Assembly (NCBI GenBank): GCA_951406725.2
Contig: OX597815.1
Span: forward strand, 82,336,001 to 82,400,000
Reading direction: 5' to 3'
From: Octopus vulgaris
Lineage: Eukaryota
Length of the DNA: 64,000 nt
Below are positions 1-64,000 of this stretch, in pieces. The notes beneath the pieces were generated by a model. The model was not told where the DNA came from and searched no databases. It saw only the letters and a program-made list of their open reading frames with translations. The position numbers were made by a program, and so were the translations under genes. Each line of letters starts with the position of its first letter. Positions within the stretch are counted from its first letter, which is position 1.

Positions 1-239
1 AAGCAGATCAGCTGGATGGGACTCAATCGATGTTGCGATTACCGAAATAACAGCTCGATGTTGGTATTGGAGTTGAAGCAGCAGAATGACTTCATCTGAA
101 ATTAAAGATTGGAAACTTAGCCTGTTGCTAAAACTTGGTCATGAAGTTTGTGTCATTCGCACATTAGACTGAGAAATTTGCATTCTTTTGGAAATAAGGT
201 TGCACGTAAAAATTCAATTTCTTTGGAAGCTGAAACTGT

Positions 240-420
240 TGTTGTTATTTAGCATCTTATCAGCCTTAATGAAATTAACTCATGAACAAAAACATGTGAT
301 CATCCTGTCGTTTTTTTTTCTTCTCAACGCGCATGGAACCCAAGATCTAAAGTAATTTGCGGGAGATTGGGTTACTATTTCTCGCAAGTCGGATAATCAA
401 CTTATAAGCTGCTTCGTTGG
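240..420 (+). mobile_element. Old dispersed repeat (family C, SINE-like), diverged copy
   Basis: Shares motifs gttgttatttagc...tcagcc and gatttg(c/a)gggagattgggttactatttct with 2335-2535 and with reverse-strand copies at about 27055-27760. Confidence 0.45.
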
Positions 421-842
421 GTCTTGACGCTGTGTTGGCAGCGAATATACCAGTGAAGATGTTAATGATGATGACTGGTGGTGGTGATAGTAATGAGGGT
501 GGTGACGTTGGATGTGGTGGCCTTTGTGGAGAAGGTGGTGGTGGTGGTAGTATTCTATGGTGAGGTGCTGTTGTTGGTTATGTTGGTAGCTGTGGTAGTA
601 TTTACATGCTGGATGTCTCTGTTGTTGTTATGCTGATTGATGGTAGCGATTGGCAGTGGTTGTTATAGCATTGTTGCTACGGTGGTGGTGGTGGCTGTCA
701 CCGAAGTTGTAGTAGCAGTGGTGGTGGTGGTGGTGGTGGTGAGAAATAATGTGGTTTTGGAGTAGCTGTGGCTGCAGTAACGTCGATAGCTGTGGTGGTT
801 GATCTGCTGCAAGTAGTAACAGTGGTAGTTTCTGGTGTTGCT

Positions 843-867
843 GTGGCTGTAGTAGTAGTAGTAGTAA

Positions 868-910
<43 letters not shown>

Positions 911-937
911 TGTTGTTGTTGTTGTTGTTGTTGTTGA
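843..937. repeat. (GTA)n-(GTT)n compound microsatellite within GTG/GTT-rich low-complexity DNA
   Basis: Directly visible; source of the poly-T/V/Y ORFs. Confidence 0.95.
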
Positions 938-1750
938 TGGTATTTCTGTGGTTGTTGTTGTTCGTGGTGGTGGTGGCACTGGTGTTGGGTGTTGAATCAA
1001 ATGTAGAAGTGTAGACGTAAAAAGAAAAAAAATAATAACAAAGTAAAAAGACCCAACAAAAAAAGCCCCCCCCCCCCCAAATGCATAAATAAAAAAAAAA
1101 CACTTAGCAAAAAGACCTTTCAAAACTAACAACAGCAAAAAAATAGAAAAAAAAAATCTCTCAAGTAACGTTATTACAAGACGAAGTTGTAGAATGGAAA
1201 TTACTTCATGTTGCCCCCTGTTGAAGTGTGTGAGGTGTGTGTGAATAGGGGCTGGTTCCGTTAGAGGCAGTGGTAACAGAAAGGCGAGACATAATTCGAG
1301 ATGTCTACAAGCAGTTGGGTGTTAGGTTTGGGCTTATGATGATGGTGTTGTCGCGATGGCGATGGTGACAACATTGGTATTGCTGTTGTAGTCGTTGTTA
1401 TAAGTGTTGTTTTTGTTGTTTGTTATTGGTAGTGGTGTTGATGTTGTTGGTGATGGTGGGGGTTGGTGTTAGAATCGTTTGTGGTGGTGGTGGAATTGAT
1501 GTTTATGTTGTTGTCGGTAGTGGTGGTGTGGTGATGGGGATGATGTCGCTATCGGTGTTTTGGTTGTTGGTGTAGGAGATGTTGTTGGTATTAGATAGAG
1601 TTGATGTTCTTGGTGGAATTGAGTCCCTTTTGATGGCGGTGGGTGCGGTGGGGTGGAGTCGGGGGTGGGCGGGTGGAGTTGGCAGTGATGCTGTTGGTGC
1701 TAGTGCTGACGGAGGAGACGAAGTTTATGGTGGAGGAGGAAAATATCGAT

Positions 1751-1892
1751 TTCAAATTTTGGCACAAGGCCAGCAATTTCGCGCCAGAGTATAAGTCAAT
1801 TACACTGACCTCCAGTGCTCAGCTAGTACTTATTTTACCCTTCCCCCCCAGATGGATGAAAGGTAATGTCGACCACGGCGGAATTTGAACTC
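1751..1892 (-). mobile_element. tRNA-derived SINE family A (Nin-domain-like), partial
   Basis: Reverse complement of gagttcaaattccgcc...gtcgac...ctttcatcc...aagtac plus tail gctggccttgtgccaaaatttgaa. Confidence 0.75.
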
Positions 1893-2259
1893 GGTAATAG
1901 TAGAGGTAGTGATTACAGTTCGGCTCGTTGATGGTGGTGTAGTCGTGAAGGTTGGTGATATTGGCAGCACTAAGGGTAGCACTGGTAGTGACTATGATGC
2001 TAGTTGTAGCGGACGTTGGTGGTGATGGTCGTGGTAATGATGTTGGTGAAAGTAGTAGTAGTAGTAGTAGTAGTAGTAGCAGTAGCAGTAGCCGTCGTTG
2101 TCGTGTCGTCTTCGTCATGGTAGTGGTAGTGATGGTGGTGGTGGTGGTCGCCGTCGTTGTCGTAGTAGTAGTAGTAGTAATAGTAATAAGGTTGTAGGAT
2201 GGCATTTACTCTGATTGTAATGATGTTCATGATAGCTGTGGTGATAGTGACGCTGGTGA

Positions 2260-2294
<35 letters not shown>

Positions 2295-2334
2295 ATTAGT
2301 AGTAGTAGTTGTTGTCGTTGTCGTTGTTGTTGTG

Positions 2335-2535
2335 GCTGTTATTTAGCCCTTGGTTAGTTAGCCCTGCTCGAACAAACCTGTTACTCAATGACATTCTCGT
2401 TCTGACTGTCTCGTATTTTTCTCTATCTTAAAAACTACATTAGTCCTTCTTGTTTTTTAAGGTGGCAAGAAAAATGTGATTTCAGCGAGACTTGGCTGGT
2501 GTTTGTATAAGGTCAAGTGACCTCGTAGAGTCTCC
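2335..2535 (+). mobile_element. Old dispersed repeat (family C)
   Basis: atttagccc...gccctgctcgaacaaacctg...gtgatttcagcgagacttggctgg...cgtagagtctcc, similar to 240-420. Confidence 0.5.
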
Positions 2536-2812
2536 ACCGCCGTGGTGCAGGCGGTGAAGGCTATATGTAAACTATACATTTACACTAACCGTAGTGCAAA
2601 TAATTATGTTTTTTTATCACATATTTCCTACCTGTTTGTTTTCTACCTCTCTCCCTCTCTCTCTCTCTCTCTCTCTAAGCCACCCCTCTCTCTGTTTCAT
2701 TTGTTTATTCTTTCTTCCTCCTTCTGTACCTTAATATCTCTCCTCCCCTTTCTCACTTTATACCACTCGCTTCCACTCTTTCTTTCCCCCCTCTATCTCC
2801 ATCGCTATCTTC

Positions 2813-2843
<31 letters not shown>

Positions 2844-3294
2844 CATGTGCTTTTTCTCTCGTTCGTCTCTTTACCCGATTTCTCCGCTTCCCTGTTGGTC
2901 TTTATGATTCTTTCGTCTAATTGTTGCTATTGTTGTTGTTGCTATTGTTGCTGATGTTGTTCTTTTCGTGATGTGTGGTGTCGGCGGAGGGGGGGGGGTC
3001 GGGGAGACGTACAAGATTATTGTTGCCAGTGTGGCGGAAGTGACGGCTGTGGCGGGGTGGCAAGTGGAAGCAGTGTCAGGATATTTTCTTTTGTATATTA
3101 CTCACCTTGCGGCCCTTAAATACATTCATTGTCCTATTATAGTACAACATACAAAAGTATATATAAACAAACAAACGGACAGACAAACAGACAAAGAAAC
3201 AAACAAAACAAATTGTTAAATATTCAAATAAATAAATACATACATAAAGCGAATATCTGGCCAAATCCTTAGAAGTATGTGTGATACAAAAATA

Positions 3295-3295
<1 letters not shown>

Positions 3296-3343
<48 letters not shown>

Positions 3344-3373
3344 TAAATATAAACGCACACACATATACAGAGA

Positions 3374-3426
<53 letters not shown>

Positions 3427-3445
3427 TGAGAGAGAGAGAGAGAGA
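3296..3445. repeat. (CA)n and (GA)n microsatellites
   Basis: Directly visible. Confidence 0.95.
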
Positions 3446-3678
3446 GCTTAAATGAAGCAAAAGATAGAGAGAGAGTGTTACCATAAGTGTATCCTCACTA
3501 CCGCATATATTCACCAATAACTTTGTGGCTTCTAGTTGGGTGGTCATGTTGATTACCATTACGATGATGATCAAAACGACAATCCACAGTATCTTCAAAA
3601 CCTTGTCATAGCCATTGTCTTAACCATCATCAAAATCATGACAATAATGAGTTTCCCCCTTATCGTCATTGTCATCGC

Positions 3679-3858
<180 letters not shown>

Positions 3859-4583
3859 GAAGGCAGTGAGCTGGCAGAATCGTTAGCATACCGGGCGAAA
3901 AGCTTAGCGGTATTTCGTCTGCCTTGACATTCTGAGTTCAAATTCCGCCGAGGTCGACTTTGCCTTTCATCCTTTCGGGGTCGATAAATTAAGTACCAGT
4001 TACACACTGGGGTCGATGTAATCGACTTAATACCTATGTCTGTCCTTGTTTGTCCCCTCTGTGTTTAGCCCCTTGTGGGTAATAAAGAAATAGGTATTTC
4101 GTCTGCCTTTTATCCTTTCGGGGTCGATAAATTAAGTGCCAGTTACGCACTGGGGTCGATGTAATCGACTTTATCCCTTTGTCTGTCCTTGTTTGTCCCC
4201 TCTGTGTGAAGCCCCTTGTGAGTAGTAAAGAAATAGGTATTTCGACTGTCTTTGTGTTCTGAGTTCAAATTCCGCCAAAGTTGACTTTTCCTTTTATCCT
4301 TTCGGAGTCGATAAATTAAGTACCAGTTGCGTACTGGGGTCGATCTAATTGACTGGCCCCCTCCCCAAACATTTTGTGCCTTGTATCTAGAGTAGAAAAA
4401 TAAAAATAAAGGCTTAGCGGTATTTCGCCCGTGTTTACGTTTTGTGTTCAAATTCTCCCGAGATCGACGTTGCCTTTCATCCTTTCGGGATCGATAAAAT
4501 AAGTACCAGTGAAACACTGGGGATCGATGTAATCGACTCTTCCGCGCCCCCAGAATGATTGCCCTTGCGAAAAAATTTGAAAC
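3859..4583 (+). mobile_element. Tandem array of SINE family A (one head plus four bodies)
   Basis: Head aaggcagtgagctggcagaatcgttagc with B-box-like gagttcaaattcc and core gcctttcatcctttcggggtcgataaattaagtacc. Bodies restart at ggtatttcg at 3909, 4093, 4236 and about 4419. Confidence 0.9.
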
Positions 4584-4720
<137 letters not shown>

Positions 4721-4727
4721 TATTGTT

Positions 4728-4950
4728 AAGGTGGCGAGCTGGTAGAATCGTTAGCACGCTGGATGAGATGCTTAGCGGTATTTCGTCCGCGGTTACTTTC
4801 TGAATTCAAATTCCGCCGAGGTCGACTTTGCCTTTCATCCTTTCAGGGTCGATAAATTAAGTACCTGTGAAACACTGGGGTCGATGTAATCGACTTAATC
4901 TCTTCTCTTACGCTACCAGGTCGCTCTTGTGGCAAAACATTTTAAATCAT
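4728..4950 (+). mobile_element. SINE family A, near full length
   Basis: aaggtggcgagctggtagaatcgttagcacg...gcctttcatcctttcagggtcgataaattaagtacc. Confidence 0.9.
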
Positions 4951-5230
4951 TATTAAAAGCTAGAAAATTCAGCATCAAAAGCAAAACCATCAACCATACT
5001 AATATCAACTGCAGAACAGTAAATACAACTTGGAAATGAGTGTGCTGTGTAACACACAAACAGACATATAAATAAAAATAATTTACTTCGACAAGTCGGA
5101 ACCTAACTAGTTGAAACTATTATCGCCTCTAACCATCAAATTTGGCTGCATAAATCTCGTATTCGTGAAATGGAACAAAGGACATCACGTTCATAGGAGT
5201 GATTTAAAATTTCAAGTAATTATAATGAAT

Positions 5231-5420
5231 TCAAATTTTGGACAAGGCCAGCAACTTCGGAGGACGAGTAAGTCGATTACATCGACCCCACTACTCAGCT
5301 GGAATTTATATCATCGACCACGAAAGGCAAAGTCGAACTTGGCAGAATTTGAACTCAGATTGTAAATGTCATTAAGCATTTCGCTCGGCGTGCTAACGAT
5401 TATGCCAGCTCACCGCCTTA
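5231..5420 (-). mobile_element. SINE family A
   Basis: Reverse complement starts aaggcggtgagctggcataatcgttagcacgccgagcgaaatgc. Confidence 0.85.
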
Positions 5421-5611
5421 AGGAAAGTAATAATAATAAGCTTCAGAATCAAGACTGAAAGATAGATGAGCAAAGAGGTGATCTGTACTTGATGAGGAAT
5501 TTTAATTGTAAGTATTGATAACAGAAATGGTGGGCAAGTAACTTATCAGTTTCCTAAAGTTATTTGCTATCTCTTATGCTACCAATTCCGAACTGGATGT
5601 GCTTATGTCTG

Positions 5612-5705
<94 letters not shown>
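5612..5705. repeat. (TCTA)n microsatellite
   Basis: Directly visible. Confidence 0.95.
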
Positions 5706-5708
<3 letters not shown>

Positions 5709-6149
5709 ATATGTGTGTGTATATATACATATGTATATATATATATTAAGAAGTCTCAAACTGGAGTTAGGCGGTTGAAATGTGATGATGACAAGGAATA
5801 AGAAGCAGAATGAACGAAGGGAGAGAATAGGTAACTGAGAAACTGAAAAAGAGCAAAATAGAAAAACTAAAAAGTGGTTGGCGATTTGTTTAGAAAATTT
5901 CGGTTAAGCGTGAGACAAAAATGAAGAGAGGATGAGTTGAGACAGAAGATGAGTGAAGATAATTTGGAATATGGCGTGGGAGAAAAACGTAAAAACTAAC
6001 TATAAACTATTTATACGTATCAGTAGAACCGTATACAACATAATCAGGATTTGTGAACACTTATGCAGGTGATACGAGTAAAGTGGTGTATGGGGCAAAG
6101 GCAGATATATTTATTATGTACGTTCGAATAGTGATAGCAGTTTGTGAAA

Positions 6150-7750
6150 TTAAATAAATATATAATGTTTTACCATATAATTAATTAGTGAAAATGAATG
6201 TCCGTATGCAAAAAGAAGTTCGGAGTTTGTATTCAAAGCTTTCCTGGAATGGAACAAAATTTTTAGCATTTCAGAGAGGCATGACTGGAAATGTTGAACA
6301 TTGGTTGAATAGTTTTGCGTAGTTCGAAACTTTCCCCTTTGACGTTGAAATTGGTGTGTTTATCTTAAAAAGCTACCAAAGTGTTCTCTGGATATCTGAC
6401 AGGTTTTGTGAAAGTATTCTTAAGGAGGTTATATCGTAATTTAAAAGTGGTAGACGTTAAAGAGACGGTTTCTTTATAATTGCCGCACTTACTGGTGTCA
6501 CGTTAGTACCAGAGACTATGGAGTTTGTAAGACATAAACCGCGAATGATATCCTCTATAAAGTAGACATCATTCGTGGTTTATGTGATGGCGTAGCTGAA
6601 AAGTAGTGATGGCAGCGGAGACGTATAGTATTTTTCGGTAATTTTCGACAAGGATTCAAAAATGCTACTCATATTTAAAATAGCAAACCCATATATTGTA
6701 ATATTTAAATATTCATTGATATACGAAACGACTGAGGTAGTGTATAATTACAAGTTTTATACATTTCTATAGAGGCAAGCACTGACTTCACTACTTAAAG
6801 GAAAAGTATACTTAAGTACGTATATATCGTTTTCCATTTTAACGCCCATTATTACTGTTTCTGATGTATTGTATCTTATATCTAAAAACCATAATATGAT
6901 GGGTTTCGATATAATAATCCGGTACGTTATCAAAAGAATTTTCCACATATAAGTTACTAAATAATCGGAAGTTAATATTTTGAACAAATTTTTATGTAGC
7001 TGGATGATGTTTCGAAATATGGATATAGAGGAAATTTTCGTTAGATTTTCTGTACAAGTGGTATTGATAAGTATATAAATTTAAATTAACTTAGTAGAAA
7101 AAAATACATTCTTTTGAGACTACCGTTGACTTCGTCTTTTTAATTCAAATCTTCTAATAAGAATATTTTCTCCAAATGCGCATATTTGTTAGTTAATTGT
7201 GATATATTTAGGCGTTTAACGTATCAGATATGATTTATAATAGTGGATTAATTCATATATTTGTGTCGAAATCTTTGACCACTTGCTGAAATTATATAAG
7301 TAAATATAAAGTTCTTTAATCATGAGAAGATTGAGCTAGATTTTCTTCCATGCATAACAGTTTTAATTTCGAAAATGTGTCTGCTGGCAACAGTTTATGT
7401 TATAGACTATGGTTTTAGCAATGGAAGGATAATAATCTGATATAAAACTGGGCTCATGTACATTATTTGCTATCGATGTTACAAAATTGCTATGATTAAG
7501 CATCAGGTCAGAAGTGAGAAGACAGACAATTTGTTGCACAAATCCCCTTATTCTACGATAGAAGCTAATCTTTACAATATTTCTTTAACGGTACAGAGCC
7601 AGAACATCCCAGTCTGTTAACTTGACATTAAGGATGTTAGCGGACTGGATTGTAAAGGCTATTTTGGAAAGAGATATGGATGACGATCTAGAAAGTCTGA
7701 AAGAAATTAACAAAACAACTAAGTATGGATATTATATATAGACCTTATTT
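6150..7750 (-). mobile_element. Heavily decayed Penelope-like retroelement (RT-thumb-GIY-YIG pseudogene)
   Basis: Manual minus-strand translation through stops and frameshifts gives SFISDYYPSI (RT), VNLNL..YQYHLYRKSNENFLYIHISKHHP (thumb), RGLCLTNSIV and STTFKLRYN (GIY-YIG region), in the Penelope-like order. Confidence 0.7.
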
Positions 7751-9771
7751 TAAGTTAGCTGAAACAGCAATCGGTAATCCAAGGAGAAAACAGCGAGACT
7801 AACTTAATTAAATGTATAGCAGTCTTGTATTATCAGTTAATTGACACCACACACACACACACACACAAAAACACATATACACTATTTATCGTATTCAGTT
7901 ATGTTTCTCCCATTCATAAAACCAAATGTACTTATACATACATACAACTATACACACATGTATGCGTACATATGTGTTAGCGTAATTGTATGTGTGCGGA
8001 TGTATATATCCGTGTATAAATAATGCGTGCCTGCATGTCTGTGTTGTGTGCCATCGTTGTATTACTCTATACGCTTTCACAAATGGATCTGCGGCATTCC
8101 TGCAGCAGAGGCGCGAAATTAGAATTGAATTAGGTACCGTTGTCAAACCAGCAAGCAGGAACATTTTTTTACACTTCTGAGCTAATTACTTTGCTAAAAA
8201 TAGTACGGTAATTTCTCTGAAATAGGCGTCAGCATTGCTTATCACCACACACACACACACACACAAGTATACCAGCATATACCAGCACACATAATGATTC
8301 ACTCACAGAATGCACATTAAGAAGATGCTTGTGTAACAATGTATAAAGGTTAGTATTATAGCTTTATAATGGAAATAAGAGAGCTAAAATACATCACTAT
8401 TTGTGTGTATATCAAAATTAAAAACATTTGACTCGTTTCGTGTTCATTGAAGATTTTTGATATTCATTCATATGACATTAAGATGAAACCACTGTCTGAA
8501 TTTATAGGTTTAGCTTCCTCTACATACTATCACGTGGTTAAGTTGATGTACATATGATTATGAGGTATTGGGTTCAATTACCAAATCGGATGATGCGTTA
8601 TGTTCTTAGGCAAGACATCATTTCACACGAATTCTGTCTGCAGCAAACAATATCTTAGAGACCCTTACGCCCAAATGTTGAAAGTGCAAGATACCAATGG
8701 CCGTTGACGGATACTGCATATTCTTTGATGACACTATAACACATATACAAACACAAACACACGCATGGTTTGAAATTGCTCCCTTGTTTATGAAAATTAT
8801 TTTCTTTTAGTCCAAATTTTACTGTTTCTACGACTCGATTCTTATATTTGAGCATAGATTTTCCACACTAATAGTGCATATATTTACGGTGTCAAATCTA
8901 ATCTATTCTAACGTCACGTATTTTGATTTGTTGTGTAGTTCCAAGTCAACCATGATCTAATAAACGTATGTCACGCAAGTGGTTCACTGAACTTTTAGAC
9001 TTGTGCTACAGCATCATAGCTCTGGATGTTAAGCATCCGACTAGTTGATGAGGGTTGTACATTTTGAACAAATTATACATTCTGACATGCAATGGTTAAC
9101 TGTCTGAGATGTTGGACTTAAACCTATGGGCGGTGAATTTTCTCCACTTTGCAGTCTGTTTCTGTATGTCTGCAGATTATTACAGAGTCTGCAACGGACT
9201 GGGCCAAGTTCACTCGCTTGATGCGAACCATGCAGCTACTCCGACTCATTTGTAATTTGCAATATGTTGCTTTCTCGTACAGTTTAGGTCTAATTACTTT
9301 ATGGATTCTGCCGTTCGTATTTTGTGCGCATGTGATTTTGTTGTGTACTGTGCATATGCGTTCCTTTATGTTAACGATCTAATTTTTAATTTTTAATTAG
9401 TATAAAACTAAATCTAATTAATTGGTATATAATGTACAGCTAGATTTATGTTATCGCAGTTGTTGGTTAGCTTCAGGGCAACTCAGATCGAATAGGTGTT
9501 CTAGCATGATAACTGCAACATTTTTAGCCATACTGTTAGTCTTTAGTTGCCTTTAGCGGAGTTAACTCTATGACAGGCATTCGTACAAGATACCCGTTCT
9601 CTTATCTTCTTACGTCATTTCCTGTAAGCAGTGACCCGCCAATATTCAGTCTGAGAATGAGTCGTAGCAGCATCACAATTCTGAGAGAGTCTGCAATAGG
9701 CATGGCCAGTATTCTTCTGAATAACATCTCTCTGTCTCTCTTTCTCTCTCCTATCTCTGTATCTATCTCTG

Positions 9772-9772
<1 letters not shown>

Positions 9773-9851
<79 letters not shown>
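9773..9851. repeat. (ATCT)n microsatellite
   Basis: Directly visible; another at about 10310-10430. Confidence 0.95.
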
Positions 9852-10310
9852 AGTCTGACTGTCTGTGTGTCTGTCATCTTCTTGTTTGTCTTCTTTTCCC
9901 TCTTTCTCTCTACGCAGACATACGCAAAATTACAAATACACACACATATGCTCCTTGTGTATGCGTTTCTGCATCAACGGTCGTCATCAGTACAACAATT
10001 GTTTCACCTTGATTCTAGCAGATGTGAGACTTAGACATAAATATAGTAGAAAGCATTAATGGGTTATTTAAATCCGAAAATTTACAAAAACTTGTTGTTG
10101 AAGGCTGATCTTTTAGAACTTGCATCTTAATAAGTAGAGCAGGACGTCCATTAAGCTTGATATTCCATGTATACATATTAGGAAGTAAACACACTTGTGT
10201 GTATGTGTGTGTATATATGTGTGTGTCTGTGTGGTAAATAAATGCATATATTTGTATGTATATATGTATGTATGCATGTATGTATGTGCATATAAACACA
10301 CACATATGTA

Positions 10311-10390
<80 letters not shown>

Positions 10391-10537
10391 CATCTATCTA
10401 TTTATCTATCTATCTATCTATTTATCTATCTATCCAACTTTTCATCAATCCATCCATCTATGCAGCCACCATTTTCTGAAGTCTATTTTATTTTTCTCCA
10501 TGCTAACCTCTGCTGCAGTCTTCCCTCTTTTCTTCCT

Positions 10538-10581
<44 letters not shown>

Positions 10582-11094
10582 TTCTCTCTTCCTTTTTTCA
10601 TAGGCGCATGCATGTGTGTGTGTGTGTGTGAGAATGTGTGTGCGTGCGTGCGCACGCGTGTGTATGTGTGCTTGTGTGTGTGTATGTGTGTGTGTGTGTG
10701 TGTGTGTGTATTTAAAAACATCACCCAGTCTATGTGACAAGGGGAAGAGGTGCTAAAGGTGTTAGGACAGAATATACAATGAGCAAGTTTGTGAATATGG
10801 TTGGCAATTTCTGAGACATGTAATCGAGAAGCATGGGTCGTGGTCACAAGGTCAGCTTTCCATACTAATTAGAGAGTCTAAATGTGCAATACTTGTTGAG
10901 TTTGGGTGGTGGCATAGGAAATGTGTTGGAAAGAGAAGAACGTAGGCTGTACAGTTGACACTGCCAGGAGACCAGAGAGCAAGGTTTGACATGTAAATAC
11001 ATATATCAACACATACACATAACGTACACAAACACACATATACGCCTATAGGTATGCATACATATGTATATTTCATACATGTGTACTTACACAC

Positions 11095-11110
11095 TCACAC
11101 ACACACACAC

Positions 11111-11162
<52 letters not shown>

Positions 11163-11500
11163 GTATATATATATATGTATGTATGTGATATATATATATA
11201 TATATTTATTTATTTATTTATTTATATATAAATAGATAAATATATATATATATACACATACGTACATATATACATGCATACACACACACATATATATATG
11301 TATATGTATATATATGTATAGATATATGTATATATTTATGTATATATGTGTGTGTGTATATATATGTATATATGTGTGTGTATATATGTGTGTGTATATA
11401 TATATATGTATATATGTGTGTGTATATATATATGTATATATATGTATATATATGTATATATATATAGACACACACACACATACACACATATATATATATA
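11095..11500. repeat. (CA)n/(TA)n/(TATG)n mosaic
   Basis: Directly visible. Confidence 0.9.
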
Positions 11501-11524
11501 CACCTTTAAACGCACTCGCATGTA

Positions 11525-11765
11525 TCTCTTTTTACTTGTTTCAGTCTTTGGAATGCGGCCATGCTGGGGCAATGCCTTGAAGGAAGCAGTCATGCAAAAT
11601 CATCTCATGTACTCATTTGTAGAGCGAGCTTCTTTTCAGTTTCCTTCTACCAAACCCACTATCATGGATTTGGTCGACTCGGGGCTATAACAGAGGACAC
11701 TTGCTCTAAGTATCACGTGATAGGACTGCCACAAAGTTGGGAAGAAAGATTCTTTACCGCACAGT
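11525..11765 (-). mobile_element. SINE family B (CORE-like), diverged and internally deleted
   Basis: Reverse complement of ...gagcaagtgtcctctgttatagcccc...ggtttggtagaaggaaactgaaa...gccccagcatggccgca...gactgaaacaagtaaaaag; compare 49345-49745. Confidence 0.75.
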
Positions 11766-12274
11766 TATAAATATTATAAATGTCCGCATTAAGAGCTATA
11801 CCTATCCACAAAATTGTTCTCACTGAACAGTCCAGAAAGTCTCACATACCTCATTGACAATCATCAGAATTGCATCCTGCAACAAGATAAGTTCAAAAGG
11901 TCTACAGTTTTTTTTTAAAACATTGCTAAAGAAAATGAAAATTTCAAGACAAATCAACGTCAAAAACCAAGTAATGCAATTAAAAGCGGCAGCATAAAAC
12001 TCCCTTATTCACGATAGCTCTATTGATGTAGTAGCAATTCCAACAGGTGGTACTGCAGTATCTACCACAGCCGTCGAGCTGAAACTAATAAAGGAGTCCC
12101 ATGGCTGTTTGTTGACAAATTTTTCCTCTCTGTAAGGGTAATTTACCCAGTATTTTTGCGTCCGCCAAAGAATATCATCTTATTTGTATCGTACGTTACA
12201 CATTCCGACATTTATAGAAAAAAAAAACAAAATAAGAAAAACAACAAAACAACGAATGTTTGTTTATATTTATA

Positions 12275-12671
12275 CTAGCAGTATCGCCCGGCGTTGCTCG
12301 GGTTTGTAAGGGAAATAACTATAAAGCATTTTTAGAGAGTTATAGCCAAAAAATAGCAAAAAAATGCATTAAAAATGGAAAAAAAATGATGGTAAATTTT
12401 TAAAAAAATCGTTGACTAATCGTAGACATTTTTAGAGAGTTACTTCCCTTATATAATAGAGAAAAAATGCATTAAAATGGAAAAAAATGATGGTAAATTA
12501 TTTTTAAAATCGTAGACTGATCGTAGACGCGCGCTAATACCCAGAAGGGCTCGATATGAATCACGACTATAAGATACCCGGTTTTGGTTAAACTGCACCG
12601 CAAAATGTGGGAGTAGTTAGGAATCTAAATCGTAGGAGACAGACACACAACCTTACTTTTATATATAAAGA
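12275..12671 (-). mobile_element. Non-autonomous Helitron-like element
   Basis: Minus strand begins TC (a|tctttatatataaaag) and ends with the hairpin cccgagcaacgccggg followed by CTAG|t. Inserted between A and T with no TSD. Carries an internal imperfect duplication of about 100 bp (catttttagagagtta...aaaaaatgatggtaaatt). Confidence 0.8.
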
Positions 12672-12774
12672 TATACGTAGTTGTTCGATTAGCTATTTAG
12701 CGTCTAAATTTGCGGTTAAATTTGTCAGCGGGCAAATTGTGCTTACGTTCTCGTAATCGAGCAGTTCGTCAAAA

Positions 12775-12896
12775 TGAGACCGATAGAATAAGTACCAGGC
12801 ATTTAAAAAAGCAGAAAATAAGAACTAAGGTCGATTCTTTCAACTAAAAGTTCTCCAAGGCGGTGCTCCAGCATGGCCGCAGTAAAAGATAAAAGA
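12775..12896 (+). mobile_element. SINE family B 3' fragment
   Basis: gagaccgatagaataagtaccaggc...aaggcggtgctccagcatggccgcag. Confidence 0.7.
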
Positions 12897-13369
12897 TCTT
12901 AACAAATACAAAAACTAACAAGATAGCTCTCCTCTTCAGGTTTATTTGAACTGAGGCCTTCTCTGGAAGTGAATTCTTTCATTTTCGCAGGATATATTTC
13001 AATTCTACCTGGTACAAACATACCTCTTTTGCACGGTAAACAATGTAGGGTGCAGGCGGCTTAGTTGTAGGCCACTACACCAGAGGTAACAAAGTTTGTA
13101 CTAGAATACAGAATAGTAAGAGGGACCAAACCTGACAGCTCTCTCTCGCGCGCACACACGCACATAGTCACGTGCACGCGTGCATAATAATTAAGTATTA
13201 GAGCTATAAAAATGTATACAATATATTATAAATGCGTATTACACTTGAGTGAACATTTAGTTTATATAAGCATGTATACGTTTGCATATATATATATATA
13301 TATGGAGGTGAAAGGTCGCCAAAAGGGTATGCTCCTACTTTCAGTGTTTACAAGTCCGAATTAAGAAAT

Positions 13370-13431
13370 TTTGAGCTGACGAAAGAAATGTCGAATTGTA
13401 TTTGGCTGATCTAGAAACGTACGTTCTCAAA
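13370..13431 (+). ncRNA. Type I hammerhead ribozyme-like motif (Penelope-like)
   Basis: Stem I tttgag/ctcaaa, core CTGACGA, extended stem II, GAAA, palindromic stem III acgtacgt, GUU cleavage triplet. Confidence 0.6.
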
Positions 13432-13620
13432 TAATCCTTGCACTTGTGATTTTTTAATGTTTTTACCCCCATACCTTCGTGGGTTATTTTGAGTAAACAC
13501 TATCTGAGAGAAATTTTCTTTAAGTATTAGAAATGGCTAAAAAAATTTTTTCTGGCTGCTATTTCTAATGAGTTCAGTATGTGGCAAAGTAATTTATTTT
13601 ACTAAGCCCTTTATAAAATG

Positions 13621-13664
<44 letters not shown>

Positions 13665-13755
13665 GTGAATGTATATAAATAAATATATATATATATAAAT
13701 AAACACATATATATATATATATATATATATAGATATATATATACACACATATATG

Positions 13756-14034
13756 TGGAGGCGCGGTCGTAGGATTGCTGTTTCGATTCCTAGCCTGGGC
13801 GTTGTGCGTGTTTATTGAGCGAAAACACCTAAAGCTCCACGAGGCTCCGGCAGGGGTGGTGGTGATCCCTGCTTTACTCTTTCGCCGCAGCTTTCTCTCA
13901 CTCTTTCTTCTGTTGGCCTGCTCGCTTAGCCTGCGGGGTGGCGTCATTTGAAGGCTAAAACAATGCGAAGCGCATTGTGACCAGCGATGTGTAGCAACAT
14001 CTGATAGTCTGGTAGGTCACGGTGATCACCGTGA
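13756..14034 (+). mobile_element. SINE family D (tRNA-derived head), tail type 1
   Basis: tggaggcgc...ttcgattcc...gagcgaaaacacctaaagctccacgaggctccggcaggg...gcgcattgtgaccagcgatgtgtagcaacatctgatag; part of the head is deleted. Confidence 0.85.
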
Positions 14035-14169
14035 TATACATATATATATTTATAGATATATCCTTATATATTTGTATATATTTATATATATATATATATA
14101 TATACATACACATATATATATATATGTATATGCATACATATATACATATATATGCATATATATATATAG

Positions 14170-14214
<45 letters not shown>

Positions 14215-14799
14215 TGTGTGTGTCTATTAGAAGTTTCGAGGAAGTAATAAAGTGATGCATAAGTACTCAGTTTTCAGTGCATGGCATCTTACAGCAGAAA
14301 CACCTGTAAACCAATGAAATTCATTGCATAATTTCCTCTTTTTTAGGCATTTAATTTCAAACTATATATACACGTACATACATACATACAGACATCTATA
14401 AATACACACACACACATGTATATATAAATAGCTTCAACTATCTTCAGCAGCAGCAGCAGTAGCAATAGTAATAATATTTGGAGAAGTGGGGGTGTAGGCT
14501 AAGCTTTTCGTGGTGGAGTTGTGGGTGGTTTGTAGTGGCGTCGCTCGTGGCTGGTGTGGTGGTGATAGTAGTGGTTATGATATGATCGGTATTGTTGCGT
14601 GGGGGATCCCATCAATGTAAAATTAAAGGTGTCAGTTAGGTGTCAGCAAAATTACTGGCCTCAGGTGTCGCAAACTACGTACCTGCCAATGTACGAAATG
14701 TTTGCTTCGCGTATACTTGTCTTATGTACATGGAAACTTTATACATACACACATTCATACTTTCTCACACACACACTAACACACATATGCACACCTATG

Positions 14800-14845
14800 A
14801 TATACACATACGTACATACATACATACATACATACATACATACAT

Positions 14846-14879
<34 letters not shown>

Positions 14880-14953
14880 CATATATATATACATACATAC
14901 ATATATATATACATATATATATATATATACATACATGTATATATATATGTATA

Positions 14954-15013
<60 letters not shown>
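14800..15013. repeat. (TACA)n/(TA)n mosaic
   Basis: Directly visible. Confidence 0.9.
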
Positions 15014-15014
<1 letters not shown>

Positions 15015-15239
15015 GGTTAGTTTGTTTTTATGTTATAAATATTTTTACATTAACTAGAAGGATTACTCAATACATTTCGTAGAGTATAAATTATTATCCT
15101 TTGACAAGAAAAGTATTGAGAGTGACTTCGAAGGTTCGACCAACAAATCCATCATCGGGCATATCTATAAAGAAGTTCTTTTATATCCACATACATCCAG
15201 TGCCGAATATACATGTACATATACGCACGCACGCACGCA

Positions 15240-15378
<139 letters not shown>

Positions 15379-16062
15379 GTGTGCGCATATACATACCTTC
15401 ATACAAACACGCCCGTATCCCCGAATAGCCACGTACAAATATATGTCGTATGCTGGTAAACTGGATTACTTCTTGAAAGCTCGGTTCGTTAACTTTACGA
15501 AATCTTTAGTTTCCAACATAATCAATCCGATTTTCTGAACTTCTATCACATGTTTGTATTGATCACTTCGCGTTTTTGGACTAAAAAGCATTCAAGCGTA
15601 CAAATAAATCAATCCATCCATCCGTACATTTATGCATTCATTCTTAGATATCTCCCATAAGCCATTCACTAGCAAGTTTGACTTGGCAAGCGTGTACCAT
15701 GCTTTCGCTAATTCTTTTCCGACATAGGTATTCTCTCGGTTTTTCCAATCTTAAAGAAGTTGGAGGGAGAGAGTACCGATACTCTTTCACGTTTTCAGTA
15801 GAGTAAACTCAAATAAAGTGAAGTGAAGTGACTTGTTCAAGAAAACTCGTCACTCACCCCAGGAAGGGTGTCCGCGATCTTATGATCTTGAACTCAAAAT
15901 TGTAAGCACTAGTCCCCATGCTTTCTACGTTAAATTGTGTATTACATGGCGGGGAAGCCAAATATTAAATTATATCTTGCTATATACGTAATTCTATTCC
16001 TTATCAACATATGTCTGTCAACGTCACATATAATATTTTGAAATAGCAATAATTGAAATATG

Positions 16063-16270
16063 TAAGGCGGCGAACTGGCAGAATCGTTCGTACGCCAGGT
16101 AAAATGCTCAGCAGTGTTTTGTCCATCTTTATGTTCTGAGTTCAAATTCCGGTAGGGAATCCTTTCATGCTTTCAGGCTCGAAAAAACAAATACCAGTTG
16201 AGTACTGGGATCGATGTAATAGATTTATTCCCTTCCCTGAAATTGCTGGTCAATTGCCAATTTGAAATCA
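16063..16270 (+). mobile_element. SINE family A
   Basis: aaggcggcgaactggcagaatcgtt...ttctgagttcaaattcc...aaattgctggtc. Confidence 0.85.
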
Positions 16271-16329
16271 ATAATTAAAATATGTGATAATTAAAATATG
16301 TGTACAAATAAACATGTTAATATTCTGGA

Positions 16330-16364
<35 letters not shown>

Positions 16365-16799
16365 TGAAGCATGCGCTGTAACAGCGCGTCGCTGCATCAT
16401 GATGGATGACACCTTTGCACTACTCAAGTGACAACTCTCCAAACCATTGGTTTGTTTTGGGTAGTCGTTGCTAGCGAGGGTTTTACGAAGTCAGAGTGCA
16501 AATTCTACCTCAATCTCTTTTAGTTGCGTTTTACGACGCGCAGAAGAAATGTGTGTATTCTTTGACGAGCCGCACTCCATACATCAATGGTACTATTGAG
16601 ACACTATAATGTGCATACCTTATAAAATTCTATTTTTGATATCTCAAGGCTTCATATACTATACAATCAGCAATGAAGAAAGTGAGATCTTTTGAAGCCA
16701 ATATGGCAAAGCGTGATGTGTTTCGAAATAGAAGCCAAACACAACAGAACAAGTGGAAAACCCAAAATTAATTGTAATACATATCTGTCCGACGCTAAA

Positions 16800-17440
16800 T
16801 TTATGATGGCGTGTTTATAGTTATACTAATATCTGGATCAAGTATGATGGCGACAATGAATCCACTAGTTAATCAACGTTTCTTTGGTGTTTCGGCTCCA
16901 GCACGGACTGAAATAATTGAAAAATGGCGTGTTTATTTGTGTCGCAAAAAGTCATGTTGGCGCATCCTTTCGTCATTTCAGTTACTCTAAGTGTACAACT
17001 GTTCCATTTGAATAAAACAATGATTCCTTGAATGGCCTACGTAAACAGAGACTTGAAAGAGAAATGCTTATCATTGCAAGAGAAAGTCACGTATGGGTAC
17101 ATAACTCGCTATCTAGAGAATTATAACACCATTAACTGGAACAGTAGATTTTCCTGCGCCAACATCATATATCACCTATATGTCTATATCTTTGCTATCC
17201 AAGAACAGAAGATAATTTCTAAATATCTGATCAACAAAAGAGAAAAGGATGCTTCTAGACATCCAAGCTTTGACAGAAATGATCGACTGAGCCATATTAG
17301 TTATCACCCATATTATCAACAACTGTCCAAAACCCATTGCTTGATACGATAGTACCAGACCATGAGATATGGCATTGTTGCTAAGACTGCCCACAATGAT
17401 ATACAGAGAAAAGGTTGTCCTGACAGACATATCTAAAGTT
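16800..17440 (+). mobile_element. Possible very old piggyBac-like transposase remnant
   Basis: Weak, frameshifted resemblance only (FHL....W.AY..RD-like segment; MRYG..near the expected Cys-rich tail). Catalytic residues not recoverable by eye. Confidence 0.25.
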
Positions 17441-17839
17441 CACCAGAGACAAGAAGTACTAACATCTTTCAAAATATAGACAACTGGTGGAAGATTCCAA
17501 TAATGCCAGGTTTTGCCGTTTGGTACAGAGTGCAAAAGTCATGCAATGTCGTACGAGATCAACTGCCGGCTGGATGTGAATGTCTCGACAAAAGTTTGGG
17601 TAAAAGAGAATTTCTATGGAGAATTAATGAGAAATCTACATCGCTTATATCCATGCTATAGATTTTCATTTTCATTCTAGTGACTTGAAACATGAGCCAC
17701 GAGGAAAATATTCTGTTACAATAAATCATTTGCTCTACAGTTTGTGCTGAACAATCCACTTTCAAATAGTTCGACAAAATTAGAGTGGCACACACACACA
17801 CACATGCACACACATATATACATGCATATACACATAGAC

Positions 17840-17890
<51 letters not shown>

Positions 17891-18002
17891 CTTACATATA
17901 CATATTATATACATATATATCTACATACACATATTATATATATATATACATATACATATTTATATACATATATTCATCTACACACACATATTATGATATA
18001 TG

Positions 18003-18073
<71 letters not shown>

Positions 18074-18107
18074 AGGTTTGAAAATGCTATATTAAAAGAT
18101 GTTTATT

Positions 18108-18151
18108 CACTTGACCGGTTTCACTTTTTTAGAAAAAGATTGTCAAAAGTA
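18108..18151 (-). ncRNA. Minimal type I hammerhead-like motif, U3-A8 core variant
   Basis: Minus strand tactt TTGACAA tctttttctaaaaaagt GAAA ccgg TC aagtg: stem I tactt/aagtg, palindromic stem III accggt, GUC site; followed by aataaa, then (TA)n about 40 bp downstream. Confidence 0.55.
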
Positions 18152-18979
18152 AAATGTAAAAGCTTTGTAAAAACTTTGTTGTGTTAAGTACTGGTTGTCA
18201 CAGTGGTATTGAAATATATATATACATTCTTTGATAATAATAAGAAAATGTTAAAACAGTTGTTTTAATATTTTCTTATTATGTATATATATATGCATAT
18301 ATACATACATGCACTTACATATATATGTATATATATATGCATAAATAGGTACAGGATGTTACAAAACGTAAACAACATGATATACGAAGGCAAACCTTTT
18401 TGTGAACAACAAGAGAAACAAATGGAAAACAAAACAAGTAACATAAAAAAACGACCCTTCATAAGTTGTCGGCTGTTTATCTACTCCACATTTCGAGCAA
18501 TTAGCAATATGTGCTTTCGAGAAAATAATTGCTCCTGCGAACCAAAATAAAATTTGGGATTTGCGGAGGGTCAAAGCCGGTAACAAAAACGGAACAGCGA
18601 AACAAGCAGTGAGGGCTGCTAAGCTAGACGAAGTAAGGTGGCGAACGCTAGAAGAACATTCTTTGACTGGAGAAAAGATAGGAGAGGAGACAGACAGGTT
18701 CCCTTCTGGTCTGTACGACAGACCGAAGGGAAAGAAATATGATCACGTGAGGAGAAGAAGGATGGACGATAGCCACGTGTGAGCAACGAGAGAGTAAGGG
18801 AGGAGCAAAGAGAGAGAGAGAGAGAGAGGGACATATAGAAAATGGTAAAGGGGAGAAAAAGGAATTAGAGAAAGGATGAGAGAGAAAATAAACGAAATGG
18901 GGAAAAGGGGAGAAAAAAGAATTAGAGAAAGGAAGAGAGAGAAAACGAAAGGGAAGAGAGAGAGAGAGAGAGAACAGTA

Positions 18980-19221
18980 CAGGGCAGAGTCGCAGATTTG
19001 GTCAAAAGTCACCCGACAGTAAATTAAAATTCCATAAATACTTAATATTCAACTTTATTCATTTGGAAAAATGTGTCGTTCAAGAAGGATTTCAGTTTGA
19101 ACAATTTTGATGATGTTTCATATTTAGATGCTTTTATTAAATTCATTCAGTTGTTAAACATAAATAAATCTTGGAATTAAGTGGTTTTGATTTACTGTGA
19201 GGTGACTTTTGGCCAACCCTG
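18980..19221. mobile_element. Tc1/mariner-type MITE
   Basis: TA|caggg...ttggtcaaaagtcacccgacagtaaatt versus atttactgtgaggtgacttttggccaaccctg|TA. Imperfect TIRs (left one interrupted) with TA on both sides. Confidence 0.75.
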
Positions 19222-19222
19222 T

Positions 19223-19262
<40 letters not shown>

Positions 19263-19855
19263 ATTGAAGTAGATCGCATCTCGATCGAACCTATGCCATA
19301 GACAGTACTTTCGATAATATTTTTCTGTTATTGGACATACTTCTATTCTTCTTAACCTCTTCATACCATATATGAAATGCTAGGCGACAAAGACATACTA
19401 ACCTTACCATTCATATCTTTAATTTATCTATGTAGTCTAAAGATTTATCTCATCGACTATTCTGTTGTTTTTCTCTTCACATTTCCTCCCATTTTCTCTT
19501 TTACCTCTCTCTCCACCTCTCTCTCTCTTTCTCTTTCTCTCTTTTTCCTTCTCTTTTTCTCTCTTTCTCTCTCCCACCCCACTTCTTTCTCCACTATTTC
19601 TTTCTCATTACTAATGCTTTCCGCATAAAGCAACATCCGACTTTTCCTGAGAATATATGTCACTATGTTACGATGTCACTTTTCAATGAAATTAAGATTT
19701 GTATATAGATTATACTCAACTCCACCTTCTCCTCACTCAATCCTATTTTAACATCACCCCCCCCTTCCCTTTCATACCTACTCTCATTCTCTATACATTA
19801 TCACCTTCGTCATTAACACTATTATTAGCGACAACCTCCTCCTTCTCCTCTTACA

Positions 19856-19914
<59 letters not shown>

Positions 19915-20270
19915 AATTGTTACAAATTAATATATGCATGTACATATATGTATTCTTGTTAACAGTTAATCTTGTAATACAGCGGATTCTTGGCATCATC
20001 TCCACTGACAATACCAACATAGCAAGCAACTTCACCTATAGAAACATCAACAACAACAATAAAACCATTCACAGTTGCAGCAGCAGCATCAGTAGCAGCA
20101 ACAACACCATCAATACACAGAAGACCACCATCAACAATGTCAAAAATAACTGCAGAATCAATAGCAAATAAATCGAAAAGTCGACCATAAATAAACAAAA
20201 TTCTTCAAAATGTTGTGTTGCATAACATGTTGCTAATGATGATAATGATAGCATTGTTGTTAATAATATC

Positions 20271-20326
<56 letters not shown>

Positions 20327-20339
20327 CAACAACAACAAC

Positions 20340-20370
<31 letters not shown>
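20271..20370. repeat. (AAT)n/(AAC)n microsatellite
   Basis: Directly visible. Confidence 0.95.
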
Positions 20371-20793
20371 GTAATAATGACACAGGTTATACAATAACAA
20401 AAAATATAATAAAACAAGTGATAACACAATAGCTTCTTTTAAACATTGTATTACGTATTTCTTTTTAAAATTTCAGTGAAAGTAATTTGAAGAAATACAA
20501 TAAGTTTTGAGAATTAGTTAAACGTGAAAATGAATGAAAACATGGTAAAAAAAAAAAGAAAAACTACGCAAGAAACTGAAAAATAAATCTTTGTTACAAA
20601 TCGAATGAAAATAAGAAATCAAAGATTGCCATAGATTTCGTATTTCTGAAACTGTGCCGATATATCTATGAAGAAGTTGTTGTTCTTGTTGAAGATAATG
20701 GTACGATGATAATGGTGATGAAGTTTTTTGAAGATTTCTTTTTGTCTTTTTTTATAGGAACAAAGGCAGTAGTTATGTCATCGCTTCAGTACT

Positions 20794-21103
20794 GTGGAGG
20801 CACATGGCCTTGTGGTTAGAACAGCGGACTCGTAGTCGTGGGATCGTGGGTTCGAATCTCAGACCAAGCGATGTGTGTGTTTATGAGCGAAACACCTAAG
20901 CTCCACGCGGCTCTGGTAGAAGGTAATGGCGAACTTCTGCTGACTCTTTCGCCACAACTTTCCCTCACTCTTTCCTCCTGCATCTAGCTGCTCACCTGCG
21001 ACGAACCGGCGTCCTGTCAAGATAGGGGATCTATACACCAATAAAGCCTGGAAACCGACCCTAATGAGCCAGGCGTGGCTCGAGAAGGAACAAATAGCAA
21101 CGT
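20794..21103 (+). mobile_element. SINE family D head with tail type 2 (V-domain-like), TSD present
   Basis: tggaggcacatggccttgtggttagaacagcggactcg...ggttcgaatctc; tail cctgcgacgaaccggcgtcctgtc. Direct repeat gcttcagtact at 20783-20793 and 21107-21117. Confidence 0.85.
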
Positions 21104-21489
21104 ATTGCTTCAGTACTAGACTCTTTCTTCAGATGAAAGACAAAATCCACCTCGGGAGAGAGTCGGAAGAAATACTGTGAATCATTTTGTCCGACGCTTT
21201 AACGATTCTGCCAAATCTCCGCCTGTAATTATTTTTAATTCAGTCACAAGGCAAGCAATGTTCAGAGTCATGTGCTGGTAAATACCATCGATCTCCGTTG
21301 GATGGTACTTTATTTTATTGAACCCGAAAGAATGAACCAGAAAGTTGACCGTGGCGAGATTTGAACTCAGATAATAAAAAGCCGTAACTAAATATCATTT
21401 CTAGCTATTTCATGTCATGAGCTCTAACTAAACACCTCTGATTAGATATTCCAATATATTTTGTTCGATGCTCACAAGGCCAGCTATAT

Positions 21490-21709
21490 TCTTTTCTTTT
21501 CTACTCTAGGTATAAGGCCCGGAATTTTGGGGGAGGGGGCCAGTCGATTAGATCGACCCCAGTACACAACTGATACTTAATTTACCGACCCCGAAAGGAT
21601 GAAAAACAAGTCGACCTCGGCGGAATTTGAACTTAGAACGTAAAGATAGACGAAATACTGCTAAGTATTTCGCCCGGTGTGCTCACACTTATGCTAGCTC
21701 GCCGCCTTA
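21490..21709 (-). mobile_element. SINE family A, within a cluster of diverged partial copies (about 21130-22030)
   Basis: Reverse complement aaggcggcgagctagc...ttcaaattccgccgaggtcgac...atcctttcggggtcggtaaattaag. Confidence 0.85.
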
Positions 21710-22299
21710 CAAGGCCAGCAATAGTGAGGAGAGGTATAGTCGGTTCGATCAATCCCAGTTCTGTACAAGTTCTTACTTTATCTATCTGGTAAGGATGAAA
21801 GCCAATGCCGGCCTCGAGAGTATTTGAACTAAGAACGTAAGCCATTTTGTGCGGTGCTCTAGCGAGCCTGTCAATCAGTTACTCTTTAATATTTCCGATT
21901 TAAACACAAAGCCAGTACCTTCGAGGTGAGTGAAGTTAGACGATTACATCAACAACGCTACTCATCGACCCTGGGGATATAAAAAGCAGAGATGAACTCG
22001 GCGGGGTTTTCGCGTTAAGAGTCAGAAGAAATACCTTCAGGGATCTGGTCCGAATTCTCCTACGATCCAGGAGTAGGGTGTCGAATGAAGTAAAATTACA
22101 AAGGCAGGTGACGTATGACGTAAAGTGTGAAACTTTATATAAAATCAGATGAAGAAAAAGGGACTTAAAAGTATACTAAGTATAAATACATCGTATTTAA
22201 ATACTGCCAATTAGGTCCAATCAGAGAGCTCCAGAGATACAAGACCACAATGACACTAAGGACAAGTGTTCTACCCAACCTGTTGCCTTCCGAAATACA

Positions 22300-22668
22300 A
22301 GTGGCTGTGTGATAAAAAAGCTTGCTTCCTAGCCACATGATTCAGGGTTCAGTCACACTGCATTGCACCCCGGTTCAACCAAAGCCTTGTGAGTGAATTT
22401 GATAGATTAAAACTGAAAGAAGCTTCTCGCATATATGTATATATATCTATGTGCGTGTCTTTGCTTTGTAGCTGTGTTTCTCCTTCCCTCCGCTTGACAA
22501 CCGGTGGTGGTGTATTTACATCCTCGTTCGGCATAAGAAACCGATAAAATAAGTACCAGGCTTTTAAAATATAAACACTGCGGTCGATACATTTGACTGA
22601 AAGTACTTGAAAGCAGTGCCCCAGCATGGCTGCAGCCTAATGACTGAAACTAATAAAAGATAAAAGAA
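22300..22668 (+). mobile_element. SINE family B
   Basis: gtggctgtgtgataaaaaagcttgcttcc...ggttcagtc...aaagccttgtgagtgaattt...ccagcatggctgcagcctaatgactgaaac. Confidence 0.85.
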
Positions 22669-22679
22669 AGGATCAGTTC

Positions 22680-23283
22680 CATTTGCCACAATAATCGACC
22701 TGCTGACATTTTCCCTGGGAAGGGATTTTTCTGTCCAACCTCACCCACTTTCCAACTGGAACTTGAAAAATACAATGAGGGTCAACCAAAGAGGAAATGT
22801 TCTAGACATTTCATCCTCATGTACCACACATCACCTTTCATCAAAGCCACCAGAGAAATATCGGCTTCTCTACCGATTATCAGCAACCTGCAGAGTAGTT
22901 TCAAGATGGACTCGATTAATAAACGGATCTGTCTTATTTCGTAAGAAAAACATCACAAATCAGCAAATAACAGATTTCGATCGAATGAGTACCCAACAGT
23001 TTCGTCCCTCAATGCGCATCTGAGGTATTCCCTGCCTGAGATTACCTGCATTTCTGAAGAGTTTATCTTGGCTCAGCTCTGGGAGAGAGTAACAGAAAGG
23101 CACGCCTTACCGTCTCTTCTTGACGGGGAACGGAGACCACATCAAATGACTATCAACATTTCTGCAGATGGCGCTGCTTGGGAGCAGGCCATAGAATGCT
23201 ATGTCTGCCTTGCAGAACGCATTTGGCAGCAGATTGACAGCTTGATCAGTGCATGGCATCCCTTCCACAGGAAGCAGATCTGA
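22680..23283 (+). mobile_element. Decayed RTE-like LINE 3' remnant
   Basis: Translation ...EFILAQLWERV...ADGAAWEQAI loosely matches the RTE C-terminal PK.IL.GQL...A.DR..WR pattern; many disruptions. Confidence 0.35.
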
Positions 23284-23550
23284 TACGTAATACTTTGACT
23301 ATTTTTATACACGCTCTCCCCCCACGCACACACACACACATACAAATACACAAATCCACGTGCAAACAGGCACACATTCACAAACACACGTATGCATCAT
23401 AAATCTCAAACATGCCAAACCTCATATGGAGACAAAATACACAGACGTGAAATGCGTATAGAAATATGTGCAAAGGATGCATATAATACATTCATACATA
23501 CACACATACATACATACATACATACATACATACATACATACATACATACA

Positions 23551-23583
<33 letters not shown>

Positions 23584-24115
23584 GCAAGCATACAATATAT
23601 ACATACATGCATGCATACGTAGATACATTCCCACAATATAAGTATGTGCAGGTCTGCATGTATATTTATATGGATGTATGCATAAACTCCTTACATATAA
23701 AGCAAATAAAGTATATCAGACAGGTACCCGCACAACACATTTGCTTCAAACACGCTAAACTGATTCGAAATACGCATATAGATGCTCGCACACACAAACA
23801 GCCTCATTCAACCTCTCACAAGGCACACGCACGCAAGTACATATGAAATAGAAACAGAGAGCCGGAAGGGAAGGTGAGGAAGAGAGGTATAAAAAGAGTA
23901 ATAGGGAAGGAGAGAACACAAAACAAACTAACGTATTAAGCAAGCCATATATCATACAAACAAGACAGTTTATTTAACAAACGCACTCTTCTACATATGC
24001 AGACGCACTCGCCTACATATATATATATATATATATATATAAATAACTATATATGTGTGCTTATGCATACATACACACATATAAATACATGCACTCACAA
24101 ATACGGACGTACATA

Positions 24116-24173
<58 letters not shown>

Positions 24174-25699
24174 AGCAAGCATACACACTCACTTCTTTAG
24201 ACAGGAATGTAATATAGCGTTAACAAGAGTTTTGAAAGATTCCAATGTCAAAATCATGTCTTTCCAAATTTGCCTAAGACTTTACATAGTTTCCTATGTT
24301 GAGTCTTGACAGGCGACACAATAATCACTCAGTATTGTCATAAAGCAGATTGGCTTTTGGCAACGTCGGAGGTGATGGGTGAGAAAGTTTTAAGGTAGAG
24401 CACCGGGCTACCCGTGTATTGATGTATTAGCGTTTTGTTCCTCATGTTTCGTGTTTACCTCACCACCTACCCATACTACGAGCAATGGTATCGCCAGGAA
24501 GAGATTTCCTAAAAGGTAATATTCAGGAAAACTGAATATAAAGATATAATCTATTTCATATTGCAAACATGTAATTTTCCTAACCTCATTGGCTTAGTAT
24601 ATTCAAGAAGTGTAATCGCTTCTTTTGTCGTGAAAGTGTATGGCCTAGATACACTTTCAATACACATGGCCTGCAGATCACCAGTCAGAAGGACATATGT
24701 TCCTTTTCTGAACCAGGTGGTGCATGATATCCTTGAGCAAGGCACTTTATTTAGCATTACTCTTATCTATTCAACAGAAAATGATTACCAGCTAAGTGAC
24801 GGTGCTGTACTTTCTTCTTGAAGCTGTAACATACTCGATGTTCTGCAGGGCCAAAGAGTGTGAGGGTCGGGAAGTTGTCTATATCTGCTCACAACAATCT
24901 ATCCCCTACTCCAATTAGCAAAAGCATGGTATTTGCTTATAGGTCATACTCGCTCGTGAGTGACGGCTAGGTTTATGCTTTTTATTGTTGTGTGTTAGTG
25001 ACAACAATAACAGCAGCCTAAACATTTGGTCATATATTTTGGTGGAGGGAAATGTTAGCAGAAATAAAAAAAAAAAGTCTACACAACAAAGTACATATAA
25101 CACGTCAGAGTTAATTGAGTAGACCTTCATGAAGGTAAAGTATATCACACACACACACACCCACCCACACACACACACACGCGCACACACACACACACGC
25201 ACATACATCCACATACATCCACACACACATACAACCACAACAACAACGGTAACGAAGTCAACAACAATGACAACAACAATAATAAAGACGACGAAGACAA
25301 CTACAACAGCAACAACAACGATAGCAACATAACCAACAAGAAGGAAACAGCAACAACAGCGATGACAATAATAACAACACCAGCAACGACCACAAGAACG
25401 ACGACAACAACAACTTCAACAACAACAATAAGTGTCAGTGCAGCCATTTGGTCCCACATTCCTGTGGCGACCAGTAATACGAGAAATGATAAGACGAACA
25501 AGCTTTATCAATATTCACACTTCCTTCAGACAATATAATATATAGAACTGTGAATGGTGCTGCTCAGTCATACGGTTAGCAGGTACCCTAACTAATTAAT
25601 GAGGGTTTTGTTGCTTAGCTGTCAAATCGATAAATGCGAAAGTGTTTTTTTGAACAATATATTTAATATTTTATTTAAAGAAACTATGTTATGCAATAT

Positions 25700-25915
25700 A
25701 TTTTATCTTCTACTCGTTTCAGTTACTGGACTACGACCATGCTGGTGCACCGCCTTGAAGCATTTTAGTCGAGCGAATAGACATCAGTACGTAATCTTTT
25801 TTTAATGCTGATACTTATGCTATCGGTGCCTTTAAGCAAACCGCTAAGTTACGAAGAAGTAAACACACCAACAGCGGTTGTCAAGCAGTGCTGGGGGGTC
25901 AAACAAAGACACAAG

Positions 25916-25972
<57 letters not shown>

Positions 25973-26100
25973 GACACAAAGACATGTATACGACGGACTC
26001 CTTTCAGATTCGTCTATCAAATGTACACGCAAGGCTTTGGTTGGTCTGGGGCTACAATAGAAAACGCAGTGGGATTGAACCTGGAACCATGTGGTTGTTC
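25700..26100 (-). mobile_element. SINE family B with internal (CA)n expansion
   Basis: Reverse complement of accacatggttccaggttcaatcccactgcg...gaccaaccaaagccttgcg...aaggcggtgcaccagcatggtcg...tgaaacgag. Confidence 0.8.
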
Positions 26101-26399
26101 TTACCACTCGGTTACGCTTACTCCCATATATAAAAGTAGTTTACAGCCAAAGCACCTCCAAATCGTAGCTTAAAATTCACTACACTCCATAATATCTTGC
26201 ACATTTATGTCCGAAGCCACAATTGGTTAGCCACGGCTGTCACGTCTTTGATTAGTCATGCGTTCGATTAGAATTGATCTATGATTTAAGCAAAACTAAT
26301 ATAACATGTAATAAGAATGTCATCAAGAATACCAACATACCCATAGTTAGATGCAGCATCAATACCATTAGACATTAATAGATATAGCACCAATAATAT

Positions 26400-26535
26400 T
26401 GACCCCGCCGCCGAGATCGACTTTGCTTTTCATCCTTTCGAGATTGATAAAATAGGTACCAGTTGAATACTGTGGTCGATGTAATCGATTTATCATGTGC
26501 CTCGAAATTGCTAACCCTGTGCCAAAATTTGAAAC
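26400..26535 (+). mobile_element. SINE family A, 5'-truncated
   Basis: ccgccgagatcgactttgcttttcatcctttcg...gtgccaaaatttgaaacc. Confidence 0.8.
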
Positions 26536-27054
26536 CGATGTTACTGATGCCGTTACCATTAACCATAATACCAATGATGTTCAATGTAGCACTAACATTG
26601 CTAAACTGTACCCATTTATAGCGAGAAAACGAAGGGACACTGAACGTGGTAGCTCCACCAGGCGGGTATTGTAGCTAAGTCTCCCCGATATTATATGAAA
26701 GACTATTTTAAATGACAAAAGAAAGACATAGATAATATAGCTGTAAGCACATTTAAAACATGATTATCATGGCTGAGATGTGTCCGATCATAGTTCTTCT
26801 GGATCGAACTTAGCCGAAGTGTACATGCAGCAACAGCCACATGTGACACCAATAGCAGAAATAGCAGTCAAATATGCATCAAATCAACCCCGCATTCTTA
26901 AACAAGGAAGGACGCATTCAGCGATATATTGTTGGATGCCACTAGACGGACGAGATAGTCATGGCTGGAATAGTTTGATCATAGATGCATTTCATTAGAA
27001 TTGACTTAGGTTTAGACAGTTGCAACAAGGTGTAATAGAAACAAACGAATGCGA

Positions 27055-27760
27055 CTGTACGTGGTCGGCCCACCTGCTTGAAACAACAACCAAATCTATT
27101 TCAAATTACATCCTACCGTCTTAAATACAGAAAAGACACGTCAGATAGTGTAACACGTGATCCTCTTAAAACTGATGGGATAGTTACACATCGAATGCTA
27201 ATCTAAGGTGATTTTTATTTTTGTCGGCGCTGAGTTAGCAATAAGAAGAGAAAATAAGTGTTGCTTAAATACTAAAAGAACCTTTATGTGGTTACTCAAG
27301 TTGCTAGAAATCTCAGCCAAAAATGATTCAAATTACTTCTTACAGTCTTGGAAAAAGAACGAAAACATCAGACATTGCTGTCTTTCATACAGTTAAAAAG
27401 AACAAGATTGTAATGTTTTGAATACCTTTGATTAAAAGTCTACTAACTCCTAGTTGACCCAGATCTAAAGAATATCACCGCTAAACATTACCAACAACAA
27501 AGCGGCAGCAAATATAACTTCATTATCACTAACCAAAGTTAGGATCAACGGGGGACCCTGTACGTGGTCTCTCGATATGATAAATATGGCAACCAAATCT
27601 TCTTCAAATCACATCTATAGTGTCATCAAAAATGAAGCACACATTGGGTCGTGTTTGTAGTCCTAGCTACGTTATAACGCAGAAAAAAAATGAAATATAC
27701 ACTAAAATGCGTTTGCTAATGGTTCTGCTGGCTCATGCCTTGCCTAGGGTTAAATAACTG
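27055..27760 (-). mobile_element. Cluster of old family C repeats
   Basis: Recurring ctgcttgaaa/ttgctagaaa...ccaaatct...tcaaatcaca motifs, reverse-complementary to 2335-2535. Confidence 0.45.
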
Positions 27761-27969
27761 CAATAGCACCGTTGATAACATAACAACAATAACAGGTACA
27801 GTATAAACATCATTAAACAATACTAGGTATAACAAGAATACCAACGCCACTAGCACCATCAACCATGCTAGCACATTAAACATGCGAGCACAACAACGAG
27901 GAAGTGTGATTACCCGGCCCTCCACTAGGATTTTTAGGAAGCAAATAATCTCATATTACAGCCTACTGT

Positions 27970-28400
27970 AGGCAGCGAGCTGGCAAAGTCGTTAGCACGC
28001 CGGACAAAACACTTACTGGTATTTCATCCGACTTTACGTCCTGAGTTCAAACTCCGTCGAGGTTAACTTTACTTTTCATCCTTTCGGGGCTGATAAAATG
28101 AGTAATAATCGAGCACTGGGGTGGGTGATGTAATCGACTTACTCACGTCCCTCAAAATTGCTGGTCTTGTGCCAAAATTTAAAACCATAAAGCAACGAGC
28201 TAGCAGAACCGTTAGCACCAAGGAAAAATGCTTAGCGGTATTTCGTCTATATTTACCTCCTGAGTTCAAATTCCGAGGTCGACATTGCCTTTCATCTTTT
28301 CGAGGTCGATAAAATAAGTAACAGTTGAGCACTGGCGTCGATGTAATTGCCTTACCCACGTCCCTCAAAATTTCTGGCTTTATGCCAAAATTAGAAACCA
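27970..28400 (+). mobile_element. Two head-to-tail SINE family A copies
   Basis: ggcagcgagctggcaaagtcgttagcacg and agcaacgagctagcagaaccgttagc, each with core and gccaaaatt tail. Confidence 0.85.
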
Positions 28401-28929
28401 ATTTTACAGTCTACTGTTTTTAAGAAAGAGAAGGAAATGTAAGAAGCAAAACCAAGTAAAAAAGAAAAGTACTGACTGAATAATCATTGACGCAATGGCT
28501 TTGATCATAAATCCACCTGGTCACAGTTGGTCTAGGATTAAACCACAACAACAGCAACAAAATCAAAATCGAATATAACAAACCAACAATGCCAGACCTA
28601 GCACTAAACGATACTACTACTACTACTACCTGTATTGCCACAAATATCACTGGCTAGAACAAATTTCCAGTCAACACAACTGAATAATACCAAATGTGAC
28701 ACCAATATCAGCGCCGTCGCCATCACTTACGACTAACCATGCTAGCACACCAGCAATAACGAAGTGTAGAATGCCAACCGAACTAAACAGTACCAGATGT
28801 GATACCAAAGCCACTAATACTGTCATCATACGTAACAAACACAACAAATAATAGCCAGGAATTTCTTCCGTGACTGTAAAAACCACTACCATAAATATCA
28901 CCTCCAGCATCATCATAACAAATATTAAC

Positions 28930-29610
28930 ACCACCAACACCACCAGCACCAGCAACACCAGCATCTGCACTACCACCACCAGCGCCACCACTAGCACCAC
29001 TAGCACCACTAGCACCACCACCACCACCACCACCACAACCACCACCACCACCACCACCACCGCCGCTACCATTACTACTACCATCACTACTACCATCGTC
29101 ACCAGCGCCATCACCATTATCTTCGCCACTACCACCACCACCTTTGCTAGCACCATCTCCACAGCCACCCCTATAACCGCAACCACCACCGTCACCACAA
29201 CCACAACTTCATCCGCCATCATCACCACCACCGTTACAAATACCAACTTTCACACCAACACCAATAAACAATACCAGCTGTTGGCACCAACATACCATTA
29301 ACGATACCACAACAGTAATGCCAACGACACAAACTACAAAACAAATACCATCGCTGTCACCACCAACACCATTGCCATCACCACCACCACCACCACCACC
29401 ATTGCCATCAACGCCAACACCATAAACAGCAACGATTATAAAAGCACGGCGCTGACAACGACCCCACCCCATCAACCTCCCCACCACCAACAATAACAAC
29501 AACAACAACAACAACAACAACGACTACGACGACGTCAACGATAATAGCATCAACAACAACACCAGCAATAGTACTTGTAGCACCAAAAATACTAACGCCA
29601 ACCACATTAC
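28930..29610. repeat. ACC/AAC-rich low-complexity tract
   Basis: Directly visible; source of poly-T/V ORFs. Confidence 0.85.
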
Positions 29611-29860
29611 ACTGCCTTGTCAGTGGTTTAAAAGAAGTAATGAATTAATGTTTAAACTGACATTTTAATCTCTTCTGGTGAATGATTACTTCTTTTGTGT
29701 ATGGGGGTAGCGGGGTGCGGTTGGGACGGTAGGGGTGGTGTAGGTGGTCGTATTGGTGGCAGCAAGGATTAGTAGTTGAGGTGGTAGTGGTACTAGTTGA
29801 GTACAAATTCATTGGTGATGTTCAGCACAAGCAACATATACATACGTGCATATGGTTATA

Positions 29861-29892
<32 letters not shown>

Positions 29893-30178
29893 CATACATA
29901 CATACATGCATGCATACATACATACATACATATATATATATGTGTGTGTATGTATGTATGCATGTATGTATGTATGTATGCATGTATGTATGTATGTATA
30001 TAAAAAACCAGGCACAAATGGAAGCATACATATACACTTTAAAAATTTGATATGTAGGCGTCTAAGCATGTAAACACACTTATATGTATATATGTATATA
30101 GTCATTATTATTCATGTGTGTATATATATATGTTTGTGTGTGTGTATGTGTGTGTATATGTGTGTGTGTGTGTGTGCA

Positions 30179-30232
30179 ATACATCCGTACACTGAGGACG
30201 GATAACATTCAGAAACCTAGGTCTGTGAGTAT
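30179..30232 (+). ncRNA. Type I hammerhead ribozyme with canonical core
   Basis: taca CTGAGGA cggataacattca GAAA cctagg TC tgtg. Stem I taca/tgtg extended by atac/gtat; palindromic stem III acctaggt; GUC cleavage after 30223. Confidence 0.7.
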
Positions 30233-30392
30233 CACGTAAGGCTAGTGATAGGAGCGATGACTTCCTTTGCAACTGCTATACGGACACAAACTGTGTGTCG
30301 ATAACCAGCTGGAAATGATGTTTTCCTGGGGCTAAAACAACAGTAACATCGTCTTTTATAGGGCTGCCACATTCTGTTGGCATATATACATT

Positions 30393-30443
<51 letters not shown>

Positions 30444-30479
30444 TTACACACACGCACAAACACAAACATACACACACAA

Positions 30480-30633
30480 GGGGAGAATTCACAAAAAAAC
30501 GAAAGACGAAGACAGGTGGCGTAGACAACAAACAGATGTCTTAGTTAAACGCTTGGGAAGTGAAAAAGTCTTGAGCGTTTTGAGCCTACGCTCTTCCACA
30601 AATAGGAACACAGAAAGAAACAAGGAGAGAAAA
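30480..30633 (-). mobile_element. Penelope-like terminal fragment with decayed hammerhead (same family as 33468-33610)
   Basis: Shares aaagacg(a/t)agac..gtg...acaacaa.ca..tgt.ttagtt.aac...tggga and gagcgtag..tc with 33468-33610; sits between microsatellites. Confidence 0.5.
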
Positions 30634-30651
30634 TGATATATATATATATAT

Positions 30652-30940
30652 ACCGTGACCAACCAGACTATCAGATGTTGCTACACATCGCTGGTCACAA
30701 TGCGCTTCGCATTGTTTTAGCCTTCAAATGTCGCCACCCCGCTGGCTAAGCGAGCAGGCTAACAGAAGAGAGAGAGAGAGAAAGTTGTGGCGAAAGAGTA
30801 CAGCAGGGATCGCCACCAACCCTGCCGGAGCCTCGTGGAGCTTTAGGTGTTTTCGCTCAATAAACACTCATAACGCCCAGTCTGGGAATCGAAACCGCGA
30901 TTCTACAACTGCGAGTCCGCTGCCCTAACTACTGGGCCAT
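30652..30940 (-). mobile_element. SINE family D, tail type 1
   Basis: Reverse complement nearly identical to 13756-14034. Confidence 0.9.
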
Positions 30941-31717
30941 ATATTGATAGATAGATGGATAGACACACACGCACACACATATGTATATTATATATGTTTT
31001 TGTGATAGAGAGAGTGAAAGAGAGAGAGAGTGAGTGAGAGAGTGAGAATGAGAGTGAATGTGAGTGAGAGAGTGTGTGTGTGCGCGCGTGCGTGTGTATG
31101 TGCTAACATACTATCGTGAAGGAAGTGCTTTCGTATTGACAAGGCGATATTAATAACCTGGTGGTAAAACTCAATATACATATGTTTCAGAATGAAGCAT
31201 TAATCGAGTACAGAGCCTAATACAATATTAAATGAAAGACGAAGGAATAGGAAATTACACAATGAACTACATTAGCTTACAGTAGTTTTGGCACCGAAAT
31301 GTAATGCAGTCAGAGCTGAGAGCTTTATATATTCCTTGAACCTTAAAGTTTATTTAGGAAATCATCTACATATAAATTTCCTGTATCTTATAGAAGAAAC
31401 AGTTGTAAGCTAACGTATTTCATTGCAGATCTTTTTGCTCCTTTGTCATTTATTTAATTTCATGTGTGTGTTTGTGTGCGCGTGTGTATATAGATATGTA
31501 TTTTACATACGAGTTAAATAGTTACGCATCAAATAAATAATTAGTCTTTGACAGATCAACAGATGGACATGTAGATAGATTCTCAGAGACAAAAGCATAC
31601 AAATTGTAAAAGAATAATGATATATTGGTAATAGAGAAATAGATAGGTTGACAGCGATGTACAGTGATGTGTGTGTGCGTGCGTGTGTCTGTGTATGTAT
31701 AGAGATAGCTAGATAGC

Positions 31718-31761
<44 letters not shown>

Positions 31762-31839
31762 GCAGAGAGCTGTATACACGCGAGAGATGTATAAAGTCGA
31801 GTACATGTATATATGAATACATGCATGCGATAATATGTA

Positions 31840-31898
<59 letters not shown>

Positions 31899-32067
31899 AT
31901 ATATATATATATATATCTATTTACTTCTGTGTGTGTGTGCGCGCGTGTGTATACGTAAATGTATATGTTCAAACACACACACACACACACATATATACAT
32001 ATATATGCATGCATATGTATGTATATTCATGCACACATATATCGATGAGCACTCACCCGTATATGTA

Positions 32068-32975
32068 GAGGGCCGGTTGAAAAGTTCATAGGCTGACAAA
32101 CGAACTTTATTTTTCACCATAGTACCCCTTGCGATCCACACGCTTCTATCGGTGTTGCAGTGCTTTCATCTCATTAGTGAAGAAGCTTTTCTTTTGTTGC
32201 TAAAAAAAGATCATCAACAGCAGATACGGCGTTATCATCACTGCGACACTGGTTCCCAGTGAAGCGTTTTTTCATGTTCTGTGACAGATGATCATCAGAT
32301 GGTGTCAAATCAGGAACAGGGAGGCTGATCAACCAGTTCAAAGCCACAGACACGCACAACAGCTATTGAAAAGAAGTATTTGTGAACTGAAGCACTGTTC
32401 TAATGAGACAAAACACTTTTCGTCACTTTTCTTGGGTGCTTGGTTTTGATATCCTTTCGTAATTGCTTCTGCAAGCTGGTATAGTACTTTCAACTGATGG
32501 TGTGGTCAGTAAACAATACTTTTTGTATCCAAAAGAATTAAGCCATCAATTTCTTTGCAGATGGAACGACCTTGGCCCTTTGTGGAGTAGATGAGTAGGA
32601 GTTTTTCCACAGTTTGGATTGTCCCTCTGTTTCTCGTTCAAAGTGATGGTCCCAACACATATCCTGGGTTAAAAAATGTTCAAAGAAGTCAGCTGAAACT
32701 GCCTCAAACAATGTCAAACTTTTTCCGTCACGTGATTAATCTGGTGCGGTTTTGATAAACTGTCAGAAGACGTGGCATCCACCGAGAGGAAACGTTCGTC
32801 ATGCCAAGTTCATTGTTCAGAATATTCTAAACTCTCTCACCCGATGTGCTAATAGCATTGGCTATTTGGTTTATAGAGAATCGCCGCCTGACATCCATTA
32901 CTAAGTGGTGAACACGATGAATGTTTTCGTTGGTGGCAGTTGCAAGACGTGCAGTCCTTGGGTCCTCGGCGTTAA
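32068..32975 (-). mobile_element. Decayed mariner transposon (transposase pseudogene plus one TIR)
   Basis: Minus-strand fragments EDPRTARLAT, ELGMTNVSSRWMPR (WVPR motif), QDMCWDHH (DETWVHH-like), PDLTPSDDHL..NMKK (YSPDLAPSD-like). TIR-like ta|gagggccggttgaaaagttc at the left end. Confidence 0.85.
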
Positions 32976-33294
32976 GCCTTTATGTGAAGGTACATGATAA
33001 CATCACGATGCGAAATTCTGACCATTTTCAAGAAAAGTCGCTACTAGTTACATTCGAAGTTTCCTTTGAAGAGTGATATGTTATTAATAAGAAGGGATGA
33101 AAATAATGCATGCAAGATTTCACAGCTTTCACATTGCTTCTTCATCGTAAGCCTATGAACTTTTCTACTCACTCCCGCACAGATATATGTATCGGTGTAC
33201 ATATGCATGCATGCGCTTTTTCTTGCATTTATACATGTCTCATCTTCTCTCTTCTCTCTCCATCACACACACAGACGCTGCACACTCGTACATA

Positions 33295-33388
33295 TGTATG
33301 TATGTATGTATGTTTGTATGTATGTATGTATGTATGTATGTATGTATGTATGTATGTATGTATGTATGTATGTATGTATGTATGTATG

Positions 33389-33455
<67 letters not shown>
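33295..33455. repeat. (TATG)n-(TATC)n compound microsatellite
   Basis: Directly visible. Confidence 0.95.
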
Positions 33456-33456
<1 letters not shown>

Positions 33457-33467
33457 GTTGACATTTA

Positions 33468-33610
33468 TAGAAAAAACAAAAGACGTAGACTGGTGTATGA
33501 ACAACAAGCAAGTGTATTAGTTTAACATTTGGGAATAATGAAAAAGTCTTTTACGTTTCGAATCTACGCTCTTCAACAGAAAGGAATAAAAGAAAATAAA
33601 CTGAGAGAGA
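33468..33610 (-). mobile_element. Penelope-like terminal fragment with hammerhead-like motif (33548-33583)
   Basis: Minus strand cttt CTGTTGA a gagcgtagattc GAAA cg TA aaag; the core deviates at A6. Confidence 0.5.
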
Positions 33611-33689
33611 ATGAAAAGCAAACTTGTAGATTTCAGCGGTCCAGCATGGGCAATACACACACACACACACACACACACATACATATATC

Positions 33690-33873
33690 TATTTCTTTAC
33701 TACCCACAAGAGGCTAAACACAGGGAGGACAAGCAAGGACAGACAAACGGATTAAGTCGATTACATCAACCCCAGTGCGTAACTGGTACTTAATTAACCG
33801 ACCCCGAAAGGATGAAAGGCAAAGTCGACCTCGGCAGAATTTGAACTCAGAACGTAAAGACAGACGAAATACC
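33690..33873 (-). mobile_element. Headless 184-bp SINE family A unit fused to a LINE 3' end
   Basis: Minus strand ggtatttcgtctg...gcctttcatcctttcggggtcgg...agcctcttgtgggtagtaaagaaata; same length and endpoints as the units at 3909-4092 and 40593-40776. Confidence 0.9.
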
Positions 33874-35095
33874 AATTTCTTTATTGCCCACCAGGGGCCA
33901 AAGATAGAAACGGATAGAACAACTGATGGGATCAGTGAAGCGATATGATTTTACATATAATGTGACTTTAAAAATTTAAATACAATATGTAAAAAATCGA
34001 ATAGAATTAACAATACAGAAACAATACAAATGAAGCGATGACCAGGCCACGCTCCGACCCCACAAGCCCCGATCTACCGCTGGTCTCTTTTTTTTCCGTC
34101 TATTCACACGGTTCCTTGCACGCACAACACTCGTGCAACATGCTTCCATCTCTTTTGGAACGTACACTCCGACAGACACCTCTTCTCCAGTCACAGCTTC
34201 CTTTTCAAATGAAAAGAAAAAAAGATCGTAAATTCTGACCAGAGATAAAGTTGCCTGTCTTAATTCCTTTTATACTGCCTCTTTTGCTATTGCTACAACC
34301 GTGAGAAAACAATTCTTACCTTCGTTCGTTAGAACTCCCGGTGGGTCAATTTTTATAATTGACTCAGTCGACAGCTGTATTCTTCCTTCGCCGGACAACA
34401 GGTGTTCAGCATAAGCCCACATTTTAGTTATCTCCGGACACTGAACAATAGCGTGAGGGACGGTTTCCCTGTACCCACCACATCTTGGACAGGTCGGCGA
34501 CTGACGTTTACCATGTCTTGCGAGCTTATCCCAAACGGACCAGGTTAAGGACTTTTGGAAGTTGTCCAACGTTCTCAACCCGATTGAACGGTGAAACAGG
34601 CTGTCCAGTTGAATAAATCCGAGACCTAGAGTCGACCCCAGGCCATCCTCGCATTCTGACTCTACCAACCCACTATATAAAATACGTGTGGAACCCCCAC
34701 CACTGGCGTTGCCCGAGCGCCGGAATAGCAAGAGGGCCTTACGGCACTCTTTATGCCACTCACTCAACCTCGGTCTACGAGAACACCAGGCTTCCTGTTC
34801 GCAAAAACTTTTGAACTCAGGGAACATTTGTCTGGCCAGCGGGGACCACACCCGTTCACTATCCAGGAGAATCCAGAGGTGCCTCAACCTTAACGCATGT
34901 CTGCGCATCATTAACCAAGGATCCCTAAACCTCCCTTTAAAGGTTTTTGACAGCAGACAGAGCGTTTCACAAGTGGTGACCTGCCCTTCCACAAAAAGCG
35001 AAAGAGCTGTTTCTCCAACCTGATCAACCACGAATCCGGACAGGGCACGACGGTTAGGCGGTAGGTACTGACCGAAGCGATAAACACATTGGCCA
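33874..35095 (-). mobile_element. 5'-truncated L1/Tx1-clade LINE: ORF2 C-terminus (frameshifted) plus 3' UTR
   Basis: LEKQLFRFLWKGRSPLVKRSVCCQKPLKGGLG and the zinc-knuckle CPRCGGYRETVPHAIVQC are typical of L1/Tx1 ORF2 C-termini. The reading frame ends at about 34100 and the UTR ends ggcccctggtgggcaataaagaaatt. Confidence 0.85.
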
Positions 35096-35522
35096 TTATC
35101 ACAGTTTATTAACTCTTCCTTACAGCATGATTACTACTTGTTAAAAGTAATGACAAATTTTTTCAGCAATTATTTTTGTATACGTAGAAGCTGTGTTCTT
35201 AATGGTTTTTAGATAACCGTTTGTATAGCTTTTCGAAGCTCTCTAACAGAAAACTGATAAGGTATTTATATGTACCCATGGATTTTCATTTTGTACTCCT
35301 TCTAAGGATTCTTTTACTAAGTACTGACAACCGTCACTCGAGAGTGAATATTGTTCAGTACAATGTCTTCACTCATTGTTTTAGGTACCTATGTAGTCGC
35401 GAACAGACATAGGTAGCTTCTCGGTATATCGCCCTTGACACAGTGGAATATCCAAAATCTTACAGGTGTAGGGATAGAGAGAAAGAAAGAAAGAGAGAGA
35501 GAGAGAGAAAGACAGGCCGACA

Positions 35523-35557
<35 letters not shown>

Positions 35558-35596
35558 GATAGATAGATAAATAGATAGATAGATAGATAGATAGAT

Positions 35597-35637
<41 letters not shown>

Positions 35638-35805
35638 AGCCTAGTACCCGGCTGGCTCTCATTACGTGACTGGTATACAGTTTTATTAATTTCTGAAGAA
35701 ATAAAGTTGACATCGACGGGATTTGAACACAAGATGTAAAGAGCCGGAGCACACATCGTAAGGCAAGTTGCTCTATTTTAATTATTCTCTCGTGTACAAC
35801 ATTTG

Positions 35806-36020
35806 GTTTCAAATTTTGGCACAGGGCCAGTAGTTTCGAGGAAAGGAATATATTGATTACATCGACCCCCCAGTGCTCAACTGGTGCTTATTTCATCGAA
35901 CACGAAAAGATGAAAGGTAAAGTCGACCCCGTCAGCATTTGAACTCGAAACGTAAAGTCGGACGAAATACCGCTAAGCATTTTATCTAGTGTGCTTACGA
36001 TTCTGCCCGTGCGCCGCCTT
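35806..36020 (-). mobile_element. SINE family A
   Basis: Reverse complement aaggcggcgcacgggcagaatcg...gcttagcggtatttcgtcc...gagttcaaat. Confidence 0.85.
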
Positions 36021-37357
36021 ACTTTAGCAGAAATATTAACACTGTTTCCTAATATTGTCACTAGGTCAGACATTTGTGGTGTGATTGTCACACAATGCCA
36101 TCGAAATCCTGTACTCGTTTGACACTATTTTAATCGACATCTTTGTGTAAGGCCACAGAACGTTAATAATACTCACCGTCCTCTTCTGCCTGCATTATGT
36201 CTAATAGCAACAATTTCTGATATAGTTAAAAGACCACATCTTGTTTCTGGTGGTGATACAAATCTAAAACGAGTATTCGTCTGATTATTATATTGATTTC
36301 ACAGGCATCTAACCTCGAAATATAAGGAAGCGTTGCTACATAGCGCAAGGTAAATTAACCACTAATCTAATAATTCTACTAAACCATTACCTTTGACCAT
36401 AGAGTTGGGGAAATTGTAATATATTTAACTAAAAGTGCTTTATAGGTATGAATGTGGAGTCGAAAAGTTTTCTTCGAAACTGATTGGTATCGGATACAGT
36501 TCTACCGTGGGCTGTCTTGGGTGACTGTCTCATGATGACTAATGATTTGTGAGTGTTATCTAGTGCACAGAAATTGAGCAATAACCACACTCACCCACGC
36601 ACAGACGTTCACACACACACATGCACACACACATACACACACATACACACAATCGCACGACGCACACACATGCACACTTACATGCATACATACACATATG
36701 CATACACACACAGACATACACGCACGACGCACACACGTATACACTTACATGCATGCATACATACATACACACACATACACACACACGTATGGACACAGAA
36801 GTGCTGGATTAGTATTCTTTTTACGACTCCGCGAAAATGAAAAGTAAAGTTAGCGTGAGTGATATTTGAACTCAGAGACTCGGTGCACAAACAGCTGGGA
36901 CGTCTCTCGCAAGGAAATATCTCTACACAATAGCTGGACCAAGTAAAAGAACGAAACAATATACTTTCTCTCTGTCTGCCTGTCTCTGTCTGTATCTCTC
37001 GTTATCTTTCTCTCTCTCTCTCTCCCTCATTTACATACGAACAGAGAACATACACACACATGCATGCAGACAAGCAGGGTGGCATACAGACAAATATCCA
37101 CACAGACGGAAAGAATGATAGAAAGTCAGACATATTAGTCTTTAATAACATAAAACCAGACGAACTGGAGCTGTGTACCCTTTCGCTATTTTCAATGTGT
37201 TTGTTCAATTTAGCATGTATATATTCAGTCTTTGGAGGTACGTAGGTGTGCGTAGGTGCATGTTTTTGTATGTTTTGGTGCGTATATACACGCACACACA
37301 CATATATATACAGATACATGTGTGCGGATATACATAGATACACACACACACAGACAC

Positions 37358-37422
<65 letters not shown>

Positions 37423-37949
37423 CGTGTGTGTGTGTATGCATGTATAGATAACAAATATATATACACACATACACACATGCATACACATATCTAATGAGAG
37501 AATTATGCATAGTTGGGCAGTTATAAACTAAATGGAAGTGTAAAATTTATAAGAATAAAAAGCAAAACCGACCGTAATTCTATATGTTCAGCCATTCAAT
37601 ACTATCATGGCAATCAAGATTACCGCCAATGCTACCATGGCAATTGTAGTGCTATCAACATCTACATTCACCAACAATAGCCAGTCAAGAGGAGCAGTTT
37701 TTAAGCGCTCATTGGGTCTGCTTAAAATAGTAGCTAAATTCCGCTAAAATCACAAACTAATCATCGGTTTTCGTCCGACGGTGAAGATGTGATCTGAGGG
37801 GAAAACCCCATTGTCTTCGGAGACGGCGATGGAAATTTCTTTTTTCTTTTCATTCCATTTCTCTTTCGAATTCCACTCTATCCTTCCTATACCCTCATCA
37901 TAATGACATAATGTATATGTAAACACATTTCAGGGTGACAGTTCTTATT

Positions 37950-38230
37950 GCAGTTTGCTTTTTCCACCCCTGTTTCTTTCGCACGCATCCCCACAGTTTG
38001 CGTATGAATGACCTATTGGGCGCTATGCACACTTTAGCCGACCGTACAGGAGATCCTAAGGCATGCGTCCCACGTTCATGCAGCGCACCTGAGCAATCCT
38101 TCACAGTAATGGTAGCTGAGCATTGCAGATATAATCTAAGATACTATTCTATCAAAGACCTCTGAGTTGGTGACTTCGTTTTCTCAGAAACGGATAATGC
38201 TTCTTGAATTCTGTCGCAAACGTGTACGCC
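37950..38230 (-). mobile_element. Decayed RTE-clade LINE fragment
   Basis: Minus-strand ENEVTNSEVFDR and MNVGRMP*DLLYGRL...RPIG match the RTE motifs DKVTN.EVL and M.DGRIPKDLLYGEL...RP.G. Confidence 0.6.
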
Positions 38231-38479
38231 CTTTTCGGCATTATGAAATTTAAATCAAACTTATTTTAACGAATCAAAATCAGAATTAAGTAAAATATTG
38301 AATATGTAACTCTACAAGCTTATTCACCGGCAAGTACAACTGTTACATGATGATACCATGGCAAATGTTTGCAGTAATTAATATAGCAAGAAAAATGTTT
38401 AGTTTACGTCACTGATAAAATACAACACATCCAGGTGTTTATTCATGATGTCACAAAAAAGAATTCATTGTTAATCATA

Positions 38480-38800
38480 ATGTCCATATTTACACGTCTG
38501 AATACATAGCAACAAATGTGAATTGTCAGAGGAGAGCAGGTGCATCTTCTCATAAATGGACTTAAGCTGTCAAAAATCCCGCTGTTCTGTTTGGCTACAT
38601 TAGTAAATACAGAGAAAATGACAGTGGTAGAAGATCTCTTGATTTGTTATCAACCGAGTTTTACACATGTTACTCGAGAGGTTTATTCTGAGATGCCTTT
38701 TGAACAAATTGAAGCAGCCAGGTTTTCGGTTTCTCTACTTTTGGAAAATATTTGCATTATATGCGGCCTAATTTTAACAGTTATTAATTCCCAAACATGT
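38480..38800 (+). mobile_element. Possible hAT (Buster/Charlie-like) transposase remnant
   Basis: ORF 38540-38857 segments VVEDLLICYQ..THVT.EVY and ENICIICG resemble the Buster-type EDLL.C..L...TTG.DIF...C..ICTDG region. Confidence 0.4.
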
Positions 38801-39171
38801 TCAATGTTTAGAGATCTGCATTGTTTCTTTCAAACCAGGAACACTCACTGTTTCTAACAGATTACTATAGGAAACCATCTATTGTTTTTCAATACTAATA
38901 ACAATTTTAAACATTTATTTTTAGGTCTTAGTGAAACAGAGTGGTTTAATTTCCAATTCTGATCGGGTTTCTTCCACAGGAGTTTTTCATAAGGGGCGAG
39001 AAAAATTAACTAGCCTGAATGAATACCATGCGCCCTTTCTGTCGAAAACATAAAAATGTAAATAATAATGAAAATACAACAAAGAAAAATTTTAAAACTG
39101 GTCGGTTTAAAATTTTCCACCACAACCGCCACCCAACAACAAAAACAGCAGCAGCAACTACAAAAAGAAAA

Positions 39172-39223
<52 letters not shown>

Positions 39224-39538
39224 GTACTGCACCGGCAGCTGCAACAACATTAATATCAACATTATTAACTAGCAGCAAAATTTCCCTTTAAGTACACTTT
39301 GCAGTGTTAAAAATATACAACGGAATTACATCACGGAAAATCTAGTCATACAACAAATACGTTGTCTGAAGTAAAAAGATGGGATGGTCACGCTAAGAAT
39401 ACCATCAACATCAGACAACAAGAACAAGAACAGTAATAGTAGTAAGAAATGTTATAACAGCGATAAGCTCCCTACGACTTGAAGCAAGATCAAACTAAAT
39501 CCTTACAAGCCCTAGATATGTGTTTGAGTGTATGACTC

Positions 39539-39570
<32 letters not shown>

Positions 39571-39780
39571 TGTGTGTTTGCGTGCGTGTATGTATGTGTG
39601 TGTTTGTGTGTGTGTGTGATGAATGCATAGTTCTCAGCCATAACACTGCTACTTGTAACTCTACTATCACTCCTAAAACCACATTCTGCGCAGGCAGCAT
39701 TTAGCTCCCTGCCCCATAACGATAACTTCCACCATATTCGCCATAAACACAAGCAGCAAATATTATTGATGATAAGTAAT

Positions 39781-39980
39781 AAGACGGTGGGCTGGCTGAA
39801 GTGTTAGCACGCCGGGCGAAATGCTTAGCGGCATTTCGTCCATCTTTACGTTCTGAGGTCAGCTTTACCTTTTATCCTTCCGGTAGCGATAAAATAAGCA
39901 CCAATTGTGCACTGGAGTGGATGTAATCGACTTACACCCCTTCCTTTGGTCTTTCTGGTATGGTGCCAAAATTTAAACCA
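39781..39980 (+). mobile_element. SINE family A
   Basis: aagacggtgggctggc...gttagcacgccgggcgaaatgcttagcggcatttcgtc...gtgccaaaattt. Confidence 0.85.
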
Positions 39981-39986
39981 ATAATA

Positions 39987-40238
39987 TTAGGGTAGTACAT
40001 AATTATTGTGTCTTTTATTCAACAAAAACAATAACAGCATTTAACAAAAACATCTTTAAATGATTATTCTGGAGCATATTCACCATCTACTTCAGTTACT
40101 GCTTCCAATTTGCTTGGAAGTCGGTCGGAATAATCATTTAAAGATGTTTTTGTTAAATGTTGTCATTGTTTTTGTTGAATAAAATTAATAAAAAACAACA
40201 ACAAAAAACAAACCCGCAATAAGTATGCACCAACCTAA
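39987..40238. mobile_element. Mariner-derived MITE (long hairpin)
   Basis: TA|ttagggtagtacataattattg versus caataagtatgcaccaacctaa|TA (mariner-type ttaggttggtgca terminus). Inner arms of about 59 bp (ttttattcaacaaaaacaat...aatgattattc) are nearly perfectly inverted. Confidence 0.85.
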
Positions 40239-40360
40239 TACTAAGAAATCATCATCATCATCATCATCTCCAACACCAGCAGTATCACATTCACTATATA
40301 TTTCAAATATCTACTAAAAGCCTTGTGCCAAATTTGAAACCAATATAAATAACGACAAAG

Positions 40361-40972
40361 AGGCAGCGAGCTGGCAGAAGCGTTAGCACGCCGGGCGAAA
40401 TGCGTAACCGTATTTCGTCTGCCGTTACGTTCTGAGTTCAAATTCCGCTGAGGACGACTTTGCCTTTCATCCTTTCGGGGTCAATAAATTAAGTACCAGT
40501 TACGCACTGGCGCCGATATAATCGACTTAATCTGTTTGTCTGTCTTTGTTCGTCCCCTCTGTGTTTAGCCCCTTGTTGGTAGTAAAGAAATAGGTATTTC
40601 GTCTGCCGCTACATTCTGAGTTCAAATTCCGCCGAGGTCAACTTTGCCTTTCATCCTTTAGGGTTCGATAAATGAAGTACAAGTTACGCACTGGTGTCGA
40701 TGTAATCGACTTAATCCGTTTGTCTGTCCTTGTTTGTCCCCTCAATGTTTAGCTCCTTGTGGGCAATGAAGAAATAAGAATCGTTAGCATGCCGAGCAAG
40801 ATACGTAGCAGTATTTCATCCAAATTCTCATTTTGACTTCAAATTCCACCGAGGTCGATTTTGACTTTCATCCATTCGGTGTCGATAAAGTAGGTACCAG
40901 TTGAACACTGGGGTCGATATAATCGACCTACCCCTCCCCGAAATTGCTGGCCTTATGCCAAAATCTGAAATC
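40361..40972 (+). mobile_element. Tandem array of SINE family A (three bodies)
   Basis: Head aggcagcgagctggcagaagcgttagc; restarts at ggtatttcg (40593) and agaatcgttagc (40777), each after an aagaaata tail. Confidence 0.9.
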
Positions 40973-41564
40973 AATATTGCTGATAACAGTAACAGCAATA
41001 AAAAGAATATAATTATGATAATATTGCATACACAAGAGCAAATAGGATAGAAACAGTACCATTGCGATCCAAGAACTACAATATTAAGACCACCGTCAAC
41101 GCTACTACCAACAACGCCATCAGCACCACCATCAAAATAATATCGTCGACGACGGTGTCCACGAACGTAGCACCACGTCCACCAGCAGCACCGTGATTTC
41201 TCTAAAGGCAAAACTGCACTCTTTGAAGTGGAATTTCGTCAAAATCACGAATGATCCATTGTCGCTTTGAATTAACGCCTACTTAATCTGTATTAGTCTT
41301 CGTTTGGCAGCCATAACCCCAAAATGGCGACGGGATTAAGTCCATGTATGTACAAAGTTATATATCTATAGCTATGTAGATAAATAGATAGACAGACAGA
41401 TAGATATAATGCATGTATAAATATACACTAACATATATGTGTGAATATGTTTGGGTATACATGTCCATCTATCTTTCTCTCTCTCTGTATATATATATAT
41501 AACTTTGTTCGCATGTATACATATAGATATGTATGTATGTATATACATATATACAGATAAGTAA

Positions 41565-41615
<51 letters not shown>

Positions 41616-41821
41616 AATGTATGCACACAAACATATAAAAAATTATATTCAAATGTATATATGTACGTGTATATATTTGTGATATATATGCATATGTTTA
41701 TAACTATGTATAATGTATAATATATATTCTATATATATTATATATGATATGATATATATACATATATATATGTATGTATATATATTATATATGATATGAT
41801 ATATATGCATATATATGTATG

Positions 41822-41857
<36 letters not shown>

Positions 41858-41905
41858 TATGTATATATATATATACATACATACTCATATACAGCATCTA
41901 TTTCT

Positions 41906-41957
<52 letters not shown>

Positions 41958-42302
41958 ATACCTTTAATGTACATCTACTACTAAACTGCTATCCTCAATG
42001 TTCAACCCATGGCTAAAATACAACGGACAACGGCAGAATTTGGAAGCAAATTCTAAGAAGATCAAAATATAGTGCATTGGAGACGCCTCGGTAGAAACGG
42101 TGAGCTGATAATCTGAAAATCCCACTGCACTATGTCATTCTGTACTGTCACGTCAATAGTGTCACAACGGGTTTGACTCTTGTCACCTGGCCTGTTATTG
42201 TGTAATATTCATCAGCTATCCTTACAAGGATTCTGATGAAATGTTTATCTCAGGATGTACATATACATAAATAAATGTTGAGAGGGAGAGAGAGGGAGAT
42301 AG

Positions 42303-42339
<37 letters not shown>

Positions 42340-42485
42340 AGGAGAGAGAGAAACCGACATATACAGATCCATAAATGCAAGAAGCACGTATAGCATAGAT
42401 TCAAACAGGCATACATACTGACATAGGTACTTATAGTTATTTAGCTTTGTAAATACCATGACATATATACACGCGCATATGCATG

Positions 42486-42696
<211 letters not shown>

Positions 42697-42905
42697 GTAT
42701 AAACAAACACACCAGACACACTTATTGTAAACAATTCAAATAAATCAGAAGTGTACAGTTCTTACTATTACAGTCAGTTATACACGATATCTAATCATTA
42801 CTATTTGATGAAGTTAGGTATAACTTGGGTATCTCTATCTACAATATATTTATATATGTATATAAATATATATATAGAGAGACATATATATATATAGATA
42901 TATAT

Positions 42906-43005
<100 letters not shown>

Positions 43006-43014
43006 TATATATAT

Positions 43015-43045
<31 letters not shown>

Positions 43046-43208
43046 CATGTATAGTTCATATCAATTGTATTTCGGCCAGAGTTCTTTGGTCAAAATTCTG
43101 TGACCTAATCATTGTGCCTTTGCTTTCCTCTCTCTCTCTATATATGCATGTATGTGTGTGTATATATATATACATGCACATATATATATATGTATACACA
43201 CACACATA

Positions 43209-43253
<45 letters not shown>

Positions 43254-43419
43254 ACAGTTATCGCCATACTAATATGGCATTCTTATAAAAATAAGAAGAA
43301 AGCTGTCCGCTTATTAGCTCCATGAGGCCATCGCCTTAAGTTAGCTATTTGATACACAAACTGTATCCATATAACCTTCGAACAAGGGAGGTCAGTCGCT
43401 CCACACTACTTGAGCGGCA

Positions 43420-43461
43420 GCTACAGACGCGTTTCAGGGTATTGCCCCTTTTCAATGCAGC
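43420..43461 (-). ncRNA. Minimal type I hammerhead ribozyme (U3-A8), copy 1
   Basis: Reverse complement gctgca TTGAAAA gggg caata ccct GAAA cgcg TC tgtagc. Confidence 0.75.
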
Positions 43462-43781
43462 GTAGCCAGCCAGTAGGTGTCGCTTCCGACAATCTCTGTT
43501 CGATGGTTTTATTTACCTAGTTTCGGTGGAATACATCCACTTGTTTTCAATAATAGAAATATTAAAATAACTAAGTCTCTCTAAAAGAGAACAGCGGCAG
43601 CGTTCCCGGAAAATAATAGTTATCGCCATACTAATATGGCATTCTTATAAAAATAAGAAAAAAGCTGTCCGCTTATTAGCTCCATGAGGCCATCGCCTTA
43701 AGTTAGCTATTTGATACACAAACTGTATCCATATAACCTTCGAACAAGGGAGGTCAGTCGCTCCACACTACTTGACCGGCA

Positions 43782-43823
43782 GCTACAGACGCGTTTCAGG
43801 GTATTGCCCCTTTTCAATGCAGC
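43782..43823 (-). ncRNA. Minimal type I hammerhead ribozyme (U3-A8), copy 2
   Basis: Identical to copy 1, 362 bp away. Confidence 0.75.
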
Positions 43824-44248
43824 GTAGCCAGCCAGTAGGTGTCGCTTCCGACAATCTCTGTTCGATGGTTTTATTTACCTAGTTTCGGTGGAATACATCC
43901 ACTTGTTTTCAATAATAGAAATATTAAAATAACTAAGTCTCTCTAAAAGAGAACAGCGGCAGCGTTCCCGGAAAATAATAGTTATCGCCATACTAATATG
44001 GCATTCTTATAAAAATAAGAAAAAAGCTGTCCGCTTATTAGCTCCATGAGGCCATCGCCTTAAGTTAGCTATTTGATACACAAACTGTATCCATATAACC
44101 TGTATCCATATGCCGCTGTTCTCTTTTAGAGAGACTTAGTTATTTTAATATTTCTATTATTGAAAACAAGTGGATGTATTCCACCGAAACTAGGTAAATA
44201 AAAACATCGAACAGAGATTGTCGGAAGCGACACCTACTGGCTGGCTAC

Positions 44249-44290
44249 GCTGCATTGAAAAGGGGCAATACCCTGAAACGCGTCTGTAGC
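44249..44290 (+). ncRNA. Minimal type I hammerhead ribozyme (U3-A8), copy 3
   Basis: gctgcattgaaaaggggcaataccctgaaacgcgtctgtagc; predicted cleavage after C44284. Confidence 0.75.
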
Positions 44291-44610
44291 TGCCGGTCAA
44301 GTAGTGTGGAGCGACTGACCTCCCTTGTTCGAAGGTTATATGGATACAGTTTGCGTATCAAATAGCTAACTTAAGGCGATGGCCTCATGGAGCTAATAAG
44401 CGGACAGCTTTTTTCTTATTTTTATAAGAATGCCATATTAGTATGGCGATAACTATTATTTTCCGGGAACGCTGCCGCTGTTCTCTTTTAGAGAGACTTA
44501 GTTATTTTAATATTTCTATTATTGAAAACAAGTGGATGTATTCCACCGAAACTAGGTAAATAAAACCATCGAACAGAGATTGTCGGAAGCGACACCTACT
44601 GGCTGGCTAC

Positions 44611-44652
44611 GCTGCATTGAAAAGGGGCAATACCCTGAAACGCGTCTGTAGC
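44611..44652 (+). ncRNA. Minimal type I hammerhead ribozyme (U3-A8), copy 4
   Basis: Identical to copy 3; predicted cleavage after C44646. Confidence 0.75.
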
Positions 44653-44872
44653 TGCCGCTCAAGTAGTGTGGAGCGACTGACCTCCCTTGTTCGAAGGTTA
44701 TATGGATACAGTTTGTGTATCAAATAGCTAACTTAAGGCGATGGCCTCATGGAGCTAATAAGCGGACAGCTTTTTTCTTATTTTTATAAGAATGCCATAT
44801 TAGTATGGCGATAACTATTATTTTCCGGGAACGCTGCCGCTGTTCTCTTTTAGAGAGACTTAGTTATTTTAA

Positions 44873-44939
<67 letters not shown>

Positions 44940-45368
44940 GAGCATTATATTATTACTGTTAAAAACAGTAATATTGAAATATTGTATCTATTAAGGTAGA
45001 AGTCTTGCTAACCGCCTCATTATTACTATTTTTAGCAACAATAATGCTTTCATATAGTTACTTTCTTATTGTTAACGATAGTTTTCTCCTTAAACGGAGC
45101 GGGACGTTTAAAGTTCGAAACGCACACGAGTTGATGTAGTGAATATTTTGGAAATAGATATTACTATCCCCAACTGAAGAGTGCAAAGCATGTTTTCTCA
45201 TACACAGCATGAAATCAATTGATATTGGGGAATATAAACTATCTTCAAATTCCATCCTGAAGGTAGTTTTTAAAGTGCTCATTGCATTGCTCGTGTGTGT
45301 ATTTATCGTAGGACTGGTGTTTTTTAAAGCTTTCGCTTTCATCTTTGGCAAGCGGTATTTTTACCCTT

Positions 45369-45434
<66 letters not shown>

Positions 45435-45601
45435 CATACATACATACATACATACATACATACATACTTACATACATATATACATACATACAAATGTACA
45501 GATAAACATATATATATACATACAGATAGATAGTTAGCTAGGTAGATCGATCGATAGACAGACAGATAGACAGATAGATAGATAAATAGATAGATGAATA
45601 T

Positions 45602-45658
<57 letters not shown>

Positions 45659-46229
45659 CAAATATAGCTGCTTTCATTTGTAACAATCTGTTAAAAGTGA
45701 GAAGCCATAAAACGTTCATGAACCATGTAAACTTTATTGGCTGTTTTACTGACTTCAGGTATGAATTCTCAAATCAGTAAAGTAATTTTTGCGATAAAAT
45801 GACTAAAACGCCATCTACAAATGTTGTACGACATCATATGTCATATTCTTAAAATGGTTCATTTCGCAGGAGTAAGATTGCATAATGGCATCCATAAACT
45901 ATTTAGATAGAAATAGTTGGCGTCGATAACTTGTATATTCTAATCGCTGGTGTGTTTTGCCAATGATATTCTCGTTTACGATATATGTGTATTCGTAACA
46001 TTCGATTCATTCGTACAAGGTATTCTGAAGCAGCCGGTGTTTTGACGTAGTTGTTTCTCACCAGCAAGCCGTCCGGTCGGACCAATGAATCTAATAAAGG
46101 AACATATAAAATAGCAACCTAATATGTCTCTAATCTCATACGACCATTTTAAAAAGGTAGTGACATTGGATACAATAGTTCGAGTTTTATTGTTATAAAA
46201 TGAGCTAATGTATTATAGATGCCAAAAGT

Positions 46230-46980
46230 TTAAAATTTTAATGTTCTTTGCAGGCAAAAAAACATACGTCAAAATTCTGTTAAGGAGCGGTGATTTTACA
46301 AACGTGATGTCAAAAGTTTTAGTTGCACAAAATTGATAAGAGTTTCTACTCCTTTTATAAGTTTAAGGAAAGGAATTATTTTTCCAGTTTCAGTTATAAA
46401 GAATATTTTTTGTTTCTGAATGAATTTAGGTATCGGCTTCGTTGTTTAAATGCGTTGGGTGTAAGTCCGATGTGGTATTTTCATAGGTCATTTTTGTTAC
46501 CTTGGTGAAATAGATGATATCTTTCTGCAAGCATTTATTATCGAAGACGAAAGCAAATGAGCTACGACAGTTGCATAATCTGGTTTTAAGTATGGAACAG
46601 GATGTATGTAGTCTGCTTGTAATTTCATTCCAATCGTGTCTGGGGAAATTTGGGTTCATATTCAAAATGGTATGGTACTTAAGTGCTGTGCCAGAGAATT
46701 TTTCAAAACTAAGGTTAGGAAAGAAACTGTCAGTGTAGCTGCTTGTAAGTTACGCGTGGGTTGTATCAAATGGTTTGCCAGCGCAACATAGCTGTATAGG
46801 TAAGATGTTAGCTATTCATCTTTGGTCATCTTCATGGAATCTAGGGTAAGAATCTTTTCGTGTCGATCCAAGCCTTGTGAGTAACATAGAATAGACGAAA
46901 AATTCTTAGAATTATGCCAAAGGAGAGTATACCTATAATTCAAAGGCACGACATTGTTCGGCTGAGTGTCTTGGTAATTT
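46230..46980 (-). mobile_element. Second decayed Penelope-like fragment (linker plus GIY-YIG)
   Basis: Minus strand NFPRH..., RLCNCR....NKCLQKDIIY..KVT, then after a frameshift YHIGLTPNAFKQR...NSFRN: the Penelope-type Cys linker and IIY/YIG motifs. Confidence 0.75.
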
Positions 46981-46991
46981 TGCCTTAAATT

Positions 46992-47382
46992 TTTTTTTGG
47001 AAGCACTCCGTCAATTACGACGAGGAGGGTTCCGGTTGATCCGAATCAACGGAACAGCTTGCTCGTGAAATTTACGTGTAAGTGGCTTAGCACTCCTCAG
47101 ACACGTGTACCCTTAACGCAGTTCTCGGGGATATTCAGCGTGACACAGAGAGTGACAAGACCGCCCCTTTGAAATACAGGTACAACAGAAACAGGAAGTA
47201 AGAGTGAGAGAAAGTTGTGGTGAAAGAGTACAGCAGGGATCACCACCATCCCCTGCCGGAGCCTCGTGGAGCTTTAGGTGTTTTCGCTCAATAAACACTC
47301 ACAACGCCCGGTCTGGGAATCGAAACCGCGATCCTATGACCGCGAGTCCGCTGCCCTAACCACTGGGCCATTGCGCCTCCAC
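46992..47382 (-). mobile_element. Full-length young SINE family D, tail type 3, with poly(A) and TSD
   Basis: Head tggaggcgcaatggcccagtggttagggcagcggactcgcgg...gtttcgattccc (A/B boxes). Direct repeat tgccttaaatt at 46981-46991 and 47383-47393. Confidence 0.92.
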
Positions 47383-48372
47383 TGCCTTAAATTACGTTAA
47401 TAGCACACGTTACTGTTGTGTACTCAACCACTTACATGCTAATTCGATGGTTAAGAAATCAATTGATTGAAAAACTGATACCTTGATGCCGAAACTGAGG
47501 TGGATTAATGTTTTCTTACACTAGATCGTTTTTCTGTCTTTTCCTCTTTGGGATTTTCAGTTTTCGGTTTGAATGTTATTGTTGTAGCTGAAGTTTATGA
47601 TGATGATAGTGGTGGTGATGATGGTGCTATTGATGATGATGATGACGATGATGAGGAGAAAGAAGATGATAATGTTTGTGATGAGGATGTTGATGATGAT
47701 GAGCTGTTAGCTCTGCTGGGGTTGGTGGTTTTGCTGCTGTAGATCATTTTGGAGGGTAAATGTGAAAGAAATTCTTGAATGTTGGGTTATAATAGCCTTT
47801 CTATAGCATATTTTATAGTTTTTAACTGGTTTATTGTGCAGTTTCACATCCCCCCCAATCTTGACTACTAAAACGAGGTAACAACATACACCAACATCAC
47901 AACATACTGAAGATGAGACTGTAGGTCTTCATACACCACTATTGTTGATATACCTAGGCATTTTACATCTTAAGAAGCTGCAATGAAAATTTCCTAATAC
48001 AAGAAAAACAGCTTGTCAGAAAGCTTACAACTAGACCACCATGGTTTGCATTAAAATCTTTAAAAAAATAGCTACTTCAATCAATCAATCTATCCATCCT
48101 TGACTACACAAACATATGCATACACGCACAAATGCACGCCACACAGACACATGCACATACTTTTGCATATTCATTCTCCATTAATTTACATACAACCACC
48201 TTAACACATAAGAAAAGAAATGTCATTGGAAAATTGTTCAAGGAAAATTGTCTGGACCATACTGCAGGATCGTCACGGCTGAATAAGGTTGACTGGAAAT
48301 CTGCTTGATCAAGGTGGAGGATGGTTTTAAAACACCAGCACGACAATTACCAAAACCACTACGAAAGAAACC

Positions 48373-48563
48373 AACACCACCACCACCACCACCACCGCCA
48401 CCGCCGCCACCGCCGCCGCCACCGCCACCACCACCACCACCACCACCACCACCACCACCACCACCACCACCACCACCACCACCACCACCACCACCATCAT
48501 CACCACCACCACCACCACCACCACCAACAACAACAACACCAACAACAACAACAACAACAACAA
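48373..48563. repeat. (CCA)n/(CCG)n/(CAA)n microsatellite
   Basis: Directly visible. Confidence 0.95.
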
Positions 48564-48907
48564 CAGCTATGTTATGTTTGATCTTATTTACCGTGTATGT
48601 GAAGATTTACACATCCAGACTGGTTAGCTATATATGGTAGTCAATAAATCTTCCCTACGTACCTGCAATTTATTTATTAATTAGTATATATTTCTGTTCT
48701 CGCTTGCTATCCTATGTAGTTCTCTCTTTAAGAAGAAATATATAAAATATAATGAGTATATCTTTATTTTAAAGTATGATTGCTAATGGATGGAATACAC
48801 CTCTCTTTCTAAGTAAAATTGCTTCTTTCTATTCTTTACCAGGTAGTTTGTTTGACGTCTCCTAATATAATGCTTAAATATAAGGCTCTGTAACTGTGTG
48901 AATGAGA

Positions 48908-48947
<40 letters not shown>

Positions 48948-49344
48948 GTGTGTACGAACTAGTCATATATTTAGCAGTAAGTTGACAGTTATTGAATCAG
49001 TTATTGAGTTAATCAAACACAAGAGAATATAATATATCTACTGAACTTTGTCAATTGAGGCTAATAAGAGTAACAACAACAAACGACTCGAACATCAACA
49101 GTAGCAGTAGTAGCGGAGCCAACAAGAACAATATCGGTAACATAGCTGTGATAATAAAACAATTGCAACGTTGTAAATGCCACCATATGGTGCTGGACTC
49201 AATTCTTTTCATAAAAACTTGGAACTCAAATTGTGTCGCAGTTTCGATTCCCGCCTGGGTATCACTCCACTTCACACAGCATCACTACTAGTGTAAACGA
49301 AACATAAATGGTCGTCACAAATCCATTTTTATTTTATTTTTCAG

Positions 49345-49745
49345 AGTAGGTAGCTTGCTTACGAGCCACATGGTTCCGGGTTCAGTCCCACTGCGTGGGA
49401 CCTTGGGCAAGTGTTTTCTACTATAGCCTCGGGCCGACCAAAGCCTTGTGAGTGGATTTGGTAGACGGAAACTGAAAGAAGCCCGTCGTATATATGTATA
49501 TATATATATATGTATGTGAGTGTGTGTATATGTTTGTGTGTCTGTGTTTGTCCCCCCAACATCGCTTGACAACAGATGCTGGTGTGTTTACGTCACCGAA
49601 GCGGTTCGGCAAAAAAGACCGATAGAACGAGTACTAGGCTTACAAAGAATAAGTCCTGGGGCCGATTTGCTCGACTAAAGGTGGTGCTCAAGCATGGCCA
49701 TAGTCAAATGACTGAAACAAATAAAAGAATAAAAGAGTAAAGAGT
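49345..49745 (+). mobile_element. SINE family B (CORE-like ccttgggcaagt), near full length
   Basis: agcttgcttacgagccacatggttccgggttcagtccc...ccttgggcaagtg...gactgaaacaaataaaagaataaaagag. Confidence 0.9.
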
Positions 49746-49819
49746 AAGTGTAAAGTCTTTGTGATTCAAGAAATAAAAAAAAAAAGAATTAAAAGCGAGT
49801 CATATTAGAGTGACTCACT

Positions 49820-49985
49820 AAGGTGCTGAGCTGGCGGAATCGTTAGTTGGCTGGGCAAAATGTGTAGCGGCATTTCTTCCGGCTCTACATTCTGAGTTCA
49901 AATTCTGCCCAAGATCGACTTCGCCTTCCATCCTTTTGAGGTCGATGAAATGAATACTATTCGAATACTGTAGTTGATGTAATTA
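49820..49985 (+). mobile_element. SINE family A
   Basis: aaggtgctgagctggcggaatcgttag...ctgagttcaaattctgccc...ccttccatcctttt. Confidence 0.8.
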
Positions 49986-50522
49986 GTAAGGTCATGTCTT
50001 GTGCTTATAGAAGCAAGGATATTAAAGTGGCTCAATAATTACTTGAGGTATGGAACTATTAGAACCATGTCCGAACCATTCCAAACCACAATCCACTTCG
50101 TATTTACTACCAGCGTTCCTATTACTTCAATTCATAAGCATTACACGTTCGCAAGCACGAATACATACACACACTCACATATTCATACACATAAAAATGC
50201 TATTATCTGAAAGGTATTGTAACTCAACATTATGTAAGTTCTATCACACACACACATCACACAGAGAACAAAACACCTTCCTAACACAATACATCCTCCT
50301 CCCCCTCCCCTTCTTCGTCTTCCTCCTCCTCCTCATTATTCTCCTCCCTCCTCTTTCTCCTTTGCCCCTCCCAACCCCTTTCTCTTCCTCCTCCTCATTA
50401 CCATCATTATCGTCATTATCATCTCTTACAACTACTGAAGCAATGACAGTATTAACACGAAGGAGCAGCGACGAGCAGCGACGACTGTAACCACAGTCAA
50501 CGACTGTAACGACAATGATAAC

Positions 50523-50642
50523 AATAATAATAATAATAATAATAAATAATAATAAGAATAATAATTAATAATAATAATAATGATAATAATAATAATAATA
50601 ATAGTAATAATAATAATTAATAATAATAATAATAATAATGAT

Positions 50643-50682
<40 letters not shown>

Positions 50683-50740
50683 TAATAATAATAATAATAA
50701 TAATTAATACTAATAATAATAATAATTAATAATAATTAAT

Positions 50741-50787
<47 letters not shown>

Positions 50788-50826
50788 GTAATAATAATAA
50801 TTAATAATAATAATAATAATAATGAT

Positions 50827-50921
<95 letters not shown>

Positions 50922-50998
50922 TAATAATAATAATAATAATTAATAATAATTAATAATAATTATAATAATAATCGATGGCGTGCATTGCTCTCTCACTC

Positions 50999-51049
<51 letters not shown>

Positions 51050-51080
51050 TATCAATGATGATGATGATGATGATGATGAT
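50523..51080. repeat. Very long interrupted (AAT)n tract followed by (GAT)n
   Basis: Directly visible; about 450 bp of continuous AAT-type repeat before 50970. Confidence 0.95.
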
Positions 51081-51249
51081 GGTGATAGCAACAACGGCAT
51101 CGATAATAACGGTAAGAATAGAACTAAACAAGCCACTGCAGAAAAATCGGCCGTTTCAATATTACCACCAAAACCAACACCACCACCACCACCACCACCA
51201 CCACCGATACTCACCCTCCTGTGACGACCAATTCACCTTTCCTCCTCCC

Positions 51250-51291
<42 letters not shown>

Positions 51292-51641
51292 CTACTCCTC
51301 CTCCTCCTCCTCCTCTTCCTCCTCCTACTACTACTACTACTACAATTAGCGTCATGAAATCTACTTCTATACCCCTTATAGCAACACTACAGCTACCACT
51401 ACGTCGACGACAACCACCTACGTCATCACTAGCGCAACCACCACCACCACCACCACCATAATTGCTAAAAGAAAAACAACGACAATAACAGCAAACGCCA
51501 CGACAATTCCCCTCTTCCAGTCGAGAGGCATAACAGCAAAACAAACAGAAAGACTCTACGGTTTCGAAATAAAATTTGAATTATCATTAATGTCTCTCCG
51601 AGATTTATGTTTCTCATTGTTTGAATTACATGTGTAGTTTC

Positions 51642-51716
<75 letters not shown>

Positions 51717-52024
51717 TGTGTGTGTATGTATGTATGTGAGCTCCTGGTGTTGCTATTGATATTGTTGTTGCTGTTACCGTTGCTGTCGTTATTTACTTGG
51801 TTTTTTAGTTTTATTTAGACGCCATAGTACCATAGATCAACTGCAGCAAAGATGAAGGACTTTGCGCAGAGTCACAGCAGGAAGCCAATGGAGTATCCAG
51901 GTTAAGTGGGAACTTGAAAAATGCTGTTCATTTAGTTTATTGTTTCTGTTGTAAGATCGCGACATTTAGTCGTAAATAGTTCTTTAAATAGGCTTCAGAT
52001 GTAATTTGCAGTAACCATAGAAAG

Positions 52025-52081
<57 letters not shown>

Positions 52082-52104
52082 GCAACAGCAGCAACAGCAC
52101 CAGC

Positions 52105-52135
<31 letters not shown>

Positions 52136-53745
52136 GCGAGAGAAAATTTAATTTATATATTTACCATAGTTTTTTTTATTGCTTTAGAAGTCGGTTATCG
52201 TTTATAGAGAGGGAAAAACTTTGAAGATGATAGAATTAGTTGTCTTCCAGGAAATGTAATACGTTAGGAGAATTCAGCTACATTATTTTAAGTTCTGAGC
52301 TGAAACTTCTCTATAGTTAACTTCGGCTTTCATGATCGATAATATAAAGTCCCGATCAAGTCTTAAAGATGATTTTATGAGCACTGCACTTTCCAGTTAA
52401 TCTAAGATTTTTCTGCATGTATCAGAACATTGTCAGAAACTGTAAATTGCAACCTGATTTTATTATATGGGCTATGATGGTGTACAATTGTTGCTAATCA
52501 AGTTAGTTATTCGCCTTGTAATGAACTCACTAGTTGGTGCTTCGTAACGTGCCATCGAGTAATTGGATCCTTGAATAATTTATTTAACTCTCAAATAGAC
52601 AAAACCATCTTGCTGCAAATAGCAGGCCTCGCCCTTGAAAACTTTGTCGGAAGCAATGTGAGGACTCCATCTGTCTACTACTTCTTGGATTTGTTGTTTC
52701 CTCTCAGGCCACAATATTACAACATGCTCTGACAATGCTTTACTCTGAAACGCTATCTATTCTCTTGTGCCCAAAGGTTTGGCTATGTCTTCTCATTGTT
52801 TCTACAATTCATTAATGACATAACTGCCCCTTTCTTTACTACAGAATGCCATGTACTTTTAAATCAACGGAAACTGGATATTAGTTGCTTTCTGATGTGG
52901 TTGCCTTTCTAATGTAGTTGCTTTCTGATGTAGTTGCCATTCCGGTGTAGCTGTCTCTCTTTCTCCCACAATTCTACCCCCTGTCATACGTTAGATTCTG
53001 CAAGAAACCTCTTCCACAAGAGGTCCTACGAAGATCCTCAACGTATATGAAGTATGTTTCTTACCCAGGTATCACTATTAGACATCGACTTTCAAAATTT
53101 AGAAGTGAACAGAAACTGCATTAATCTCATAAGTTTAAGAAAGTTCATAGCCAGTGCTTTTCCCTCGCTCTAAGCCAGTTGTAAAATAATGCAACTGAAC
53201 TGAAGTGATAAGATAAAGTGCTATTTGTGTGTTTAAAGAAATAACTTAGAGTGAATGAGTAGAACATGGATTTAGACGTTCAAATTAAAACTAAATATGG
53301 AAACAGTGATGAACGCTGTTGTTGTTATCATTTAGTCCTCGGCCAGCTCTGATCAGAACGTTGATCAAATGTTTTCAAACAATGGACATCCCATTTTTCT
53401 CGTTTTCTGGCACCATGTAACTATGTAATATTTCGTTACAAAAAAGTCACCTTCGACAGCATTTTGAAGTTAGTAAGGTATGGTTTAAACGAATTCTTGT
53501 TGCTATATCTAGCAAGCCAAATGAAAAAAAAAAAACTCTCTTGGCTTTTTTCAGTGTTGGAAATAAAACAGTGAAGTGGGTAGAATAATCAGTGTGAGAA
53601 AGCCGCTTTTGGGTGGATGGTGGAGTCACCCTCTCTCTATTCGCCCTGACAGTATGAGAAAAGTTATTTGAAAACTCCCAGCAACTGTTATCAATTATTT
53701 TGACTTATAACTTAGTACACAGTGAATTTTCAATACAGAGATGTT

Positions 53746-53805
<60 letters not shown>

Positions 53806-54959
53806 TCGCCCCATCATTATTACATCTACTCATTTCTATTTCGCAATATGTTTGGACTTGTGTTTGTTGCTGTTGTAGCAATTAACGTTTTCTATTGTTT
53901 GATTTCAAACGAAGTCACGCTTTTGTAAAAACCATTGCCACTTTTGCTGCTGTTGTTACTATTTTTGCCACCATAAATGAAGCTGTTGCTGTACACTTTA
54001 GTTTAAAAAGAGATCAGGTTAATCAGCAACTGCTTACTAACGTCTTAAAATAATTTTCATGCTCGTTAACAATGAGAAAACCATATATTTTGTTGTGGTT
54101 GTTGTTGGAAGAAAGGAACTAATGAGTAAGAAACAAAATAAGTAAAATTTAAAATAAAATTTAAAAAAATTAAATAAAAATATGAAATAACTTAGAGGTG
54201 GAATGGTGCACGACGTAAGCTGACAAGACAGTTGCAACCCTAGAGCAACTAAGGCCATTGCCCGTGTAGAAAAATGTAGTATTAAATTTGTGCTTAGAAT
54301 TTATTAGCTTCCCTGCGGAACGGTACAACACGAGATTTAACCTCCTATCCAACGTAGGGGATCCGATAAATTTTAAGTTTCCCAGCTTCCTCAAGCCGGC
54401 TACAGGTTAGACGTATGCATTATTTAATACATGCTTCAATGTGAATTCGTAAATATATGTAAAATAATATTCATGTGTGTCAGGTGTACATGCAGAGCTA
54501 TGGTAATGGGTAAGTAAGTGGTAATAAACTTTGCGTTGCGATACAAAATGATTGCGTCAGCGATATTTGAAACTAGAATGATAAGTGTAACATTGCACAA
54601 GAGGTAAGTTCCCGGTTTCAAATACTGATTCATGCAATGTCGCTTCATTTGCATTTCCTATTACTGTAAGGAGGAAAAAGCAATTGGGCATCAAGGCTTG
54701 TCTCTATTTTTATATTTGTTTTCGCTAAACATAGGGCTCACTTCTAGATCAAACAATAACATGGTGGCGACCTGGAGAAGTTAAAACCTGGCGAACTGAA
54801 TCTTCTTTTGATCCAGTTTCGGACCTTATTTATGCTATTCCTGTTCATTTTTAACATAAATCTCTTTGCCTCAGTAATTTTCTTGGTCTCCAAGAGTTAT
54901 AGGAGGACACAAAGTGGTGAATGTTAGTGAGAAAAAGATATACTGGCACTGCTGCTGCA

Positions 54960-55005
<46 letters not shown>

Positions 55006-55179
55006 ATTCTGCTACTGCTGCTGCCGCTGCTGCCGCTGTTTTGTATGAGTGTACGTGTGCATGTGTGTGTCTGTGTGTGTGTGTGCGTGTGTGTGCGTGC
55101 ATGCGTGTGTGTGTATACGCGCGCTGTGTGTACGAATGTGTGTGTTTCTTTGCATTTGTGTCTATTCGCCACAATTTCA

Positions 55180-55350
55180 CAGGTGTTCGTTTGCTTACGA
55201 CCCCGTAAACTAGCTATTCAGCAAAAGCGAACGATAGTATAAATACTAGACTTAAGGAAAGAGATACCAGTGTCAATTTGTTCGCTTAAACAGTTCAAGG
55301 CAGTGCTCCAGCATGGCAGCAATCCAACGAGTAAAACAAGTAAAAGATAC
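55180..55350 (+). mobile_element. SINE family B 3' fragment
   Basis: ccccgtaaactagctattcagcaaaagcgaacgatag...caaggcagtgctccagcatggc. Confidence 0.65.
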
Positions 55351-55699
55351 AAGCCTGTCGCGAACAGCTCATATGGTGGTGAAACTCAAAATAGACTGTC
55401 AAGTTTTGATATAATAAACATATCTTTTGACTGTACCCAACGTATGGAATTCTGCATTAGATTATCTTTGCACAGTAAAAATATTCTTTTAATACTCTGT
55501 ACAACTCTACGTTGTACGTACTGTATGTGTGAGAGAGCATAAGTGAGAGTAGAGAGGCAAGTTTTGTCTAGTGGATGTTTTAAAAAAAGATGGGTGAATG
55601 TAGCAAGGATGGCACGTATGAATGACGAAGCCACCTTGACTATGATCCTATGAACCGTAAAAATTAATACAGAGTTGCTTATTTGTAAAAAAATATAAC

Positions 55700-55997
55700 A
55701 TGTGACTTCATTGACCGAGGTTACCGTGGTCTTTTCCGTAGGCTTTTCTTTCCACGGGTAAACCTCACCTGTCATCCCCTTTACACTTTATATTGACATT
55801 TCTGTGATAACGATCCCTATTGATCGATTTTTTTCCTTTTATTTTTATCCCCCCCTTTTTTTGCTTTCCTCTTTCTTTCCTTTTACGATCCTTTTTGATC
55901 GAAAACCAAAACCCTTTTTTTATCTCCAAAAAGAAAAGCTCTACCTTATAATTTGTCCCGTCTGTATGCAGCCCTGTGTGGCTAATAAAGAAACATA
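55700..55997 (+). mobile_element. Probable 3' UTR of a Tx1-like LINE, ending at (ATCT)n
   Basis: Pyrimidine-rich segment ending tttgtcccgtctgtatgcagccctgtgtggctaataaagaaacata, similar to the LINE end at 33874 and to the SINE A tail. Confidence 0.5.
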
Positions 55998-56017
55998 TCT
56001 ATCTATCTATCTATCTC

Positions 56018-56142
<125 letters not shown>

Positions 56143-56534
56143 CATATTTCTACAAGAAAAGATATGTCAAGGATTTCGAAGTTTCGGCCTGCTAATCATC
56201 ATCGGCCTATATATAATACACGCGCTCCCGTCCAACACACGATCGATTTGGATCACATGTTTTATTGCAGATATACCTGTAGCAGGTTTGATGGTCTTTC
56301 AACCACTGCCGCTCAAATAACTACCTGGCCTTGACTTTGTTTTAAATTTAATTTTGACAAACGAAGGTCAGTTTTTTTCTTAAGCTCAATTTTTTGTTAC
56401 GAATTATTACACGAATCACTACTGCATCATTGGAAATCCGTTAAAAATTGATTTTCATTCCAGCAGCAGATGAGCACACTTTGAGACATAAAGCACAACC
56501 GTGATCCATTTGTACTGCTTAAAGCATAGTACAT

Positions 56535-58100
56535 ATTTTCGATATCAGGGAGTACTATAAGAAACATCGTGTACTTTTGGGACGTTCATAATGTACATAA
56601 TTCTCTTGAAAGTACGTCTTAGACTTTATAGTGACAGAGTCTTGTACAGCACGCGCTGATTATCAATTAACATGTACTTACGACAAGAAAAGATCAAAGT
56701 GATTGGTGGAAGCATCAATCGGATGTACTTATAAAGATTATGTTTCGGTCTCCTGATGAATAGCCGTTCATGAATGAATATACGAGCTTTTGAAAATGTA
56801 ATCCGACCACAGATATTGTGTGATCACCCCGGACGCGAAATTTTTTTCTCACGAGAGTTCCGGACTCCAGTTATGAATTCATTTGCATACAGCCAATCAG
56901 AGCTCAACTCAAACTAGTTTATGAAAACATACCAAATAATGGGCAAAAGGTCATTTGGATAAGGAATAACCATGTTTCTTTTCTCGTTTGATAATGCTTG
57001 TGTTCTTGGTCTTCTTTCAACCGTGGCTGCCTCTGCGTAGTTATTTGTCTTATTGTTTACTTTCTAAAACAGTAAAGGAAGAGAGTTACTAGCACATCAC
57101 CTTCTAATCACATTTTTTTCCATCTACGTCTTTACCATATGGGGCCCTAGCAAAATCCGATAAGAGGTATAGATGCAAATCTAATTACTTGTCTCCTAAA
57201 ATCAGGCATAACTTGGCGATCGGTCGACTTATAACACCGTTCTTCGTCTTGAGTTTAGTCGGTAGAATGTGTTTGTTAACTTTACCTTGTCATGGTGAGC
57301 TCTGATTGGCTGTATGCAAATGAGTTCATTATTGGCGACCGGAACTGTTGTGGGAAAAGAATTCGCACCCTAGACCCGGACCTCCTATCATACAGAAATT
57401 CAACAGCTGGCAGTTCACGAAAGCTATGTTTCTCTGTAGAATAATCAATTCAATCTTTCTGAAAATGAGTGCTATTTGACCGCCATTTTATAGACCGCCA
57501 TTTGCTATTTTTGGGGGTCAAGGTGGTTTTATTTTGTTCAGTACAAGATATTTTCTTTTGGGACCCCATGAAATCCCCTTAGTTTATGATTGGGGCGCTT
57601 ACCGAGAATTAATCTGCAATACATTAATTGCTTTGGAGACTGGAATCGTCAGGACGGATGACACGACCAATTTGTCGCATACGATACTGGATAGGATGAC
57701 TTTCCATATTTAAACAACGCCCCTATTCTGACACGTCTGTGTCAAGTGTAAAATGTACCGATTATGTACTCGAATACATGGGTATGATGCACTCCAGCAC
57801 TAGTCAGAACATTCATCATGGAGTTGGAAAACTCTGAACCATAACCATCAAGTGTCATATAGATTACAGGGATTTGTAAAGAGTAGCAGACGGAAACTTT
57901 AATATGAAACATCCGATTGATGCTTCCACCAATCACTTTGATCTTTTCTTGTCGTAAGTACATGTTAATTGATAATCAGCGCGTGCTGTACAAGACTCTG
58001 TCACTATAAAGTCTAAGACGTACTTTCAAGAGAATTATGTACATTATGAACGTCCCAAAAGTACACGATGTTTCTTATAGTACTCCCTGATATCGAAAAT
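56535..58100. mobile_element. Foldback/TIR element with 192-bp inverted arms and a nested inner inverted repeat
   Basis: 56535-56726 is the reverse complement of 57909-58100 (no mismatch seen by eye). Inner pair at about 56835-56906 and 57296-57366. No coding capacity seen. Confidence 0.85.
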
Positions 58101-58552
58101 TATTTAACGAAAAGAAAGTTAAATAAATCTATTTAACGAAAAGAAAGTTAAATCTATTAAAGGCATTCGGTGTTGGGTGCTGAAGTATGAAGATTTGACA
58201 ATCTGGAAATGTACTCTCAAATTAGTCCATTGGTGCGTGTATATATGCGAGCAAATACTCATTTGCGGTTCGATGAAGGTGACATAATCGTTCTCAATAT
58301 GATGAATTTTGTGAAGGTGATATACCTCAACACACAACTCTCCACACGTACAACACACACATACACAACGCACACACACAGAGGTACACATATACACACA
58401 CGTACATACAATTCCACACACACTCACACGCACACACAAGAAGGCACATATACCCCCACAAATCCTTGGGCCAACTTTTTCGACTAACAAAAGAAAAAAA
58501 ATCCTTTAAGGTGGTACCCATGCATGGTCGCAGTCAAAGGACTGTTAAAAAA

Positions 58553-58592
<40 letters not shown>

Positions 58593-58597
58593 ATACA

Positions 58598-58666
<69 letters not shown>

Positions 58667-59113
58667 AGTTAGGGTAAATCCCAGCTGTTTCTTCTAGAGC
58701 ACATCTGCTCATTACATTATGACAATCAATATGTATTATTACTGTTATATGTAAACCAAAACATACATTGAAACTGAAGATTATGGAAATATTATGTGAA
58801 GAATTGTTTAATAGACAAACCAGGAAAATGAAAATGTGTTGTTATTATTTATTCTCCATTACGTGTATTTCATTTTCTAATAGGAATCACAATGATATAC
58901 ATGTTATATAGGCATGTAAGGGATTTTTTCTTAGAGAAATCGACAGGCAATTTTTTTTGAAATGTGTTTTGTCGATTTCCCAAATAAAAAATTCCTTGCA
59001 ATGTGTATATAACATGTAAATCTTCGTAATTTCTATTAAAAAATGAAACACGTGTAGTGGAGAATAAATAATACGAAAAGAATTTTCCATATTCCTGTCG
59101 TGTTTATATGCAT

Positions 59114-59157
<44 letters not shown>

Positions 59158-59511
59158 ATATATATATATATATGGGTATATATATACATATATGTATGTA
59201 TATTTATATATGGCTATATATATATATGTATGTATATACACATACATACATGCATACGTATATACATACACACATACATATATACATACGTGTGTGTATG
59301 TGCATGTGTGTGATGTGCATGTGTGTTTCTGTATATATTAAATATTCATACACACAAATACATACAAATATGTATTTGAGTGTGAATACGTATTTTTATC
59401 TTTGTATGTGTATGTATTTGAAGTACATTACACCTATGTTATTTGCATACACACACACGCAGGCAAGCACACACACACGCGCACGCACCTCCCCCACACA
59501 CGCATGCACAT

Positions 59512-59575
<64 letters not shown>

Positions 59576-60000
59576 GTATATGTTTTCAATTATGAAATTA
59601 TTTTGTCTTAATTGTGAGTTTTTCCCAGTCTTCATTTTCTTCCCCCCACCCAGATTTATGTGAAATTAATGCTGATATTAATGAGTTAAGTAAAGCATGG
59701 AAATTGATGAAATGTGGAGACTATAGAAAGATCAGTTTTTGCATCAATGACCACCAGACAGTATAACAGAATAATTGGAAGAAAGGTACAGAGAATATTA
59801 TGGAAACCATTGCAACATTTTGATGCTTGGCTCAAATAGTGAAAAAGAAGAAAAAAAAAACGAAAAACAGTTATAAGTATTAATATATATTATGTTTTAG
59901 TTTCAAAACTCTAGAGGTAAGATAGTCAAGTAGATAGAATAATAGATTACTCTGATTATGAGTTCAAAACTTCCGGTTCGATTGCTGTATGTTGAGTGAA

Positions 60001-60300
60001 GGCTTTGTGGTTAAGGTAATCGGCTCACGATCTTCAGTTCGATTCTTGGCACCGCATTGTGTCCTCGAGTATGACTCTTCATTTCAGGTTGATCCAGTCC
60101 ATTCAACTGTTAAACATCAGGTGTACCTGTAATTCAAAAGGTCAGCCTTGACACCAAATTCGTCTGAAAAGTACGTTAATGTGTGTGTGTGTATGTGTGT
60201 GTGTGTGGAGTGCTCAGCCATTAGCACGTTAATTTCACGAGCAGGCTGTTCCATTCAGCAGATCAACTACAACCCTCATCGTCGGAACTGACGAAGTGCC
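60001..60300 (+). mobile_element. Old SINE with a different head but tail type 3
   Basis: Tail gtggagtgctcagcca...cacgttaatttcacgagcaggctgttcc...accctcatcgtcg matches the tail of 46992-47382. Confidence 0.7.
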
Positions 60301-60719
60301 AATTATTCTTATTTTAGTGTGTCCGAAATATTCGAGACTCCGATTCCGTAACTGTTCAGGAATGAACACCAGACCAACATGGTACATCCCCATTCTATCT
60401 AGTCTAAAGACGATACAGTATATTGCACTAGATCATCCCGTTACTAGATCACAAGTTAATGTAAGTGTGCATATAGGTATGTATGGACTGCTTGTAGGAT
60501 AGGTTCGATTTATTTAGTAGATAATTTAATGCAACGCTCAATAGAACTCATAGAATCAAAATATATATTTTAAGCAGAATGTAGTGTGTCACACCACAAT
60601 CGTTAGAAAAATAATAGCGTGTAAAACGCTACTTGTAACCCAATCTTGAAACCATAGTGACACACACACATATATATACATATATATACACAACACATAT
60701 AGATATATATTTATATATA

Positions 60720-60765
<46 letters not shown>

Positions 60766-61231
60766 CATTTATATATGTATGTGAAGATATATGTGTACAT
60801 ATATAATGTATATATATATATATGGAAATTAAAATATATATCCATATATATGAATACATATATTCATATATATCTATATACAAATATATACAAATACACT
60901 CACACACACATAAACACACACACACGCGCACACACACACACTGACATGAAATATAATGCTGAGATTCGAAATTATTCTCTGATGCTTCTGAAATTAACAA
61001 CCTGTTACATTGAGGCAGAATGTCAATGAGTAATTAAAGATAATGATGATAATAATAATTATATAATACAGAAGGAAATATTAAGGAGATATTGTTGATT
61101 GACACGCGTCAAGGAAAAAATGTAATTAGTGTGTTAAATTATAATGTAATTAAGTTAAACGTTGTCAGTAATTTCATACAAATCATAAATGTGATTATTT
61201 TTATGCATTGCTTTATTGAAAATTAATGCAC

Positions 61232-61705
<474 letters not shown>

Positions 61706-61966
61706 CATGTGTGAGTGTGCGAGTATGTGTATCGGTGTGAATAAGTATATGAAATTGTGATTTCGAATACGACAAAATATATTTTAACTTATTGATTTAA
61801 AAAAAAAAACGCAAAGTGCACTAATACCCATATATCCACCCTCCCCCGCTTATATGTACATATTTACAAACTTGTATATATATACATTCATATATATATA
61901 TGTGTGTGTTTGTACATTTAATTCTATACATAAGATACACTATGTGTGTGTATGTACGCTTGTGTG

Positions 61967-62009
<43 letters not shown>

Positions 62010-62354
62010 ATAGTCTTCGATGACAATGTTTATCAGTTTCAATTACTTTCTCGTGATGGATTTTTATAAATTGCAAAATATAAGTGCGACACTCTTAATA
62101 TTTCATTCAGAAGATGACACCGAGAAGGACTGAAATATTGATCGACCTACGCTTAACGACGGAGAAACACACTCATGTTACTATCGTTTTGTATTATTAA
62201 TAGCTCAATGTGCTCTCAGAAATATTTTTTACGAGGTGGGTTTTACTACTAATGCTATTTCCGCAGCGAAAGTTCTTCCAATGTTCGAGTGTACACAAAC
62301 GTGTTAAATATTATGGTGTAACAACACATTTGTACATACCAGCATACGCGCACT

Positions 62355-62412
<58 letters not shown>

Positions 62413-63169
62413 TTGTAGATACATAGGTATTGGCATGAGACTCGCACATCCATGCATTCATACTGCTGATATAATTACACGCACGCACTCTCACCGGCCT
62501 AGGATCCTATATCACTCAAGTCCATTCGAAGTGTAGCCAGAGAGCGCGGCGTCACCAGCTTTCTGACCGGCTGAGCTACCCAATAAATACTCCCTTTTAA
62601 TGGATTTGATGCCACTGGAATTTCAGTTCTACTCCTAATAATACCATATGACCCACCTTGACTAATAACAGCCCAGCTTCCGGTAGCTCTCTTGGACTTC
62701 GAGTAACCTCTCCATTCGGCTACCCGAGCCCCACCCACACAGACAGGTTTCTACTAGGAACCTACGAAACTTTCAGTTGTTTGGAGTCGAATCAGATTTA
62801 AATCATAAGTATCAAATAATAACAACAATAATAATAACATAAAATATATATATATATATATGATGTATATAGATATATGTATAACAATAATACATATGTA
62901 TGTATGTATATATGTATGTATAAAATAAGATCACAAACGTGTGAAAGTTTCACTACAACTGCTTTAAACGCATTTTTTTTATTGATGAATAGTTTAATAA
63001 CATGATGAAAAAACCCTTTTCTTCAGCTTGATTAAAAATTTGGTTTGGAGAAGAATAACCCTTATATTGGATAAAAGCCCCGTATGTCATTAAAATTAAT
63101 GAACATATATTATGAAGATTAATAAATACTCTACCAACATACAAGCTGTGCAAGGTATTTGAGGATATA

Positions 63170-64000
63170 TCGAGTAATTTCAGAAAACGACTCTAACCTA
63201 GAAAAAGTCAAATGTATTTTAAGGAAATAATTTTGCACATGTTCTGAACTAACTTCCTTATAAACAAGATTATTGTATGAATCCGTCTACATCTTCATTG
63301 ACTCCTTCAATTCGGACCAGAATCGTTGGCGTACCTGAACTAACATTTTGGACCTCACCTAAAGAATGGCAGCCTTCAGTGAAGCTATGATATTGTGATG
63401 ATGTCCACTAGTTTCCCTTTCAACAACGCTCCAAACGTTGTAGCACATGGTATAAAAATCTGGTATGCTTGCAGTGCACATGTTCGGTGTTACTTGATCA
63501 TAAAGATTTTCTGACATCCAATCTTAGGTTTTGGAAAAAGTGCTGAATCCTGTTGAAACACGCATGGCCTTCCATTACATCAATCGACATATTAAACAAC
63601 TGTTTCTAGCACCTCACAGTATCGAGCAGCGTTAATTCTAAAACTCTGTGGAAAGTTGGGAGTGGCATTAAATGACCTTCGTTAATAACCATTCCTAAAT
63701 CCATCACAGTTACTGAAAACTTAGTGTGTTTCACTCGGAAACGTCAGAAGGGTCTGCACAAAACTTTTGGTCTTGGTTAAAGTTTACATATATTCGTGAG
63801 AGATTTTAACTTCGTAAAGTAATAGCTTGACATGGTTTCCTTGTGTTATTCCAGACATAAATTGGGTCCTCTTAAGGCTTGAATTGAATGTCCTCATGCA
63901 ACGCAGTTCTACCAGTCCGCTCTGATACCTGATGGTCTTAGGTGATGGCACTCAATGATTTTCCGGGATCGCCATCCAAGTTTTAAGCCCGTCTGATGAA
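63170..64000 (-). mobile_element. Decayed Tc1/mariner-superfamily transposase, maT/DD37D-like; continues past the window end
   Basis: Minus-strand fragments DPGKS, HQVSERT.RTALHEDI, CADPSDV..KHTKFSVTVMDLGMVINEGHLMP, NGRPCVFQQDSA, MSENLYDQVTPNM, VWSVVERET, SLKAAI. Confidence 0.85.

Follow-up and report, generated by a model that had tools for sequence, protein, structure and literature searches.

A 5'-truncated Tx1-like LINE of Octopus vulgaris ends directly on an internal base, nt 48, of a tRNA-type SINE, and tandem copies of the same SINE restart on this very base. From the sequence we consider it fairly probable that the LINE family nicks nt 48 of a SINE sharing its 3' tail, and that the copy described here was moved together with a downstream SINE remnant. 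All features lie in one stretch of 64 kb, the window, which is AT-rich (GC 36.5%) and microsatellite-dense; ARAGORN detected no tRNA genes in it, and no Rfam matches were obtained at gathering score. In the SINE numbering, nt 1 is the G that opens the head at 3862. The head carries a box A-like motif at 3872 and a box B-like motif at 3936, and the landmarks used below are AGAATCG for nt 15 and GGTATTTCG for nt 48. A, B and C denote three tail types found on a common head and core (26 profile matches in the window), and X1-X4 denote contigs from four public runs, whose summed depth does not equal copy number. Coordinates are collected in Table 1.

Table 1. Positions of the LINE, SINE and flanking features in the window
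Feature	Position	Strand	Basis or remark
5'-truncated Tx1-like LINE (C-terminal part of ORF2 and 3' UTR)	33874..35096	-	tblastn with octopod-lineage ORF2 proteins
zf-RVT zinc-binding motif of ORF2	34417..34539	-	Pfam PF13966, residues 125-165 of P0001
Common tail of the LINE, the second LINE remnant and SINE A	33875..33922	-	small hairpin, AATAAA-like motif, AAAGAAA
Headless SINE A unit, nt 48 to end, 184 bp	33690..33873	-	87-91% identity to other A units
GATA, 5' copy of candidate 4-bp target-site duplication	35097..35100	-	immediately outside the LINE 5' end
GATA, 3' copy of candidate duplication	33686..33689	-	after the passenger tail; then TATG/TG microsatellite
Second LINE remnant, same lineage, other subfamily	55542..55993	+	tblastn; not inside a SINE
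CATA/CATA, exact 4-bp duplication around the second LINE	55538-55541 / 55994-55997	+	same bracket pattern
SINE stack of three: head with A unit; A unit from 4093; C-tailed unit from 4236	3862..4400	+	both restarts at nt 48
SINE stack of three: head with A unit; A unit from 40593 (nt 48); B-tailed unit from 40777 (nt 15)	40361..40985	+	profile and alignment

The LINE and its junction with the SINE

On the minus strand the junction at 33874|33873 reads ...ggcccctggtgggcaataaagaaatt|ggtatttcgtc. The 3' end of the LINE thereby abuts nt 48 of the SINE, between boxes A and B, and the headless SINE unit that follows keeps box B, lacks box A and runs into gatatatgtatg(tg)n. A preliminary description of this DNA had placed the LINE end directly on the position where SINE A restarts, and this is exact: the base is the same as at 4093, 4236 and 40593. 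The window holds nine exact copies of GGTATTTCG, five after a normal head (ttagc|) and four after an A-type tail, the latter being these three restarts and the LINE locus. By a loose count, a random end would fall on SINE nt 48 in the sense orientation with a probability no higher than about 2e-4 per base. A SINE head at the 5' end of the LINE was found neither in the sequence nor by the SINE profile search, as had been described before; the closest profile matches lie at 35659-35762 (a weak fragment) and from 36020 onwards (a complete B-tailed copy). The 5' limit of 35095 drawn earlier had to be shifted, ORF2 homology beginning at 35096.

In tblastn the ORF2 homology extends from there to about 34107, interrupted by frameshifts and stops, and the proteins P0158, P0155 and P0162 align to the LINE with 47-71% identity and E values down to 4e-79. 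The putative zinc-binding motif in P0001 scores 22.5 bits (E=1.9e-4), under the cut-off of 27.5. P0001 shares 54% identity with P0002, which carries RT, and the representative of the P0158 cluster is 91% identical to P0002. No endonuclease domain was found in the window copy, which comprises the C-terminal part of ORF2 only; APE, RT and zf-RVT are all present in the lineage proteins P0158 and P0162. With P0158 the score is 340 bits for Xenopus Tx1 ORF2 (P0288), 175 for human L1 and 81 for R2, a result by which the Tx1 affinity proposed earlier is supported and the LINE may be classed as Tx1-like. Named near relatives of its protein come from Argonauta hians. Since the window LINE is only 50-71% identical to P0158, the two probably represent different subfamilies.

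The LINE is multi-copy, with a summed depth in X1 of 1.4e3-1.2e5 compared with 55 on the unique flank. This depth drops at about 35090-35130, near the 5' end of the LINE, and the filled 5' junction is identical in all four runs X1-X4. SINE-body contigs dominated these data, and among the pieces listed none crosses from the LINE into the SINE. Searches of the genome-contig and viral-contig collections yielded no loci for relatives of P0002 and 0 loci for a tail pattern. The single metagenome match to this pattern (L001) was rejected as a chance match in unrelated DNA.

LINEs have been regarded as sequence-specific when one repeat class accounts for more than 20% of their flanks (PMC4494074). 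For the present subfamily one copy with known 3' flank is at hand, and it lies at SINE nt 48 (1/1). Specificity for nt 48 is thus argued from this one copy together with the low per-base chance, the use of the same base by the SINE and the behavior of the clade.

A shared 3' tail and recurrent SINE restarts

The end of the LINE and the tail of SINE A are identical at 28 of 34 positions. The alignment scores 43, whereas the maximum among 2000 shuffles was 28 and B-tailed SINE copies score 15-16 against the LINE end; once gaps are allowed, the homology spans about 48 nt. Such identity would permit an origin by recombination, in which a tandem SINE array contributed its tail as the final 30-50 nt of an otherwise non-specific LINE, and junctions between a SINE tail and nt 48 are indeed plentiful. 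We nevertheless hold this to be highly unlikely. The LINE end differs from the A tails at letters that these have in common (e.g. cccctGgtggg, final TT), the homology fades into the LINE 3' UTR with no SINE body there, and a second LINE subfamily bears the tail without an adjoining SINE. The remnant of this second subfamily has a tail of the same type, its 3' UTR is barely alignable with that of the first LINE, and it ends at a CATA|TCTA microsatellite. Since it carries the tail with no SINE beside it, and since the first LINE differs from the A-tail letters, we regard the tail as the LINE lineage's own. The earlier suggestion that the shared tail is the LINE's own terminus is thereby borne out, and its proviso that 33874-33900 might be a recombined SINE tail is answered in the negative by the same two findings. 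Besides the first LINE, a single LINE in the window retains its complete end, at 55993. This end is situated outside a SINE, and its tail matches the SINE at least as well as that of the first LINE (alignment scores of 56 and 50), which counts against the main reading.

The remnant at 55542-55993 possibly represents a subfamily that targets microsatellite edges. A third fragment of the lineage, at 22785-23273 on the minus strand, is heavily decayed and has no recognizable tail. The small hairpin in the tail consists of 4 pairs with 25/28 cells paired and is not significant against shuffles (z -1.5 to +0.6); no two-sided changes were found when it was inspected for covariation. The tail ends in GAAAT(A), to which the target bases (T)ATTTC, lying a short way past the nt-48 junction (33874/33873, 4092/4093), are reverse-complementary. 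This complementarity between tail and target comprises 5-6 bp only and is missing at the nt-15 site, and no junction hairpin appeared in two folds of sequence crossing the junction.

Seven A-type tails occur in the window, five on SINEs and two on LINEs. The next sequence is nt 48 in 4/7 cases, nt 15 in 1/7 and (G/C)ATAT followed by a microsatellite in 2/7. A motif search gave 13 tails of type B or C, none of which is joined to nt 48 (0/13; Fisher test against 4/7 A-type tails, p about 0.007, or 0.006 with 14 tails). The nt 15 restart at 40777 falls inside box A (gctggc|agaatcg). Two of the X1 joints listed read as junctions between a tail and nt 15. The unit restarting at 4236 has a C-type tail, and the unit at 4093 measures 143 bp and appears internally deleted. 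Its first 17 nt (4093-4109) equal the start of the upstream unit, after which the sequence jumps by ~41 nt at a TGCCTT microhomology; the unit may be either a target-site duplication plus a 5'-truncated insert or the product of an internal deletion.

These stacks could in principle have grown by local tandem duplication, as an incipient SINE satellite, with the LINE junction arising by chance. SINE-derived satellites do exist in reptiles (PMC10702118), and one neighboring pair, 3909/4093, is 93.0% identical over 143 aligned bases. This value is slightly above that of distant pairs (87-91%) and also counts against the main reading. The other neighboring pair, 40410/40593, however, is 87.0% identical, the lowest value seen, and the terminal units derive from other SINE types. 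Moreover, the same breakpoint recurs at unlinked loci in spite of its low per-base chance. As the pair 40410/40593 is no more alike than distant units and the terminal types are mixed, duplication is disfavored, and in combination with a chance junction we regard it as largely refuted and scarcely credible. Satellites derived from SINEs form long homogenized arrays; here we find 2-3 units with 87-93% adjacent identity and mixed ends. Stacks ending in another SINE type are expected if A copies entered pre-existing SINEs. The proposal of the preliminary description that the SINE inserts into its own family at one site, each time independently, is upheld. In two respects that description has to be amended. 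Instead of homogeneous 184-bp arrays there are short stacks ending in the SINE type of the target (C at 4236, B at 40777), and besides nt 48 the same tail occurs at nt 15 as well as beside microsatellites, at (G/C)ATA|T edges.

Junctions between a tail and nt 48 that carry a SINE-type letter are present in at least 128 contigs in each of X1-X4 and make up, as a rough figure, about 3-6% of the summed SINE-body depth. Because such contigs are plentiful in all four runs, self-insertion of the SINE, as read from these junctions, is not confined to the window.

New targeting would not be needed at each of these loci if a few founder chimeras, produced by template switching or a chance insertion at nt 48, had been copied as read-through multimers with their junctions inherited. 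The T4 terminator is missing in 4/5 A units, so that existing junctions could be propagated by multimers with no further targeting. Amplification of SINEs in dimeric form has been described (PMC10702118), and the LINE locus itself resembles an inherited junction. We consider this course of events unlikely, given that the downstream partners vary (A and C at nt 48, B at nt 15), that LINE and SINE use the same base and that the two full-length heads are of different subtype.

SINEs with B- or C-type tails also form clusters in the window (21490-22052 on the minus strand, 27970-28410 and 4400-4590 on the plus strand). These are arranged head-to-tail by what seems a looser process, and their units begin anew at the start of the head, close to it or at about nt 41, but not at nt 48. 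Among other repeats in the window, 43250-44881 contains two adjoining arrays of a 362-bp unit with 99% identity between TA microsatellites, for which there was no Rfam match and in which a strict CTGANGA motif was not found. A 101-bp tandem repeat of two copies (83% matches, A-rich) lies at 12327-12528.

Duplications around the LINE and the headless SINE

One exact duplication of 4 bp, GATA/GATA, encloses the LINE together with the DNA downstream of it, which is the arrangement looked for in 3' transduction. A 4-bp match at both ends is expected by chance in 0.65% of cases if exact, in 4.3% with one base of slack and in 9.9% with two bases. Because the duplication brackets both the LINE and the headless SINE, and no head is found upstream, co-retrotransposition of the two is favored, with weak to moderate support from the sequence. 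At this strength the earlier proposal of a co-retrotransposed read-through can be maintained. The headless unit is then likely to be the former target of the LINE and its passenger by transduction.

An insertion in situ would explain the locus differently. The LINE could have entered a resident SINE A at nt 48, with the SINE head lost afterwards through a target-site or later deletion. The junction is what such an insertion is expected to produce, target-site truncation is known for elements mobilized by Tx1 (PMC4494074), and with slack the 4-bp match has a chance of 4-10%. On the other hand, the deletion would have to end exactly at a GATA that repeats the 3' flank of the SINE, no fragment of the head remains, and the second LINE displays the same 4-bp pattern. 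Taking both sides together, we assign a low probability to this explanation.

The favored reading, transduction of a LINE that had inserted at nt 48, has its own costs. If the LINE copy was transduced, its nt-48 junction was inherited from the parent locus and does not mark a fresh insertion; the LINE copies at nt 48 number one, and the junction of this one would itself be inherited. It also counts against this reading that the duplications are 4 bp long and lie in AT-rich, GATA-rich DNA.

Proposed mechanism and related systems

In the mechanism that we propose, the APE endonuclease would recognize the region ttagc|ggtatttcg between boxes A and B (gcttagcggtatttcgtc) and prime reverse transcription there, and the RNAs primed in this way would end in the common LINE/SINE tail. 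By means of this tail SINE A would borrow the LINE machinery and land in other SINE copies. Owing to the homology between the two, the inserted A body would join the head of the target without a visible seam, and what is displaced of the target would be left downstream as the headless unit. The parent locus of the window LINE would have had the order head-LINE-headless A, with a transcript running beyond the LINE end as far as the A tail. From this tail, reverse transcription would then have copied 184 + about 1220 nt, about 1.4 kb in all, and the truncated product would have been inserted at a GATA microsatellite edge. SINE A is likely to have several carriers with different targets, namely nt 48, nt 15 and (G/C)ATA|T, since other Tx1 subfamilies bear the same tail; the presence of the tail on a second subfamily outside a SINE speaks against a simple pair of one LINE and one SINE. 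We infer the chemistry of the cut, the nicked strand and the rescue of the promoter.

More tentatively, and with some doubt on our part, the system might constitute a self-feeding loop. The LINE would cut its passenger SINE between boxes A and B, making every SINE copy a landing pad, and incoming cDNA that reaches nt 48 would regain a full Pol III promoter from the target head. One tail would be read by several Tx1 subfamilies with sites at nt 48, nt 15 and microsatellite edges, and the tail of the target would serve as a second priming site from which cassettes of target plus element are exported.

The closest parallel comes from crocodilians, in which Tx1-Mar LINEs and SINEU-3 have a common target in Mariner-N4_AMi and tandem SINEU-3 copies arise by sequential insertion (Kojima 2015, PMC4494074). 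Both systems pair a Tx1-clade LINE with a dependent SINE that shares its target in an abundant transposon, and in both the SINEs stack. Whereas the crocodilian target is a Mariner DNA transposon, in the octopus the tRNA-type SINE family apparently serves as its own target. Octopus units would therefore fuse seamlessly and lose their heads, in contrast to the Tx1-Mar/SINEU-3 units, which are separated by a visible duplication. In our reading the octopus system is a counterpart of Tx1-Mar/SINEU in which the passenger itself is the target. To this the LINE locus adds a probably transduced target and an internal control of one tail with several targets. Other targets reported for the Tx1 clade are Tx1D, U2, microsatellites, LTR and Harbinger elements (PMC4494074). 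Xenopus Tx1L in Tx1D, Keno in U2 snRNA and Kibi and Koshi in microsatellites are likewise APE-type, sequence-specific LINEs of the Tx1 clade, and none of their targets as described in that report is a SINE mobilized by the same LINE (PMC4494074). The position of the second LINE remnant (55542..55993) at a microsatellite edge recalls Kibi and Koshi.

L1 elements give rise to 3' transduction, and R1-type elements co-transcribe target sequence. Target sequence is co-transcribed by R2 as well (PMC4494074). As with L1, R1 and R2, the octopus LINE would have been read through into downstream DNA and copied to a new site within one duplication. Unlike in those systems, the transduced DNA would be the element's own target and would offer a second, putatively functional tail for priming. 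Tandem SINE multimers such as the jerboa Dip/B1 elements and SINE-derived satellites have also been described (PMC10702118). The octopus units are similarly arranged head-to-tail; unlike those multimers and satellites, they restart at one internal base, are unhomogenized and have this base in common with a LINE.

The octopus tRNA-derived SINEs OK, OR1 and OR2 reportedly go back to Ohshima and Okada in 1994, and the SINE of the window probably belongs to the same or a related abundant group. OR1 and OR2 have been assigned to the CORE-SINEs (PMC4824008, PMC4758252). The repeat annotation of O. vulgaris gives 13 recently active L1-Tx1 families and a SINE load of 11.6%, and the words 'target' and 'nested' do not occur in its main text (PMC13282606). 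A search of the openly accessible full-text literature returned no report of a LINE targeting its partner SINE.

If our reading is true, the safe haven of this retrotransposon is the SINE that it amplifies. This would create a positive feedback and could help explain the SINE load of the octopus, and it could also help explain headless or multimeric SINE 'families' that are mis-annotated. Sister subfamilies with one tail and different targets would further constitute a natural series for mapping the residues that determine APE specificity, a matter of relevance to retrotransposon-based gene insertion.

Follow-up and report, generated by a model that had tools for sequence, protein, structure and literature searches.

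A tandem hammerhead retrozyme of Octopus vulgaris with the head-to-head, one-tailed insertion layout of Penelope-like elements

The 64,000-nucleotide stretch of Octopus vulgaris DNA analysed here (hereafter the window) carries two head-to-head tandem arrays of a 362-bp unit with hammerhead ribozymes. We consider it likely that the locus is one insertion of a protein-free non-LTR retrozyme, copied into (TA)n by the enzyme of a Penelope-like element (PLE) acting in trans. The locus is an ordinary member of its family, and its value lies in a family-wide rule. A preliminary description of the same DNA had proposed a young non-autonomous element mobilised by a (TA)n-targeting Penelope-like reverse transcriptase (RT); it did not mention the one-sided tail, the feature that ties the family most closely to PLEs. 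Both parts of that proposal hold up well: copies are near-identical and dispersed, the hammerhead covaries and, in the loci examined, no RT/endonuclease ORF lies upstream of the unit save in one ambiguous chimera, and the TA targeting comes with a layout equal to that of autonomous PLEs of the same genome.

The features of the locus are collected in Table 1, unit position 1 being window position 44460. Tandem Repeats Finder delimited a left arm from 43250/43251 to 44101, with 2.4 copies of a 362-nt period, and a right arm of the same period from 44111 to 44881, with 2.1 copies, each with 99% matches, close to the approximately 2.3 and 2.1 near-identical units in opposite orientations counted initially. 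The arms are 99% complementary across 712 nt, with 149 nt between them. Because 44100-44110 repeats the left-arm stretch 44085-44095, the 9-nt junction insert is a templated slip-back. The outer ends were said to run into (TA)n, as they do; they are not alike, the left arm stopping at unit position 362 and the right arm continuing 60 nt past it. The palindrome singled out in the preliminary description is real, and it loses its special status, since a palindrome is the usual insertion product of the family. Read-through of the whole palindrome might, as first proposed, yield a hairpin transcript of about 700 bp. Elsewhere in the window, two-copy tandem repeats of 143 and 184 bp (3961-4253 and 40410-40776) are related in sequence and are probably SINE-like.

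Table 1. Features of the retrozyme locus and of associated loci; positions are those of the window unless a locus is named.
Feature	Position	Strand	Basis or remark
Left (TA)n target tract	43161-43250		Tandem Repeats Finder
Arm A: unit positions 236-362 plus two full units, stopping at 362 (end A), tail-less	43251-44101	-	
Type I hammerhead, U3:A8 core, predicted cut after 43426	43420-43461	-	Core match, covariation
Type I hammerhead, predicted cut after 43788	43782-43823	-	Core match, covariation
9-nt insert at head-to-head junction	44102-44110		Sequence
Arm B: unit positions 14-362 plus one full unit plus tail	44111-44881	+	
Type I hammerhead, predicted cut after 44284	44249-44290	+	Core match, covariation
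Reference 362-bp unit, 41% G+C	44460-44821	+	
Candidate snRNA-type promoter element, about 57 nt upstream of LINE-defined site	44529-44542	+	11/16 matches, P about 0.04
Site duplicated by target-specific LINE at other loci, empty here, unit positions 126-142	44585-44601	+	
Type I hammerhead, predicted cut after 44646	44611-44652	+	Core match, covariation
3' base of long hammerhead-enclosing stem, unit positions 226-241	44685-44700	+	Family-wide 5'-truncation hot spot
Tail at end B, absent from arm A; unit positions 1-60 (most copies: 63)	44822-44881	+	
Right (TA)n target tract	44879-44939		Tandem Repeats Finder
Young LINE with intact ORFs	L135 2223-7573	-	Further copies L234-L248, L279, L280
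U2 snRNA genes	L286 6623-6816; L281 401-594, 6985-7178		

No long reading frame is present in any of the six frames of the unit, and no entry in the window's list of frames of at least 110 codons falls in the array, two checks that agree with the earlier statement that the array is free of ORFs. It accordingly does not contain the RT and GIY-YIG ORF between pLTRs by which an autonomous PLE is recognised. Its properties are those of a non-LTR retrozyme, namely a 362-bp tandem period with two hammerheads per arm, no protein-coding frame and no LTR features.

The four identical hammerhead motifs of the preliminary description are present, with the GTC of the cut site ending at the positions in Table 1 and the ribozyme sense directed outward, on the minus strand in the left arm and on the plus strand in the right. 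They are real and they covary; it is the core assignment that needed correction, the sequence being UUGAAAA, a U3:A8 variant, and not CUGANGA. Because of this variant core, an Rfam scan of 40000-48000 returned no hammerhead at E<=1, its 58 matches being nearly all of TA repeats to microRNA models. Core, 3:8 pair, helices I-III and NUH cut site are those of a type I hammerhead, with 6 bp in helix I, 4 bp in helix II and the palindrome ACGCGU as helix III. U3:A8 cores have been described in schistosome PLE repeats (Cervera and de la Pena, PMC4209133), and the geometry is that of the 'canonical' metazoan type I form of that paper, not of its minimal form, in which helix II has 7-8 bp, an extra nucleotide stands at 9/10.1 and helix III is missing. 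With a helix II of 4 bp and a helix III present, the term 'minimal type I hammerhead' used initially has to be abandoned; the palindromic stem III reported with it is retained across subfamilies, four palindromic variants being found in the alignment described below.

The ribozyme descriptor (core plus downstream family motif) gave 42 distinct versions in the fetched loci, and 22 of them, chosen for subfamily coverage, were aligned. In this alignment, 95.8% of the helix cells are paired, and the helices contain 38 two-sided changes vs 13.8 +/- 3.1 in shuffles, a value reached by 0 of 500 shuffles. The covariation is strong, but no probability is attached to it, given that the sequences are interrelated and the core itself was used to select them. 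The central pair of helix III occurs in all four Watson-Crick forms, so the palindrome has been preserved. The 3:8 pair is U3:A8 in 21 versions and U3:G8 in one; position 7 is variable, the remaining core is nearly fixed and the GUC site is invariant in U and C. In the window's subfamily, a G-U replaces the usual G10.1-C11.1 pair, and the core pattern with the window's base at 10.1:11.1 has 76 matches vs 969 when either base is allowed.

In the minimum-energy fold, a transcript with two ribozymes, putatively self-cleaving, is predicted to form a dimer that shares helix III. The circular monomer is modelled at -115.7 kcal/mol (z = -6.9 vs 100 shuffles), which, with the 41% G+C, makes it the low-G+C, self-paired monomer expected of a retrozyme. 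A second UUGA..GAAA motif in each unit (44160, 44522, 43521-43550 and 43883-43912) was considered as a ribozyme and rejected, GAAA being GAAG in many copies and the segment being deleted in one relative. The rejected motif overlaps the candidate promoter motif discussed below.

The family was searched in the 2.8-Gb genome (227 contigs). The exact hammerhead core pattern had 969 matches and its reversed control 0, so the match is not due to chance. There were 2850 exact matches to the downstream motif, and the end motifs joined to TA numbered 435 for A and 1206 for B, a difference affected by the better conservation of the B-end motif in older subfamilies. A search with the unit gave 1313 candidates, of which 40 were scored; these are nearly all pieces 97-100% identical. 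Subfamilies with identities as low as 77% retain the unit of about 362 bp and both ends, and a more distant related family is likewise tandem and inverted. The retrozyme family is dispersed as many hundreds of scattered copies. Among the sequencing runs listed, the unit is present in 20 of 23, all as contigs and none on record as RNA; four runs guessed to be RNA showed coverage and nothing more, and a 392-nt contig in X3 is explained as well by a tandem array as by a circle.

To describe the insertions, the window was pooled with 19 loci from the unit search, 40 other exact-core loci of contig C1, 16 motif loci and 32 further loci. After removal of edge-cut clusters and one duplicate, 115 insertions were kept, a non-random sample that includes one local duplicate. 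Two arms were found in 74 of them, in every case head-to-head: 65 are A+B, one is A+A, one is B+B and seven have one undefined end. One of each end, position 362 and the 60-63-nt tail, is thus found in 65 of the 67 two-arm insertions with both ends defined. The A+A case is, judged by its coordinates, the chimera L151, and the B+B case is an old copy with one arm weakly matched. The remaining 41 insertions have a single arm (23 B, 13 A, 5 other). An independent check of C1 with exact end motifs (37 A and 97 B ends) gave 18 A+B, 0 A+A and 1 B+B insertions, the last in a subfamily of 81-88% identity. The two head-to-head B+B insertions, L299 1501-1982 and L109, both belong to older subfamilies. 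An inverted 5'-truncated copy with a one-sided tail is the PLE type of insertion.

TA repeats abut 113 of the 127 defined ends, which cluster at unit positions 362/359 (A) and 63/60 (B). CTATTAT closes both kinds of end, a minority of which stop three bases short, and the two registers would be expected if the TA primer pairs with either UAU of the heptamer. At the junction, overlaps of 2-4 nt, measured from BLAST edges, were seen in 28 of 55 insertions. It is extremely improbable that the palindrome is an assembly or chimeric-read artefact. Inverted repeats are known to cause assembly errors, and a contig spanning the exact window locus was not seen among the contigs of other runs; against this, the junction differs from locus to locus, the A+B end rule and the TA flanks are fixed, and a LINE sits within such arrays with a clean duplication. 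Moreover, among 63 joints listed in contigs of two other large runs, at least 15 connect a left arm with a right arm, the place of the joint varying, so this assembly is not alone in showing the layout.

A palindrome could also arise by fold-back or self-priming, one strand copying itself, as PMC3846280 proposes for PLEs. This would account both for variants that stand in register in both arms and for the short inverted microhomologies at the junction. It requires, however, that one arm lie wholly within the other, which is violated in 23 of the 65 A+B insertions, the window included; also, 31 of these have their A end on the left and 34 their B end, and arm lengths are unrelated. We regard fold-back as improbable. 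Two cDNAs, one per site, started from the two sides of one cut and joined by their 3' ends, fit all cases. The 5' truncations of the arms, counted at 182 ends with six LINE-linked loci excluded, concentrate at unit positions 226-241 (39 vs 8.0 expected). There is no pile-up at the putative start (3 vs 5.0 expected) and at most a weak excess at the cut site (9 vs 5.0 expected, P 0.07). Arms are up to 8.2 units long and continue seamlessly through the cut site.

Endonuclease-bearing PLEs are known for this combination of an inverted, 5'-truncated copy with a tail on one side (PMC8557442, PMC3846280), and the likeness of the footprint points to a PLE enzyme. The genome holds candidates for this role. 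A very young autonomous family (L101-L104, L071-L100), with more than 100 matches at 100% identity, has a 753-codon RT-endonuclease frame in which Pfam called the RT only and a CX4CX2C motif precedes a C-terminal GIY-YIG-like domain; going by the description in PMC8557442, it is probably of Neptune or Nematis type. This family also has an additional upstream frame of about 370 codons and a long 3' region. Its two 3' ends, about 50 nt apart, are present as one of each in 4 of the 4 inverted loci read, and the same pairing is seen in 7 of 7 visible inverted pairs of a second autonomous family, which has a 39-nt tail. U3-type hammerhead cores are present in both.

These two families, out of 18711 first-look candidates, were compared in depth with the retrozyme unit, and no significant common sequence was found. 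A homologous pLTR was absent both from the search for the shared motif (2850 matches, 16 loci read) and from that of the older family (30 loci). The preliminary description had suggested checking whether the unit flanks an RT/GIY-YIG ORF, and in the examined loci it does not: a PLE ORF is absent beside 114 of the 115 insertions, as fetched, and beside all 30 older-family loci. The exception is the ambiguous chimera L151 (2336-3596), in which a retrozyme arm adjoins the 3' portion of the second PLE family, with a short microhomology at the join. As proof of a partner, L151 was rejected, the join being explicable by a template switch or by a DNA deletion.

The same loci bear on the idea that the arms are mere 3'-end debris (pLTRs) of an autonomous PLE, to which we give very little probability. 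U3:A8 cores are known from PLE pLTRs (PMC4209133), PLEs are heavily 5'-truncated, the loci read are a small part of the genome's copies and L151 does link the unit to the 3' part of a PLE. However, what lies upstream of each unit is another unit, up to eight in a row and in subfamilies of 77%-100% identity; the PLE ORF is missing as just described, and that of L151 is on the downstream side of a join that may be a DNA deletion.

In vitro, the protein of an anole PLE cleaves the two strands of AT-rich DNA and extends each of them, starting at two neighbouring internal positions of the RNA that delimit the tail (Frangieh et al., PMC11167929). In common with endonuclease-bearing PLEs (PMC8557442, PMC3846280, PMC11167929), the retrozyme has partial tandems, a head-to-head inverted copy, a tail at one end, TA/AT-rich targets and a hammerhead upstream of the tail. 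Unlike them, it is ORF-less and has a tail of 60-63 nt vs 30-40, and its start sites share a heptamer able to pair with the target, whereas the anole PLE starts at non-homologous sites (PMC11167929).

Flanks common to several retrozyme loci led to the detection of a LINE. It is 5351 bp long, with a zinc knuckle in ORF1 and with APE, RT and zf-RVT domains in the 1140-aa ORF2. In 19 of 19 copies recovered with a pattern taken from its own 3' terminus, the 3' end of the LINE is followed by the unit from position 126 onward, leading into the retrozyme body in 16 and into the duplicated site and the next tandem LINE in 3; with two further 99% copies found at the same site by protein search, the total is 21 of 21 near-identical copies. 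Full copies duplicate unit positions 126-142 and are flanked by units of different subfamilies, and tandem stacking of the LINE was seen on contig C2. No LINE is inserted in the window's retrozyme copies. The window also has, at 34273-35130 on the minus strand, a related LINE ORF2 fragment that matches the targeting LINE with 76% DNA identity in a stretch of 254 nt.

Eighteen other LINE relatives were read. Seven lie immediately 5' of hammerhead-like motifs that belong to a second repeat family, one of these seven motif sites passing the strict descriptor; one is in a third hammerhead-like repeat, one in (TC)n and one at the start of a U2 gene called by Rfam. Another is between two U2 genes, at what we take to be a U1-like start, a label of our own and not an Rfam call, and the rest are tandem, broken or in another repeat. 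Sister LINEs with 82-90% DNA identity are found upstream of hammerhead-like motifs at L283-L285, L287, L289, L290, L292 and L293, and the small tandem repeats that they hit share a short post-ribozyme motif with the 362-bp unit. A relative of 79% identity (L295-L297) forms tandem stacks at a fixed site of yet another repeat. The motif located 57 nt ahead of the LINE-defined site is similar, both in sequence and in placement, to the region preceding three U2 snRNA genes, which hints at an snRNA-type promoter element. A promoter of snRNA type has been reported for newt satellite 2 (Coats et al. 1994, cited in PMC2220036); the octopus unit would be similar in combining a hammerhead repeat with an internal promoter of this type, here a candidate by a weak motif match. 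Target-specific LINEs of the Tx1 clade include Tx1L in Tx1D, Keno in U2 and Tx1-Mar (PMC4494074). The octopus LINE is like these in its APE, RT and zf-RVT domains, its one fixed site and its relatives in U2 and (TC)n, and unlike them in targeting a hammerhead retrozyme, the likeness being drawn from domains and targets and not from a tree.

Under the mechanism that we propose, tandem units would be transcribed, perhaps from the snRNA-type promoter within the unit, and adjacent hammerheads would dimerise through the palindromic helix III, cut and release a 362-nt monomer that could be ligated to a circle. A PLE protein would then cleave the two strands of a TA tract, whose 3' ends would prime one cDNA at site A and another at site B; both sites end in CUAUUAU and could pair with the TA end. 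Each cDNA would proceed upstream for up to several units, often halting at the base of the big stem, and the 3' ends of the cDNAs would be joined with the help of a templated insert or of microhomology over a few nucleotides, which would produce the mirror image and the one-sided tail. The templates are probably both circles and uncut multi-unit transcripts.

The role of the circle is where the main alternative differs. In it, the same element and PLE enzyme operate on linear multi-unit transcripts only, and unit number is restored by unequal exchange or template jumping, which we find rather unlikely. Among variants private to one locus in a sample of 70 loci, 137 are in one unit, 11 in all covering units and 5 in a subset of units. 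At the window, a change at unit position 199 is confined to the outermost unit of each arm, so a single monomer circle is insufficient and a linear multimer or later gene conversion is needed; an exact-match search for this both-arm variant found no donor locus, its one further match being an unrelated single unit of a different subfamily. Unit-specific variants are in register in both arms at L006 and L052 as well, and L123 has a variant in its two middle units. Uncut RNA is, in addition, the main substrate in PMC11167929, and local amplification by unequal crossover is discussed by Li, Clavereau and Pollet (bioRxiv 10.64898/2026.07.22.740005).

Against copying without circles, every copy is 5'-truncated, so unit number would drop with each generation in the absence of a monomer-to-multimer step. 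Likewise, 11 variants are homogenised over all units of their locus, the 5'-end peak at the start site is missing, and circles have been shown for mussel, coral and axolotl retrozymes (PMC7229834). The all-unit variants, the arms of up to eight units and the seamless passage of the cut site favour a monomer-to-multimer step, and one such as rolling reverse transcription fits the arm and variant data. Our preferred explanation, a retrozyme with circles copied by a PLE enzyme, has evidence against it too: the five private variants confined to a subset of units, the PLE partner with homology to the unit that was not found in these searches, the two B+B insertions and the G-U at 10.1:11.1. In addition, eight of the nine predicted retrozyme dimers of Li et al. 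did not cleave, and the ribozyme was dispensable for insertion in vitro in PMC11167929.

Metazoan non-LTR retrozymes, including 350-390-bp mussel repeats with circles, have been published (Cervera and de la Pena 2020, PMC7229834). Like these, the octopus family has a small tandem unit with one type I hammerhead each, low G+C, a self-paired monomer, no ORF and hundreds to thousands of copies. It differs from them in its U3:A8 core, in occurring mostly as head-to-head pairs with two fixed ends in (TA)n, and in that cleavage and circles, demonstrated for the published retrozymes, are here predictions. In the accessible text of PMC7229834, which proposes PLEs as the movers of retrozymes, 'inverted' and 'target site' have 0 occurrences. 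Vertebrate retrozymes have been described as non-autonomous PLE derivatives by Li et al., with whose preprint our results agree in making retrozymes dependent on PLEs. The basis there is co-occurrence and pLTR homology; here it is the insertion footprint, and no pLTR homologue was found. The accessible main text of that preprint contains no 'tail', no 'target site' and no mollusc. The literature covered, with most subscription papers and Repbase outside its scope, yielded no inverted-and-tailed PLE footprint in retrozymes, no count of a one-of-each rule and no LINE that targets a retrozyme. Retrozymes and the PLE layout have each been published; we found no paper on this layout in a retrozyme family.

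The partnership of PLEs and retrozymes has so far been backed by co-occurrence and pLTR homology, not by mechanism. In the present family, dozens of the loci read bear the complete PLE footprint; the two start sites are placed at single-nucleotide resolution, and one of each end is used in a nearly strict manner. A direct assay could combine a 362-nt substrate, mutants of its two sites and intact candidate enzymes of the same genome, and the family offers a genomic test of how the inverted ends and tails of PLEs arise. As a joint reading, which we advance only tentatively, the data would describe a three-tier system of RNA parasites, made up of a circular retrozyme driven by an snRNA-type promoter, a dimer of the PLE enzyme and a LINE. 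Each CUAUUAU site would be assigned to one subunit of the PLE dimer, so that every insertion event would use the two sites once each, and the LINE lineage, which also hits U2 genes, would have switched to retrozyme start sites, borrowing the promoter and the downstream ribozyme. If this joint reading is true, the 362-nt unit would be a minimal natural substrate for two-ended PLE priming.
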